Origin: Promethearchaeia archaeon | GTDB lineage: Archaea > Asgardarchaeota > Lokiarchaeia > Sigyniarchaeales > SOKP01 | Direction: 5' to 3' | Assembly (NCBI GenBank): GCA_029856125.1 | Contig: JAHQWJ010000141.1 | Span: 18,053-82,052 of the forward strand | Length of the DNA: 64,000 nt | Part shown: positions 1-64,000 of the stretch, piece after piece | Numbering within the stretch: position 1 is the first letter of the stretch | Layout: every line of letters starts with the position of its first letter | The notes under the pieces: generated by a model | Seen by the model: the letters and a program-made list of their open reading frames with translations, nothing else | Database searches by the model: none | What the model was told of the DNA's origin: nothing | Position numbers and translations under genes: made by a program

Positions 1-121
1 TATAGCAGAACAAGTCGAACGGGTTACCGACCTTAAGACGCCTGTAATTCGAATTCCTAATGTATGCGAAATTCATCATCCACATGATATTTTAAAAGTT
101 ATAAAAGAGGTGGCTAAATAA
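1..121 (+). CDS. 3' end of a probable 2-oxoacid:ferredoxin oxidoreductase alpha subunit (partial)
   Basis: Open frame IAEQVERVTDLKTPVIRIPNVCEIHHPHDILKVIKEVAK*. Its TAA overlaps the ATG of the beta subunit (TAATG). Assignment rests on operon position. Confidence 0.7.
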   Translation, partial: IAEQVERVTDLKTPVIRIPNVCEIHHPHDILKVIKEVAK

Positions 122-1038
122 TGTCGGGAATAGGACCTTTATATCCAAACGAGAAACCAGAGAATCCGTATGTTTTAGTATCATATGCTGGACACTTATT
201 AGGGAACTATTCGTCTAGATTATGTGCTGGTTGTGGATATGGAATCATCGGACATATTTTTACCCGACTATTTGAAGACGAAAAACTTGATCCAAAACTA
301 TATCCACTAGTTCTTGGTATAGGGTGTTATTCTCAAATGCTATTAACAGTACACTACGCAACCCAAAAAGTTTTATCTCTCCACGGCCGCGCTCCTGCTT
401 TAGCGACAGGTATGAAAATGGCAAATCCTCTAATGAAACCAATAATTTTTACTGGCGATGGTGATTGTTTGGGTATTGGAGGTAATCATTTTATACACAC
501 GTGCCGTCGAAATTTAGATTGTATTATTTTAATTTTCAACAATAGCATTTACGCAATGACTGGTGGACAGGGTGCTCCTACAACATTATTTGGTGCTAAA
601 AGTACAACGACACCATATAAAATGTTTGAAAATAGGAGCGACGGAGTCAAACTTGCTTTGGCTGCGGGAGCTACTTATGTAGCACGAACAACAGTTGCTC
701 ATCCACGCACTTTTATGAAGTATTTTAGAAAGGCACTGAAACATAAGGGAACCTCTGTAATAGAATTAATTACGCCTTGTGTTACTTACTTCGGGAGAAA
801 AAATTTAAATAACCTTGGAGCAGAAAACTTAGGATTAAAAGGAGAGAAGATGGACACAGCAGGTAAAATGATAGATTGGATAAAAAGAAATAGTGTTAGA
901 GAAAACCAAGCCAAGTTCATGAACGAAGAAGAATTGTTTAACAAATATGTTATTGGAGAATTTAGATACGCACCAGATAAACCCGAGTATTCCGAAGAAT
1001 ACGCTAAAATACAAAAAATAGCTAGAGGAGGTAGTTGA
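121..1038 (+). CDS. 2-oxoacid:ferredoxin oxidoreductase beta (TPP-binding) subunit
   Basis: CAGCG, IGC, HGRA and GDGD...N..Y.MTGGQ TPP motifs. Confidence 0.93.
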   Translation: MSGIGPLYPNEKPENPYVLVSYAGHLLGNYSSRLCAGCGYGIIGHIFTRLFEDEKLDPKLYPLVLGIGCYSQMLLTVHYATQKVLSLHGRAPALATGMKMANPLMKPIIFTGDGDCLGIGGNHFIHTCRRNLDCIILIFNNSIYAMTGGQGAPTTLFGAKSTTTPYKMFENRSDGVKLALAAGATYVARTTVAHPRTFMKYFRKALKHKGTSVIELITPCVTYFGRKNLNNLGAENLGLKGEKMDTAGKMIDWIKRNSVRENQAKFMNEEELFNKYVIGEFRYAPDKPEYSEEYAKIQKIARGGS

Positions 1039-1042
1039 AATC

Positions 1043-1642
1043 GTGTCTCGATATGAATTTCGCGTAAGTGGGTTTGGTGGACAAGGGGTTATAACTCTTA
1101 GTAAAATGATAATAATGGCAAGCTCAATCTATGAGGGTCTTGCTGCTACGCAAACCGAAGCCTATTCCGCAGCTGCAAGAGGAGGAAAATGCTGGGCAGA
1201 AGTAGTTGTTGACTTAGATAAAAAAATAGAGTTTATAGACTACCCTAAAGCTTTAAAGCCCTACGATTTTTTAATCGTCTTATCAGAAGAATCTGCTAAT
1301 GGTGTTAAGGTTGATTTTGTAAAGGATGAGGAAAACACAGGATTTTTAATATGGGACTCATCTACAATTAAAAAATTCAGAGTAGCAAAAAAAATTACTA
1401 AGGTTTTGGGTATTCCAATTCAAAAAATAGCAGTCGAAAAGTTCGGGAATATTGTTTTTGGAAACTCAATTTTGTTTGGTATCTTTACGATACTTTCAGG
1501 AATCTTCTCCGAAGAATCTGCTTTAGAAACTCTTAAGAAATTTGTTCCGAATTCTACTTTAGATAAAAATTTAGAAGCCTTTGAATTAGGGAAACAAGAA
1601 GCAATGAATTTTTTAGTACAAATAAAGGAGGTGAACGAGTAG
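1043..1642 (+). CDS. 2-oxoacid:ferredoxin oxidoreductase gamma subunit
   Basis: SGFGGQGV, Y.AAARGG and N.EAF..G motifs; GTG start after GGAGG. Confidence 0.92.
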   Translation: MSRYEFRVSGFGGQGVITLSKMIIMASSIYEGLAATQTEAYSAAARGGKCWAEVVVDLDKKIEFIDYPKALKPYDFLIVLSEESANGVKVDFVKDEENTGFLIWDSSTIKKFRVAKKITKVLGIPIQKIAVEKFGNIVFGNSILFGIFTILSGIFSEESALETLKKFVPNSTLDKNLEAFELGKQEAMNFLVQIKEVNE

Positions 1643-1643
1643 A

Positions 1644-3461
1644 ATGCATATCGGGAAAATTCAAAAAGGTTGGAAAGAGCTATATGAAGAAGTAATTCAA
1701 ACGGGGAAATGTGTATACTGTGGAGCTTGTGGGGCATTCTGTGCTAATATTCTATTTGATAAAGAAAAGGAGATCCCAATAGAAGATGGGTCCTGCAAAG
1801 ATATGAACACATGTAAAGATGGTTTCGGACTTTGCTATAATCTCTGTCCAAAAACGGAAACTGAAACGATTCCTTTGTCGTTATTAGACAATTGGGTTTT
1901 TGGAAAGAAACACGATAAGATTCTGGGACATTATCTCAAAATTGTCTCAATTAAGCTAACAGATAAAGCAAGAGAAAGCGTACCAGCTAAAGCGGGGCCT
2001 TTAACAGGACTATTATGGTTGGCTATGGAAAACGGTTTAGTCGATTCTTCTATTATTACTGATAAAGACGATAACTTTAGACCATCCCCAATGATCGCCC
2101 AGAATTCACAAGATATATTCAAAGGAGTAGGGTATAAGCCAAGTCAAGGTCCTTTACTCTCACTTTTAGGAGAAGCTATCAATAAAGAAAACGTAGATAT
2201 TGCTGTAGTAGGAACGCCTTGCCAAATTCAAGCTCTAAGAAAGCTACAGAATCACCCCGCTTTTGATTACGAAGCATACGATTTAGTATCGCTGGTCATT
2301 GGGATCTTTTGCTTCGGAACTTATTATAACCAATTATTAGAAATGGTTTTTGAGGAATTTGGGGTTAAATCAAGTGAGATAAACAAAATAAACACCGATA
2401 AAGATAATTTTAAGATGAAAATTAGTAGTGATTCGACTATAAAAGAAATACCACTAAATTATTTATACGAAAAAGCAATAAGAAAAGCTTGTTTTTCCTG
2501 CTCTGATTACACAGCTTCCTTCGCAGATTTATCAATTGGAAATTTTGGTAGTAAAGACAGCTGGAATACGCTAATTGTAAGAACAGAAAGAGGTAAACAA
2601 GTTTATGATTTAGCTATTGAACAAGGGTTCATCGAAACAATACCATTAGAACACGATAAGGAAGAACTTATTTTGGATTTAACCCGAAATAAAACGGATA
2701 TAGTCAAGATAGAATCAATAAAGCAACATTCCTCCGAAATTAAAAGTTTTACGATTAGAAACTCGAGGATTGCAGGCGCTTACAAACCGGGGATGTTTGT
2801 TATTTTATGGCTTCCTGATGTTGACTTCTTACCAATGTCCATCTCGAGTATAAAAGAAAACCTTATGGAAATAACCGTTAAAAAAATAGGAGAGGGAACA
2901 TCCAAATTATTTGATTTAGTTGAAGGAGACTCAATTGGTATTAGAGGTCCTTTTGGGAATTCGTTTAATTACGAGGATTCGAAAAGTATTCTTGTCGTAG
3001 GAGGAGGGATGGGGATCGCAGCCTTAACAACTTTAATAGAAACTCTTAAACAAAACAAGGCAAACGTACAAGTGGCAATTGGAGCCAAAGATGAAGATTC
3101 TTTAATATTCGCTGATAGATTGTTGGAATTGATTCCAAATACGATGTGTACTACTGATGATGGATCTTTTGGTAAGAAATGCGTTGTAACTGATCCTGTA
3201 GAAGATCTAATTAAAAAAGAAAATTTCGATTTGATTGTTACATGTGGTCCTGAAATTATGATGAAAAAGGTTCTTGAACTAGCAGAATCAAAGAATATTG
3301 AACTTCAAGCTAGCTTGGAACGAAAAATGAAATGTGGTGTAGGCTTATGTGGTTCTTGCTGCATAGGAGTAGAGAATAATATTACTATTTGTAAAGATGG
3401 ACCCGTCTTTAATTCAGATCAATTGAAAAAATTTCCTAAATTTGGAACTTATTCTAAATAA
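1644..3461 (+). CDS. Fusion of an FrhB/FdhB-family (F420-reducing beta) domain and a PyrK-like FAD/NAD/[2Fe-2S] electron-transfer domain
   Basis: N-terminal CVYCGAC..FC and LCYNLCP; FrhB motifs VGTPCQ, GIFC, CFSC.D..ADLSIG; C-terminal RGPFGN, VGGGMG, CGP..MM, SLERKMKCGVGLCGSC...C.DGPVF. Confidence 0.88.
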   Translation: MHIGKIQKGWKELYEEVIQTGKCVYCGACGAFCANILFDKEKEIPIEDGSCKDMNTCKDGFGLCYNLCPKTETETIPLSLLDNWVFGKKHDKILGHYLKIVSIKLTDKARESVPAKAGPLTGLLWLAMENGLVDSSIITDKDDNFRPSPMIAQNSQDIFKGVGYKPSQGPLLSLLGEAINKENVDIAVVGTPCQIQALRKLQNHPAFDYEAYDLVSLVIGIFCFGTYYNQLLEMVFEEFGVKSSEINKINTDKDNFKMKISSDSTIKEIPLNYLYEKAIRKACFSCSDYTASFADLSIGNFGSKDSWNTLIVRTERGKQVYDLAIEQGFIETIPLEHDKEELILDLTRNKTDIVKIESIKQHSSEIKSFTIRNSRIAGAYKPGMFVILWLPDVDFLPMSISSIKENLMEITVKKIGEGTSKLFDLVEGDSIGIRGPFGNSFNYEDSKSILVVGGGMGIAALTTLIETLKQNKANVQVAIGAKDEDSLIFADRLLELIPNTMCTTDDGSFGKKCVVTDPVEDLIKKENFDLIVTCGPEIMMKKVLELAESKNIELQASLERKMKCGVGLCGSCCIGVENNITICKDGPVFNSDQLKKFPKFGTYSK

Positions 3462-4306
3462 TTAATATTCTCGGGAATCCCATTTGAACAGGAAACTCCT
3501 ACTTGACATAGTCCACATCCATAAATGTTAATTCCATAATTTTTTTTTATATATGGAACTGTTCCCATAACGTGATTGGAGCATATAATTTTATCGTGGC
3601 GATTTTCAGATGTTATTGCGTTAACTGGGCAACGGTCGATACAATCCCCACAATTAATACAATATTCGTATGGATCTGAAGGTCTCTTGGCAGCATCAGA
3701 AGGTAAATCGTAATCAATAATAATACTCCCACACCTCATTGCTTTACCCCTTGAATTAATGAATCCATCGGATAAACCAAACGATCCTAAACCAGAGGCA
3801 AAGCAGCAATGCCTGTGAGACCAGTTAGAAGCCCAAATCTTACGGTTGATTTTAAATAAGCGTTTTTCCTGGGTAGGTGCCATCGCATTTATTTTTAACT
3901 TCTTTAACTCGTTAATTAAATGTGTTTGGGTTTTCACATTAGCTTGTTCTCCGAATAATCGCGTATTTGCCCATCTTTCTGAAGGATTAACTTTAGAATA
4001 TTCAAAATTCTGCTCCTTTGTTTTCTTATTTATCGGGAGGATATAGGTCACTACGCTTATATTTTCAGTTGAGATTGGTACACCATTTCTTTCGCAATAC
4101 CACGAGTAAGCTTCTATTGGTGTGAGATAAAATTCACCTATAATATTTTTATATTCGCTAAAAATGGGATCGTCTCCAGAAACAAACCCAACAATTATAT
4201 CGGGTTCAAAAATGAGAGAGTTATCTACCATTTTCATCTTATTACTTTCGTCATTTTCTAAGAAACTATTTATCTTTTCAACGAACCAATCTTTATTTAT
4301 CCCCAT
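3449..4306 (-). CDS. 4Fe-4S protein of the epoxyqueuosine reductase / reductive dehalogenase-like family
   Basis: WSHRH....GLG.FG, CINCGDCIDRCP and CGLCQ..C clusters; overlaps the convergent gene by 13 bp. Confidence 0.75.
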   Translation of the reverse strand: MGINKDWFVEKINSFLENDESNKMKMVDNSLIFEPDIIVGFVSGDDPIFSEYKNIIGEFYLTPIEAYSWYCERNGVPISTENISVVTYILPINKKTKEQNFEYSKVNPSERWANTRLFGEQANVKTQTHLINELKKLKINAMAPTQEKRLFKINRKIWASNWSHRHCCFASGLGSFGLSDGFINSRGKAMRCGSIIIDYDLPSDAAKRPSDPYEYCINCGDCIDRCPVNAITSENRHDKIICSNHVMGTVPYIKKNYGINIYGCGLCQVGVSCSNGIPENINYLE

Positions 4307-4425
4307 AAGAAAGTAAAACCCTAGTTAAATCAAATTTAACTATTTACTTATATATTTAATTACCCTTTAACTTTATTCATCATTCCTTAAATTCGGAAAT
4401 TATTAGACATTAAGGTTTTGTTCTA

Positions 4426-5382
4426 TTGGTAATGGAAAATTACAATTTTAGAAAAGGTTTGATTAACGGAATTATAACCGTACTGTTAATAGGGTTACAA
4501 CCAGTCATTTCACTATCGAGACCGCCGATAATTGACGCTTTTACTTTTTCTACCATCACGGCACTATTTATGGCGATAATCTTTTTTCCTTTATTCTTAA
4601 TCGAAAGATTTAAGTTGAAAAATTTAGTTAAAACAGAATCGAATGACAGGATACGTTCTCTACTGAGTGGTTGGAAGCAACCGAGGAATATTAGATTACT
4701 TGTTGGAATTGGAATTGTTTTTTCTATTGTTCCTGTATTATTAATAGTGGGTTACGATCTCGCTGGAGCAGTTAATAGCTCACTGGCGTTAAAAAGCGAA
4801 GTTATCATTGCTCTATTATCGGGTTATATATTTTTAAATGAGAAGCGGATATCAAAAATCCAGATTTTTTTCTGCATAATCTTAATTTTAGGATTATTTA
4901 TCGCAATTACCCAAGGATTTTCAGAGTTGTTTGAAATTAACCTCGGGGTCCTAATAATTGTAGTGGCAGTTATTATCTTTACTATTACGCATGCATTTAC
5001 TAAATCAGGATTCGATAGGAACGAGATTAGTCCTATTCAAGTAGTGTTTATTCGGAATGTGTTAAGCGGGACAATATTGTTGTTTACATCTTTCATTTTT
5101 TTTCCTTTAGAAGGTCTGGTAACGGTGTTAAGACCAGAATATCTTATATATCCTTTTGTTATGGGATTAGATTGGGGGTTCTCTCTGCTATTCTGGTACA
5201 GAACATTATCTTACCTACAAATTGGAAAAGCGGGGGTTATTATGTCCCTAACACCAATCACTTCAGCAATTTTTTCCTGGATCATTCTTGGGGATGAGAT
5301 CACACCTTTCCACCTCATAGGAATAACGATAGTAATTTTCTCAATTTATATGATCGTAAGGGAAAAAAAAGACAATAACTAA
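4426..5382 (+). CDS. DMT/EamA family transporter
   Basis: About 10 hydrophobic segments; ILGDEITPFHLIG-type C-terminal EamA motif. Confidence 0.88.
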   Translation: MVMENYNFRKGLINGIITVLLIGLQPVISLSRPPIIDAFTFSTITALFMAIIFFPLFLIERFKLKNLVKTESNDRIRSLLSGWKQPRNIRLLVGIGIVFSIVPVLLIVGYDLAGAVNSSLALKSEVIIALLSGYIFLNEKRISKIQIFFCIILILGLFIAITQGFSELFEINLGVLIIVVAVIIFTITHAFTKSGFDRNEISPIQVVFIRNVLSGTILLFTSFIFFPLEGLVTVLRPEYLIYPFVMGLDWGFSLLFWYRTLSYLQIGKAGVIMSLTPITSAIFSWIILGDEITPFHLIGITIVIFSIYMIVREKKDNN

Positions 5383-5400
5383 AATAAAATAATTACCCTT

Positions 5401-6555
5401 TTATAAAGGGTATACACCAAGGTTATTGGCGGCTTCTATCATCCATCTTAAATGCTTAACTGACATCCCAGGATGAAAGTTAGCAGGAGATATCATGCCA
5501 CCTCCTCCAGGACCTAGTGCGTTTATAGCATTTTCAACAGCTTGTTCCACTTCTTCTTTTGTAGCATCTACGAGAATATGTCTTGTATCGATATTTCCGG
5601 ATAAACAGAGTTTGTCACCTATTTTCTTTTTGACTAAATATGGATCTACCAAAGGTGGTTCAAGACATTGAAGACCATCAAATCCAGACTCGACGATGAA
5701 GTCTAAGAGGTCAGTAACATCGCCATCAGTATGCAATATATATTTTCCGCCCCACTCGTGAATCTTTTCTGAGACTTCTTGGTAACGGGGGAGTAAATAT
5801 TCATTAAAGTTTTTGTCGCTCATAAATTGACCTCCCGAATGTGCTATATCTCCCCCTTCAAGAAAAATTTTGGCTCCACAATCATGATAGGCTTTAAAGG
5901 TAGTTAATGTATAGTCTGTAGTGAAGCGAAAGCGTTCCTTAACAAGTTTCGGATCGTTCTTAAGAGCCCGAGCGAAATAAGCCATCCCCATTCCCTGCCA
6001 AACTGGGGGGAAAACCGAGGTTAAAGCATTTTGAGCGAAAATACAAATGTCATCCTTTATATCGCGGCATTTTCTCAAAACTCCCTTATAAAATTTTTTG
6101 GCCTTATTGTATTCTTCTTTCATATCAGGTTTAGGATACGCTTCCCAATCTTCTCGATTTTTAATATATCCACCATAGTAATCTGGATAAGGATTTCCAT
6201 CAATATTTCGGACTCTATGTCTCTTTCCAAATACATCTGTCATTTCTGATTGACTTTCAAGGATAAAGGGGATGTATTGTACTCCCACTCCATCAAATCC
6301 CAGATCGAGACCTGCTCTTACTGCTTTTGAAAACGTTGAAATTTCAATGTCAAGAAGGATATCGTTAATTTTATCCAACCAATCATCTGGATATTGTTTT
6401 TCCATATCATCAAATATGTCAAAAGCATTCCTTTTCGGACGGCCTAAGATTTGATCAGCGACATTTCCATCAATATTTATCGTATGGGTTGGAATTCTAT
6501 CTGGTTCTTCGAGATTTAATGCCATCCATATCCGTTCGAAACTTTTCATAATCAA
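5401..6555 (-). CDS. Uroporphyrinogen decarboxylase family protein (MtaA/CmuA-like TIM barrel)
   Basis: EEPDRIP, TDVFG, LHTDG and CLSGNID motifs. Confidence 0.85.
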   Translation of the reverse strand: MIMKSFERIWMALNLEEPDRIPTHTINIDGNVADQILGRPKRNAFDIFDDMEKQYPDDWLDKINDILLDIEISTFSKAVRAGLDLGFDGVGVQYIPFILESQSEMTDVFGKRHRVRNIDGNPYPDYYGGYIKNREDWEAYPKPDMKEEYNKAKKFYKGVLRKCRDIKDDICIFAQNALTSVFPPVWQGMGMAYFARALKNDPKLVKERFRFTTDYTLTTFKAYHDCGAKIFLEGGDIAHSGGQFMSDKNFNEYLLPRYQEVSEKIHEWGGKYILHTDGDVTDLLDFIVESGFDGLQCLEPPLVDPYLVKKKIGDKLCLSGNIDTRHILVDATKEEVEQAVENAINALGPGGGGMISPANFHPGMSVKHLRWMIEAANNLGVYPL

Positions 6556-6666
6556 TATTTTAAGGGTTGAATAAACTAATATATTTTTCTTTATAGCGAA
6601 AAATGATTCCTTCTTTTCTTCTTCATTATAAAAGTTTTTAATTTTTTCTAGTTTTTCTTAGATATC

Positions 6667-7608
6667 TTGAGTAATAATCTAAAAAAAGGCTTAATTTTTG
6701 GAGGTATCGGAACTATTCTTGTTGGATTTCAACCAATTATAGCAAATTCGGCCAAATCAATCGATTCTCATGTATTTGCAGCTATGACATGTTTGGTTGA
6801 GGCAATAATATTTCTCCCTCTCATGATTTTAGAGATGCGAATGAACAAAAGGAAAGAAAGGGGAAATCCGGGTTTAATGTCAAATAACTCAATTTTGACA
6901 AGCATAAAAAAGAATATTTGGTTATTACTTTTTATCGGGATAATCTTTAGCATTAATCAACTTCTATTTTTTGTAGGATATCGATTAGCTGGGGCTATTA
7001 ATGGATCTTTAACTCAAAAAACTTCCGTTTTCTTTGGATTGTTGTATGGCTTTTTGTTATTAAAAGAAAAAATTTCAAAAATTCAAATCGTATTTTCCAT
7101 CGTGTTATTTTTAGGTTTAGTAATAGCAATAACTCAGGGTTCGTTGAATTTTCTGACCTTTAACACCGATGTTTTGATTGGTGTGTTAATTGTATTATTG
7201 ATTACAGCTCTATGGATGTTTGGCCACACTATGACGAAACCATTGTTTAGTCGAAATGACTTAACCCCAACTCAAATGGTTTTCATTCGAAATATGTTAA
7301 GTGGAGTCATATTAATAGTTACCTACTTTACATTTTCTCCTGTTGATTTAAGCGTTTTTTTTAATCCATATAATCAATTCTTTTTTATAATAATGGGAAC
7401 TGTATATGGTTTAGGATTATTCTGTTGGTATAAGACTTTGTCGTATTTAGATGTCTCGAATGCAACCATTGTATTATCTCCCACTCCAATAGTTACCGCC
7501 ATCTTTGCTACTTTTATATTAGGAGAGTTTTTTACACCCTTTCATTTAATTGGAGCTGTATTAGTTATCTTCTCTATTATTATAATTATCAAACAAAAAA
7601 AAAATTGA
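6667..7608 (+). CDS. DMT/EamA family transporter (paralog of 4426-5382)
   Basis: Hydrophobic repeats; AGAINGSL and ILGEFFTPFHLIG match the upstream paralog. Confidence 0.88.
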   Translation: MSNNLKKGLIFGGIGTILVGFQPIIANSAKSIDSHVFAAMTCLVEAIIFLPLMILEMRMNKRKERGNPGLMSNNSILTSIKKNIWLLLFIGIIFSINQLLFFVGYRLAGAINGSLTQKTSVFFGLLYGFLLLKEKISKIQIVFSIVLFLGLVIAITQGSLNFLTFNTDVLIGVLIVLLITALWMFGHTMTKPLFSRNDLTPTQMVFIRNMLSGVILIVTYFTFSPVDLSVFFNPYNQFFFIIMGTVYGLGLFCWYKTLSYLDVSNATIVLSPTPIVTAIFATFILGEFFTPFHLIGAVLVIFSIIIIIKQKKN

Positions 7609-7864
7609 AAAGATATTTCTTTTTTACAATATTTCATTTATTCACGGTTTAGAGAAATATTTTAGGAAAATGATATTAAAAAATATATTCTTATATGTCG
7701 TTCATATCCTCTATAAGAATTGTTCATGTGTCAATTTATAAAAGAATAAGATAATTCAGAACATTTATATATTGAAGGTATATAGTTATAAATATAAAAA
7801 AATATATCTAAAGAATCGAAATTCTTGCTTAAACAGCAGTTTAGACCATAAAGGAAGTTATAAA

Positions 7865-8671
7865 ATGATAGATGATAGTATAATCTCTGTGAGAGATTTA
7901 AAAAAGTATTTTGGCGAAGTTAAAGCGGTTAATGGCGTTTCTTTTGATGTCCATCAAGGAGAGATCCTTGGACTTCTGGGTCCAAACGGGGCGGGAAAAA
8001 CAACAACTATTAAACTTTTATTAGGATTACTTGAGCCTCTAGAAGGGGAGATCAGTATTTTCGGGTTAAATCCCGAACGTGAAGAAGTTCTAATGAAGAA
8101 GAAAATAGGCTATGTTTCTGAAGAAGCGTTAATTTTTAAATCTCTTACGCCTAAGGACTTGTTTAACTTTATTGCTTCAATTCGTAGACTAGATGCAAAA
8201 GAAGCAACCGAACGGGTGACTGAATACCTTGAAAGTTTAGGCGCGTTGGAGTATTATGAACAAATGATCGCAACTTTATCGCACGGAAACAAACAAAAAA
8301 TGCAAATCGTTGCCGCTCTATTACATGAACCCGAGCTCTTGATTTTGGACGAACCATTAGCAGGGCTTGATGCCAAATCTGTGAGAGTAGTAAAGGAATT
8401 ATTAGATATGCATATTGAAAAAGGTGGAGCCGTGCTTTTTTCCACTCATATTATGGAAGTGGCAGAAGATCTATGTGATCGCATTGCTATAATAAATAAA
8501 GGTAAATTAGTAGGTCTTGGAACGATTGATGATCTTAGAAATCAAGCTGAAAAAAGTGGAGCAAGTCTCGAAGATGTTTTTCTCAGATTAACTGAGCAAG
8601 ATTCTTCAGTAGAAGAGATTGTGAAGAAATTAAGAAAATCTTATAAGAAAAAGATAGAGGAGTCTGCTTAA
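7865..8671 (+). CDS. ABC transporter ATP-binding protein
   Basis: GPNGAGKTT, LSHGNKQK, LILDEP, STH. Start moved to ATG 7865 by alignment with the paralog at 11349. Confidence 0.95.
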   Translation: MIDDSIISVRDLKKYFGEVKAVNGVSFDVHQGEILGLLGPNGAGKTTTIKLLLGLLEPLEGEISIFGLNPEREEVLMKKKIGYVSEEALIFKSLTPKDLFNFIASIRRLDAKEATERVTEYLESLGALEYYEQMIATLSHGNKQKMQIVAALLHEPELLILDEPLAGLDAKSVRVVKELLDMHIEKGGAVLFSTHIMEVAEDLCDRIAIINKGKLVGLGTIDDLRNQAEKSGASLEDVFLRLTEQDSSVEEIVKKLRKSYKKKIEESA

Positions 8672-8672
8672 A

Positions 8673-11315
8673 TTGGAAGAGAAAAAAGGTTTAAAACTTT
8701 ATTCGGTATCGAAATTTACTAATTTTGAAATGATAATGGATTCTCAGCTTGCTTCTTCTGGAGCTCATCAAGCCAAAGTACTTGAGAAGTGCGAGAAAAA
8801 CAATAAGTATATAAAAACACAAGCAATATCGATAAAAATTGTTTCAGCTTTTTTGATGGTGTTTATGCCTTTAATTTCAGTCATAATGTATTATGAAATT
8901 ACTGAAGAGATTGGCGATCTCTTTCCTATCCAGGGCAGAATATACATCTTTAGTTTTTTTATCCTATTGGCTCTAATTATTTCAATATTATATTTATTCC
9001 TTTTTGGGTTGTTTACAACAAGTTCGTTGATGTCAGGTTCTGCTTTTAAATGGTTGCACACGCTACCATTATCTCGAAAAGCTTTAAAAAAGTTAGGATT
9101 TATGACTTTGTTTAGAAACCTAAACATACAAATATTGGTGATGACCTTTGCTTTTCCAATAATTTTTTTTATTATAACGCAAAATATTTTAACATTTTTT
9201 ATGAGTCTTATTTCCTCGTTTCTAATAACTATTTTTGGAGCGAGTATTTTAATAATTGTTGGAGAAAAGTTCAGTCGGGTATTCTCAGAATCGAGTAGAC
9301 AATCAAGCAAAGCTAATCTTTTAAGAATGGTCTCATTGATAGGTTTTTTCATCATAGCTTTTGGTTCGAGTTTTATTATGAATTTCGGTATAAACGCCCT
9401 GTTTACTCTTATAGAGGATTTCAGTTCAAATCCTCCTACAATGGGTTTAAACATGATATTAAGTATGATCCCATTACCATTTGCACCAGCATATTTGGTG
9501 AGTCTAAGTCTGGTCGCTGACCAAGTTCCGTTAAGTCTATGGGCTTCAACTATAGTGGGTATGGTGCTTTTAGCGGGGATAACTTTTCTAACTTACAAAA
9601 TAGCAATCAAATCTTTATCGAGCGTTGCTACTTTTGAATTAGATTCCTCAAGGGCTAAAAAAGATGCAAAAAGAAAAGAAAAACCAATCTCGATAGAGGT
9701 AAAATCAACATCTCCCATAAAATCGTTTATTCGTAAGGATTTAATCGCTTCGACGCGCGATTATCAATCTTTAATTTTTGTTCTCATGCCTCTCTTTTAC
9801 CCTGTAATTATGATTTTATCGATGCAAGCTCCTATAACTAATGAAGTATCTTCAACTTTTAGTATTATGATATTGTGGGCAATAATTATGATAGCAAGTC
9901 AATTTATACCCCTTATGTTAGTAGGAGGTTTACTAAATATGGAAGAATCTGGTTCTTCGACACTTGCATCGTTGCCTCTTTTGCCTCGTGATCAAGCGAA
10001 AGCAAAATTAGTACTTATGTTAATCATACACGGAATTTCTATGAGTATTATGGCTATTGTCCTGATGTTATTAACCCAATCTGTAATGGTTTTGATTTTA
10101 ATATTAGGTAGTTTACCGATTACTTGGACTCTGCTTTTGTTTGTGTTTCAAATGAAGGTGCGATTATTTGGTACAATGAAATACAAATATGTGCTTGAAG
10201 AATTTAATGTAAAAAATAAATTATTGAAATGGGTATCTATCGTTGCCGCTGATATAGGTGTCTGTATTTTTATTCTGATACTTGGATTTACTTTTTTCCT
10301 TACTCTAGGAATTACATCCACTATTTTGATACTGTATTTCTTAGGTTTCGTTGGATTATCTGTGCTAATTTACACATTTACAAAAATGTTCCCGAATGTT
10401 GATAAGTTACCACAGTTTGAAACAAGAGGATTACTGAGAAATAAACCTATTCTTGGAGGTATCGTAATAATGCTTTTATTCATATTATTTCCATGGATTG
10501 CAACTTTTATTGAGATTATTTTTCTTCCTCTCATTTTAGGGTTAGAATTTATCGGAATCTTATTCTTCGAATTTTTTTATACTGAAGGTTTTTTTATACT
10601 TTTATTTCTCCTTATCGTTCCAAAAGGAATGAAATTACCTCGTAAAGATGAAACAATTTTAAGTTATACTAAAACAATTGGTTTAACAAGGGTTAAACCT
10701 TTAGGTCGAAACCTCCTAGTTGGATTCGGTGCTACTTTTATTCTTTGTTGTTCTTTGTTTATTGGTGCAAATCTCCTAGGAGTATTTTATTTTATTCCTG
10801 AGTTCTTGTTTAGAAATCCAAACCCTTCTTATTTAGGAGTTGCCAGTTTCGGTTGGTTCATTTGGATTTTTATGATTCGGCCAGGGTTATGGGAAGAAGT
10901 AGCATTTAGAGGTGTTGTTATACCTCTTCTTTCAAGAAAATATAAAAAATTATTGACGATTTTAATTAGTGGGGTTATTTTTGGACTAGCACACGCATTT
11001 AACATCATAGGGGTTTTATTATCCGGGGGTCCTCACATTTTTACGCTATTTCAGGTGATATATGCTACTTTAATCGGGTTTTCAATGGGATATATGTTTC
11101 TAAAAACAAAAAGTCTGCTTCCAAGCATTATATATCATTATTTACTCGATACAGTGGGAATGATTTTTCTAAATGTTTACATCGAAAACATGTTTCTCAT
11201 GGGAGTATTTTTAATTGTATTTTTAGGCGTTATTCCCGCAATTCTGAATATTGGCTTAACAAAATTGGTTTTTTGGAAAGATTATAATAAAGATGTTATA
11301 ATTAATAAGCGATAA
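8673..11315 (+). CDS. ABC exporter permease fused to a C-terminal CPBP (CAAX/Rce1-like) intramembrane protease
   Basis: Multi-TM N-terminal region with RKDL..R; C-terminal GLWEEVAFRG, FGLAH and HYLLD CPBP motifs. Confidence 0.85.
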   Translation: MEEKKGLKLYSVSKFTNFEMIMDSQLASSGAHQAKVLEKCEKNNKYIKTQAISIKIVSAFLMVFMPLISVIMYYEITEEIGDLFPIQGRIYIFSFFILLALIISILYLFLFGLFTTSSLMSGSAFKWLHTLPLSRKALKKLGFMTLFRNLNIQILVMTFAFPIIFFIITQNILTFFMSLISSFLITIFGASILIIVGEKFSRVFSESSRQSSKANLLRMVSLIGFFIIAFGSSFIMNFGINALFTLIEDFSSNPPTMGLNMILSMIPLPFAPAYLVSLSLVADQVPLSLWASTIVGMVLLAGITFLTYKIAIKSLSSVATFELDSSRAKKDAKRKEKPISIEVKSTSPIKSFIRKDLIASTRDYQSLIFVLMPLFYPVIMILSMQAPITNEVSSTFSIMILWAIIMIASQFIPLMLVGGLLNMEESGSSTLASLPLLPRDQAKAKLVLMLIIHGISMSIMAIVLMLLTQSVMVLILILGSLPITWTLLLFVFQMKVRLFGTMKYKYVLEEFNVKNKLLKWVSIVAADIGVCIFILILGFTFFLTLGITSTILILYFLGFVGLSVLIYTFTKMFPNVDKLPQFETRGLLRNKPILGGIVIMLLFILFPWIATFIEIIFLPLILGLEFIGILFFEFFYTEGFFILLFLLIVPKGMKLPRKDETILSYTKTIGLTRVKPLGRNLLVGFGATFILCCSLFIGANLLGVFYFIPEFLFRNPNPSYLGVASFGWFIWIFMIRPGLWEEVAFRGVVIPLLSRKYKKLLTILISGVIFGLAHAFNIIGVLLSGGPHIFTLFQVIYATLIGFSMGYMFLKTKSLLPSIIYHYLLDTVGMIFLNVYIENMFLMGVFLIVFLGVIPAILNIGLTKLVFWKDYNKDVIINKR

Positions 11316-11348
11316 AAATTTTTAAAAATTTTAATATGTTGATATAGA

Positions 11349-12143
11349 ATGAACGATAATATTGTTATATCTGTAAGTGAGTTAAAGAAATTTTTTGGAG
11401 ATGTAAAAGCTGTCAATGGTATTTCCTTTAATGTAAAAAAGGGAGAAGTTTTTGGCCTTTTAGGACCCAATGGCGCTGGAAAAACAACTACTATTAAACT
11501 TTTGTTAGGACTACTAGAACCAAACGAAGGTACCATTAAAATTATGGATTTAAATCCTGAAATAGATGAAGTTCAAATAAAAAGTCGGACGGGTTATGTT
11601 AGTGAAGAACCTTTAATTTTTAAATCTCTTACTCCAAAAGATCTTTTTAATTTTATTGCGTCAATACGCAAATTGAACGCAGAAGAAACTTCAAAAAGAG
11701 CTCAAGAATATATGGAGAGCTTAGGTGCTTTAGAATACTACGAACAGTTAGTTGCTACTCTTTCCCATGGGAATAAACAAAAAATTCAAATAATATCTTC
11801 GATCCTCCACGATCCCGAATTACTCATTTTGGACGAACCACTATCGGGGCTTGACGCAAAATCTGTAAAAGTTGTAAAGGAAATTATAGATATCCATATC
11901 GAAAATGGTGGTGCTGTATTATTTTCAACACATATTATGGAAATTGCCGAGGATTTGTGTGATCGCATCGCGATATTAAATCAAGGAAAAATAGTGGGAA
12001 TTGGATCTATGGATGATTTAAGACAGCAAGCAGATCATTTAGGAGCTAATTTAGAAGATGTCTTTTTAAGATTAACAGAGCAAGATGTAAGCGTAAACGA
12101 GATAGTAAAAAAGCTGAGAAAATCTTTTAGCGGCGGAAACTAA
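11349..12143 (+). CDS. ABC transporter ATP-binding protein (tandem paralog)
   Basis: Walker A/B; near-identical motifs to 7865-8671. Confidence 0.95.
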   Translation: MNDNIVISVSELKKFFGDVKAVNGISFNVKKGEVFGLLGPNGAGKTTTIKLLLGLLEPNEGTIKIMDLNPEIDEVQIKSRTGYVSEEPLIFKSLTPKDLFNFIASIRKLNAEETSKRAQEYMESLGALEYYEQLVATLSHGNKQKIQIISSILHDPELLILDEPLSGLDAKSVKVVKEIIDIHIENGGAVLFSTHIMEIAEDLCDRIAILNQGKIVGIGSMDDLRQQADHLGANLEDVFLRLTEQDVSVNEIVKKLRKSFSGGN

Positions 12144-12156
12144 GACTAGTTCGATT

Positions 12157-14766
12157 ATGACAGAAAAAGAAATGGGACTTTATAAGCTTGCAAAGTATAC
12201 TAACCTAGAAATTGTCATGGAGGCACAAGTTCAATCTAGTGGCGCAAACCAAGCTCGTGTTATGGAGAAATATAGGAAAAATAAGGGTTCCATTAAACAG
12301 CAAGCGTTTGCAATGAAAATAGTTCTTGCAGTGATGCTTTTAGTATTTGTAGCTGTTTTACCAATTAGTACTTATTTTCAGGTAAGAATCATGCTTAACA
12401 ATCCATTTGTAATCCCAGATTCTGTATTGATTCCTGGAAGCATCCTATTTGGAGCTTTTAATTTAATGCAATTAATTTACCTCATCATGCTCGGTATGTT
12501 CGCTATCGGCGCCATGATGTCTGGAGATACGTTTAGATGGTATGAAACGCTTCCGATATCAAAGAAAAGGTTAAGAAAATTAGGTTTTATGACTGTTTTC
12601 CGTAACTTAGATGTAGGCCTTATTACGATGATTCTTGCTTTTCCGATAATAATGTTCGCTGTCTCTCTTAATATATTGCTAGCTTTAGTCGCTCTGATGA
12701 TTTCAGTTATTAATGTTATGTTTTCTTTTAGCATACTTGTTTTAATAGCGGGAAGGATTAGTCGCGTATTAAAAATTAGCGAAGCAGGTTCTAAGAAAGC
12801 TACTCTCATTCGAATTTTCACGATGTTAAGTTATATGGTAGTCATATTTTCTGCTTCATTTTTCGTGCAATGGATAATCACTTCAGTAGGAGCCTTTTTT
12901 GATATGACGGCATCTTCAGATATTCCCTTGATAGTTAATATAATTATGAGTTTAATCCCGTATCCTTTTTCGTCTGGTTATTTGATAACTATGTCAATGG
13001 AGCCGTCAAGCTTTAGTCCAATTTTATGGGTTTCAGCTTTATTTGGAGTTGGTCTTTTCATATTATTAACATTTTTTACTTATAAAAAGGCTTTGAAAGC
13101 TATGAGAACGGTAACTTCATCAGCGTCTCTTGAAGCAAAACAATCATTATCATCAAATGAAACCTATGAAAAACCTATTGAGGTTCTAATCGAGCCCCGA
13201 ACGCCTATTAAAGCCTATATCCGTAAAGATTTATCTATTGCTACAAGAGATATTCAAACTTTTATGTTTATCATAATGCCATTTGTTTTTCCGTTTATGG
13301 TGTTAATCCCGCTATTAATCAGCCCATCAGGGCTTATGGATTCATTTACTGAAGATTTCGTTATGGTTTGGGCTATGGTAACTCTTTATCAACCTATGAT
13401 TTCAATGATGCTGACTTCGGGATTTTTAAATATGGAAGATTCTGGCTCATCGATTCTCTCGTCCTTACCAATACGTACTCGCAATCAAGCGAAAGCGAAA
13501 TTATTATTATTAGGTTCAATTCAAACGTTATCATATTTTCTTCCTCTATTGTTATTTATTCCGAATCCAGAATTCCTTAGTTATTTGTTTTCATTTATTT
13601 CTTATTATCCCGTTGTGGTAGTTCTGCTATTATCAATGTTTCAAATGAAACTTAGATTTTTTGGCAGAATGAAATATAAATTTGTTGTAGAAGAATTTAA
13701 TCCAGAAAAAAAGGTAACAAAATGGATCATAATGGGCGTTGTTCAATATCTAATTTACTTTGCTTTCAACTTCATGGGTAGCATTTTTTTGTTATTTTTT
13801 GGGCAGAGTATAATGTTTTTAGGAACATTTATTGGTGGAATCCTCGCTTTAGGTGTTTTATTACTTTCTTTCAATAGTATGTTTCCAAAAGTACTGGGAA
13901 AGAAACAAACTATAAGTATTAGAGAAATCTTTAGAAAGCACACTTTTCTTGGAACATTAAGTCTCTTAGCTTTAATGTTAGGGTTCTTACTCCTACCCGG
14001 GTTTGTTCAACTACCCTTACTATTCTTTCTCGATTCACTCCCTACTATAGCTATATTGTTTATTGATTTCTTTGTTAATTTTGGATTGATGATGTTGCTA
14101 TGGTTGGTAATTGTTCCAAGATTCTTAGGTCTCCCAAACGGAGAAGAACATTTAAAAGGATACATAAAGACGATTGGAATAAAAAACGACGGAAAACTTA
14201 TTCGTAATATATTACTCGGAATAGGTTGCTCTGTAATAGCTTTTATATGCAGATTTGTTACGGCGAATATATTTGGAAATTATGTTTTCGACCTAGACAC
14301 AATTTTTGGGACTCCTGGTTCGAGCGTTTTCTCTTATGGATGGTTCTTGTTTATACTTATGTTAATTCCAGGCATATGGGAGGAAGTCTCCTTCAGAGGT
14401 GTAATGATGACACTGAATATGAGAAAGCACTCTCGTACTACTGTGATTATAGCTATATCTCTTCTATTTGGATTGTCCCACTATATTAATTTACGAGGAA
14501 GTTCTAATTTATTTGCTACTAATTTACAGGTGATTTGGGCAGCATTGTTTGGTTTTCTACTTGGATATTTGTTTATAAAAACAAAAAGTCTGATACCCTC
14601 AATTATATTACATTATCTTGTAAATACTGTAGGACAATTATTTGTACCCGTTTCATTTGATAGCGTGATTAACTTAAGTTTATTTGCAGTATTAGGTCTT
14701 GGAATACTTCCCGCAGTTTTCGGGATGATTTTAGTTAAATTAGTTGTAAAAGCAGAAACTAGGTAG
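12157..14766 (+). CDS. ABC exporter permease fused to a C-terminal CPBP protease (tandem paralog)
   Basis: Same architecture as 8673-11315; GIWEEVSFRG, FGLSH, HYLVN. Confidence 0.85.
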   Translation: MTEKEMGLYKLAKYTNLEIVMEAQVQSSGANQARVMEKYRKNKGSIKQQAFAMKIVLAVMLLVFVAVLPISTYFQVRIMLNNPFVIPDSVLIPGSILFGAFNLMQLIYLIMLGMFAIGAMMSGDTFRWYETLPISKKRLRKLGFMTVFRNLDVGLITMILAFPIIMFAVSLNILLALVALMISVINVMFSFSILVLIAGRISRVLKISEAGSKKATLIRIFTMLSYMVVIFSASFFVQWIITSVGAFFDMTASSDIPLIVNIIMSLIPYPFSSGYLITMSMEPSSFSPILWVSALFGVGLFILLTFFTYKKALKAMRTVTSSASLEAKQSLSSNETYEKPIEVLIEPRTPIKAYIRKDLSIATRDIQTFMFIIMPFVFPFMVLIPLLISPSGLMDSFTEDFVMVWAMVTLYQPMISMMLTSGFLNMEDSGSSILSSLPIRTRNQAKAKLLLLGSIQTLSYFLPLLLFIPNPEFLSYLFSFISYYPVVVVLLLSMFQMKLRFFGRMKYKFVVEEFNPEKKVTKWIIMGVVQYLIYFAFNFMGSIFLLFFGQSIMFLGTFIGGILALGVLLLSFNSMFPKVLGKKQTISIREIFRKHTFLGTLSLLALMLGFLLLPGFVQLPLLFFLDSLPTIAILFIDFFVNFGLMMLLWLVIVPRFLGLPNGEEHLKGYIKTIGIKNDGKLIRNILLGIGCSVIAFICRFVTANIFGNYVFDLDTIFGTPGSSVFSYGWFLFILMLIPGIWEEVSFRGVMMTLNMRKHSRTTVIIAISLLFGLSHYINLRGSSNLFATNLQVIWAALFGFLLGYLFIKTKSLIPSIILHYLVNTVGQLFVPVSFDSVINLSLFAVLGLGILPAVFGMILVKLVVKAETR

Positions 14767-14783
14767 ATAATGTAAAAATAAAT

Positions 14784-16085
14784 CTATTCCTGTTTGTTGT
14801 CTATAAAAGTGCTAGTGATATAAGCAATACATAGTTTTAAAACTTCTTCGAGACTCCCACGTTCAATTTTATCAATTGTATCAGTAGGTTGGTGATAAAA
14901 TTGAAGCATTTCTTTTAGATTCATTGCTGAAATATTGAGCGCTTTTATTCCTGCTTTTGAAAATGCTGTAGCATCAGTACCACCGGTAATTTGGCCAAAT
15001 ATCTTATCAATCTTCCCCGATCCTCCTAGTGCAGACTCATTCACCTTGATATTTGCGCTTTTTGCAGCTTCTGTTAATTTTCTAACCATAATTTCAGAAT
15101 GCTTAGTTCTCGTAGAAGGCTCAAAATCTATGATAGAAATATTTTTTTTGCTCTGGATGGCGTCCATATTTACACACTCCGCGTCGTACTTCTTTAATTC
15201 GTTAAAATGACCAGAAACATATCTGAAAGCCCCTCTTAGACCGGCTTCTTCGCAACCAAAAGAAATTAATCGGATTTCAGTGTTTTTAGGGACGATGTTT
15301 TTATGTGTGCTCAAATATTTACCTATTGCTAATACGATTGCCACAGCACTTAAATTGTCAACAGCACCCGGTACCGTGTTTGCTTTTTCTCCGAAGGATA
15401 CGAAGAAAAACAAGCCTAAAAACGCAGGGACACCAATAACGAAAAGAGTGATGATATATATGATAAATAATTCGTAAAAAAATAAGTTAACCAGAATTAA
15501 CAGAACTATTATTAGTGAGGTAACAAGCCATATCAGCATTATACTAATGCCAAGTAAAATCACTATGGGGTAACCTAACTTTAGACGTGTTAATAAATTA
15601 AATTCGAGTGCACTGTCGTGATGCCCTGAAAAAATTAAAATCTTTTTAACCTCTTCTTTTGGATATATTCTTCCTACAACATTTTGAGAGGTTTTCGATT
15701 TAAATAAAGGATCAATAAACTCGCGATAATTGAAAAATTCGTTCCATAAAATTAAAAACGAAATTAAATTTAATGAGAAAGAAAGAAATGTCATTAGATA
15801 CCCCCAATAATTTGTAAGGTTAAGTGGTATCAGAAAAAACGCTAAAAAGGATGTAAGAACTAATAATATATCAATTTTAATATATCCTAAAAACGCTCGA
15901 GGGTTACACGAGAAAGGTTCTATTGCTACATCATCGCACGTTTTTTCTAATTCTTTTTTGATGATTTCAGCACTTTGAGCCTCTTGCGAGCTACATGGCA
16001 TTCTGCCTGGCTCACATTCCTTGATTATCCTGTTGATTATTTCGTACATATACTCTGAATTTTCTTTACTGATATTGAGTTCCAA
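14784..16085 (-). CDS. M28 family membrane metallopeptidase
   Basis: HHDS, GAVDN, GCEEAGLRGA, TDA, YHQPTD; internal TM helices. Confidence 0.88.
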   Translation of the reverse strand: MELNISKENSEYMYEIINRIIKECEPGRMPCSSQEAQSAEIIKKELEKTCDDVAIEPFSCNPRAFLGYIKIDILLVLTSFLAFFLIPLNLTNYWGYLMTFLSFSLNLISFLILWNEFFNYREFIDPLFKSKTSQNVVGRIYPKEEVKKILIFSGHHDSALEFNLLTRLKLGYPIVILLGISIMLIWLVTSLIIVLLILVNLFFYELFIIYIITLFVIGVPAFLGLFFFVSFGEKANTVPGAVDNLSAVAIVLAIGKYLSTHKNIVPKNTEIRLISFGCEEAGLRGAFRYVSGHFNELKKYDAECVNMDAIQSKKNISIIDFEPSTRTKHSEIMVRKLTEAAKSANIKVNESALGGSGKIDKIFGQITGGTDATAFSKAGIKALNISAMNLKEMLQFYHQPTDTIDKIERGSLEEVLKLCIAYITSTFIDNKQE

Positions 16086-16261
16086 ATTAATTACCCCTTT
16101 GCGTTCTGAATTTTGAATTTAATTAAGTTTGAGTATTAAGTTATAAATTATATATCAATATTGTCTTATAATCTTATAAAATAATTGATTTAGTGAGTTA
16201 AAAGTCATAATTTTTTTATTTTTTGAACTGTCCGTTTTTTTATGTTTTAATGGTGTAGTTA

Positions 16262-16987
16262 ATGAATTTATTTGAAAACGAACAATATGTGTGCAAAGTA
16301 TGTGGTTTTAATATTATAGGACACTTTCCTGAACGATGTCCTTTCTGCGGTGCTTTAAACATAAATTTCATAACAGCAGAGAATTGTTCCGAAAATTATA
16401 AAGTTTTAGAAACGAAAGTAACTGATAATGTTTTACAGCTGAATTCTACACCACCGTTAGGCTTAGAACACGCAGCCTATAGTATAAAAATAGATAATCA
16501 AACCATCTGGATAGATTGTCCATCTACTTTTGATAGTTCTTTAGAAAAAATGGATAAAATCATATTTACGCATCACCACTTTCTTGGAGCGTCAAATCTA
16601 TATCGAAGCTATAATACAGCTTTTGTTTGGATTCACATTGAGGATTCAAAACATATCATGTCTCAAAAACACCCATTTGATAAGAAATTTGACACAGATT
16701 TTCAGTTATCAGGAATTAAGGCTTTTTATATCGACGGTCATACCCCCGGATTTACTTTATATACCTATGAGGATATAGTTTTCGTTTGTGATTATGTATC
16801 TATATCGGATGGGAAAATGAAATTCAATCCCTATGGTCCACAGGGAAAAACGATTGAAGGGGGAAAAATAATTAATAAATTACTTGAAAATCAACATTAC
16901 CAAAAAGTGTGTGGTTTCGATTATGTAGTAGGTTTTTCAGAATGGATGAGTCTGTTTGACGACCTTCTTAAATCTTCAACCAACTAA
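16262..16987 (+). CDS. Rubredoxin-like domain fused to an MBL-fold hydrolase
   Basis: CKVCG...PERCPFCG at the N-terminus; THHH and GHTPG. Confidence 0.75.
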   Translation: MNLFENEQYVCKVCGFNIIGHFPERCPFCGALNINFITAENCSENYKVLETKVTDNVLQLNSTPPLGLEHAAYSIKIDNQTIWIDCPSTFDSSLEKMDKIIFTHHHFLGASNLYRSYNTAFVWIHIEDSKHIMSQKHPFDKKFDTDFQLSGIKAFYIDGHTPGFTLYTYEDIVFVCDYVSISDGKMKFNPYGPQGKTIEGGKIINKLLENQHYQKVCGFDYVVGFSEWMSLFDDLLKSSTN

Positions 16988-17009
16988 TTATATTGACGTT
17001 TAAGGATGT

Positions 17010-17234
17010 TTAATCAGAATTTACATGGTTCTTGGGTTTGAGTTCAAGTGCATTGGTAGGACAGATATCGATGCATAATCCACAACGTGTACATTTATCG
17101 TTTGGATCAATGAAATTCAATTTGCGTTTTTCGCCTATAGGAGTAGGAGGAGAAAAAAATAGGTTTTCAGGACACACTTCTACGCAATCTCTACATTTAA
17201 TACATAAAATATTATCAACAATTATTATTTTCAA
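17010..17234 (-). CDS. 2x[4Fe-4S] ferredoxin
   Basis: CIKCRDCVEVCP and CTRCGLCIDICP. Confidence 0.9.
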   Translation of the reverse strand: MKIIIVDNILCIKCRDCVEVCPENLFFSPPTPIGEKRKLNFIDPNDKCTRCGLCIDICPTNALELKPKNHVNSD

Positions 17235-17471
17235 AGAAATTCACTATAATTCGTTTATTGCTTATCTATTCACTACTTTAAAATTAAAATTAAGTAAAAT
17301 TAAGTTCAATTTTATTCCTACTACATATAAATTTTTTCTAAATGTTTAAGTTTTTTAATAAGAATTTTTTTAGTATTTTTAGAAAGAAATTGAATATGTC
17401 ACATGTAATTAAATTAGAATTTAGTTTAATAACTAATTGATATAGCATTACAAAATGGCTTTATACAGATA

Positions 17472-18323
17472 ATGGAAAGCTCAAGATTAAAACAATTTGA
17501 TATTTCTTGCCCAAAATGTGGAATTGAGAAAGAAATATCTGTTCCGGATTCATTGTTTCTCCAAAAAAAGTTTGGAACTGTCAAGATTAAAGTACCTCGG
17601 GGTGCGGTGTGTAAAGAACACAATTTTATAGTTTTTATCTCTACTAAAGGTCAAGTAATTGGATATGATGTAATAGACGCTTCTGTGTCTCTAGACCAGA
17701 AAGAAGAACAGTTTGGAGATTTAATTGATCTGACTTTGGATGAACTTATAGATGCATTCGGATTTAATTGTGTCGCTGGTTTTATACATGCTAAATTATT
17801 CGATTACCCGTCTTCTATTATAAGAAGCGAAGAATTTTTCCTTGACATCGGGCAATTAAACGAATTGTTTGATGATCTAATTCCTCCGAAATATCAAACT
17901 ACAAAAGCCATAAAGGACGAAGAATTTGACTCTTATGTGTTTCCTAATCCTAATTATTATTATTCAACTATTAAAAAAGCACACGCCGACGCATTTTTAA
18001 TTAATAATCGAAAATTAGTCATTCAAGTACCTTGGCGGGTAGAAATTGATTTTGAGAAGTCAATTTTAAGCAATGCACTAAGTAAAAAGGATAAAAGTGA
18101 GCAATTACAATGCTTGGCTCAATATATCAATCAATTTATTAGCGATGTAGAATTTACACAAAACCTTCTGGAAAATGTTAGGAGTATTAGTGAAAAGGAA
18201 TTAATTAAGAAGCTTAAAGAGAACCTGAAAGTATCTACGATTAATAAAAATAGAATCCTATCGATAAAAGAATTCATAACCAGAAGGATTTCAAAGGAAG
18301 TAGCTAGAAGGATTAAAAATTAA
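17472..18323 (+). CDS. Hypothetical protein with an N-terminal Loki-type Zn-ribbon domain
   Basis: CPKC...C.EH.F....GY..D, shared with 56845-57399. Confidence 0.7.
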   Translation: MESSRLKQFDISCPKCGIEKEISVPDSLFLQKKFGTVKIKVPRGAVCKEHNFIVFISTKGQVIGYDVIDASVSLDQKEEQFGDLIDLTLDELIDAFGFNCVAGFIHAKLFDYPSSIIRSEEFFLDIGQLNELFDDLIPPKYQTTKAIKDEEFDSYVFPNPNYYYSTIKKAHADAFLINNRKLVIQVPWRVEIDFEKSILSNALSKKDKSEQLQCLAQYINQFISDVEFTQNLLENVRSISEKELIKKLKENLKVSTINKNRILSIKEFITRRISKEVARRIKN

Positions 18324-18486
18324 CAAAATTCACCGCTAAGAGGAAATTTAGAATCTGAAGGTCTGAAATACTATTTTTATGATTTTACCCTAGATTAAGT
18401 AAAATACAAAAAAGATAATGAATTAATTATTTCAATAATTAAACAATACTACATATTTATTAATAATTATTAGAAGTGAAGAATAT

Positions 18487-19269
18487 ATGGATTGGGGAAT
18501 GCAAAATCGATTAGCAAGAATAATCAAACCTAAGTCTGGACGATGTGTGATGCTTGCTGTCGATCATGGATACTTTGGTAATATTCCGGGGTCTCTTAAG
18601 TGTTTTGGAGATTTGAACCCTTTATTTCAATACGCTGACGCTTTAATGTTAACCAGAGGGATGCTAAGAAGTTGTGTTTCTGCCGACGTCGATGTTCCAA
18701 TAGTTCTAAGAGTATCAGCAGGAGCTAGTATGCTAAAGGAGCTATCGAACGAAGAAATTAATGTTACGATTGAAGATGCAATAAGGTTAAATGTTTCAGC
18801 GATTACGTGCTCAATTTTCGTTGGAGGCGAGTTTGAAAAACAGAGTTTAATGAATTTGTCTAAATTAGTTAATTGGGGGCAAGAATATGGCATCCCAGCA
18901 TTAGCAGTCACTGCTGTTGGTAGGGAAATGGTAAGAGATTACAGATATTTAGGTATGGCAAGTAGAATGGCTGCCGAGTTAGGAGCTACTTTTGTAAAGA
19001 CATATTATTGTGATGATTTTGAAAATGTTACGAGCATTTGTCCCGTACCAGTTGTTATTGCTGGTGGGAAAAAATTACCTGAAAAAGATGCCTTACAAAT
19101 GGCTAAAAACGCCATCAATGCGGGAGCCGTAGGGGTTGACATGGGAAGGAATATTTTTCAATCAGATAAACCTATTGGAATGATTAAAGCAGTGAGAGCT
19201 ATAGTCCACGAGAACGCCTCTGTAGATGAGGCTTATGGCATTTATCAAGATGGCCCAATAGGGTTATAA
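18487..19269 (+). CDS. lsrF: LsrF-like class I aldolase/thiolase (DhnA family)
   Basis: MDWGMQNRL.RI, A.DHGYF, ELGA.FVKTY, VIAGGKK, GVDMGRNIFQ. Confidence 0.85.
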   Translation: MDWGMQNRLARIIKPKSGRCVMLAVDHGYFGNIPGSLKCFGDLNPLFQYADALMLTRGMLRSCVSADVDVPIVLRVSAGASMLKELSNEEINVTIEDAIRLNVSAITCSIFVGGEFEKQSLMNLSKLVNWGQEYGIPALAVTAVGREMVRDYRYLGMASRMAAELGATFVKTYYCDDFENVTSICPVPVVIAGGKKLPEKDALQMAKNAINAGAVGVDMGRNIFQSDKPIGMIKAVRAIVHENASVDEAYGIYQDGPIGL

Positions 19270-19317
19270 TTTTTTAGATATTAGGTTTAATTAGACTATA
19301 TACTTTTTTTTTATTCA

Positions 19318-20277
19318 ATGACGACTTCAAAAATAGATAATTTAGAGATTAGGAAGTTAACAGAAGATATATTACTTGTTCATCAGAAAAAACCCCCGTT
19401 TTATTTCTCTTGTAGTGACGGTATTATTATTTTGCCGAAAAAAAGGAGAAATGATAGTTCTATTGTATTAGATTTAAATGTGGAGCCTCTTCTTATAGAT
19501 AAATTGGACGAGATTTACGGCCCTTTTACGAACTATATATGCTCACATGGACATATGGATCATATAGCACATGTCCATCAGTGGGAGACGCTTGGAGCTA
19601 AAATTCACGCTCCTTTTCCGGAGCACAAATATTTATTAGAGCTTAATAATTTTTATAGGGGATTTGGTTTCATTGATGCGATGGATTTTTCGGTTGTTAA
19701 GGAATTTGCCGAAAAAAATGGTTATAGAAAATGCCAAAATGTATCTTCTTTCAAACCAGGTCATACCTTTGAATTTGAAGACCTTATAATTGAAACGATT
19801 CCGTTATTAAGTCATTCCAAAGCTCATGTAGGCTTTTTGATTCCTGAAGAAAGATTATTTCACATAAGCTGCTTAGGATTTGATAAAAAGAGCCCTGAAA
19901 AAGATGGATTTGGTCCTTGGTACGGATTTAAAGAGTGTTCAATTGAACAATATCTAATAGATATTACGCAAGCGGAGTTAATTTTCCTAGAGCGGGCTAA
20001 TTTCTTAACATCTAGTCACTCTTATGTTGTAAAAAACCACGATAAAGGTCCCTTTATTTACATGAGAGAAAAAATCGCGAAAAATCAAGAACTTGTTGAT
20101 AAAGCAATCAAGTCTCATACCTTAATAAATAAATCTATTGATACGATAAACTATTTACTTAATCTAGACATTTTCTTTCCAAAAAGGAAAATGGAGGGTT
20201 TTTTATCAGAAATTTATAATTTTTGGGAATCTGGAATTATTCGTAAGCATGTCGAACGAAGTGAATATCTTAATTAA
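19318..20277 (+). CDS. MBL-fold metallo-hydrolase
   Basis: SHGHMDH motif. Confidence 0.8.
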   Translation: MTTSKIDNLEIRKLTEDILLVHQKKPPFYFSCSDGIIILPKKRRNDSSIVLDLNVEPLLIDKLDEIYGPFTNYICSHGHMDHIAHVHQWETLGAKIHAPFPEHKYLLELNNFYRGFGFIDAMDFSVVKEFAEKNGYRKCQNVSSFKPGHTFEFEDLIIETIPLLSHSKAHVGFLIPEERLFHISCLGFDKKSPEKDGFGPWYGFKECSIEQYLIDITQAELIFLERANFLTSSHSYVVKNHDKGPFIYMREKIAKNQELVDKAIKSHTLINKSIDTINYLLNLDIFFPKRKMEGFLSEIYNFWESGIIRKHVERSEYLN

Positions 20278-20292
20278 TGATTCGGTTAGGAG

Positions 20293-21339
20293 TTACTTAT
20301 CAGGTTCAATTACAACCTTAAGGGACTCAGCAGCCTCATTAACAATTCTGAATGCTTCTCCTACTTGATCCATAGGAAATCGATGAGTAATTAACTCTGT
20401 TACATTAATTTTTTTTGACAATATCCATACATATGATTCTTGGAGATCTTCAGGTGCAGCGCCATATGAAGTTGTAATTGTTATTTCATTCCTCCAATAA
20501 TCGTTTATAGGAACTTCTAAATTGACACCAGGTCCTGGGACTGCAAAGAATATCACAGTGCCTCCCGGTGCTACACAATTTAAAGCCTGTTTCGCTGCCG
20601 ATAAAGCCCCAGTGCATACAATAACTATGTCAGCTAATTTATTATCATTAGTTTCTAGAAGTTTCGAAGGAATATCCTCGTTTGCATGAAAAATTTCATC
20701 CGCTCCAAAATCTTGGATTTTTCTCAATCTATAATCGTTTATGTCGGTTGCAAAGACTTTTTTTGCCCCTCTAAGTTTTGCCAATTGAGCGTGTAAGATT
20801 CCAGATACTCCACTTCCTAATATTAAGACTGCTAACCCTTTTCCTACATTTGCTAATCTTTGTGCTCTACAAACACAACCAAATGGTTCAATAAGTACTC
20901 CACCTTCATAGGAAACGGACTTATCTAACACAAAAACGCCCTTTTTTTCAATGTTTACTTTAGGTATTCTAATGTATTCGGCAAAACCTCCAGGATCAAA
21001 ATTAGTGTTATGGAGGAGATCACATGCTGTGTGATGTCCTTGGTTACAGTAATAGCAATCGAAACATGGTACGTGATGGGAAACGAAAACTCTATCTCCA
21101 ATTTTATAACCCTTAATACCGTCCCCCACTTCAACTATATCACCGGCGATTTCATGTCCAAGAATTAAATTATCTACCCCAAGTTTCTTCATTTTAGCAA
21201 ATCTATAATACTCTAAGACATCTGATCCACAAATTCCAGATTTTTTAACCTTCACCAATAATTCTCCCGGACCAATCGTTGGTTTAGGTATTTCATCAAT
21301 TCTGACATCGTTATTGTTATAATATCGTGCAACCTTCAT
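20293..21339 (-). CDS. Zinc-dependent sugar-alcohol (iditol-type) dehydrogenase
   Basis: GICGSD, LGHE, structural Zn C..C..C.......C, GSGVSG. Confidence 0.9.
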   Translation of the reverse strand: MKVARYYNNNDVRIDEIPKPTIGPGELLVKVKKSGICGSDVLEYYRFAKMKKLGVDNLILGHEIAGDIVEVGDGIKGYKIGDRVFVSHHVPCFDCYYCNQGHHTACDLLHNTNFDPGGFAEYIRIPKVNIEKKGVFVLDKSVSYEGGVLIEPFGCVCRAQRLANVGKGLAVLILGSGVSGILHAQLAKLRGAKKVFATDINDYRLRKIQDFGADEIFHANEDIPSKLLETNDNKLADIVIVCTGALSAAKQALNCVAPGGTVIFFAVPGPGVNLEVPINDYWRNEITITTSYGAAPEDLQESYVWILSKKINVTELITHRFPMDQVGEAFRIVNEAAESLKVVIEPDK

Positions 21340-21475
21340 GATTGAGTTTAATTTTACCTGTGTTTTATTTTAATGTTAATATGTTATGTTTTAATATAAT
21401 TCTTTATCAAAAATTAATATTTTTTATATTTTAATAACGATATTTTAAATTAGTTATCTATTATTATGTGAATCG

Positions 21476-21874
21476 ATGGTAATTTACATGGAAATGAAAG
21501 ACATCATTACTTTTTGCCAAAATTGGTTAACATCATGGACAGGAAATAATCCAGAAAAACTCATTTCTTTCTACTCAAAAACGGCATTTTATCAAGATCC
21601 TGCATATCCTAAAGGATTAAAGGGATATGATAATATATTTCCCTATTTTAAAAAATTGTTGGCTGCTAATCCAAAATGGATATGGCAAATGATTGAGGCT
21701 TATCCTACTGGAAAAGGTTTCATTATAAAGTGGAAAGCGATGATACCAGTTAAATCTGAAGAGATAATAGAATATGGAATGGACATATTAGAACTTGAAG
21801 GTGACTTAATTATCCGAAATGAAGTCTACTTTGATCGAACAGAGCTATTATCTTTATTAAAATCAAAAAAATAG
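21476..21874 (+). CDS. SnoaL/NTF2-like protein
   Basis: W..SW......FY...A.YQDP, G.D, RNEVYFD pattern. Confidence 0.75.
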   Translation: MVIYMEMKDIITFCQNWLTSWTGNNPEKLISFYSKTAFYQDPAYPKGLKGYDNIFPYFKKLLAANPKWIWQMIEAYPTGKGFIIKWKAMIPVKSEEIIEYGMDILELEGDLIIRNEVYFDRTELLSLLKSKK

Positions 21875-21904
21875 TTTTTAAATAATATTTAATTTCAGTA
21901 GATT

Positions 21905-22369
21905 ATGGTTGAAGTAAAAAAAGAGTTGTTAGCTCCTTGTGGTTTATGGTGTGGGGTGTGTTCGATATATATTGCCCATAAAAATAACAATTTAAAGTTT
22001 AAAGAGAAGTTATTACCAGTTTATAAAGCTTTTGCGAAAAATGTAGACGATATATCTTGCACAGGTTGTCTATCCGAGGGTACTGTTTTTCCAGTTTGTA
22101 GATCGTGCCCGGTTAAGAAGTGTTGCAAAGAAAAGAATATTGATGGTTGTTACCAATGCGAAGAATTTCCGTGTAAGTTCATTGATAACTTTCCCATACC
22201 TGTTGGAAAAAAAGTCATTCTTCGAGCAATTCCATTTTGGCGCGAACACGGAACGGAGAAGTATGTTGAAGCAGAAATGAATAGATATCACTGCCCAGAA
22301 TGTGGAAATCAACTATTTCGTGGGGCAAAAAGGTGCAACAAATGCAAAGTGCCTGTTAACGTAGATTAA
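21905..22369 (+). CDS. DUF3795 Cys-rich protein with a C-terminal Zn ribbon
   Basis: APCGL.CG.C, C.GC, C.V..C, C..C.EFPC; C-terminal CPECG...C..C. Confidence 0.8.
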   Translation: MVEVKKELLAPCGLWCGVCSIYIAHKNNNLKFKEKLLPVYKAFAKNVDDISCTGCLSEGTVFPVCRSCPVKKCCKEKNIDGCYQCEEFPCKFIDNFPIPVGKKVILRAIPFWREHGTEKYVEAEMNRYHCPECGNQLFRGAKRCNKCKVPVNVD

Positions 22370-22393
22370 AAGAGATTTTAAAATAAAAAAAAA

Positions 22394-22606
22394 TTATGAC
22401 CTGTTTTTTAGATTGCTTCTAACAAGCATTCTAAAAGTTTCTTCATCTAAATTTTCGAACATTTTAAGTTCATCTCCCAAGAATTGGCCCAGTGCGGTTC
22501 TTATAGCCTCGCTTCGACTCGGGTATACACCTAAATCATTTAGAGTTTGAATTGCTTCTAGATATTTTTCAGGTAGGTTTATTGTTATAATTTTCATCTT
22601 TCTCAA
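22394..22606 (-). CDS. CopG/ribbon-helix-helix regulator
   Basis: IITINLP...L...G.YPSRSEAIR.A. Confidence 0.85.
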   Translation of the reverse strand: MRKMKIITINLPEKYLEAIQTLNDLGVYPSRSEAIRTALGQFLGDELKMFENLDEETFRMLVRSNLKNRS

Positions 22607-22764
22607 CCCTTTGTTTAAAAATCATAGCTTTTAACGTTTAACTATTATTCTTATTTCGTCGGATCACTTATAAATAAAGAGTATTAATGCTTTGATGGTA
22701 TTAACGGCTTAATTGATGACGAATAAATAATATTATTCCTTTAATATGTGGGAAAAAAATAAGA

Positions 22765-23517
22765 TCAGAATGGTTTATTAACGGATTTAATGTGCAATAT
22801 CAGCGAAAACGAGGCTTTATATAGCTCTGCATTGCTCATCTCTTTGATCTCATTTAAATAAGTTAAACTATAATCCGCTTCCCGTTTCAAATAGTTTATA
22901 TCTTTTGTTTTATGCTCGTTATCCAAATACGCATCAATCTGTAATATATTTTCATCTAATTTTTTAGGAAACTGAGGCGTCATATTAAAAGTGAACAGTA
23001 GATCTGGTTTTGAAGATTCAAAAGCATCAAAAACAAATAAGATGTTTGGTTGCGCGTAAGAAATAAACGATTCTAAATTGTGAAATAGATCATCAATTTT
23101 GATGTTTAGTTTAGAAGCTTCTAAGATGCTACAATCGCTAACTTTTGGGAATATAAATTTCTCCTTTCCGCGAAAGGCACTGTCTATTTCGCTGGAACTT
23201 AAAAATTTCTTAAAGGTATCGTCGTTTTTCTCTAAAACAAATTCATCCGTTATTGGATCAGACTTGGTATATAACACTATAGAACTCGATGATAACAAAT
23301 TGATTTTTTGATAATATATATTGAAATCAGGGTTATATGGCAAATTTACAATACTTTTATCGCCGCCCAAGCCAAGTTGAGCCATAATATTCATTGGACC
23401 TTGGCTCGTTAAAGTTAATAGGATAAACGATCTGAAATTTTCAAGTTCGATAAAATTGGTAAAACCATTAAAAAATTCGTTAACGATTTTAATTTTATTA
23501 TTTAACGCTTCGGACAT
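22765..23517 (-). CDS. Hypothetical protein
   Basis: 250-aa ATG ORF; no motif recognised. Confidence 0.6.
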   Translation of the reverse strand: MSEALNNKIKIVNEFFNGFTNFIELENFRSFILLTLTSQGPMNIMAQLGLGGDKSIVNLPYNPDFNIYYQKINLLSSSSIVLYTKSDPITDEFVLEKNDDTFKKFLSSSEIDSAFRGKEKFIFPKVSDCSILEASKLNIKIDDLFHNLESFISYAQPNILFVFDAFESSKPDLLFTFNMTPQFPKKLDENILQIDAYLDNEHKTKDINYLKREADYSLTYLNEIKEMSNAELYKASFSLILHIKSVNKPF

Positions 23518-23572
23518 AGTCGGATCATCTAATATATATAATATTTCTTTAAAGAATTAATTATAATTAAAT

Positions 23573-23989
23573 CTAACCATGATATTTCAAAATAAAACTA
23601 CGGAAAGATTCTTTAACTTCTTGAGTTATATGATGCTCAATATCGCATGATATCTTTTCTACGAGTTCGTCATCGTTTATTTTTAGGATTTCCTTAAAAA
23701 AAGTCCGAAGTAGAGCATGAGTTTCTTCTAGCTGAATAGCATATTTTTTTCCCTTATCTGTAAGTCTAATTGATTTTCTTGGTTCCCAGTTTATCAATTT
23801 CTTATTTTTTAGTTTATCTAGCATTCCAGAAACTGAAGCGGGCTCTACATGAAGATTCTCTGCTATCTCTTTATTAGTTACCCAACCGCCCTTTTTTTTC
23901 TTTGTAATAGCATAAATTACATCTAAATACCTTTGATAACTCTCTGGTATCTCTGATATTTCAGAAAAAAAATTTTCCTTACCGCTCAT
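23573..23989 (-). CDS. DtxR/MntR metal-dependent transcriptional regulator
   Basis: YL..IY, EIA..L.V.PASV, LT.KG, C.IEH. Confidence 0.9.
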   Translation of the reverse strand: MSGKENFFSEISEIPESYQRYLDVIYAITKKKKGGWVTNKEIAENLHVEPASVSGMLDKLKNKKLINWEPRKSIRLTDKGKKYAIQLEETHALLRTFFKEILKINDDELVEKISCDIEHHITQEVKESFRSFILKYHG

Positions 23990-24194
23990 CGTTTTCTAAA
24001 TGGAAATAGTCGTTAATATTTTTACCTTGCCAAGTTTCATAACATTAATCATTCTTAAAAGTTTATTTATTTTTCAGTATAAAGTACTTGAGATATTTAT
24101 CAATTACTTATCATGCGATGTTTTAACCAAGTTTTGATAAAAATTATAATAATTAAATCTTTAATAAGAAGTAAAATTTTGAAGATGGGAGCTA

Positions 24195-24761
24195 ATGATA
24201 AAAAATTTTCCTGGTAAATTAGTATTGGTTGTAGGTAATTCAGGCTCAGGTAAAGATTCAATAATTTCCGGAGTAGTTAAAAGATTTCCATCTAATTTAA
24301 AAGAAATTCATCTCACTCAGCGATATATTACAAGACCATCTTCAGAAACCGAAGATAATATCTCAATAACTCCAGAAATATTTAAAGAAATGTCTCATCA
24401 GAAGAAATTTGCTCTTGAGTGGCACATTTACGATTTGGATTATGGTGTTCCAATAGACATTGACGATTGGTTAAAAAAAGGACACCCCGTAATTGTAAAT
24501 GTTAGCCGAACAATTGTGAAAAAAGCCCGATACATTTACCGAAATATTTTAGTTGTTTTTATCAAAGTGCCTTTTGAAATAACTTTTAAGAGAATAAAGG
24601 AACGAGCCCGAGAAAGCGGAAAACTTTTACAAGAAAGAATCCAAAGAGCAAAGGATAACCAGACTTTTCCCGACGCAGATTTTATCGTTGATAATTCTGG
24701 AGAATTGGAAATTGCTATCGATCAATTCCTAAGTTATTTAATCAGAGTAGTTGAAGCATAG
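24195..24761 (+). CDS. phnN: Ribose-1,5-bisphosphate phosphokinase (PhnN-like)
   Basis: VGNSGSGKDS, RYITRP, FALEW....YGVP, VNVSR, DNSG.L. Confidence 0.82.
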   Translation: MIKNFPGKLVLVVGNSGSGKDSIISGVVKRFPSNLKEIHLTQRYITRPSSETEDNISITPEIFKEMSHQKKFALEWHIYDLDYGVPIDIDDWLKKGHPVIVNVSRTIVKKARYIYRNILVVFIKVPFEITFKRIKERARESGKLLQERIQRAKDNQTFPDADFIVDNSGELEIAIDQFLSYLIRVVEA

Positions 24762-24848
24762 GAAAAAATCCCGAGCTAGAATATTTAAACCTTCATGTTT
24801 ATTAATAATTAGATCAGAAAAGCCAATCTAATTTCTAAATACCATCGC

Positions 24849-24953
24849 ATGAAAGAGTTCAAGATCAATGAATTCCTCACCGTGAAATTAATAGATGGTA
24901 CCCATTTTAAGTTATGTTCCATTTTTTTTCTTGAATCTGTGATTTTCAAATGA
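24849..24953 (+). pseudogene. Remnant N-terminus resembling lokiarchaeal LRR-family proteins
   Basis: Translates MKEFKINEFLTVKLIDG, like the EFK.NE..T.KL..G leader I recall from Loki LRR proteins, then diverges and stops after 34 aa. Confidence 0.45.
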
Positions 24954-24991
24954 TCACAATTTATTTATAAAACACAGAAGGAGTTAGATTT

Positions 24992-26578
24992 ATGAAAATA
25001 AGTATATTAAACGAAGTATTAGGGCCAATTCTGCATGGACCTAGTAGTTCTCATACCGCTGCTTCATATAGTATTGGTCGGTTGACCCATATGTTGTGTG
25101 AGAACGAAATAAAGGAAATTAATATTACATTTGATTCAAAGGGTTCTTTTGATAAGACATATAAATCTCAAAATGGAGATGTTGCGTTCTTAGCAGGGAT
25201 CATTAATTTAGCTGTTGATGATCCTGACTTTCTTAATTCTAAAAATGTAGCCAGTGAAGAAGGAATTAGATATCTCTTCGATTCAAAAGATATTCCTGAA
25301 GCAGATCATCCAAACTATATGTTAATTAATATTCCTGCTAAAAAATTAACAATAGTAGCGAAATCCATCGGAGGAGGTATGATTCTGATAGAAAATGTTA
25401 ATAATTGGAACATTAAAATTAAAGGAAATAATTATAATATCTTAATAGAATTTCATACGAATTCTAAGGAAAAAATACTGAATTTAATTCAATCATTTTC
25501 CAATTCTCCAGAAAAAATACATATACAGGATGATGAGAGGTATTCTTTTATTCAACTAAAGAATCCAAATAGGTTTAAAGATGAATTTGTTAATAAATTA
25601 AAATCTCTTGATTTTATTTCTAATATCTGGACTACTCACCCTATACTTTTTCCGACTCATGGGACTCCGTTGTTTAAAAATAGCTTTGAGATGTTAAATC
25701 TTGCAATTGAAAAAACGTATTCTCTCGGTAAGCTAGGGCTTATGTATGAATCAGATCTATTGAATATGGATGAAAAATCTATTTTAGAAGAAATGGAAAA
25801 AAGGATTTTAGTAATGTTTTCTTCAATTGAAAAGGGTTTGGAAAAGAAAAATTCGCGTATGAAATTATTAAAGCATTCGGCAAGTAATATCCAAAAAAAA
25901 GAACCTCAGCTTTTCAGTTCTGGAATTAATTTAAGAAGCGCTTATAGGGCTATGGCAGCTATGGATACTGCTTCTTCAGGGGGATTGATTTGTGCGGCCC
26001 CTACAGGCGCATCTTGTGGCGTTATTGCTTCTGTTCTTTATACTCTCCATTACGATTTTAATATTAACATGAATAAGATTATTAAATGTGCACTTGCAGC
26101 AGGTGTGATTGGTTTAATAAACGGAATGAATTCAACTTTTGCTGCTGAAATAGCGGGATGTCAAGTTGAGATAGGAATGGCTGGAGCAATGGCAGCGGCA
26201 GCGGTTATCGAAGTCGCTAATGGAGGTCCTGCTGCAGCCACAGAGGCGGCAGCAATTGCATTGCAAAACACAATGGGATCTGTATGCGATCTTGTTGCGG
26301 GATTCTGTGAAATCCCTTGCCATACTAGGAATGCAGTGGCAGCGTCAAATGCATTTATCTGTGCTGATCTTATTATAGGTGGTTATATTAATCCAATAAA
26401 TCTTGATGATTCAATCCAAGCATCATTTGAAAGTGGTAAGATGTTGCCTCCTCAATTACGTTGTACTTCATTAGGAGGAATCGCGATCACAGAATCAGCA
26501 AAAAAATTGGTTCAAGAAGTTAAAACAGATTATAATAAGATTAATAGAGCCAATAAGAAAAATACAAACAGAATTTAA
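24992..26578 (+). CDS. sdaA: Fe-S L-serine ammonia-lyase, fused beta+alpha type, with a captured foreign C-terminus
   Basis: GPSSSHT, SIGGG, AAPTGASCG, AGCQ.E, CDLVAG, PC..RN; the last ~20 aa match the HNH protein tail. Confidence 0.88.
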   Translation: MKISILNEVLGPILHGPSSSHTAASYSIGRLTHMLCENEIKEINITFDSKGSFDKTYKSQNGDVAFLAGIINLAVDDPDFLNSKNVASEEGIRYLFDSKDIPEADHPNYMLINIPAKKLTIVAKSIGGGMILIENVNNWNIKIKGNNYNILIEFHTNSKEKILNLIQSFSNSPEKIHIQDDERYSFIQLKNPNRFKDEFVNKLKSLDFISNIWTTHPILFPTHGTPLFKNSFEMLNLAIEKTYSLGKLGLMYESDLLNMDEKSILEEMEKRILVMFSSIEKGLEKKNSRMKLLKHSASNIQKKEPQLFSSGINLRSAYRAMAAMDTASSGGLICAAPTGASCGVIASVLYTLHYDFNINMNKIIKCALAAGVIGLINGMNSTFAAEIAGCQVEIGMAGAMAAAAVIEVANGGPAAATEAAAIALQNTMGSVCDLVAGFCEIPCHTRNAVAASNAFICADLIIGGYINPINLDDSIQASFESGKMLPPQLRCTSLGGIAITESAKKLVQEVKTDYNKINRANKKNTNRI

Positions 26579-26630
26579 AAAATCAAAAAATGTATAATTA
26601 AATTAAAAGTTAAGGACCATCTTAATGATA
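26510..26630 (+). repeat. Diverged direct repeat of the HNH gene 3' end (partner 28603-28723); remnant of an older HNH copy
   Basis: VQEVKTDYNKINRANKKNTNRI*KIKKCIIKLKVKDHLND versus VLEVKADYNKIKGAIMKNSSRIKKIKKSIIKLNVKDHLNE; DNA aligns without gaps. Confidence 0.92.
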
Positions 26631-26724
26631 AAAAAAATTTGTTGAATAGAATAAGATTTTCGAGATTAAAGAGGTAAATTTTTTTTAATAAGAAAAATTA
26701 GATTAGTTACTTCTATTTTACTAA

Positions 26725-26850
26725 GGCCCGGTTCGTATAGACGAGTCTCGAAATTTTTTCGTGATTCGGTAAAATGGTTAGTATTGGGGACTATACTTAA
26801 GTATTCTTCAATCTCAATCTTTAAGCTGAAGATTAATGAAATTCTCTAAA
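26725..26850 (+). tRNA. tRNA-His 5' half (positions -1 to 32) with an intron at 15/16 (26741-26774) and a 32/33 intron remnant; no contiguous 3' half
   Basis: GGCCCGGTTCGTATAG[34-nt hairpin intron]TGGTTAGTATTGGGGAC is identical to the spliced downstream copy except G30; BHB-like geometry. Confidence 0.8.
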
Positions 26851-26979
26851 TTATAAAACTTATTTTTCTCTTAGTTTTTTAATCAAGTGATTTAAATCCT
26901 CCTCTTCTTAATTTTATTTTTCCCTTTAAATAGATTGTGTTTATATTGTTTTTAAAGGATGATAAAAATGTGATCGGTA

Positions 26980-28728
26980 ATGAACTTTAACTCACCCAAG
27001 TCGGAACCTAATAAAACATTTAAAAAAGTTGATACTAAGAAAGTTGAAAAAACCGAAATCGCTTCAAAACCAGGCCAGAAGCTGAGCGACAAACCAAAGA
27101 ACAAAATAGAACGCCCCAAGATAGATTTACAAAAAGAACCAAGAAATAAAATTCAACGCGAAAAAATTAGCCTACTAACTCCATCAAAAAATAAGATAGA
27201 ACGCCCCAAACTCGATCTAAAAACACCATCCAGAAATAAAATACAACATCCAAAATATGACACAAAAGCTCCACCGAGACATAAAATTGAACCCCGAAGG
27301 ATTAATCTTATGAAAGAACCAAAGTATAAAATACAACATCAAGAATTTAATACTAAAAAGCTTAACACAGATAAAATTCAAGTGAAACCCAGTCATAAAA
27401 TAAGAAGTGAAGAGATTGGTGATAATTTAATAATTAAATCATTCCCTAAAAATACTAGAAATATTATTAGTGAAAATATCTATAAAACTTTTGAGGAAAG
27501 AAAAGCTACTTCAAATTCTAAAATAGTAGATACACTAATTAAAGATTTAGGTGATATTAAATCACAACCGAAGTGGATAAATAGATTACCAAAAGATGAA
27601 TTGAAAGAATTGAGGAATTATATTGTTAATAATAAGATAGATAGTCGATTTGAAGGTAGCTTGTCAAATTATTTTGCTGATCTTACTGATTTAGTAGAAG
27701 ACATAAAAATTTTAAATAATAGAAATCAAGCCGTTAACTTTTCAGAACTCAGTCGTAATTTAATCAAGCAAAATAGAGGATTGAATTTAACAAAAAGAGG
27801 TTTAGAAGAAGCTATTTCTGGAATTTATAACCATTTTAAGAATGTTTTTGATGATTTCAAACTTGAACGTGTAAAAAAAAAGTCTATATTAGGGACGGAA
27901 TCAGAAAAGGAGTCAATACGATGCTTAAGGAAAGAATATAAATTATTAATTGAAATGAATGATGGTAGTTATGGGGGAAAATGTTCAAATCCTAGTTGCA
28001 ACACTGATTTTAAGCGATTACCTGCTTTTGATTTCCATCATGAAGAAAAAAAAATAAAAACTACTACTTGGAATGAGATCATGCATAAAAAATATGATGA
28101 AATAAAAAATACTTTAGAATCTCAAAAAGTAAAACCTATTTGTAAAAATTGTCACTTACCTGAAAATGCTAAAATTTTCAATGATTTTAAAGAGACTATC
28201 TTGAAGAAAGATTTATTTACCTATTCAAGTCACGATATTGATAAATTTTTAAATTTAAAAGTAAATAAGTTTGTTAAAGAAAATAATACAAATTATACGG
28301 CTGCTTCGCTAAAAATTGAGGTAAAGAGATGGATTAAAAAAAGAGCCGTAATTGAACAAGTTTTTAATGGAATGTGTATCTCATGTGCAGAAAAACGACT
28401 TCCATCTTTACAAATGCACCATACTAATCAAGATCTTAAAGTTCATAGATGGGGTGATATTTCTCGTAAATGGAATATTAAAGAATTAATCAATGATTTT
28501 GTAATTGAAGAAGAATGCGTTTGCTTATGTGGAAATTGTCACGCTATGTTAAATACAATAAACTTTGAAAAAAATGTTGGAAAAGTGCTTGGAGAAAAAT
28601 ATGTTCTAGAAGTTAAAGCAGATTATAATAAGATTAAAGGGGCAATCATGAAAAATTCAAGCAGAATTAAAAAAATCAAAAAAAGTATAATTAAATTAAA
28701 TGTTAAGGACCATCTTAATGAAGAATAG
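26980..28728 (+). CDS. Tandem (double) Zn-finger HNH endonuclease-like protein with N-terminal basic 15-aa repeats
   Basis: C....C...FDFHH...ICKNCH and CISC...LQMHH...LCGNCH. Confidence 0.75.
   Translation: MNFNSPKSEPNKTFKKVDTKKVEKTEIASKPGQKLSDKPKNKIERPKIDLQKEPRNKIQREKISLLTPSKNKIERPKLDLKTPSRNKIQHPKYDTKAPPRHKIEPRRINLMKEPKYKIQHQEFNTKKLNTDKIQVKPSHKIRSEEIGDNLIIKSFPKNTRNIISENIYKTFEERKATSNSKIVDTLIKDLGDIKSQPKWINRLPKDELKELRNYIVNNKIDSRFEGSLSNYFADLTDLVEDIKILNNRNQAVNFSELSRNLIKQNRGLNLTKRGLEEAISGIYNHFKNVFDDFKLERVKKKSILGTESEKESIRCLRKEYKLLIEMNDGSYGGKCSNPSCNTDFKRLPAFDFHHEEKKIKTTTWNEIMHKKYDEIKNTLESQKVKPICKNCHLPENAKIFNDFKETILKKDLFTYSSHDIDKFLNLKVNKFVKENNTNYTAASLKIEVKRWIKKRAVIEQVFNGMCISCAEKRLPSLQMHHTNQDLKVHRWGDISRKWNIKELINDFVIEEECVCLCGNCHAMLNTINFEKNVGKVLGEKYVLEVKADYNKIKGAIMKNSSRIKKIKKSIIKLNVKDHLNEE
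27088..27381 (+). repeat. About 6.5 degenerate 45-bp (15-aa) tandem repeats inside the HNH gene
   Basis: DKPKNKIERPKIDLQ / KEPRNKIQREKISLL / TPSKNKIERPKLDLK / TPSRNKIQHPKYDTK / APPRHKIEPRRINLM / KEPKYKIQHQEFNTK. Confidence 0.85.
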
Positions 28729-28798
28729 CATTATTTGTTTTTTTCGAACATTCATAAAATTTTTTTAGTGGGTAGTATTATATCATATATACTTCTAT

Positions 28799-28958
28799 GG
28801 CCCGGTTCGTATAGTGGTTAGTGGTAAGATTTTAATCTATCCAACTAATATTGGGTACAAACTTAGTATTTCTTACTAAATTCTCCTATGTGAATCCCTA
28901 GAAGTGTAAGAATATTCTTATGGCTGGGGAAAGGCGAGTTCAATTCTCGCATCGGGCC
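28799..28958 (+). tRNA. tRNA-His(GUG) with three BHB introns: 22/23 (28822-28848), 32/33 (28859-28888), 45/46 (28902-28931)
   Basis: Spliced cloverleaf: G-1:C73, acceptor GCCCGGT/ATCGGGC, D stem GTAT/GTAT, anticodon GTG at 28890-28892, T arm GCGAG-TTCAATT-CTCGC. Each intron forms a 4-bp helix with two 3-nt bulges. T28856 mismatches C40. Confidence 0.9.
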
Positions 28959-29081
28959 CTCTTATATTTCATAAGTTCAATTTGTATGCCTTAGGGCGCC
29001 TTATTTTACAATATAAACAATAAATTAATATCTTTTAGTGAATTTTACTCTGCAATTAAAAATAGATTATAGGCTTAGACT

Positions 29082-29534
29082 ATGGTTGATTTAGATCCAG
29101 AGAAACTTAGAAACATACCAGGATGGGAAAATGCTCCAATTCATATATGTATGGGTGCTGATTGTCGAGGTCTAACTTTTTGTTGTAAACCAGGGTATTC
29201 TCTTACTTTTGGTTTTAAATGTAGTCGGGATGAAGCTTTAAACGATTTAGAACTAAGTCCAGAAGATTTTATTAAAATTAAAGAAGATTTTTCGAGAGCA
29301 AACGATTGGGACTCCGATCTCGTATGTTTTGGATCAATTTCGTATTGTTGCATGAGGAAAGGAGGATGTTCAAGGAGAGATCCTGCGCTACAAATGAGAT
29401 ACCCAGATAAAACCAGAGAAGAATTTATGAAAATATATTACGAAAAAAAGAAAGAGTTAGCTCAGATAATCTTAGAATTCGTAAACAACAACGGAAATAA
29501 AGAAAAAGTTGAGCCGTATTTAGATTTATTCTAA
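29082..29534 (+). CDS. Methanogenesis marker 9 domain protein (stand-alone)
   Basis: WENAP.HIC.G.D.RGL.FCC, CFGS..YCC, C..RD. Confidence 0.8.
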   Translation: MVDLDPEKLRNIPGWENAPIHICMGADCRGLTFCCKPGYSLTFGFKCSRDEALNDLELSPEDFIKIKEDFSRANDWDSDLVCFGSISYCCMRKGGCSRRDPALQMRYPDKTREEFMKIYYEKKKELAQIILEFVNNNGNKEKVEPYLDLF

Positions 29535-29595
29535 TATTATATTTCAAAAAACAGAAATACTCTTCTGCTTTAATTAATTTTAAGAGGGATTTAAC

Positions 29596-30552
29596 TTGAA
29601 AATGATTGTATCAATTACTCACGAACACGATCTCGATGGAATTGGCTCACAAGCAATAATTAAACGTCATCTTGATCTTTCGTCAGTAGTCCTAAAAAAG
29701 AAAGTAATCTATGAGTTTGCTACTTATGTCGATTTCGTTGAAAAAATTCGAGTAATTTTGGATACAGATAAAATTCCTTCAAAGTTAATAATCTCTGATA
29801 TAGGTTTTAATGACTCTTTTGAAGAATTATTTGCATATTTTGAGACTGCAATAACGCGAGGATGCAAAATATTGTGGTTCGATCATCACATCGTCGATGA
29901 TTTGATAAAAGAAAGATTGAGAAACTTAATTGATACATATGTAAATGACCCCGAAAGATGTGCGGCGGAAATAGTTAAAGATTTTTATTTACCGGGTGAT
30001 GACATTTCGAATAACATCGCTAAATTTGCCAGAGATACAGATTTCAGAACTGAATTATTCGAGGTAGCTTCAGATTTGCAATCAATTATAAGTTTTAATA
30101 GAGGAGCTCATAACGATCACAATAAACACAGAATAGTCAAATTATTATCCAAGGGTGATTTTGAAAATGAATGGTTTAGTTCCCAATTAGAATCCTTAAA
30201 ACAATGGCTCGAAGAGGAGTCAGTGTTTGCCTTAGAACACGCAATAACTATTTCTCTAGAATCATTTGGAGATGTCGTTATCTCTTGGGCTAAGTTAGGG
30301 GGGGGTAAAATTACGAAGGTAGTAAGGCAGAAATTTCCTCGTGCGAAAGCCTTTATCGGTATCGACTCAAGGCATAACGAGATTATAATTCACAGCAATT
30401 TCCTTAATTGTCGAGAGTTTGCTAAGGCATTTGAAGGAGGAGGTCATAAAGAAAGAGCAGGTTTTAAATACTCGCATATTTTCGATAATCCTAATGTACT
30501 ATCTCAATCTTTTATTAGAGACATAAAAAAGAGAATTAGTAAATTTAGCTAG
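29596..30552 (+). CDS. DHH/DHHA1 family phosphoesterase
   Basis: H..DLDG, SD, WFDHH, GGGHKERAG. Confidence 0.88.
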   Translation: MKMIVSITHEHDLDGIGSQAIIKRHLDLSSVVLKKKVIYEFATYVDFVEKIRVILDTDKIPSKLIISDIGFNDSFEELFAYFETAITRGCKILWFDHHIVDDLIKERLRNLIDTYVNDPERCAAEIVKDFYLPGDDISNNIAKFARDTDFRTELFEVASDLQSIISFNRGAHNDHNKHRIVKLLSKGDFENEWFSSQLESLKQWLEEESVFALEHAITISLESFGDVVISWAKLGGGKITKVVRQKFPRAKAFIGIDSRHNEIIIHSNFLNCREFAKAFEGGGHKERAGFKYSHIFDNPNVLSQSFIRDIKKRISKFS

Positions 30553-30610
30553 TAAATGTTAAACGTAATATTTAGAGCTAGTTTAAAGTAATATGATACG
30601 ATATACAAAA

Positions 30611-30636
30611 GTGCGTGAAATTGGCGTTTCACGAAC
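30611..30636. terminator. Hairpin between convergent genes (possible terminator)
   Basis: GTgCGTGAAA-ttggcg-TTTCACGaAC followed by a T-rich tract. Confidence 0.4.
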
Positions 30637-30684
30637 AAATATTTTTATTTTTTATTTTAAAGTAATTGAAAATGGAAAAAACCA

Positions 30685-31095
30685 CTAAAGATCAGAGCTA
30701 TACTTTTTTGCGAGATCCTGGGCCCAATTTTTTCCTCCCATAATGTCATCTACTGATTTTGTGAAATTAGTTTCTAAAACATCAAAAATATTATCCCAAA
30801 GTAATGATTTCGCCTTCTTACCACTCTTTTCATATTCGATTTTAAGTACTTTTCCTTCAGAGGTGTCTTCAATAATCTGAAATCTTCCTTTAAATTGCTT
30901 ACCTGAAGTAATTTCAAATATGTTAGATGCTATATCTTCAACAGTTGATTGTTTTCCAATAAATTTGAATAACATTTTCCCTCTTAAAGCATTAAGATAT
31001 GTCTCAACTGATTGTTTTGTAGTATCTTTGATAAAATCAAGCCCCCAATCTGGATGGCATTTTATAGTTTTTGGCATAATATTATTTAAACCCAT
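30685..31095 (-). CDS. Hypothetical protein; stand-alone homologue of the C-terminal domain of the upstream SIR2-TPR protein
   Basis: Shared CHP..W...IK...K..VE...N..R, I.SG...K..FQIIE and W pattern. Confidence 0.75.
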   Translation of the reverse strand: MGLNNIMPKTIKCHPDWGLDFIKDTTKQSVETYLNALRGKMLFKFIGKQSTVEDIASNIFEITSGKQFKGRFQIIEDTSEGKVLKIEYEKSGKKAKSLLWDNIFDVLETNFTKSVDDIMGGKNWAQDLAKKYSSDL

Positions 31096-31135
31096 ATGCT
31101 TTTAAAGATTTTCACATAATTGAGTATTTTATGAT

Positions 31136-33316
31136 TTATTTTGGTCCTGGTTTTGAGAGTCTTTTTCTAAATTCTTGAATCATACCTTCCCATATAACCC
31201 TAGCCGTTTCACTATGCTCTTCCCATTCAATTAGAATTTCTTTATTTTTATCTTTCTCTATAATTTGAAATGTTGCTTTATAAGAGGAACCAGATGATAT
31301 ACTCAATAAATTCGGCTCTAATTCATCACAAATGGTTTCAATTCTTTGCCAATTGAAATGATCTCTAAATCCATTAAAGAAGTTTTCGACAAAAATTTTG
31401 ATATAATTCTTTATATAAATAGTCTTCCATCTTTTAGGGTGGCAAATTATAACATCTTTTATTTTTCTAATTTCTTGGTATGATTCTGTTTCACTTTCCA
31501 TACCCTGTTTTACCGATTCTTGCTCACTATTCTTTCTGATGTATTTTAAAATTATATCTTTAGATTTTACATCTCCTATCTGTTCGGCTATTCTAAGTGC
31601 CTCATTGAATAGTTTTATGGCTTCTTGATAGTTTCCCTGAGATTGCCTTATTGTACCGATATTATGAAGACATAATAAATTCAAACTCTTATCTCCCAAT
31701 TGTTCAGATATCTTTAGTGCTTCTTCATGTCGTTTCAAGGCTTCTGAATAATTTCTTTGATTAGCATAAACTAGTCCACTATTGTTTAATATACTACTTT
31801 TAAAGCGTATATTACCTAATTGATCAGCAATCTTTAGCGCTTCTTCGTAATATTTCAAAGACTCAGAAAAACGCTCCTGTATTCGGTATATTGATCCAAC
31901 ATTATTAAGGTTTATTGCAGTTCCATTTAGGTTCCCATATTGTCTATGAATCTTAGCTGCTTCCTTATAAAGATTTATAGCTCCGGGGTAATCGTTTTTA
32001 CTTACATAAACATCACCCATATTATTATAAATACTAGATATTAGTTTTAAACCTACGTCCCCTCCTAAATCTACAGCAATCTTTTTTGCCTCTTCAAATT
32101 TTTTTAAAGCATCTGTATATTTTCTTTGTTTATTAAAAATTTGTCCAGTATTATTGAGGATGATTGCTTTCCACATAGTATCTCCTGTATCATCAGCAAC
32201 TTGCTTAAGCTTTTTGAGACACCTCAATGCATTATCATACATATCTTTATCGATATAAATTTTATAGGGTATCTGATATTTTATTATGTCATTTACTTCC
32301 GGATAGATGCTATTAAGATAATCTTTAGGTTGTAAGGAAAAATTTTCTGAACTTAAGTCCGGTTTAGAATCTATTAATCCTTCTGCCATTTTCTTTGTAT
32401 TTACATTTAAAAGGTATACATGATCCGCATTTTTCATTTGCCAAATTTCAAAAAGTATCTGAACAACTTTTCTTAAATTCAGGTCCAAATTGTTTAATGA
32501 TTGAGGTGTGTGGTCATCAATCTCAAATATTTGCTCTTTTCCTATTTCAATGTCGTGCGAATAATTTATCCAAATCACATTTTGTATTTGTTTTAAAATT
32601 TTTAAGGTAGGTACAATATCAAAATCGTCGCTTCCAGAATAACCTATAATAGCTAATGACCGTTCTTTTGTGATGTTCTCAAATAAAGGTTGTTTAAATG
32701 ATTCTAGCTGAAATACATTTTCTCCTTCTTTGTTTGACCCGAATGCTTGAATTGTAGCAATTAACGAATCTTTTGTGTCTTTTTGTGTAATTATATTCTT
32801 AGGCGAGCCATGTACTTTATAAACAGTTTTTTTTCCTTGATTTAATTGTTCATATGGGTCAGCAAATACTTCAAAATCCTCTTTGGTTATTACTGGAATA
32901 ATTTCCTCAATAGGAACTCCTGATTGATTTAATGCATATTCAATCAAATGATCAAAATTAGTAGTCATCACAAAATGCCCTTTTTTTATCATTTCAGCTA
33001 AGAAAAAATGCTGGATATTTGGTTTATCGCATATACCGTAGTAATCAATAAGCACAAGTTTTTCATCTAATGAGTCTCGAAAAATCTCAACTAGGGTTTC
33101 AAATCGCACTTCTCCCAATTTTATTAGCTCTAAAATACCTTCACTCTCTGATTTATCACATGCATGGTCAATAATGGCTTCCATCATCGCATAACCTGCG
33201 GGAAGGCAAGAGGGGCTATTAATAGAACATCCAGCACCTACTAGAAAAGTGAACTTCCCATTAGTATTAAAAATATCAGTTATCTTAAGATTTGTTAGCT
33301 CCATACTAATTCTCAA
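31136..33316 (-). CDS. SIR2-like NADase domain + TPR repeats + uncharacterised C-terminal domain
   Basis: FLVGAGCS, TTNFD, KVHGS, IGYSGSD; six or more TPRs of the LNN.G..Y......EAL...EEAL.I form. Confidence 0.88.
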   Translation of the reverse strand: MRISMELTNLKITDIFNTNGKFTFLVGAGCSINSPSCLPAGYAMMEAIIDHACDKSESEGILELIKLGEVRFETLVEIFRDSLDEKLVLIDYYGICDKPNIQHFFLAEMIKKGHFVMTTNFDHLIEYALNQSGVPIEEIIPVITKEDFEVFADPYEQLNQGKKTVYKVHGSPKNIITQKDTKDSLIATIQAFGSNKEGENVFQLESFKQPLFENITKERSLAIIGYSGSDDFDIVPTLKILKQIQNVIWINYSHDIEIGKEQIFEIDDHTPQSLNNLDLNLRKVVQILFEIWQMKNADHVYLLNVNTKKMAEGLIDSKPDLSSENFSLQPKDYLNSIYPEVNDIIKYQIPYKIYIDKDMYDNALRCLKKLKQVADDTGDTMWKAIILNNTGQIFNKQRKYTDALKKFEEAKKIAVDLGGDVGLKLISSIYNNMGDVYVSKNDYPGAINLYKEAAKIHRQYGNLNGTAINLNNVGSIYRIQERFSESLKYYEEALKIADQLGNIRFKSSILNNSGLVYANQRNYSEALKRHEEALKISEQLGDKSLNLLCLHNIGTIRQSQGNYQEAIKLFNEALRIAEQIGDVKSKDIILKYIRKNSEQESVKQGMESETESYQEIRKIKDVIICHPKRWKTIYIKNYIKIFVENFFNGFRDHFNWQRIETICDELEPNLLSISSGSSYKATFQIIEKDKNKEILIEWEEHSETARVIWEGMIQEFRKRLSKPGPK

Positions 33317-33427
33317 TATATGATATTTTTGACTAATTTTATATTTCCCGCATTTACCGGATCACATTTTTAGAATAACTGAAAAATTAGGATATAGCAA
33401 GATACATATATTAGCAATCTATCCATG

Positions 33428-33620
33428 ATAACCTTTTCAGGATCTATTTGTTAGATGCTATGTTAGAAGGAATATTTGATATTCAGATTTTTTAGTCTAT
33501 ATCAATAGATTTTCCTTTATCTTTAATCTTTTTCAACCTAACTTCTAGAATCCCATTAGTGTAGCGCGCTTTTGCGTAATCTTGATTAATTGCCGCTGGT
33601 AAATCGATTTCTTTAAAATA
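33428..33620 (-). repeat. Diverged direct repeat: Hsp20 3' fragment (33492-33620) plus downstream DNA; partner about 39017-39209
   Basis: Encodes YFKEIDLPAAINQDYAKARYTNGILEVRLKKIKDKGKSIDID* versus ...LPAEINQ...SIDIE* in the intact gene; homology extends into the 3' flank. Confidence 0.92.
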
Positions 33621-33991
33621 GACTAGAATGACACGACTCACAGAAAAAGCAATTTTAAAGCTAGTGCGTTAATTAACATAAAATCAAAAGGATGAGAATG
33701 ATATTATGTAAGAGGATTTATTTCATATATCAACTACATTATAGTTTTTGTTTTTATTGTAAAAAACATTAATTGAATTGAAGAGCTCTTCGTGTTTCAC
33801 GAAGACAAAATATAATTAAGCTACCCCAAAATTTGATCAACAATTAAACATGATGATAGAAACTTTCCTTCTAAAGGATATTCTCATTAAAAAAACAACA
33901 AACAATAAAAAAGAAATAAAAAAAATCATTACTCGATAAGTTAGAAAATAAGTTTTTGGTTGTAACCAAAACTTAGAAAAAATAAAATTAA

Positions 33992-34132
33992 TTATCTTCT
34001 ATGCTTTTTATAACAATCTCGACAATAAACAGGTCTGCCTTCCTTAGGCTCAAATGGAACTTCGCACTCGTTTCCGCAGTCGGCACATGTAGCTTTGTGC
34101 ATCGTTCTATCGCCATAATTTCTATTAGACAT
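33992..34132 (-). CDS. CxxC-x17-CxxC zinc-ribbon small protein (46 aa; absent from the ORF track)
   Basis: MSNRNYGDRTMHKATCADCGNECEVPFEPKEGRPVYCRDCYKKHRR*. Confidence 0.92.
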   Translation of the reverse strand: MSNRNYGDRTMHKATCADCGNECEVPFEPKEGRPVYCRDCYKKHRR

Positions 34133-34442
34133 TTACTTTCACCAAATTTTAATCTTATACTTGAAACTATAAATATCTCTGTTCAAGCATGTAATGTATA
34201 TTTTTAAAATTGATAAACCTTGGTATTATGAAAAATGCACTTCAAAATTCCGTCAGTAAATATCTTGGTTATTCTTAGTATAAGAGGGTTAAATTGAGGT
34301 ATTTTAAGAGAAAAAAGTGAATCGGTTAAAATTATAGGGAGATTGGGCTTTTTTCCTATGTGTTATATTATGTTTATTATACTTTCCTAGGTATAAATTT
34401 CTACTTATTTTTGCGAATATTCTAAATAAATTCTTGAAATGC

Positions 34443-35060
34443 TCACAGAAAAAGCAATTTTAAAGAATTGAAGAGCTCACCCATGTTTTTTTGTTCTCGT
34501 TTACATAATTGTCTTTCCTTTGGTGCTTGCCAATTTATTACATATTTTCTCCAATCAGAATCATTTAAAATTTTGGAATGAATTCCAAAAAATATAAGAA
34601 TTTCTTTATCATTTACATGACCATTTTCGTTTTCGACAATCAAGTGAGGGATTTCATGCAAATATGACCTTCCAGCAATCATATAAGAAAGTAGAGAATG
34701 GTGTCCGTCAAATAAGACCCATTCCGAATACTTTGTCTTTACAAATTTAATATTTGGTAATCCACATGAAGACAGGATTTCTTTTCCAGATTTTATTTGT
34801 TTAACCATAGTTCTTATCTGGTCTTTGCTTTTAATGCCATTAATATTATGCAGGTTTATAATTTCTCTCAATAACACTAGTTTTTTAACTTCTACAATCG
34901 TCTTTTTTATTTTTGAACCGATTTCATTTTTAAACTGATCTACAGTATCATAAATTGAATTGCTTTTATTTTTTAAATGAACTTTTAAGGATGAAATGCG
35001 AGTTAAATTTCCATCTTTAGACTTAACCGGATATATTAGTTTTACGAATCTATAATTCAT
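34443..35060 (-). CDS. ParB/Srx-like domain protein
   Basis: P.I...LFDGHHS motif. Confidence 0.6.
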   Translation of the reverse strand: MNYRFVKLIYPVKSKDGNLTRISSLKVHLKNKSNSIYDTVDQFKNEIGSKIKKTIVEVKKLVLLREIINLHNINGIKSKDQIRTMVKQIKSGKEILSSCGLPNIKFVKTKYSEWVLFDGHHSLLSYMIAGRSYLHEIPHLIVENENGHVNDKEILIFFGIHSKILNDSDWRKYVINWQAPKERQLCKREQKNMGELFNSLKLLFL

Positions 35061-35287
35061 CTGTATTAAAAATATTTAGATTAGTTTATAAAGCTTTTAT
35101 GAGTGTTTTAATTAAAAATTACGTCTTTCATTAATATTTGGTAAAAAGTTAATTTTATGATTCGATATAATTAGCTATTCTTTAATATATTATTAAGAAA
35201 CACCCTCTCCGTAATAATCAAGAATTTTATTTTCTATCCATGATTTAATAAGAGAATTTTTATAGGAAAGAGATTGTTAACCTAATC

Positions 35288-36502
35288 ATGGTAATAGTAC
35301 GAAGAGAAGGAGTCCTCCTAGAACCAACTGAGAACGAGTTTGAAAATCAAGCTGTCTTAAATCCTACGGTGATTCAACAAGGAGATACATTACATTTATT
35401 CTATCGCGCTGTTAAAGAAGGAAATTATTCAAGTATTGGTTATTGTAAATTGGAAGGACCTTTGAATATTGTAGAAAGGAAAAATAGTCCTATTTTGTTT
35501 CCTGAATATGATTATGAAATACATGGTACAGAAGATCCTAGAATTGTATTTCTTGAAGGTATCTACTATATGTTTTACACGGCCTATGATGGAAGAAATG
35601 CGTTAATAGCATACGCAACTAGTAAAGACCTAAAAACATGGGAAAAGCATGGAATAATTTCGGCTCAAATGAAATACGATGAAGCAGGGGATTTTTTCCG
35701 CTTATCAAAACTTAAAGAAAAGTATCATTTCTTTGTTTCATATTATAAGGATGTGGTTAGTGAAGATGTACTCTTATGGGAAAAAGATTCATTCATTTTA
35801 CCAAAAAAATATAATAATAAGTTTGCACTGTTCCATAGAGTATTACCAGATATTCAAATTGTTTGTTTCGATGATTTTAAAGATTTAACAACCGATTTCT
35901 GGAAGGATCATCTAAAAACATTAGGTGATCATGTTGTAATAGAGCCAAAATTTGGATATGAATCAAGAAATATCGGTGCCGGAGCACCATTAATAGAAAC
36001 TGAAAGAGGTTGGCTCATGTTATATCATTCTGTAGAGGATTCTAATAAAGGTAAGGTGTATCACGCAAGTGTCGCCCTCCTTGATAAACAAAATCCGTTT
36101 AAGGTAATAGGACGACTTAAAGAACCTCTTTTTTCGCCAACCGAAGATTATGAAAAAGTTGGAGATGTAAATAATGTTGTTTTCCCTACAGGTACTGCAA
36201 TATTTGGAGAAAGGCTTTATATTTATTATGGTGCCGCCGATAAAAGAATAGCCGTAGTATCGGTAAATCTGCATAAACTTATTCACGAACTCTTGGGGTC
36301 TGATTTAGAGGTTGGAATTGGTTTTTTAGCAGGGCAGATCTTTAATCTTACAATTAAAGAAGAAAAAAGCGTAACCCAACTTATGAATTTAATGGACCAA
36401 AAAGAGTATCTTATATTGATGGCAATTGGCTGGTTAACAAGGGAAGACAAGGTTCTGTGTAGAATTGATTCAGATGAATTAATCGTTAGATCTATAAGGT
36501 AA
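35288..36502 (+). CDS. GH130-family glycosidase/phosphorylase with a C-terminal DUF2582-like winged helix
   Basis: VLNP, YRA, EDPRI, YTAYDG, EKD, LFHR, GAGAP, VVFP.G, YYGAAD; tail IG..AG.I...MAIGWL.REDK. Confidence 0.85.
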   Translation: MVIVRREGVLLEPTENEFENQAVLNPTVIQQGDTLHLFYRAVKEGNYSSIGYCKLEGPLNIVERKNSPILFPEYDYEIHGTEDPRIVFLEGIYYMFYTAYDGRNALIAYATSKDLKTWEKHGIISAQMKYDEAGDFFRLSKLKEKYHFFVSYYKDVVSEDVLLWEKDSFILPKKYNNKFALFHRVLPDIQIVCFDDFKDLTTDFWKDHLKTLGDHVVIEPKFGYESRNIGAGAPLIETERGWLMLYHSVEDSNKGKVYHASVALLDKQNPFKVIGRLKEPLFSPTEDYEKVGDVNNVVFPTGTAIFGERLYIYYGAADKRIAVVSVNLHKLIHELLGSDLEVGIGFLAGQIFNLTIKEEKSVTQLMNLMDQKEYLILMAIGWLTREDKVLCRIDSDELIVRSIR

Positions 36503-36802
36503 CTATTAATAAAAAAATCATTTCAATTATCGAAGATCTTAAATTTTTTAATGTTTTTGTCTTTTTTTAAAATTAATTTATCGAATTTTATATTGTGGAA
36601 CTAATTTTCGGGGGTTTTAAAGATCAGACATTTAATGTCATTATAATCAAAAAAACTGAACCTTATCCAGTAAAATTAGGGATAAATAACATCTAAAAAT
36701 TTAAAAGTGGGAAGATTATAATATAATTACTTTATTTCTAATGAAAAAAAGCAAATCCTATTTTTTTTGCTAAATATATTCATTTTTAAAGAGAGTTTTA
36801 GA

Positions 36803-39004
36803 ATGGAACCTAATTGGATCCTTTATGTGGCCACATTTCCTCCGAGAGAGTGCGGCATTGCTACATTTACAAAGGATTTAATAATAGCAATGGATAAAAA
36901 ATTTTCTCCGAAAATAAAATCTAAAATACTCGTCATGAATAATAGTGGCACAAATATTTACAAAAATAATGAAGATGTTTTATTTGACATTGCCGAGACT
37001 GACATCTCAGCATATAAAAAAGCTGCTGAAAGAGTAAATGAAATAGATGCTATAAAGCTTATAAATATACAACATGAATTTGGGATTTTTGGGGGAGAAT
37101 ACGGAAATTATTTAATAAAATTTCTAGATATTGTGAAAAAACCAATCATCATATCCTTCCATACAGTCATCCCAAATCCAGAGGATAAATTAAAGAAAAT
37201 CGTAAGACAACTAGCTAAAAAATCTTTCTGTTTAGTCGTAATGACTAAAAGTGGGATTGATATTTTAAGAAAAGATTATAACATTAAAACAAAGATATTT
37301 GTTATACCTCATGGAACGCCAACCGCATCATTTGATGGGAGTATGAAAGAAAAATCAGCGATAGGTATTAGTGATAAAATTGTATTATCGTCGTTTGGCC
37401 TTATTAATCCCGGGAAAGGCTATGAATATGTAATTGAGTCGTTAAGTGAGGTTGTTAAAAAATATCCTACTATTTTATATTTAATAATTGGCGAAACACA
37501 TCCCGTAGTAAGGAAAAACGAAGGAGAAAAGTATAGAACTTTTCTCGAGGGAAAAGTGAAAGAGTATTGCCTTGAAAACCATGTAAAATTCTATAATAGG
37601 TACATGAAGCTAGAAGAAATAGTAAAATTTCTACTAGCAACAGATATCTATATTTCTTCATCTCTGGATCCTAATCAGATTGTTAGTGGCACTTTAGCAT
37701 ACGCAGTAGCCTGCGGTAGAGCGATTATCTCTACTCCCTTCCTTTATGCTAAAGATATTATTGCGCCTGAAAGAGGTCTTTTAGTAAAGTTCAGAGATCC
37801 TAATTCATATACTAATGCTCTAATAAAAATATTATCAAATCCCCTCTTAAAAGAAGAAATGGAAAGAAATAATTATTCATTTTCCAGGTGCATGATCTGG
37901 CCAAATGTAGCAATATCGACTTATAACATTTTCAAGCGAGTTATTCCTGATTTTGAAAAATGTGAAATGTCATATCCAGAAATCAAGTTTGATCATATCA
38001 AGAATCTTACGGATGATTTTGGTATAATCCAATTTGCAAATTATGCAAAACCAGATAAATCATCTGGATATACTCTAGATGACAATGCTCGAGCATTGTT
38101 AGTTAGTACGCTATATTATAAGTTATTTAAAGATAATACAATATTGAAATTGATGAGAATTTATCTGAATTTCATTAAGTATGTCCAAACAAATGAAAAC
38201 AAGTTGTACAATTTTGTTAATTACAATAAGGTTATAAATCTTGAAGATTGGAGTGAGGACGCCCATGGAAGAGCAATGATGGCTCTTGGTCATTTAATTG
38301 CTACAACAAATATTCCAATGGAATTAAGAGTAGAAGCAGAACTGATTTTTGAAAATGCAAAAAAAGCTGTAGACAAGATTAGATCTCCAAGAGCAATTTC
38401 TTTTATTTTGATAGGACTCTATTTCTATAACGTAATAAAAAATTCTGAAGTCATTATAATTAAAAAATTAGCCGATTATCTAGCCCAGCTCTATAAGGAT
38501 TGTAATAGTGAGAAATGGAACTGGTTCGAAAATTATCTTACTTATTCAAATAGTAAATTGCCTGAGGCTCTTTTTTTTTGCTATAAAACAACTAAAAATA
38601 ACAAATATTTAATAATTGCCAAAGAATCTTTAGACTTTCTTATTTCTATTTTGTTTAAAGACGGAAAATTTGCTCCTATTGGTCAGAACGGATGGTATCA
38701 TAAAAATGGCCATAATGCTAGTCATGACCAACAGCCAGTTGATGCTGCTTCAATGGTACAAACATTGATCGTTGCATATGATACCACTAAAGAGAATAGG
38801 TATATGAAACTTGCAATCGAAGCATTTAATTGGTTCCTTGGAAAAAATTCTCTGAATCAAGAAGTTTATAACAATTTAACGGGTGGTTGCCACGATGGTA
38901 TTGGAGAGTATTCTCTAAACATGAATCAAGGGGCTGAATCATCAATTTCTTATTTGCTTGCTAGACTTTCACTTCAAAAATCAAAAGCTTCTATTGCTTT
39001 TTAG
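36803..39004 (+). CDS. GT4 glycosyltransferase fused to an alpha/alpha-toroid (glycosidase-like) domain
   Basis: TFPPRECGIATF, QHEFGIFGG, QIVSGTL.YA; C-terminal GYTLDDNARAL, SEDAHGRA, DQQP.D, NQGAES. Start ATG 36803 preferred over TTG 36767. Confidence 0.88.
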   Translation: MEPNWILYVATFPPRECGIATFTKDLIIAMDKKFSPKIKSKILVMNNSGTNIYKNNEDVLFDIAETDISAYKKAAERVNEIDAIKLINIQHEFGIFGGEYGNYLIKFLDIVKKPIIISFHTVIPNPEDKLKKIVRQLAKKSFCLVVMTKSGIDILRKDYNIKTKIFVIPHGTPTASFDGSMKEKSAIGISDKIVLSSFGLINPGKGYEYVIESLSEVVKKYPTILYLIIGETHPVVRKNEGEKYRTFLEGKVKEYCLENHVKFYNRYMKLEEIVKFLLATDIYISSSLDPNQIVSGTLAYAVACGRAIISTPFLYAKDIIAPERGLLVKFRDPNSYTNALIKILSNPLLKEEMERNNYSFSRCMIWPNVAISTYNIFKRVIPDFEKCEMSYPEIKFDHIKNLTDDFGIIQFANYAKPDKSSGYTLDDNARALLVSTLYYKLFKDNTILKLMRIYLNFIKYVQTNENKLYNFVNYNKVINLEDWSEDAHGRAMMALGHLIATTNIPMELRVEAELIFENAKKAVDKIRSPRAISFILIGLYFYNVIKNSEVIIIKKLADYLAQLYKDCNSEKWNWFENYLTYSNSKLPEALFFCYKTTKNNKYLIIAKESLDFLISILFKDGKFAPIGQNGWYHKNGHNASHDQQPVDAASMVQTLIVAYDTTKENRYMKLAIEAFNWFLGKNSLNQEVYNNLTGGCHDGIGEYSLNMNQGAESSISYLLARLSLQKSKASIAF

Positions 39005-39080
39005 TATTTATGAACAATAACCGTTTCACGATCTACTTGTTATCATCTAGGAAGAAAGAAGAAAATTTGAAATACAGATT

Positions 39081-39743
39081 TTACTCAATATCAATAGATT
39101 TGCCTTTATCTTTAATCTTCTTCAACCGAACTTCTAGAATCCCATTTGTATACCGCGCTTTTGCGTAATCCTGGTTAATTTCCGCTGGTAAATCGATTTC
39201 TTTAAAATAACTTCTCCCAAAAACAATTTTTTGCGTAGAAATCGTAATAGATCTACCAGTAGCATTCAGTTCGATGTCTTCTTTGTTAACACCTGGCATT
39301 TCAGCAATGACAATAATGTGATCCTCTTCTTCGTTAACTTCTACTAACGGTTCCCTAGTCTTCCTTACTTTCGTTTCACCAGATATTGGTTCTTTTTCTA
39401 TGTTCCCAAATGAACCCATGCTTGGTTTTCCATCAGGTCCAATTCCAAAATTGAATCCGTATACAAAAGGCCCTTTTTTACCAAACTTAGACTGATTTTT
39501 CATGAATTCTTTAGTAAAATCTTCTGGTGAAAGTCCCTGTAGATCTTTAGGGAGAGATTTAGAAATTTGGGCGAAAATTTCTTTAAACATCTTCTGAAAC
39601 TCTTTTGAATTGAATAGCTTAGCAGGATCTAGATTTTTAAATAGTTTAGGATCGCCAAAACCTTTGAATGCATCGAAGAAATTTATAGGTTCATCTTCAT
39701 TATCTTTCTCGTCTTCATCATCATACTCGTCTTTTCCCGACAT
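39081..39743 (-). CDS. hsp20: Archaeal small heat shock protein Hsp20
   Basis: GPFVYGF...GPDGKP, REPL.EV, AEMPGV.KEDI, A.Y.NGILEV. Confidence 0.92.
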   Translation of the reverse strand: MSGKDEYDDEDEKDNEDEPINFFDAFKGFGDPKLFKNLDPAKLFNSKEFQKMFKEIFAQISKSLPKDLQGLSPEDFTKEFMKNQSKFGKKGPFVYGFNFGIGPDGKPSMGSFGNIEKEPISGETKVRKTREPLVEVNEEEDHIIVIAEMPGVNKEDIELNATGRSITISTQKIVFGRSYFKEIDLPAEINQDYAKARYTNGILEVRLKKIKDKGKSIDIE

Positions 39744-39945
39744 TTTATCACTTCCTTGTAAAATATACCTAGATATTAATTACAATTAAATTTTTAAATA
39801 TAAATTTAAATATGTATACTAAAGCTAAATATATAATAGCTTTTATTCTAGAAAAAATTGTTTAGTTTAATAAACTTATTCCAATTAAAAAGTTTGTAAT
39901 CTAAAATCAAAACAAATTAAAAACAATACAGTAGAGGGAACTTAT

Positions 39946-41763
39946 ATGTATTCAGAGCTTTCTGACGATGATAAGGAAATGTATCTTGATGTTTTGCGTG
40001 AAGCACCAATCTTACCTTTTTCCAATTTTGTGAGTAGGGGGGATATACCAGATAAAATCGATATTTCACGCCCAAGAAGCTATATTGATAGAGAAGTTTA
40101 TATGTTGGTCCGTCAAACTCATAAAGATCGATCATCTCGATTAATTCCCATTTTAGGGTCCGCTGGAACTGGAAAAACTCATGCTTATCATTCATTTAAA
40201 GATAAAGAGCGAGAAAATAGAAAAAAATTAGAACTCAGTACAGAAGCAGAAGATATGGAAGTATCTCAACTTGAACCTGCTGATTGGACTATTATCTACG
40301 TTCCCAGCCCACCTGCTTCTATTAGAGTTTTGTTACACGTCTATACATGCATTATCGAAGATGTAGGGCCAGAAATCCTTGATATAGTCTCAGAAAAATT
40401 AGTAAGAGAAAAATGGGGAGGAAAAAAAAGCGGTCTATTTCAAAAACCTAAGATAGAAGAAGTTATTCAAAAGGGTATTAGAGAATTCCCAGGCGTTTTC
40501 GCAGATTGCGTGAAAGCGTTAGTTACTTATCAGTTAGATAAAAACAAGAAAGCGTTAGCAGAAAGATGGTTGCTTGGAGAAGATTTAGATCCAGAAGAAC
40601 TAAGCGAACTTGGGATAAATTCTGTTGTTGAAGAGGACGATGTCTGCCTTGCTATGATTAAAATAATTACTGAAAATTTAGATAGAGTCCTAATCCTGTA
40701 TTTTGACGAACTGGAATCCCCGTATCGTATGCACGGAGAGGCTGCTGAAAGAAAATTCCTTGAAATACTTAAAAGGTTATATAACGAAGTTAAAGGATTA
40801 GTTATCATAACAGCTGTCTTAAAAGAAATTTGGCCGAGAATATTAGAAATCGCAGACGCTCCTTTACGATCTCGAATGGAACCGGAACAAGAATTGAAGC
40901 CATTCAGTTTAAACGACTTGAAAATCTTTTTTAGTAAGTCTATGGAAGCTTTTTGGGAAGATAATAATTTAAATCCTCCATTATACCCATTATTTCCGTT
41001 AAACGAAAAATTAATCGAGATGATTTATGAAAAAACTCAAGGAAATCCAAGGAACTCTATAAAACTTTGTAGACGGTTTATTGATAAAGTTGTTACGGAG
41101 GAAATGAGCGTAGAAGAGTTGTTAGAAGCAGGTGCGGATATTGTAGCAACTGCTAAACCACAAACGGGAGAAGCTGAAGAAGAAATCATAGACTTTTCAA
41201 AGCCAAGAGAAGTTATAAAGAAAACTATAGAAGAAATTTTAGCAGAAGAAGAATACATAATAGATGTAAACCCTTCATCGGTTGCTGGAGCGTCCCTAAA
41301 GAGTATCATAAAAGTTGGGGAATCAAAAGAGAAGAAATTCAAAACCCAAATGGAGTATAAATTTATGATTGGAAAACGGAGTCAAACTTTAGCCGCTTCA
41401 ATCGAATTTGAGAAGAAGAAATGGGGGATGGAGATTCCTTCTATAAAAACATTCGATAGAAGTGCTGGTGTCGCTGGTTATTATGCTGCGAAAAGATTGA
41501 AGGACGCTATTGACGAAAAAGCTATAGATTCTGCAATTTTAATAGTTCCTGTTGGGAGTAGCGGTGCTAAATTTGAGTCGATTCTACAGAACAATTCTAA
41601 CATTCACAAAGTGGAGTTGACGAATGAAACTGGTGAATCTCTTATTGCTAATGCGTTGACTTATCCATCCAAAGAGGGTTGGGAGATAGCTAGAATTATT
41701 TTTACAGATATTGGTGAATATATTCCACCTGAGCCCGAAGAACCATTAGAGGAAACCGAATAA
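39946..41763 (+). CDS. AAA+ P-loop ATPase of unknown function
   Basis: Walker A GSAGTGKT, Walker B LYFDELE, LRSR, GNPR. Confidence 0.75.
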   Translation: MYSELSDDDKEMYLDVLREAPILPFSNFVSRGDIPDKIDISRPRSYIDREVYMLVRQTHKDRSSRLIPILGSAGTGKTHAYHSFKDKERENRKKLELSTEAEDMEVSQLEPADWTIIYVPSPPASIRVLLHVYTCIIEDVGPEILDIVSEKLVREKWGGKKSGLFQKPKIEEVIQKGIREFPGVFADCVKALVTYQLDKNKKALAERWLLGEDLDPEELSELGINSVVEEDDVCLAMIKIITENLDRVLILYFDELESPYRMHGEAAERKFLEILKRLYNEVKGLVIITAVLKEIWPRILEIADAPLRSRMEPEQELKPFSLNDLKIFFSKSMEAFWEDNNLNPPLYPLFPLNEKLIEMIYEKTQGNPRNSIKLCRRFIDKVVTEEMSVEELLEAGADIVATAKPQTGEAEEEIIDFSKPREVIKKTIEEILAEEEYIIDVNPSSVAGASLKSIIKVGESKEKKFKTQMEYKFMIGKRSQTLAASIEFEKKKWGMEIPSIKTFDRSAGVAGYYAAKRLKDAIDEKAIDSAILIVPVGSSGAKFESILQNNSNIHKVELTNETGESLIANALTYPSKEGWEIARIIFTDIGEYIPPEPEEPLEETE

Positions 41764-41802
41764 CCAATAATTTGATGAACATCAAATTAATTAGAAAATT
41801 TT

Positions 41803-42735
41803 TTATAAATTAGCTAATTTCTCGCTTATTTTTGTATCTAAGCTAAACAACTCTTTTGCTAATTCATCTGCTCTTTTAAAGTGGTTTAATAGTTGAGTTA
41901 GTTTGGATGTTAATTCATGCTGCTCAAAAGAATTAGATATATTTATTACCGATTCTATTGGTCTAATTATCTCATGATACAAATGAAGTTTGTTGTTTTT
42001 TAACTCTTCAGTAGTTGACTCCACACTTTTCATTAACGATTCACGCTCTTTAACTAATTCCGGAAGTTTTCCGACCTGTTCGGCTTTATTTGTTAAAAAC
42101 GAGACGATGTCGCTTTCTTGGATAATATCTGCTAACTCTGCCGCTTTAAGAAAGTTCTTTTTAGCTCTCTTGTAGAACTTGTTTTTTAGAAACTGCTCAG
42201 CCAGTTTAAGTTCTTCAGATAGTTTTTCTGGGATTTCTTCCCCTAAATTAATCAATTCTCTAGCCTCTTGTAAATTTCCATCATCTAGCATTTTTTTTGT
42301 CTTATTGTTGATTGTTTCTTTGATCAAAGTAGGCTCTTTTAATTTTTCCATTAAAGTAAAGATGGAGTCAAATTCTTTTCGTAAAATTGATTCAAGCTTT
42401 ACTGTATCCTTTGAAAAACCTTTAACAACCTTTTCGGCAATATTTTCTAGTATACTCTTGGACGAAACTAAATCCTCATCTTGCTTAAGCACGAAACCTA
42501 AGAACAGGTTATCTCTTTCTAAGGAAGAAGCGTTAATTTTCCACGAGTAATACCTTATATCTTCTTTCCAATAAATCGTATTTGAAAACTCTTTTTGAAT
42601 GTGTTTTTCTTCAAATTCCTTTAAAGTATCATTAGAGACTTTATTTTCTTGATCAAGATAATATTCTGCTAGTACATTTGGTCCAAACGATTCGTCAATC
42701 TCGTAAAGATATATTCCAACTGGCATAATACTCAT
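41803..42735 (-). CDS. Longin/uDENN-like N-terminal domain plus helical C-terminus (Asgard-type)
   Basis: GIYLYEIDESFGPNVLAEY resembles longin/uDENN starts; helical tail. Confidence 0.5.
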   Translation of the reverse strand: MSIMPVGIYLYEIDESFGPNVLAEYYLDQENKVSNDTLKEFEEKHIQKEFSNTIYWKEDIRYYSWKINASSLERDNLFLGFVLKQDEDLVSSKSILENIAEKVVKGFSKDTVKLESILRKEFDSIFTLMEKLKEPTLIKETINNKTKKMLDDGNLQEARELINLGEEIPEKLSEELKLAEQFLKNKFYKRAKKNFLKAAELADIIQESDIVSFLTNKAEQVGKLPELVKERESLMKSVESTTEELKNNKLHLYHEIIRPIESVINISNSFEQHELTSKLTQLLNHFKRADELAKELFSLDTKISEKLANL

Positions 42736-42872
42736 TCTTTGAAATTGTTTATAGAATAAAATTATTATTAATTACTAGGTAATAAGTTTTTAATTTTATA
42801 TTTTTATTTGATCCAACTAATTCATGTATTATTGAAGAAGTGTTATTAGATAATAGAAAAGAAGTGTGAAAA

Positions 42873-43775
42873 ATGGAAATTGTGGATACTTATTGTGAAG
42901 CTTTTGAAGGATTAGTAGTTCAATTAATGGTCACTGCTCAAGACGCAGAATTTTTAAATAGAGCCACAAACGCATTTACTGCGCTTCCCTCAACAGTTTT
43001 TGGAGATGCTGAGGGAGGTATTGTTCGTTGGCTTTCTGAAAAAGAAACTATCGACGGAAGGTTGGGAGCAATCGTTCAATTATGGGTAACTGGAACCGGT
43101 AAGAAGGCTACTGCTAAGTTTTACGAACAACTCGGCCGTAGAATGAGACAGGGTATTCTTGTTGTTCCAACAACTGCAGTTTTTGATTATTATCCACGAA
43201 CAACTGAGTTTAAATTTAATATGATGAATAATGTAGGTCATTGTGGGGACGGATACGAATGGATCGTTGAAAAACTTAATCGAAAACTAATTAACATCCC
43301 AATTATGATGGGATACGATTTTTTAATTGAAGAAGACATCTCTTACGCTAAAGGCGTTATGGGAGGGAATTTATGGTTGTTTTGCAACTCTGTTGAATCA
43401 GGGATTAAGGTTGGAAGGGAGGGTGTTAAAATACTGGCTGAACTCGATGATGTGTGTACTACTTTTGATGTATGTTCTGCAGGTTCAAAACCGGTTCCCC
43501 CTGATGCTAAATATCCTGAAATAGGTCCGTCAACGAACCACCCATTTTGTCCTACACTTATAGGTAAGGTATCTCCAAACGAATTCGAGGTTCCAGAAGG
43601 AGTAAACTCGATACCTGAACTTGTATTTAACGGCCTTCAACTTAATGATGTAAAATTAGCAATGCGAAAAACTATAGAAGGTATTTCTGATATGGATGGA
43701 TTGCTTAAGATTTCCGCAGGGAATTATGGGGGTAAGTTAGGAAAGTTTAAGATATATTTACGAGAGTTAGGATAA
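42873..43775 (+). CDS. ftr: Formylmethanofuran:tetrahydromethanopterin formyltransferase
   Basis: EI.DTY.EAF, T.DGR.G, R.RQ..L..PTT, GDGYE, GVMGGN, SKP....YP..GPSTNH.FCPTL, ISAGNYGGKLG. Confidence 0.93.
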   Translation: MEIVDTYCEAFEGLVVQLMVTAQDAEFLNRATNAFTALPSTVFGDAEGGIVRWLSEKETIDGRLGAIVQLWVTGTGKKATAKFYEQLGRRMRQGILVVPTTAVFDYYPRTTEFKFNMMNNVGHCGDGYEWIVEKLNRKLINIPIMMGYDFLIEEDISYAKGVMGGNLWLFCNSVESGIKVGREGVKILAELDDVCTTFDVCSAGSKPVPPDAKYPEIGPSTNHPFCPTLIGKVSPNEFEVPEGVNSIPELVFNGLQLNDVKLAMRKTIEGISDMDGLLKISAGNYGGKLGKFKIYLRELG

Positions 43776-43799
43776 AAAAAGGACTTTTTTAATAAATTA

Positions 43800-44477
43800 T
43801 CATTTATAATTGAGAGTTTTGTCTTTTACCGGTAATATCATTTGTCCATTTTTCAGTTGAGAAAATTTCGGATATTTTTCATCAAAAATAATTTCAATCT
43901 CCTTAAGAGGTAAATCCGCATGAACTCCACGATCTTTGACATATTCTCCGAATTTATTACCTTCTTCATCAAAAGCAGGAAATGTAGCATCATTTTCGCC
44001 GTCAAATTCGACCATTGGAGTAAAACCTCCTTTTAAGGCAGTTTTTGGGTCAAACGAGGGTGTTAATTTTACCCATTTATTATTAAGGTAAAGTTCGCTA
44101 TAGCCATGATAATGCATGACATTTGTTTCCATAAAATCTATTATTTTTTGAGATATTTTATGATTTATCAGATCTACTAAGTGAATCCTGGCAGGAATTC
44201 CAATAGCTCGTGCAAAGGAAGATAATAGAACGGATTTCGAGACACAAAAACCATTTTTCCGTCTTAGAGTCACGCTGGCTTTAAAATTAGCTTTAGCAGA
44301 AGGAATATAAGTGTGCATATTGTATTTAATTTTATCCCTTACCCAGTAAAAGAGCGCTTTGGCTTTATCACTTTCTGTTTCTAAGCCTGCGGTAATCTCA
44401 AAGGCTTTAACACGAACAAACTTCTTATTAAAATCGAAAAATTCCGTAGGTTGTAGATAAATATCAATATTCCCCAT
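43800..44477 (-). CDS. Transglutaminase-like protein
   Basis: YLQPT.FFD, FY.VRD.I.Y, GFCVSK, HGY.E.Y. Confidence 0.85.
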   Translation of the reverse strand: MGNIDIYLQPTEFFDFNKKFVRVKAFEITAGLETESDKAKALFYWVRDKIKYNMHTYIPSAKANFKASVTLRRKNGFCVSKSVLLSSFARAIGIPARIHLVDLINHKISQKIIDFMETNVMHYHGYSELYLNNKWVKLTPSFDPKTALKGGFTPMVEFDGENDATFPAFDEEGNKFGEYVKDRGVHADLPLKEIEIIFDEKYPKFSQLKNGQMILPVKDKTLNYK

Positions 44478-44591
44478 GATTATGAAAAATTTTAGTTATT
44501 TTTGAACATTACCTTTCCTTCCAATTTTTCATTGAAATGATTACTTTTCCAGATCAATTGCAAAGGAAATTCATGTGTTCAAGTTTCACTT

Positions 44592-45059
44592 CTATTGCAG
44601 GTTCTGCTTTAGGTTCTGAGCAAACTCTTCCGCACGTTTGAGGTCTTCAGCATTCGGCCTACCCTTATTCATTCCCCCAAAATATTTCATGAAACTATTG
44701 GTGTTAAAACCTTTACAACTAAATTCATCAACGATCATGTAACCTTTCGATAGCAGTTTTTCCCTAAGCAACGAGTGATCCTTGGCGACTTTGGCTTTTC
44801 CTTGCATGGCACTTGTTGAAAAAATGAATGCTTTCTTGTTGGTGATTTGTGGTAGTGTATCGGCAAAGTCAAGCAGAAGTTTATGGTGTTTTTCACCATA
44901 TATCCCTGAACCAAAGCCAATTAGATTATACTCTTGAAGTTCTCCAGGGTTTATTTGCTCTGGCGTTTTTATTTGGGCATCCAGAACTTTTGCGAAGACC
45001 TTAGCGATTTTCTCAGTATTTTTATGATGGTATGAAAACAAAACCAATAGAGATTTCAT
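44592..45059 (-). CDS. Flavodoxin family protein
   Basis: SYHHKNTEKIA, GFGSGIY, GRPN.EDL..A..FA. Confidence 0.88.
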   Translation of the reverse strand: MKSLLVLFSYHHKNTEKIAKVFAKVLDAQIKTPEQINPGELQEYNLIGFGSGIYGEKHHKLLLDFADTLPQITNKKAFIFSTSAMQGKAKVAKDHSLLREKLLSKGYMIVDEFSCKGFNTNSFMKYFGGMNKGRPNAEDLKRAEEFAQNLKQNLQ

Positions 45060-45231
45060 TATTAACGAAATATTCTCTTATATTTAAGATTATCAGACCG
45101 AAGTTTTGATTGCTTTGAATAACTAATTTATTTCAATGGAATTTTCATTGATGTCAGAATCTGGAAATACATTTACATTCTTTTTCAATGAAGTGAATAC
45201 ATATATCCTAATACAACGCAGATACTAACGG

Positions 45232-45837
45232 CTAATCCGTATGGGTACCAAAAGCAAAGAAGTTACGGGGAAATTCGTCGGGAAACTCAAACTTTTTGTC
45301 GACGAGTAGTACGATTTCTTTACCCAGTTTAAAAGCAGCGTTCATCCCCTTTTCAAGCTTCCTAGCATCCCCTTTCCCTGTTGCATACGCCGCAACGAAA
45401 TTGGCTGGGAGCATCCTTTTCAGAGTGATAAAGAAATAAAAATCCTTGAGAGCATCAATGAGACCTATACTGCCTGCCACAACGATTACACCACCTACCT
45501 TGTTTGCCAAGCTCTTGCCCGGTTGGTTCAATGCAAAAGTCCGATCCATAATGGCCTTAGCTTGCGCTGTCATGCCGTAAAAATGTATGGGGGAACCAAA
45601 GACAACGCCATCTGCTGCTATTAATTTTTCGTAAAGCGGTTGCATGTCGTCTTGGATATGACACACTCCCTTTGAAAAACAAGAATAACAGCCATCACAT
45701 CCTCTAATATCCTTGCCCGACACACTGAAGAGCTCTATATCAGCGCCATGTTCTGCTGCACCCCGGAGCATCTCTTCCAATAGGATTACCGTATTTCCCT
45801 TTTTCCGCGGACTACATGAGACACCTAATATTTTCAT
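45232..45837 (-). CDS. Iron-sulfur flavoprotein / NADPH-dependent FMN reductase family
   Basis: SPRKKGNT, C.GC..C....C..DD, GSP..Y. Confidence 0.88.
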   Translation of the reverse strand: MKILGVSCSPRKKGNTVILLEEMLRGAAEHGADIELFSVSGKDIRGCDGCYSCFSKGVCHIQDDMQPLYEKLIAADGVVFGSPIHFYGMTAQAKAIMDRTFALNQPGKSLANKVGGVIVVAGSIGLIDALKDFYFFITLKRMLPANFVAAYATGKGDARKLEKGMNAAFKLGKEIVLLVDKKFEFPDEFPRNFFAFGTHTD

Positions 45838-45869
45838 TTTGATCTATCTCCTTTTTGCATCAGTCGAAG

Positions 45870-47102
45870 TTATATTTTTTTCGCAATTAAATCAATTATA
45901 TCTATTACAGTAATTTTTTCTTGAACATCTGTTTCCATTTCTTTGTATGCGTCACTTAAATTACCGATGCAAAACGGACAGCTCGTGGTTAAAATTTGCG
46001 CTCCAGTATCTACTGCTTCTTTGATTCTTTCTTTCGAAATGTCAAGTGCTAAATCTGGAAACTCGCTCTTTACGCCTCCTCCTGCACCACAGCACCACGC
46101 GTTATTCCGATTTCTTTTCATTTCTTTTAATTCTAATCCCGGTATTTTAAGTAATGCATCTCTGGGTATCTCGTAGAGATTCATATGTCTTCCTAAATGG
46201 CATGGATCGTGCCACGTTACTGTTTCCGAACCTTCAACTAACTTAAACGGTATTTCGTTATTATTTAACATGTCAACTAATATTTCTGTTATGTGTTTTA
46301 CTTCAAACGGCAAATCTTCGCCTAGCAATTCGGGATAATCCTTTTTCCACGTTCTATAACACCCCGCACACGCGGTAAATATCGTTTTGGCTCCCATGTT
46401 TTTAAAAACATCTATGTTATGTTTAACAATATCAATTACAGAGCTCTCATCTCCGATTCTCAAGGCAACAGAACCACAGCACCACTCATCTTTCGACATT
46501 GCAATATCTTTGCCTGCAGCTTTTAAAATTTTCATCATACTTTTCAAAGTATCTACCTGTCTTAAAGGCATCGTACAGCCTCCAAAAAATACTAATTCAC
46601 CCCTGTCCTTAATTTCGGGAAATTTGGTTGTCCATTCGAATTTTTTTGCTTCATCTTCGCCGTAAGGATTTCTCATGTTATCGTCTTTCATGTAATCAAT
46701 TAACTTGCCGTGCCTATCAAGTGGGGCGAAGCCAGCTTCTACAAGATCTTTTCGTAACGCTTCCCATACTTTTACATGGTCGATCCATTTAGATGTATTG
46801 AGAACGATGTACTCGTTTTGAGACATATGACATACCTCTGTGCAATTTCCGCATTCCATACATTCGTAAACGAATTCCGCGAGCTCTCTGGAAAGAGGGA
46901 TCTGTTCTTCTAATATACTTTTCAGAACATTCATTCTTCCTCGAGCAAAATAAATTTCAAATCCACCTTCTCCTTTCGCTTCCTTAACCGGACAAGTTAA
47001 ATATCTATCAACTGCGGGTCTTATAGCGTATCCACAGTCCCCACACCCCATACAGCTCATTATAGCTTTCCATTCCTTTTTTAAATGTTTTAGCTCACTC
47101 AT
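45870..47102 (-). CDS. HdrD/GlcF-like (Fe-S)-binding protein with CCG domains
   Basis: CMGCGDC, CMECGNC..C, WCCG, HDPCHLGR, WCCGAGGG, SCPFC. Confidence 0.9.
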   Translation of the reverse strand: MSELKHLKKEWKAIMSCMGCGDCGYAIRPAVDRYLTCPVKEAKGEGGFEIYFARGRMNVLKSILEEQIPLSRELAEFVYECMECGNCTEVCHMSQNEYIVLNTSKWIDHVKVWEALRKDLVEAGFAPLDRHGKLIDYMKDDNMRNPYGEDEAKKFEWTTKFPEIKDRGELVFFGGCTMPLRQVDTLKSMMKILKAAGKDIAMSKDEWCCGSVALRIGDESSVIDIVKHNIDVFKNMGAKTIFTACAGCYRTWKKDYPELLGEDLPFEVKHITEILVDMLNNNEIPFKLVEGSETVTWHDPCHLGRHMNLYEIPRDALLKIPGLELKEMKRNRNNAWCCGAGGGVKSEFPDLALDISKERIKEAVDTGAQILTTSCPFCIGNLSDAYKEMETDVQEKITVIDIIDLIAKKI

Positions 47103-47106
47103 TTTT

Positions 47107-48621
47107 TCAATCCCCCCATAAATTAAATTTTCCTCTACTTATTATTGATTTAGGGTCAAGATCCTTTTTTATTGATTTCATTAAATTATAATACTCTGGT
47201 GTGTAAGCTCCAATATCGACCATCAAACGAGACATAAAATCACCCATCATATACCACTGAACCCCGCTTTTTGTCACTCTTTCCAATAACGATTTCCAGA
47301 GCTTTAAACCTAACTCCTTGAGAATTTCATGATTTTCTCCATCGAAATAACTTCCAAAACTAGTAAAACCACACGTTATTTCTACATTATTTCCATCAAT
47401 TAACAATATTGGTCCACTCCCTGCAATCGGACGAGCTTTTGTAATATTTAAAATTGTTTGCATATCTTCATTATTTTCCATGTCCCATTGGTCGATATCG
47501 TTTAATATCTCAGGATATAAATTGATTGGACTAAAAGATTCTGCTGTTAATGGTTCCAGGCCAGGAGACATGCCCCATAAGTTATGATAGAATTGCCAAT
47601 GACCTTGTTCAGTATAATGCCATTTAGCCATGTTCCCGTCAGAAATTTCTGATCCTAAATTTTCTGTCTTATTATTTAGCATAATTTTATCTAATTGCTT
47701 TACTTTTTCCTCTAATTCTTTTTCCGAATTTGCTTCGATCGTATAAAAGATTACACCCCTCTTTTTTTTCAAGTTTTCCCAAAACGGAAACATTCCTTGC
47801 TCACAACCTATTCTAACAATTAGATCCATCATATACATAACATCGTAAACATCAATTCCCTTTTGCCTAATTTCAGTCATTATTTTTGCCGAAACTTGCC
47901 TTTCTTTTCGAGGTAATTGAAATGTTTTATATGCTGCGAATGGTGGTCTTGGAAATATTTGCAGCGAAACTTTAGTTTTCACGCCAAAAATACCATTGTC
48001 ACCACAGAAAAGCCCGGCTAAATCAGGACCATTACCAAATCGATTGAAAGGGAATTTAGAATACTTATTAGCTTGAGAACCCGTTTCAATGATTTCGCCC
48101 GTTGGAAGTACTACCTCCAACGAAACCAATTGATTAGTACAAGCTCCATACTTGGCACATCCTCCTCCACCTACTGAATGATGAGATATCCCGCCTCCTA
48201 CCGCCGCAGTCATTCCGGAACCCGGCCCCATACAACCCGTATAAAGTCCATAATGACACAAATATTCGTTTAATTTTCCCCAAGAAATTCCAGCTCCAAC
48301 GGTTACTATAAGATTTTCTTGGTCTAAATTGATAACCTCGTTCATTCTTTTCATATCTAGTACGATTCCGCCATCCCCTATTGGTTTGCTTCCCCCGAAT
48401 TCACAATCCCCACCTCCACGAGGTGTAACGGGGATATTTTCGATGTTTGCAATTTTAAGAATTTCTGCAATCTCTTGAGCATCTTTCGGTCTAATTACTA
48501 TATCAGGGACGCCTTGTAGAACGGGATCCACATTTCTTGAATAGGCGTGCCGGACATAAATACTATTAGAGATGTATTTCTCTTTCACGATATTTTCTAA
48601 TTTTTTATATACTTCAGACAA
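47107..48621 (-). CDS. FAD-binding oxidoreductase (GlcD/D-lactate dehydrogenase-like)
   Basis: PRGGG, KYG...V.SLEVVLPTG, GPDL..LF.G..G.FGV, K..LDP. Confidence 0.88.
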   Translation of the reverse strand: MSEVYKKLENIVKEKYISNSIYVRHAYSRNVDPVLQGVPDIVIRPKDAQEIAEILKIANIENIPVTPRGGGDCEFGGSKPIGDGGIVLDMKRMNEVINLDQENLIVTVGAGISWGKLNEYLCHYGLYTGCMGPGSGMTAAVGGGISHHSVGGGGCAKYGACTNQLVSLEVVLPTGEIIETGSQANKYSKFPFNRFGNGPDLAGLFCGDNGIFGVKTKVSLQIFPRPPFAAYKTFQLPRKERQVSAKIMTEIRQKGIDVYDVMYMMDLIVRIGCEQGMFPFWENLKKKRGVIFYTIEANSEKELEEKVKQLDKIMLNNKTENLGSEISDGNMAKWHYTEQGHWQFYHNLWGMSPGLEPLTAESFSPINLYPEILNDIDQWDMENNEDMQTILNITKARPIAGSGPILLIDGNNVEITCGFTSFGSYFDGENHEILKELGLKLWKSLLERVTKSGVQWYMMGDFMSRLMVDIGAYTPEYYNLMKSIKKDLDPKSIISRGKFNLWGD

Positions 48622-48706
48622 TTTTCTTAAACCTCTTCACTATTTAATATTCTAATTGTGTTAATTATCATTATTTTATTTATTTTCAAACTTTCTCATT
48701 TTTTAA

Positions 48707-49021
48707 TTATTCTTCAATACATTTCCATGAATCTGCAATTATATGATATTCAGCAAATTTATCACTAATTTTAACTTCAGGATTGTTGTATTCACTCTCT
48801 AGCTTCGTTACTTTCCCAGTTATTTCGATCTGACCTTCACAAGAAATCTGGTCCTTAGTATAAACTATAATTTGATAACTATCAGCTAAGTCGAAATAAT
48901 TCATGTGTGGATGAGAATCAATAAGAGCTGTCATATGTTGCCAGATTACTTTAGAAATTCTCCCTTTTACTTTAACTATATTTCCCACGTTTTCTTCAAG
49001 ATAAATCCTTTTACTAAACAT
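48707..49021 (-). CDS. Hypothetical protein (possible OB fold)
   Basis: 104-aa ORF with V.V.G...I.G.V beta-strand pattern. Confidence 0.55.
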   Translation of the reverse strand: MFSKRIYLEENVGNIVKVKGRISKVIWQHMTALIDSHPHMNYFDLADSYQIIVYTKDQISCEGQIEITGKVTKLESEYNNPEVKISDKFAEYHIIADSWKCIEE

Positions 49022-49055
49022 GTTTTTTACTTCTTTTTCTAATAATATTTACTTT

Positions 49056-50573
49056 TTATTTTTCTCCCCAAAAATTAAACTTTCCTCTACTTAAAACAAA
49101 TCGCGGATCAAGTGTTTTTTTAATTGATTTCAAGAATTGTAAGTACTCTGGCTGAAACGCTCCAATTTCGACCAATAGCCTACTTAGAATATCTCCTACC
49201 ATGTACCATGTTACTCCATGTTTAGTTATTCTTTCGAGTAGTGATTTCCATAGTTTGATGTTTAATTCTTTAAGAAATTCGTAATTTGTTCCATCAATAT
49301 AGCTTTCGAAGCTTGTAAATCCCGTTGTTAACTCAACATTGTGATCTCCGATCAAAATTATTGGACCTGCTCCAGAAATTGGTCGCATTCCTGAAACTTC
49401 TAAAATTTGTTCCATTTCTTTAGAGTGCTCAAAATCCCAAAGGTCTACATCTTTTAAAATCTCGGGATAGGCAGTAATTGGCGTGTGACATTCTGCGTCT
49501 AATGCTGTAAAGCCAGGGACTAATCCCCATAAATTATGAGCAATTAACCAATGTCCTTGCTCTTCGTAGTGCCATTTCCCTATGTTCCCGTCTGCAATTT
49601 CTGGACCTAATTCTTCTGCTTTATTTTGGAGAAAAATCTTGTCTAATTGTTTAACTTTCTCTTCAAGTTCTATTTCTGAGTTAGCTTCTACGGTGTAAAA
49701 CATAGTGCCCCTCTTTCTCTTTAAATTTTCCCATAAAGGAAAAATTCCTTTTTCTGTGCCTACTCTTACTAATAAATCCATAAAATACATCGAATCGTAA
49801 ACATCAATCCCTTTAAGCCTAAATTCTGTAAAAATTTTTGCTGATATTTCTTCAGATTTTCGAGGCATGAGAAATGTTTTATAAGCCGCAAATGGAGGTT
49901 TTGGAAAAATTTGTAATGATACTTGGGTTTTCACTCCAAAAATTCCGTTATCACCACAAAAAAGGCTAGCAAAGTCAGGACCGTTTCCAAACCTATTAAA
50001 CGGCAATTTTGAATATTTGTTTGCTTGCGAACCTGTTTCAATAATTTCCCCCGTTGGTAGAACAACCTCTAAAGAAACTAATTGATTCGTACATGACCCA
50101 TATTTAGCACATCCCCCGCCTCCAACTGATTGATGAGAGATACCGCCTCCAATTGAAGCAGTCAGTCCGGATCCAGGACCTAAACACCCCGTATATAATC
50201 CGAAATTGCATAAATAATCGTTCAATTTCCCCCACGATATGCCTGCCTCGACTGAAACAATTAGATTTTCTTGATCCAGATTAATTACATTATTCATTCG
50301 CTTTAAATCCAAGACAATTCCACTATCGCCAATAGGTTTGCTGCCACCGAATTCACAGTCCCCACCTCCACGAGGTATCACAGCTATATCTTCCTCGTTG
50401 GCAACCTTAAGAATTTCAGAAATTTCTTGAGCGTCCTTTGGTCTTATAACGATATCTGGAACACCTTGTAATACGGGGTCTACAGTCCTCGAATAAGCGT
50501 GTCTTACATATAGATTATTTGAAATGCAGTTTTTTGATACAATCTTTTCAAGTTTTTGATATAATTCTGGCAA
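49056..50573 (-). CDS. FAD-binding oxidoreductase (paralog of 47107-48621)
   Basis: Colinear with and highly similar to 47107-48621. Confidence 0.88.
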   Translation of the reverse strand: MPELYQKLEKIVSKNCISNNLYVRHAYSRTVDPVLQGVPDIVIRPKDAQEISEILKVANEEDIAVIPRGGGDCEFGGSKPIGDSGIVLDLKRMNNVINLDQENLIVSVEAGISWGKLNDYLCNFGLYTGCLGPGSGLTASIGGGISHQSVGGGGCAKYGSCTNQLVSLEVVLPTGEIIETGSQANKYSKLPFNRFGNGPDFASLFCGDNGIFGVKTQVSLQIFPKPPFAAYKTFLMPRKSEEISAKIFTEFRLKGIDVYDSMYFMDLLVRVGTEKGIFPLWENLKRKRGTMFYTVEANSEIELEEKVKQLDKIFLQNKAEELGPEIADGNIGKWHYEEQGHWLIAHNLWGLVPGFTALDAECHTPITAYPEILKDVDLWDFEHSKEMEQILEVSGMRPISGAGPIILIGDHNVELTTGFTSFESYIDGTNYEFLKELNIKLWKSLLERITKHGVTWYMVGDILSRLLVEIGAFQPEYLQFLKSIKKTLDPRFVLSRGKFNFWGEK

Positions 50574-50668
50574 GTCTTAAATCCTTTTAATTATGGATTA
50601 AAATAATTTATATTGGAAAGCTTCAACTACTTAAATGTATCTCAATTATTACTTATGGTCTTAGAAAA

Positions 50669-51250
50669 TTGTATTTGAGTAAAAAATATCTATTTATTAC
50701 TTTAGCAGTAATAATCTTAATATTTCCATTATTTTTTGGCATTTACACTGAATTTCTGATCATAAATGATTTTACTCTTTTTATTCTGGCATATTTACTA
50801 ATAGGATTTGTATTCCTTTTGGTTTTAGGAAAAGTGATGGAACATTTTATGTACAAAGGAGCAAACAAAGAAATTATGAAACATCACGATGTAATTAACG
50901 CTCTATTGAATAAAAATGGTAAAATCATCTTACTTGTTTTTTTTCCTCTGACTATGATAATGGAAGAATTCATTTTTCGCTATTATCTCATGGGGTTATT
51001 ATTATTCCAGCTAAAGTTAGGGTTAATCTTAGCCATTTTAATTTCGAGCTTAGTTTTTTCTCTCTATCATCTACATATCTGGTTTAAATTCAAAAATTTA
51101 AAAATCTTGATATCTTATCTCATATCCTCCTTTCTATTAGCAATCTATAACGGATATCTTCTTATAACGCTTGGAATATTTGCGTGTATCATAGTTCATA
51201 CTATTTTAGTATTTATTTTGTATTACAATCTTTACAAAAAACTTTCTTAA
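50669..51250 (+). CDS. CPBP (CAAX) family intramembrane protease
   Basis: EEFIFR, FSLYH, H; hydrophobic. Confidence 0.8.
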   Translation: MYLSKKYLFITLAVIILIFPLFFGIYTEFLIINDFTLFILAYLLIGFVFLLVLGKVMEHFMYKGANKEIMKHHDVINALLNKNGKIILLVFFPLTMIMEEFIFRYYLMGLLLFQLKLGLILAILISSLVFSLYHLHIWFKFKNLKILISYLISSFLLAIYNGYLLITLGIFACIIVHTILVFILYYNLYKKLS

Positions 51251-51302
51251 TATTCTCTGATTATTGTTTCTATAATTAGGTTATTTATTATTAATTGAAA
51301 TT

Positions 51303-52175
51303 ATGAAATTATATTTCCGAGATTTAACAAAAAAAGATATTCCAGCAATCTTAGACATCAGCAAAGATATATGGGAAGGTGATGATTATATTCCTGATGT
51401 TATAGAGAGGTGGTTAAATGAAAAAGACAACTTGGCTTACGGGGCTTTTCTTGAAGAAGAAATGAAGGAATTAATTGGACTTGGAAGAGTTAAGATGTTT
51501 CCTAATGAAGTAGCTTGGTTAGAGGGTGGTCGAGTGAAGATAACTCATCAAAAGCAAGGAATAGGACGCGATTTAATGAAGTATGCAATAGACTACGCGA
51601 TTCAAGCAGGTGCTAAAGTCGCTCAATACGATACATCTTCTAGAAATTTTGGTTCGAAATCTTTAGCAAAATTTCACGGATTTGAAGAGAAAAAAAGGAT
51701 GGAAGTCTTAGAATGTAAGATAAGCGAATTAAAGCTGAAAATAAGTGATTTTTCTCAAATACGGAAAATAACTAACGAAGAGGCAAAAAGTAAATATAAA
51801 AAAATGGATATTGGCCCTGGAGATGAATTAAATATAGGCTGGTCTTATATTCCGCTATCAAGTTTAGAAGACAAAAACTCTGTATGGTTAACTAATTCTG
51901 AAGCAATACTACAAAAAATAGATATTAAGAGTCGTGCTCAACTGGAAAATCCTGGGGAAAATGAATTATGGATTATAGTTTACGGTGATCCATTAGCCGC
52001 TTGTAAATTAATATCTTATACATTAAGCTTCGAAATTGATAAAAATGAAATCGATTTAGTTGAGCTTTACTGTAAGGCTGAAATAGTAGAGCATGTAAAA
52101 GAATTAGGGTTTAAGGATCCCTCTTGGGAAGACGAACCCGTAGCGGTTGTGCTTTATGAAAAAAAAATTAAGTAA
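51303..52175 (+). CDS. GNAT family N-acetyltransferase
   Basis: DYIP.V...W, WLEGGRV...QKQGIG. Confidence 0.82.
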   Translation: MKLYFRDLTKKDIPAILDISKDIWEGDDYIPDVIERWLNEKDNLAYGAFLEEEMKELIGLGRVKMFPNEVAWLEGGRVKITHQKQGIGRDLMKYAIDYAIQAGAKVAQYDTSSRNFGSKSLAKFHGFEEKKRMEVLECKISELKLKISDFSQIRKITNEEAKSKYKKMDIGPGDELNIGWSYIPLSSLEDKNSVWLTNSEAILQKIDIKSRAQLENPGENELWIIVYGDPLAACKLISYTLSFEIDKNEIDLVELYCKAEIVEHVKELGFKDPSWEDEPVAVVLYEKKIK

Positions 52176-52212
52176 AGTACTAATTGATTGAAAATAAAAT
52201 AAAAAAAGGAAA

Positions 52213-53943
52213 TTACATCTTTCTTAAAGCTTTTTTATCGACTTTGCCTACTGTTGTTAATGGCAATTGAGCTAGAAATTCAATAATTTTGGGAACTTTA
52301 TATTTTGCTAAATTGTCTTGAGCATATTTTAAAATATCTGCTTTAACTACTTCAGAAGCTTGGTAACCTTCTTTAAGCAGCACATACAATTTAACTATTT
52401 CTGAACCAGGACGATCTGAGTCTGGGATTCCAACAGTTGAACATAACTCAATTGCGGGATGTTTATTCATCTTGTCGTCAACTTCCACGCTAAATACTTT
52501 AAATCCACTTACAATTATCATGTCTTTTGTTCGATCAACTATTCTAATATATCCATCCTCATCCATCACACCTACATCACCAGAATAAAACCATCCATTT
52601 ACAAGAGCATTTTCAGTTTCTTTTGGTTTATTCCAATATCCTTTAAATATCTGAGGGCCTCTAATAGCAATCTCACCTGGTGTCTCTATAGGAACTTCCT
52701 TATTTCGGTCTGTAACATCTACTAATTTTACTTCAGTGTTAGGAAGCGGAACTCCTACAGTTCCGATTTTCTTCTCTCCAAGGTAGGGATTGAAAGTTAC
52801 TCCTGGAGATGCTTCTGTCATTCCATAAGCTTCCATGATTTTTCCTCGACCTATAACAGCTTCAAATTCATTTATACTTTTAGTAGGGAAAGGAGCCGCG
52901 CCAGATATACACCCTATAACAGAGCTTAAATCTAATTTTTTAAATTTCCGATTTTTTAGAAGCAACATATAAAGTGTTGGAACATTATACAATAGTGCAA
53001 TCTTTCCTTCATATTCTTTCATTTTACCAGTCATATAATTTGTATCTCGTGGATCAGGAACTAAAATTTGAGCAGCACCCATAAACACACTCTGAAGGCA
53101 AAATTGTAAACCCGCTAAATGGAAAAAAGGAAACCCTGACATGTAAATGTCTTCACCGGGATTAGCACCCGGTTCAAACCAATGAGCTACTATTTGCATT
53201 ATTTGTATTAAATTTCGATGAGTTAATATCGCCCCCTTAGGAGGACCAGTCGTTCCACCAGTGTATTGAAGTAATAAAACATCTTCTGGACCTATTTCAA
53301 CATCAGGAGATTTATCATTTGGATATTTCTCCACAATATCTTTAAAGGCATAGTATTTGATACTATTAATTGGTTCAACTTTTCCAGAAGGGATTTTTCC
53401 TATTTTAATTAGTTGTTCTTTCATAGCGGGTTCTAAATCCATAACATCAGCTACATTAGTAGTAATCACAATTTTTACATCTGTGTCCCCCGTTTGAAGC
53501 GCTTCCCTTACTTTCTCTTCGTAAAAAGAGTCTAAAGTAATTATCGCAACCGCCCCACTGTCTTTTAACTGATACCTTATTTCATTTGGTTGCAATAAAA
53601 AGTTCATCCCTGAAGCAGCGCATCCAGCGTAAAAAGTTCCAAATAGCGCTACGATAAATTGGGGAAGATTTGGTAAATTTATTACTACGCGTTCTCCTTT
53701 TTTTACTCCATTCTCAAAAAGAAAGTTAGAAAAACTGTTAATATATTTTTCTGCTTCTTTAAAAGTCGCACAAGAACCTTGAAAATCGTAGCATAAACTA
53801 TTAGGGAATTTATTAACCGTACGTTTCATCATTTCTGCTACAGAATAATACTCTAGATCAATATTTGGTTTTACATGAGCATCGTAAGATTTTATCCATA
53901 TTTTTTCCGAATATGGACTCTTTTTGGTATTTTCACGTGTCAT
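52213..53943 (-). CDS. Long-chain fatty-acid--CoA ligase
   Basis: YTGGTTG.PKG, YGMTE, SGD, DRTKD, VGK. Confidence 0.92.
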   Translation of the reverse strand: MTRENTKKSPYSEKIWIKSYDAHVKPNIDLEYYSVAEMMKRTVNKFPNSLCYDFQGSCATFKEAEKYINSFSNFLFENGVKKGERVVINLPNLPQFIVALFGTFYAGCAASGMNFLLQPNEIRYQLKDSGAVAIITLDSFYEEKVREALQTGDTDVKIVITTNVADVMDLEPAMKEQLIKIGKIPSGKVEPINSIKYYAFKDIVEKYPNDKSPDVEIGPEDVLLLQYTGGTTGPPKGAILTHRNLIQIMQIVAHWFEPGANPGEDIYMSGFPFFHLAGLQFCLQSVFMGAAQILVPDPRDTNYMTGKMKEYEGKIALLYNVPTLYMLLLKNRKFKKLDLSSVIGCISGAAPFPTKSINEFEAVIGRGKIMEAYGMTEASPGVTFNPYLGEKKIGTVGVPLPNTEVKLVDVTDRNKEVPIETPGEIAIRGPQIFKGYWNKPKETENALVNGWFYSGDVGVMDEDGYIRIVDRTKDMIIVSGFKVFSVEVDDKMNKHPAIELCSTVGIPDSDRPGSEIVKLYVLLKEGYQASEVVKADILKYAQDNLAKYKVPKIIEFLAQLPLTTVGKVDKKALRKM

Positions 53944-54130
53944 TTTTTATCAAATTTTAATATTTTTTCAATATAATTAACGAAATTCGATAATAACTTC
54001 ATTGTCACAACGCTATTTAAAACTAATCATCAGATATCATCCACTAACAGTTATAATAGTTAATTTCAGGAAAGCTTATAAGATAAATAAAAAAAAAGTT
54101 TGAATTATTTATTTACATATCCAAAATACC

Positions 54131-54442
54131 CTAGCCCTTTACTTTCTTAGCCAATTGAACAGCTATAGGGATTAATTCTTTGGTATCCATTGCTGGTTCG
54201 ATTTTAAAGAATTTAAATATTCCTGGTTTAGCAATTCTCCATGCGTTAACATTATTCATTAGAGCTTCAACGCTTTCTGCTTCTGAAACTGAAATACCCC
54301 ATAATCCAGGGGCCATATACCACGCAAGAGTTTCAACCCCTTCGGCAGGATATAATTTTCTTTTCATAAGATCTACTCCGATTTCCGCTAATGCAGACGG
54401 ATCAAATTCTGGGTTAAGTTCAAAATAACTTATAAATCTCAT
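54131..54442 (-). CDS. Small hypothetical protein (DUF3303-like dimeric alpha/beta barrel)
   Basis: P.GV....W....G....EA.S....W....F...PA pattern. Confidence 0.55.
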   Translation of the reverse strand: MRFISYFELNPEFDPSALAEIGVDLMKRKLYPAEGVETLAWYMAPGLWGISVSEAESVEALMNNVNAWRIAKPGIFKFFKIEPAMDTKELIPIAVQLAKKVKG

Positions 54443-54598
54443 TATTTTTCAATTTATTTTTGTATTTTAATTAGATTTCAGAGATGCAATTTTATGAATT
54501 ACATCAATTCTATGCTAATGCAATTAATTATTTAAATTTTACATTAATGTATGCGTTGATCATTAACTCAGTTAAAAAAAAGAAAAAAAAGAAAAAAA

Positions 54599-55132
54599 TT
54601 AGTATTGTTCTACTTCAACTTCAGTAGATTTATATCCTTTTCCACAAAAAACACAATAAGCAGTTCCATTTTCTTTCAATTGTTCAAGCATCCTCTCGGT
54701 ATATTGACTTCCACACTCACTGCAAAACACAGCATCAGGCTGAACAATTTGAATTTCTTTCTGCATTGGTTTAATAATCTCTTGTTCCTCGTAAGATTGT
54801 TGGGGAGCTTTTGATTGCTCACAACATTTTTTATCAGAGGATTCCTTGATAGGTTTAGGTTTACCAGAAATCTCATAATAAAGTTCTTCAAAAAGCTTAT
54901 AAAGACCAGTGAATATTCCTTTTAGTAAAAGATATACTCCTTTTAGGATATAGTAAACTAAATAAGCCACTCCTTTAAGTGTATAGTATACAATGATTAC
55001 TGATAGGATTATCGCACCAACTACAGCCATTATTACGAAAACTTGAGCGTATATGGGTAAGGCCAAAAACCAAGTTATAGTCTCTTGCCAATACAATAGA
55101 GCTTGATCTGCTATTTGATTCCAATCAACCAT
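54599..55132 (-). CDS. Membrane protein with a C-terminal Zn ribbon
   Basis: N-terminal TM; FCSECG...YCVFCG. Confidence 0.65.
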   Translation of the reverse strand: MVDWNQIADQALLYWQETITWFLALPIYAQVFVIMAVVGAIILSVIIVYYTLKGVAYLVYYILKGVYLLLKGIFTGLYKLFEELYYEISGKPKPIKESSDKKCCEQSKAPQQSYEEQEIIKPMQKEIQIVQPDAVFCSECGSQYTERMLEQLKENGTAYCVFCGKGYKSTEVEVEQY

Positions 55133-55263
55133 TTTTAATCACTTCTCTCATTCATTTTTATTACTTATATTTTAATTAAAAGAAGTCTGAAGTCAATTAT
55201 AAAAAAAATGGAGTCCAGTTTTTAGGTCTATTTTTAAATAAAATTGAAAGATATTTATAGCCG

Positions 55264-56676
55264 TTAAATTTCAGTATTTTTATTCAGATTTTTGTTTGAT
55301 TTACTAAAATCATACATAAATTTAAACGCCTTTATTGCATGGCTTATCTGAGTCATTATTGGAATTTTATATTTATCCGAATGTTTTAAAAAGTACTCAA
55401 GAACCCAACGGGAACCAAAAACACAAGTAATAACTGGTTTATTCAGCCCATTTGAAAGATTTCTCATTTCCCTCAAGTGTGGTGTTATCGGTATAGAAAA
55501 TGTTTCTAAAGGTTTTTGAGGAACAGCGAAAATGTGTAGTAAAGCATCTACACTGTCATCGTTTAATATTGCTTTTAACGATTGACTAAAAGTCGTAAAT
55601 AAAGAAGGGCCCAAATCGACAGGATTCTTCAAGGATGTCCAATTGGGTGAGATAGATTTCATCTCTTTGATTGTAGACTCACTTAAAACTGCAAGTTTTA
55701 GTCCTAGTTTTTCAATTTCGTCGCATGCTAATATACCTAAACTTCCAGAAGATGTAATTATTGCGATATTCTTTCCTTTAGGTAAGGGTTGAGTAGCAAA
55801 TACTTGAGCGATATCAAACATCTCGTAAAAGTTATTTACGCGATAAATGCCGGAATATTGTTTGAAAATTGCATCGTAAATTTTATCGTCTCCAGCGATA
55901 GAGCCAGTGTGACTCTTTATTGCGTTAGAACCAATTTCGCTGCGACCATTTTTTAGAATCAAAACAGGTTTAGTCAATTTTTTTAATATTTCTATTAACT
56001 TTGGTCCTCGTTTCACGCCTTCTAAATAAACAGTTATTACATTAGTATTTGTATCTTTCTCAAGATACTCCAGCATATCAATCTCATCAACATCTACTTT
56101 GTTTCCAAGAGTTATAGTTTTCGAAAAACCAATATTCTGACTCGCTGACCATTCAACGAATATATTTCCTAACACACCTGATTGTGCAATGATAGAGATA
56201 GTGCCCCCTTCTATAGATTGATCAAAATCTATTTCTGTGGTCGTAAATTTGTTGTTAAAATTAGTAACACCCACGCAATTAGGACCAATTATTCTTACAT
56301 TCGAGTTTTTAGCGATTACCTCTATTTCTTCTTGGATTTTAACAAATTTTTCGATACCTGTTTCAGCAAAGCCGGCAGTTTCTATAATTATTCCTTTAAC
56401 TCCTTTTTTGACAGAATCCTTCACTATTTGAAGCACGTATTCATTCCTTACTACGACAATTGCTAATTCGATAGCATCTGGTATATCATTAATATTTTTG
56501 AACACTTTATGACCAAAAACAATATCTTTATTTGTATTTACGGGATATGTTTTAAAATTCGAATTCAATAAATATTTTGTCATTGTATAACCAAATTTGA
56601 AGGTATCTGAGGCACCAACAATAGCAATAGATTTAGGGTTAAAGAAAACATCTAAATCAGTTATTTGATCGTTCAT
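55264..56676 (-). CDS. ADP-forming acetate/acyl-CoA ligase alpha-type (CoA-binding) protein
   Basis: FFNPKSIAIVGAS, GFAE, GPNC.G, QSG, GNK.D, SHTGS. Confidence 0.9.
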   Translation of the reverse strand: MNDQITDLDVFFNPKSIAIVGASDTFKFGYTMTKYLLNSNFKTYPVNTNKDIVFGHKVFKNINDIPDAIELAIVVVRNEYVLQIVKDSVKKGVKGIIIETAGFAETGIEKFVKIQEEIEVIAKNSNVRIIGPNCVGVTNFNNKFTTTEIDFDQSIEGGTISIIAQSGVLGNIFVEWSASQNIGFSKTITLGNKVDVDEIDMLEYLEKDTNTNVITVYLEGVKRGPKLIEILKKLTKPVLILKNGRSEIGSNAIKSHTGSIAGDDKIYDAIFKQYSGIYRVNNFYEMFDIAQVFATQPLPKGKNIAIITSSGSLGILACDEIEKLGLKLAVLSESTIKEMKSISPNWTSLKNPVDLGPSLFTTFSQSLKAILNDDSVDALLHIFAVPQKPLETFSIPITPHLREMRNLSNGLNKPVITCVFGSRWVLEYFLKHSDKYKIPIMTQISHAIKAFKFMYDFSKSNKNLNKNTEI

Positions 56677-56844
56677 AATTTAATTTGTCCCTTTAAAAAG
56701 AATATATAAAAGATTGTAATTTATTGAACTTAAAATTTAGTTTTGAATGTTGAAACTATATTGTTTTCGAAATTAGGGGTATTTATATTCTAAGACGTAA
56801 ATAAATGGTAAGACGAAAAATTAATTTATTTTTTTTAAAATTGT

Positions 56845-57399
56845 ATGGAAGCAATAACAACTCATAAATATATTCAAGTTATTTGTCCTGTCTGTAAGTC
56901 GAAAGATGTTATACAAATTCCTAAATCAGTGATAAATAATGCAACGCAACTAACTACCGTATCAGTACCAAAAGGTAAAATTTGCCAACACCATTTTCAA
57001 TTGTTTTTAGACAAAAATTTTGTAATAAGAGGGTACCAAAAAGTAGATTTCCAACTAAACCAAAAGAAGGATAAACAAGATAAGTTTGATTCTAAAAAAC
57101 ACTTTGTTGACAGTTTAGAGCTCTATAAATCCAATGTTTTAGATAAGACTAACCCTAAAACTATACCAAGAAAGCCAGATATTTATATGGATAAGAAATT
57201 TGTTGATTTAAAAGTTAAGATTAAATCTAAAATGACTTTAAAGGAAATTTACAATGAATTTTGGGAATTTATAGACGAAAACAACGAAACATTTCGAAAA
57301 TTCATTCTGAAAGATAGAAGAAGAAGGGTAATTTTAAGCATGAATGATTTTTCGCAAAAAACCGAGAATCAACTACTTGAAATTTCTCCTAAAAACTGA
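56845..57399 (+). CDS. Hypothetical protein with an N-terminal Loki-type Zn-ribbon domain
   Basis: CPVC...CQHHF...D....RGYQ.VDF; related to 17472-18323. Confidence 0.7.
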   Translation: MEAITTHKYIQVICPVCKSKDVIQIPKSVINNATQLTTVSVPKGKICQHHFQLFLDKNFVIRGYQKVDFQLNQKKDKQDKFDSKKHFVDSLELYKSNVLDKTNPKTIPRKPDIYMDKKFVDLKVKIKSKMTLKEIYNEFWEFIDENNETFRKFILKDRRRRVILSMNDFSQKTENQLLEISPKN

Positions 57400-57509
57400 A
57401 TTATTGATAATTTAGGTAAGAAGTTTTTTATAAAAATTAGGCTATATATCTTTTAGTTAGTTTTTAAATCTTAAAATTTTTAGAATATTTCTTTTGAGAG
57501 CTTGGCTTA

Positions 57510-64000: not shown

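What the first reader, a model, noticed from the sequence alone, without database searches (positions are those of the whole stretch)
26510..28958. HNH nuclease + intron-variant tRNA-His cassette, iterated in tandem: candidate tRNA-homing or intron-swapping element
Seen: the unit [double-HNH gene]-[short spacer containing ACTTCTAT]-[tRNA-His] occurs twice. The older unit is reduced to the HNH 3' tail (26510-26630) plus a tRNA 5' half; the newer unit is intact. The two tRNA copies have the same exon sequence except position 30, but different D-loop introns (15/16 versus 22/23) and related 32/33 introns. No integrase or transposase is nearby. Established: free-standing homing endonucleases next to tRNA genes (phage T4 SegB) and collaborative homing with introns exist in phages, and the mechanism that moves non-canonical archaeal tRNA introns is unresolved. 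Inference: the HNH gene travels with its own tRNA-His allele, whose intron pattern shields it from cleavage while alleles with other intron patterns are cut and displaced.
Basis: partly seen in the sequence, partly recalled or inferred. Interest (0 to 1): 0.9.

Follow-up and report, generated by a model that had tools for sequence, protein, structure and literature searches.

The report
Nuclease cassette replacing archaeal tRNA-His gene
A selfish DNA-cutting gene travels between Asgard archaea with its own intron-filled histidine tRNA gene and replaces the resident copy, which offers a testable route for how tiny tRNA introns spread.

Summary
Real, but details need correcting. A roughly 2.2-kb cassette (leader, 582-aa double-HNH gene, spacer, complete tRNA-His with three BHB introns at 22/23, 32/33 and 45/46) entered the resident tRNA-His gene at T33 and left its 5' half as a scar. 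The scar has no 32/33 intron, and the position-30 difference is most likely an assembly error.

Contigs from four sediment runs hold the pre-insertion allele, which has only the 15/16 intron (in X1 about 20x depth against about 5x). All 15 close homologues I could place sit between phnN (or other DNA) and tRNA-His; 79 of 100 family loci are empty. Synonymous divergence of the HNH gene is often 4-8x below that of its flanks, and three other loci have scars of different lengths. Distant clades dock on tRNA-Asn, -Gln, -Arg and -Val.

Best reading: a free-standing homing endonuclease (0.75). D-loop shielding is not supported. The candidate shield is the 45/46 intron (14 of 15 HNH alleles against 39 of 79 empty; crosses genera), but the phylogenetic test is not significant and cutting is untested. 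The scan noted similar tRNA-His cassettes in bacteria; a similar scar is published for Caldiarchaeum.

The parts
24195..24761 (+). phnN (ribose 1,5-bisphosphokinase; guanylate-kinase fold): conserved left flank, probably the left homology arm in scar-free events
   Evidence: TIGR02322 above cut-off; left neighbour of tRNA-His in 79 empty loci; discordant with the other flanks in P0004/P0008 (74% nt versus 94-97% for the right flank)
24992..26578 (+). Fused L-serine dehydratase gene, patchy at this site; its 3' end runs into the old HNH tail
   Evidence: Pfam SDH_alpha E 6e-50; found at this site only in G000, G087 and L175/L176; follows a motif shared with the cassette leader
26501..26629 (+). 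Relic 3' tail (~43 codons, one stop) of an earlier HNH gene
   Evidence: 143-nt repeat, 84%; 67% aa to HNH residues 539-581
26630..26724 (+). Spacer 1: upstream (likely promoter) region of the resident tRNA-His allele
   Evidence: present on pre-insertion contigs in X1, X2 and X4; same type in L175
26725..26792 (+). Orphan 5' half of the resident tRNA-His (G-1 to T33) with a 34-nt intron at 15/16 (26741-26774): the insertion scar
   Evidence: the pre-insertion allele continues after 26792 into the anticodon, without 32/33 or 45/46 introns
26793..26979 (+). Left end and leader of the incoming cassette (not an intron)
   Evidence: 75% over 121 nt to the post-scar DNA of L184, E 1e-16; its 3' part is shared with L185, L040 and L175
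26980..28728 (+). 582-aa double-HNH gene: disordered repeat N-terminus (1-138), helical middle domain (~140-300), two zinc-HNH modules
   Evidence: dN/dS 0.15-0.43
27982..28167 (+). HNH module 1 (C335, C340, H353-H354, C388-x-N-C391-H392)
   Evidence: C335, C340, H354, C388, C391 and H392 invariant in 16 homologues; PHROG HNH E 6e-6
28375..28554 (+). HNH module 2 (C466, C469, H480-H481, C517-G-N-C520-H521)
   Evidence: invariant in 16 homologues; PHROG HNH E 2.5e-7
28729..28798 (+). Spacer 2: cassette-borne upstream (likely promoter) region of the new tRNA
   Evidence: shared with L039, L040, L185 and G087
28799..28959 (+). Complete tRNA-His(GUG), the only complete one found in the genome; exons 28799-28821, 28849-28858, 28889-28901, 28932-28959; T at 28856 should most likely read G
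   Evidence: reads
28822..28848 (+). 27-nt BHB intron at 22/23
   Evidence: BHB central helix 4/4
28859..28888 (+). 30-nt BHB intron at 32/33
   Evidence: BHB central helix 4/4 with G30
28902..28931 (+).
   Evidence: BHB 4/4; a variable-loop intron is in 14 of 15 HNH-linked alleles versus 39 of 79 empty ones; absent from the pre-insertion allele
29082..29534 (+). Methanogenesis-marker-9-like gene (M9): conserved right flank
   Evidence: TIGR03277 E 3e-22, below cut-off; found in 118 of 135 family genomes

Best explanation
A free-standing homing endonuclease cassette that targets the single essential tRNA-His gene of a Lokiarchaeia-like family.

Shown: the cassette (leader, double-HNH gene, spacer, complete tRNA-His) is optional at one site, moves between species and genera, and replaced the resident tRNA allele from T33 to beyond position 46.

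Inferred: the two HNH modules together cut a cassette-less allele 3' of position 33, probably around the 45/46 junction. The break is repaired from a donor using the tRNA 3' end or M9 as the right homology arm, which copies the donor's tRNA, introns and HNH gene. The left end joins by recombination in phnN (no scar, phnN may be co-converted) or by end-joining to the resected recipient (scars ending at about 5, 24, 26 and 33). The 45/46 intron probably interrupts the target and protects the donor (collaborative homing; about 0.5 if homing is right).

Loss of the HNH gene would leave resistant alleles (G087) and relics (the tail after SDH). An allele without 45/46 can be re-invaded, as happened here.
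For: Pre-insertion allele with only the 15/16 intron in runs X1-X4 (3 studies), same junction at T33, and the 45/46 intron absent, so it cannot derive from the HNH allele by simple deletion. All 15 placed close homologues lie directly upstream of tRNA-His. Only 5 of 100 family loci carry it and 79 are empty; 9 changes of state for 12 carriers on the host tree. dS of HNH versus flanks: G000-G085 (another genus) 0.36 versus 2.3-2.8; P0005 0.29 versus 1.5-1.6; P0014 0.28 versus 1.5; the reverse for P0008, 0.47 versus 0.10 for M9. dN/dS 0.15-0.43. Four scars with different end points. phnN discordant in two carriers. Family-wide tRNA docking: 10 of 25 distant homologues have a tRNA right after the stop, versus 8 of 1930 ORFs in G000, and clades track Asn and Gln tRNAs. 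The 45/46 intron is in 14 of 15 HNH alleles; 9 of 20 such introns in genus g12 are >=85% identical to one in g1, versus 0 of 55 at other positions.
Against: No nuclease activity, target or cut site was tested. The window protein itself has no Pfam HNH hit, although 4 of 16 homologues do. The link between HNH and 45/46 is not significant on independent pairs (8 pairs; same direction 2.4, opposite 0; median p 0.5) and may be simple linkage. G036 carries a 55-61% identical HNH with no 45/46 intron and an integrase-like relic upstream. The G085 scar carries a 22/23 intron, and all four g12 alleles with one also have a variable-loop intron, so that recipient may not have lacked it. About half of the distant homologues have no tRNA beside them. 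How donor and recipient DNA meet is unknown.
Confidence: 0.75

Rival explanations
1. Integrase-mediated integration of a larger element whose attP holds the 5' part of tRNA-His (pNOB8-type, the Caldiarchaeum model), later trimmed; the HNH gene is only cargo.
For: Same architecture published for Caldiarchaeum tRNA-Thr (PMC3293823). This tRNA-His is an integration site: G105 keeps only a 3' half next to M9. G036 has a tyrosine-integrase-like relic upstream of its HNH (judged by motif only).
Against: Junctions vary (about 5, 24, 26, 33, or no scar), unlike a fixed att crossover. The recipient's 34-46 region is replaced, not kept. Most cassettes hold the HNH gene with little else. HNH clades track particular tRNAs.
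Confidence: 0.1
2. Homing is right, but immunity comes from something other than the 45/46 intron (upstream junction, exon polymorphisms, or tight expression control as proposed for SegB). The introns are passive co-converted markers. This is a sub-case of the best explanation, not an alternative to it.
For: Independent-pair test not significant. G036 is an exception. T4 carries SegB sites in its own tRNA genes (PMC2330249). The tRNA-Asn clade gave no discriminating intron (T-arm introns in 12 of 13 HNH versus 65 of 73 empty loci).
Against: All other introns and exon types vary among HNH alleles while a variable-loop intron persists in 10 of 11 distinct allele types. The one directly seen recipient lacks it. 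Only this intron shows near-identical copies across genera.
Confidence: 0.35
3. The protein is a defence, toxin or RNA-processing nuclease that collects at a tRNA insertion hot spot without targeting it.
For: Twelve other loci have unrelated insertions between phnN and tRNA-His. Many family members, some over 900 aa, are not next to tRNAs. The gene is under purifying selection.
Against: It does not explain repeated replacement of the tRNA allele, the variable scars, transfer across genera into the same site, or clade-specific tRNA partners. None of the other insertions analysed leaves a 5' scar.
Confidence: 0.1
4. The upstream 5' half is functional and is joined to the downstream 3' half across a 2.1-kb HNH-encoding BHB intron, or by trans-splicing.
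For: The central 4-bp helix can form between position 27-30 of copy 1 and the end of copy 2's 32/33 intron. It would have bypassed a T30 mismatch.
Against: The intron-side helix has 1 pair. T30 is most likely an error, so copy 2 is complete by itself. Scars in other genomes end at 5, 24 and 26 or are absent, which cannot be spliced this way.
Confidence: 0.03
5. The tandem layout is an assembly merger of two strains.
For: Both alleles coexist in the same samples, and no listed piece spans the whole stretch.
Against: A 1562-nt contig in X3 crosses the junction by more than 100 nt on each side. L002 has the same layout. Three analogous scar loci exist in other assemblies.
Confidence: 0.02

Closest known systems
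Phage T4 SegB (free-standing homing endonuclease, intronless homing; PMC2330249, PMC2988022)
   Same: Optional free-standing nuclease gene beside tRNA genes; spreads itself and flanking tRNA genes at the expense of the recipient's tRNA region.
   Different: SegB is GIY-YIG, phage-borne, recognises the generic T-loop motif, and sits in a non-essential cluster. This is a double-HNH protein on an archaeal chromosome, tied to one essential tRNA, and it leaves 5' scars. Activity is untested.
F-CphI with the psbA group I intron of cyanophage S-PM2 (collaborative homing; PMC6083498)
   Same: Free-standing beta-beta-alpha-metal nuclease next to an intron-containing allele; there the intron blocks self-cleavage and gains mobility, as proposed here for 45/46.
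   Different: There the intron is a self-splicing group I intron in a phage protein gene and the enzyme has an Endo VII motif. Here it is a 30-nt protein-spliced BHB intron in a tRNA, and shielding is only inferred.
Caldiarchaeum subterraneum tRNA-Thr(GGU) insertion (Sugahara et al. 2012, PMC3293823)
   Same: 5' tRNA fragment, ~1.8-kb insertion with one ORF, then a complete tRNA with an extra intron; both alleles in one natural population.
   Different: That ORF (813 bp) was read as a recombinase of a pNOB8-like element and has paralogues across the genome. Here the ORF is a single-copy double HNH, the junction varies between events, and transfer across genera is shown.
Archaeal rRNA BHB introns encoding LAGLIDADG homing endonucleases (from my own knowledge)
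   Same: Homing nuclease associated with BHB introns in stable-RNA genes of archaea.
   Different: Those nucleases are encoded inside the intron. This one is outside, and the introns are too short to code.
HNH-tRNA-His replacement cassettes in CPR and other bacteria
   Same: HNH gene plus its own tRNA-His placed behind an orphan 5' half.
   Different: Those are small (~600-nt) bacterial cassettes, and no intron exchange is mentioned in the notes. I did not test homology to them.

Membership tests
HNH (beta-beta-alpha-metal) nucleases | Profile match to HNH families | tested here: met
   Both modules hit PHROG HNH families (E 6e-6, 2.5e-7). Pfam PF01844 in 4 of 16 homologues, best E 9.5e-6, but not in the window protein.
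HNH (beta-beta-alpha-metal) nucleases | Conserved catalytic and metal-binding His residues and zinc-binding Cys pairs | tested here: met
   H354, H392, H480, H481, H521 and eight Cys invariant in 16 homologues; the HH and C-x-N-C-H motifs align between the two modules.
HNH (beta-beta-alpha-metal) nucleases | Structural match to a solved beta-beta-alpha-metal fold | tested here: inconclusive
   The model has strand-strand-helix elements at both modules. ESM Atlas rows include HNH-labelled clusters at TM 0.43-0.50 and an unnamed viral cluster at TM 0.73 over residues 321-530.
HNH (beta-beta-alpha-metal) nucleases | Metal-dependent DNA cleavage | not testable with these tools
   Needs purified protein.
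Free-standing homing endonucleases (Seg/Mob type) | Optional gene between two conserved genes; empty alleles in relatives | tested here: met
   5 of 100 family loci occupied, 79 empty; empty allele in the same samples.
Free-standing homing endonucleases (Seg/Mob type) | Horizontal spread into the same site with co-conversion of flanks | tested here: met
   dS of HNH 4-8x below the flanks in several pairs; tRNA allele replaced; phnN discordant in P0004/P0008.
Free-standing homing endonucleases (Seg/Mob type) | Site-specific cleavage of the empty allele and biased inheritance in crosses | not testable with these tools
   Needs a cleavage assay and a genetic system.
Collaborative homing (F-CphI type) | An ORF-less intron accompanies the nuclease and is absent from recipients | tested here: inconclusive
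   Variable-loop intron in 14 of 15 HNH alleles versus 39 of 79 empty; absent from the one recipient seen; independent pairs not significant.
Collaborative homing (F-CphI type) | The intron blocks cleavage | not testable with these tools
   Needs an in vitro assay.
Integrase-type tRNA-integrating elements (pNOB8/SSV) | Integrase gene within the element | tested here: not met
   The cassette's one ORF is HNH; none of the neighbours scanned is an integrase. G036 is a possible exception.
Integrase-type tRNA-integrating elements (pNOB8/SSV) | Fixed att core repeated at both ends | tested here: not met
   Left junctions at about 5, 24, 26, 33 or none.
Archaeal BHB tRNA introns | Bulge-helix-bulge at both splice sites; spliced product folds as a tRNA | tested here: met
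   4/4 central helices for all three introns with G30; ARAGORN calls the spliced product tRNA-His(GUG).
Split or trans-spliced tRNA; protein-coding tRNA intron | Complementary leaders or a full BHB joining the separated halves | tested here: not met
   Only 1 intron-side pair for the 2097-nt candidate; copy 2 is complete alone.

The most novel reading that the evidence does not exclude
Lokiarchaeia carry a family of chromosomal double-HNH homing endonucleases, each clade aimed at one tRNA gene (His, Asn, Gln, Arg, Val). Short BHB introns that interrupt a target confer immunity and are driven through populations and across genera by these enzymes. That would be collaborative homing of protein-spliced micro-introns, and a cause of the extreme tRNA intron load of Asgard archaea.
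Probability: 0.3. Interest if true: 0.88.

Novelty: new variant of a known kind. Interest (0 to 1): 0.72.

Why it matters
A 2026 census of Asgard tRNA introns found repeated gains but no general route of arrival, and its main text never mentions homing, HNH or gene conversion (10.64898/2026.10.13.758758).

Here one event can be read with both alleles in hand: a one-intron tRNA-His was replaced by a three-intron allele that arrived with a nuclease gene. That names an enzyme, a substrate and a 30-nt candidate shield for a simple cleavage assay.

It would explain the spread and exchange of introns among alleles at the same position, and a selective reason to keep them. It would not explain how a new intron first arises. 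It also shows how orphan tRNA halves form, and the enzyme may be a single-chain double-HNH cutter.

Tried and rejected
- ARAGORN and Rfam missed both tRNA copies in the window because of the multiple introns, so I used spliced alignment instead.
- Fold and sequence searches of the PDB gave no clear match; the single-module model was poor (pLDDT 56). The middle domain gave only weak winged-helix-like rows (Z below 5) and no Atlas hit.
- No relative was found in viral contigs with this query. No RNA holder was listed.
- The tRNA-Asn clade was tried as an independent shield test and is uninformative, because T-arm introns are near universal there.
- The idea that the cassette's left end is a phnN 3' fragment scored no better than shuffles; its origin is unknown.
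- Rejected as markers or shields: ACTTCTAT, the position-30 difference, and the D-loop introns.
- A second anticodon-arm match at window ~50360 lies inside a protein-coding stretch and looks like chance.
- Complex prediction was not used, as no protein-protein binding is claimed.


Full report
**Setting.** The window is contig C142 of a 3.69-Mb genome, 33% GC. One homologue of the gene is named from a Candidatus Lokiarchaeota archaeon, so I infer a Lokiarchaeia-like host; the genome itself is unnamed. The local order is DtxR-like gene, phnN, serine dehydratase (SDH), HNH tail, tRNA-His 5' half, HNH gene, complete tRNA-His, methanogenesis-marker-9-like gene (M9), DHH gene.

**Observation.** The repeat of the HNH 3' end (143 nt, 84%), the 5' half with a 15/16 intron, the 582-aa ORF and the full tRNA are all there. 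The full copy has three introns (22/23, 32/33, 45/46), each with a 4/4 BHB helix when position 30 is G, and its spliced product is tRNA-His(GUG). It is the only complete His gene I found in the genome. The DNA after T33 of the orphan is not an intron: it matches the left end of another insertion.

**The event, with both alleles in hand.** In four runs from three studies, contigs follow the window up to 26792 and then continue into the anticodon. In X1 and X4 they run on through the variable loop with no 32/33 or 45/46 intron (tables 5c, 7, 8). In X1 this allele has depth about 20, against 5-8 over the HNH gene. It cannot come from the window's allele by simple deletion, because that would keep the 45/46 intron. 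So the cassette went in at T33 and replaced the resident gene to beyond position 46. A contig of X3 crosses the junction, which argues against a chimera.

**The protein.** Residues 1-138 are low-confidence repeats of variable length among homologues, 140-300 are helical, and two similar modules follow, each with CxxC-like, HH and C-x-N-C-H motifs. Both modules match phage HNH families. No solved structure matched. dN/dS is 0.15-0.43.

**Distribution.** Every close homologue I could place (15 loci, 47-100% identity) lies just upstream of tRNA-His and, where the contig reaches it, M9. Among 100 family loci, 5 carry it, 79 are empty and the rest have other insertions or are cut off. Synonymous divergence shows transfer: against G085, in another genus, dS is 0.36 for HNH and 2.3-2.8 for the flanks; for P0005 0.29 versus 1.5-1.6; for P0008 the reverse, 0.47 versus 0.10 for M9.

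**Scars and relics.** Three more scars end at about position 5 (L175), 24 (L184) and 26 (L037), and five loci have none. In two carriers phnN is only 74% identical to G000 while M9 is 94-97%, as expected if phnN was co-converted. G087, the nearest genome, has SDH, a tail that switches from tail-1 to tail-2 type, spacer 2 and the three-intron tRNA, but no HNH gene. That is either a crossover in the tail or a later deletion between the repeats; in both cases the introns stayed and the nuclease did not. SDH follows a short motif shared with the cassette leader and ends in the HNH tail, so it probably replaced the inside of an older cassette (inference).

**Which intron matters.** HNH-bearing alleles have 22/23, 15/16 or no D-loop intron, and 32/33 or T-arm introns come and go. 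A variable-loop (45/46) intron is present in 14 of 15, against 39 of 79 empty alleles. It is absent from the recipient seen here, and from G089, the empty relative that matches the L184 scar. Nine of 20 such introns in genus g12 are at least 85% identical to one in genus g1; none of 55 introns at other positions is. The nearest HNH-less relatives of G085 lack it. Against this: 8 independent pairs give no significance, linkage alone could produce the pattern, G036 is an exception, and the tRNA-Asn test was blind. I put the shield at about even odds if homing is right.

**Wider family.** Relatives at 27-41% identity occur in 56 of 135 family genomes (which includes the His clade). Of 25 examined, 10 have a tRNA directly after the stop by a fixed detector, against 8 of 1930 ORFs in G000, and three more are seen by eye. 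The partners are Asn(GUU), Gln(CUG), Gln(UUG), Arg(UCG), Arg(CCU) and Val(CAC). The Gln(CUG) members form a clade and the Asn members two groups. These rows are related, so they amount to about five independent cases. L030 shows a mirror scar, with a full tRNA-Val upstream and a 3' fragment downstream. An HNH gene flanks tRNA-Asn at 13 of 86 loci.

**Mechanism.** Shown: an optional, horizontally moving cassette that replaces the tRNA allele and leaves variable 5' scars. Inferred: a double-strand cut by two HNH modules 3' of position 33; homologous repair on the right; recombination in phnN or end-joining on the left; immunity through the 45/46 intron; and a cycle of invasion, decay and re-invasion. 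Unknown: activity, cut site, and how DNA moves between cells (no viral relative found).

**Comparison.** It works like T4 SegB (PMC2330249) and, if the shield holds, like F-CphI with the psbA intron (PMC6083498). It meets the testable criteria of a free-standing homing endonuclease, but cleavage is untested. The architecture has a published precedent in Caldiarchaeum, read there as integrase-driven (PMC3293823). This scan has noted similar tRNA-His cassettes in bacteria (unchecked). I found no paper describing this Asgard family or tying a homing nuclease to BHB tRNA introns (the library is incomplete). The recent census leaves the arrival route open.

**Verdict.** New variant of a known kind; interest 0.72.

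Noticed in passing
L019, L021, L027, L028, L031, L034 (tRNA-Asn); L013, L014, L015, L020 (tRNA-Gln); L010, L029 (tRNA-Arg): Distant double-HNH relatives dock on other tRNA genes, mostly tail-to-tail within a few tens of bases of the stop codon; G063 has two HNH units in tandem next to tRNA-Asn.
   Followed up: partly
L030:1213-1316 and ~2263-2320 (G038): Mirror architecture: complete tRNA-Val(CAC) upstream of the HNH gene, and a tRNA 3' fragment with a T-loop intron right after it.
   Followed up: partly
L047/L076 (G105) and L084 (G114): tRNA-His is also an insertion site for other DNA: G105 keeps only a 3' half beside M9 with a large insertion upstream, and G114 has ~2 kb between the tRNA and M9.
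   Followed up: no
L036:1290-2231 (G036 type): Tyrosine-integrase-like ORF (judged by motif) and small genes between phnN and the one HNH whose tRNA lacks a variable-loop intron.
   Followed up: no
window 24992-26578; L075, L175: A fused serine dehydratase gene sits inside the relic of an older HNH cassette, and its stop depends on the HNH tail. Runs X1, X2 and X4 have an extra A at 26576 that shifts its last codons.
   Followed up: partly
tRNA-His loci L056-L174: 29 different intron-position patterns at this one tRNA across about 100 loci of one family, on nearly constant exons; the mature tRNA has G at both 15 and 48.
   Followed up: partly
run X3, loose end at window 28737: An HNH 3' region (28310-28737) followed by a spacer-1-like sequence; the tRNA behind it is not visible and could test the shield idea.
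   Followed up: no
L011, L012, L017, L022, L032: Long proteins (open frames of about 900-1900 aa) with the same double-HNH end and no tRNA downstream; possibly domesticated or with another target.
   Followed up: no
window 31136-33316 (-): 726-aa protein with a weak SIR2-like N-terminus and TPR repeats; could be defence-related.
   Followed up: no
L100, L110 (G013, G010): tRNA-His is inverted relative to phnN and M9 in these two genomes of genus g5.
   Followed up: no
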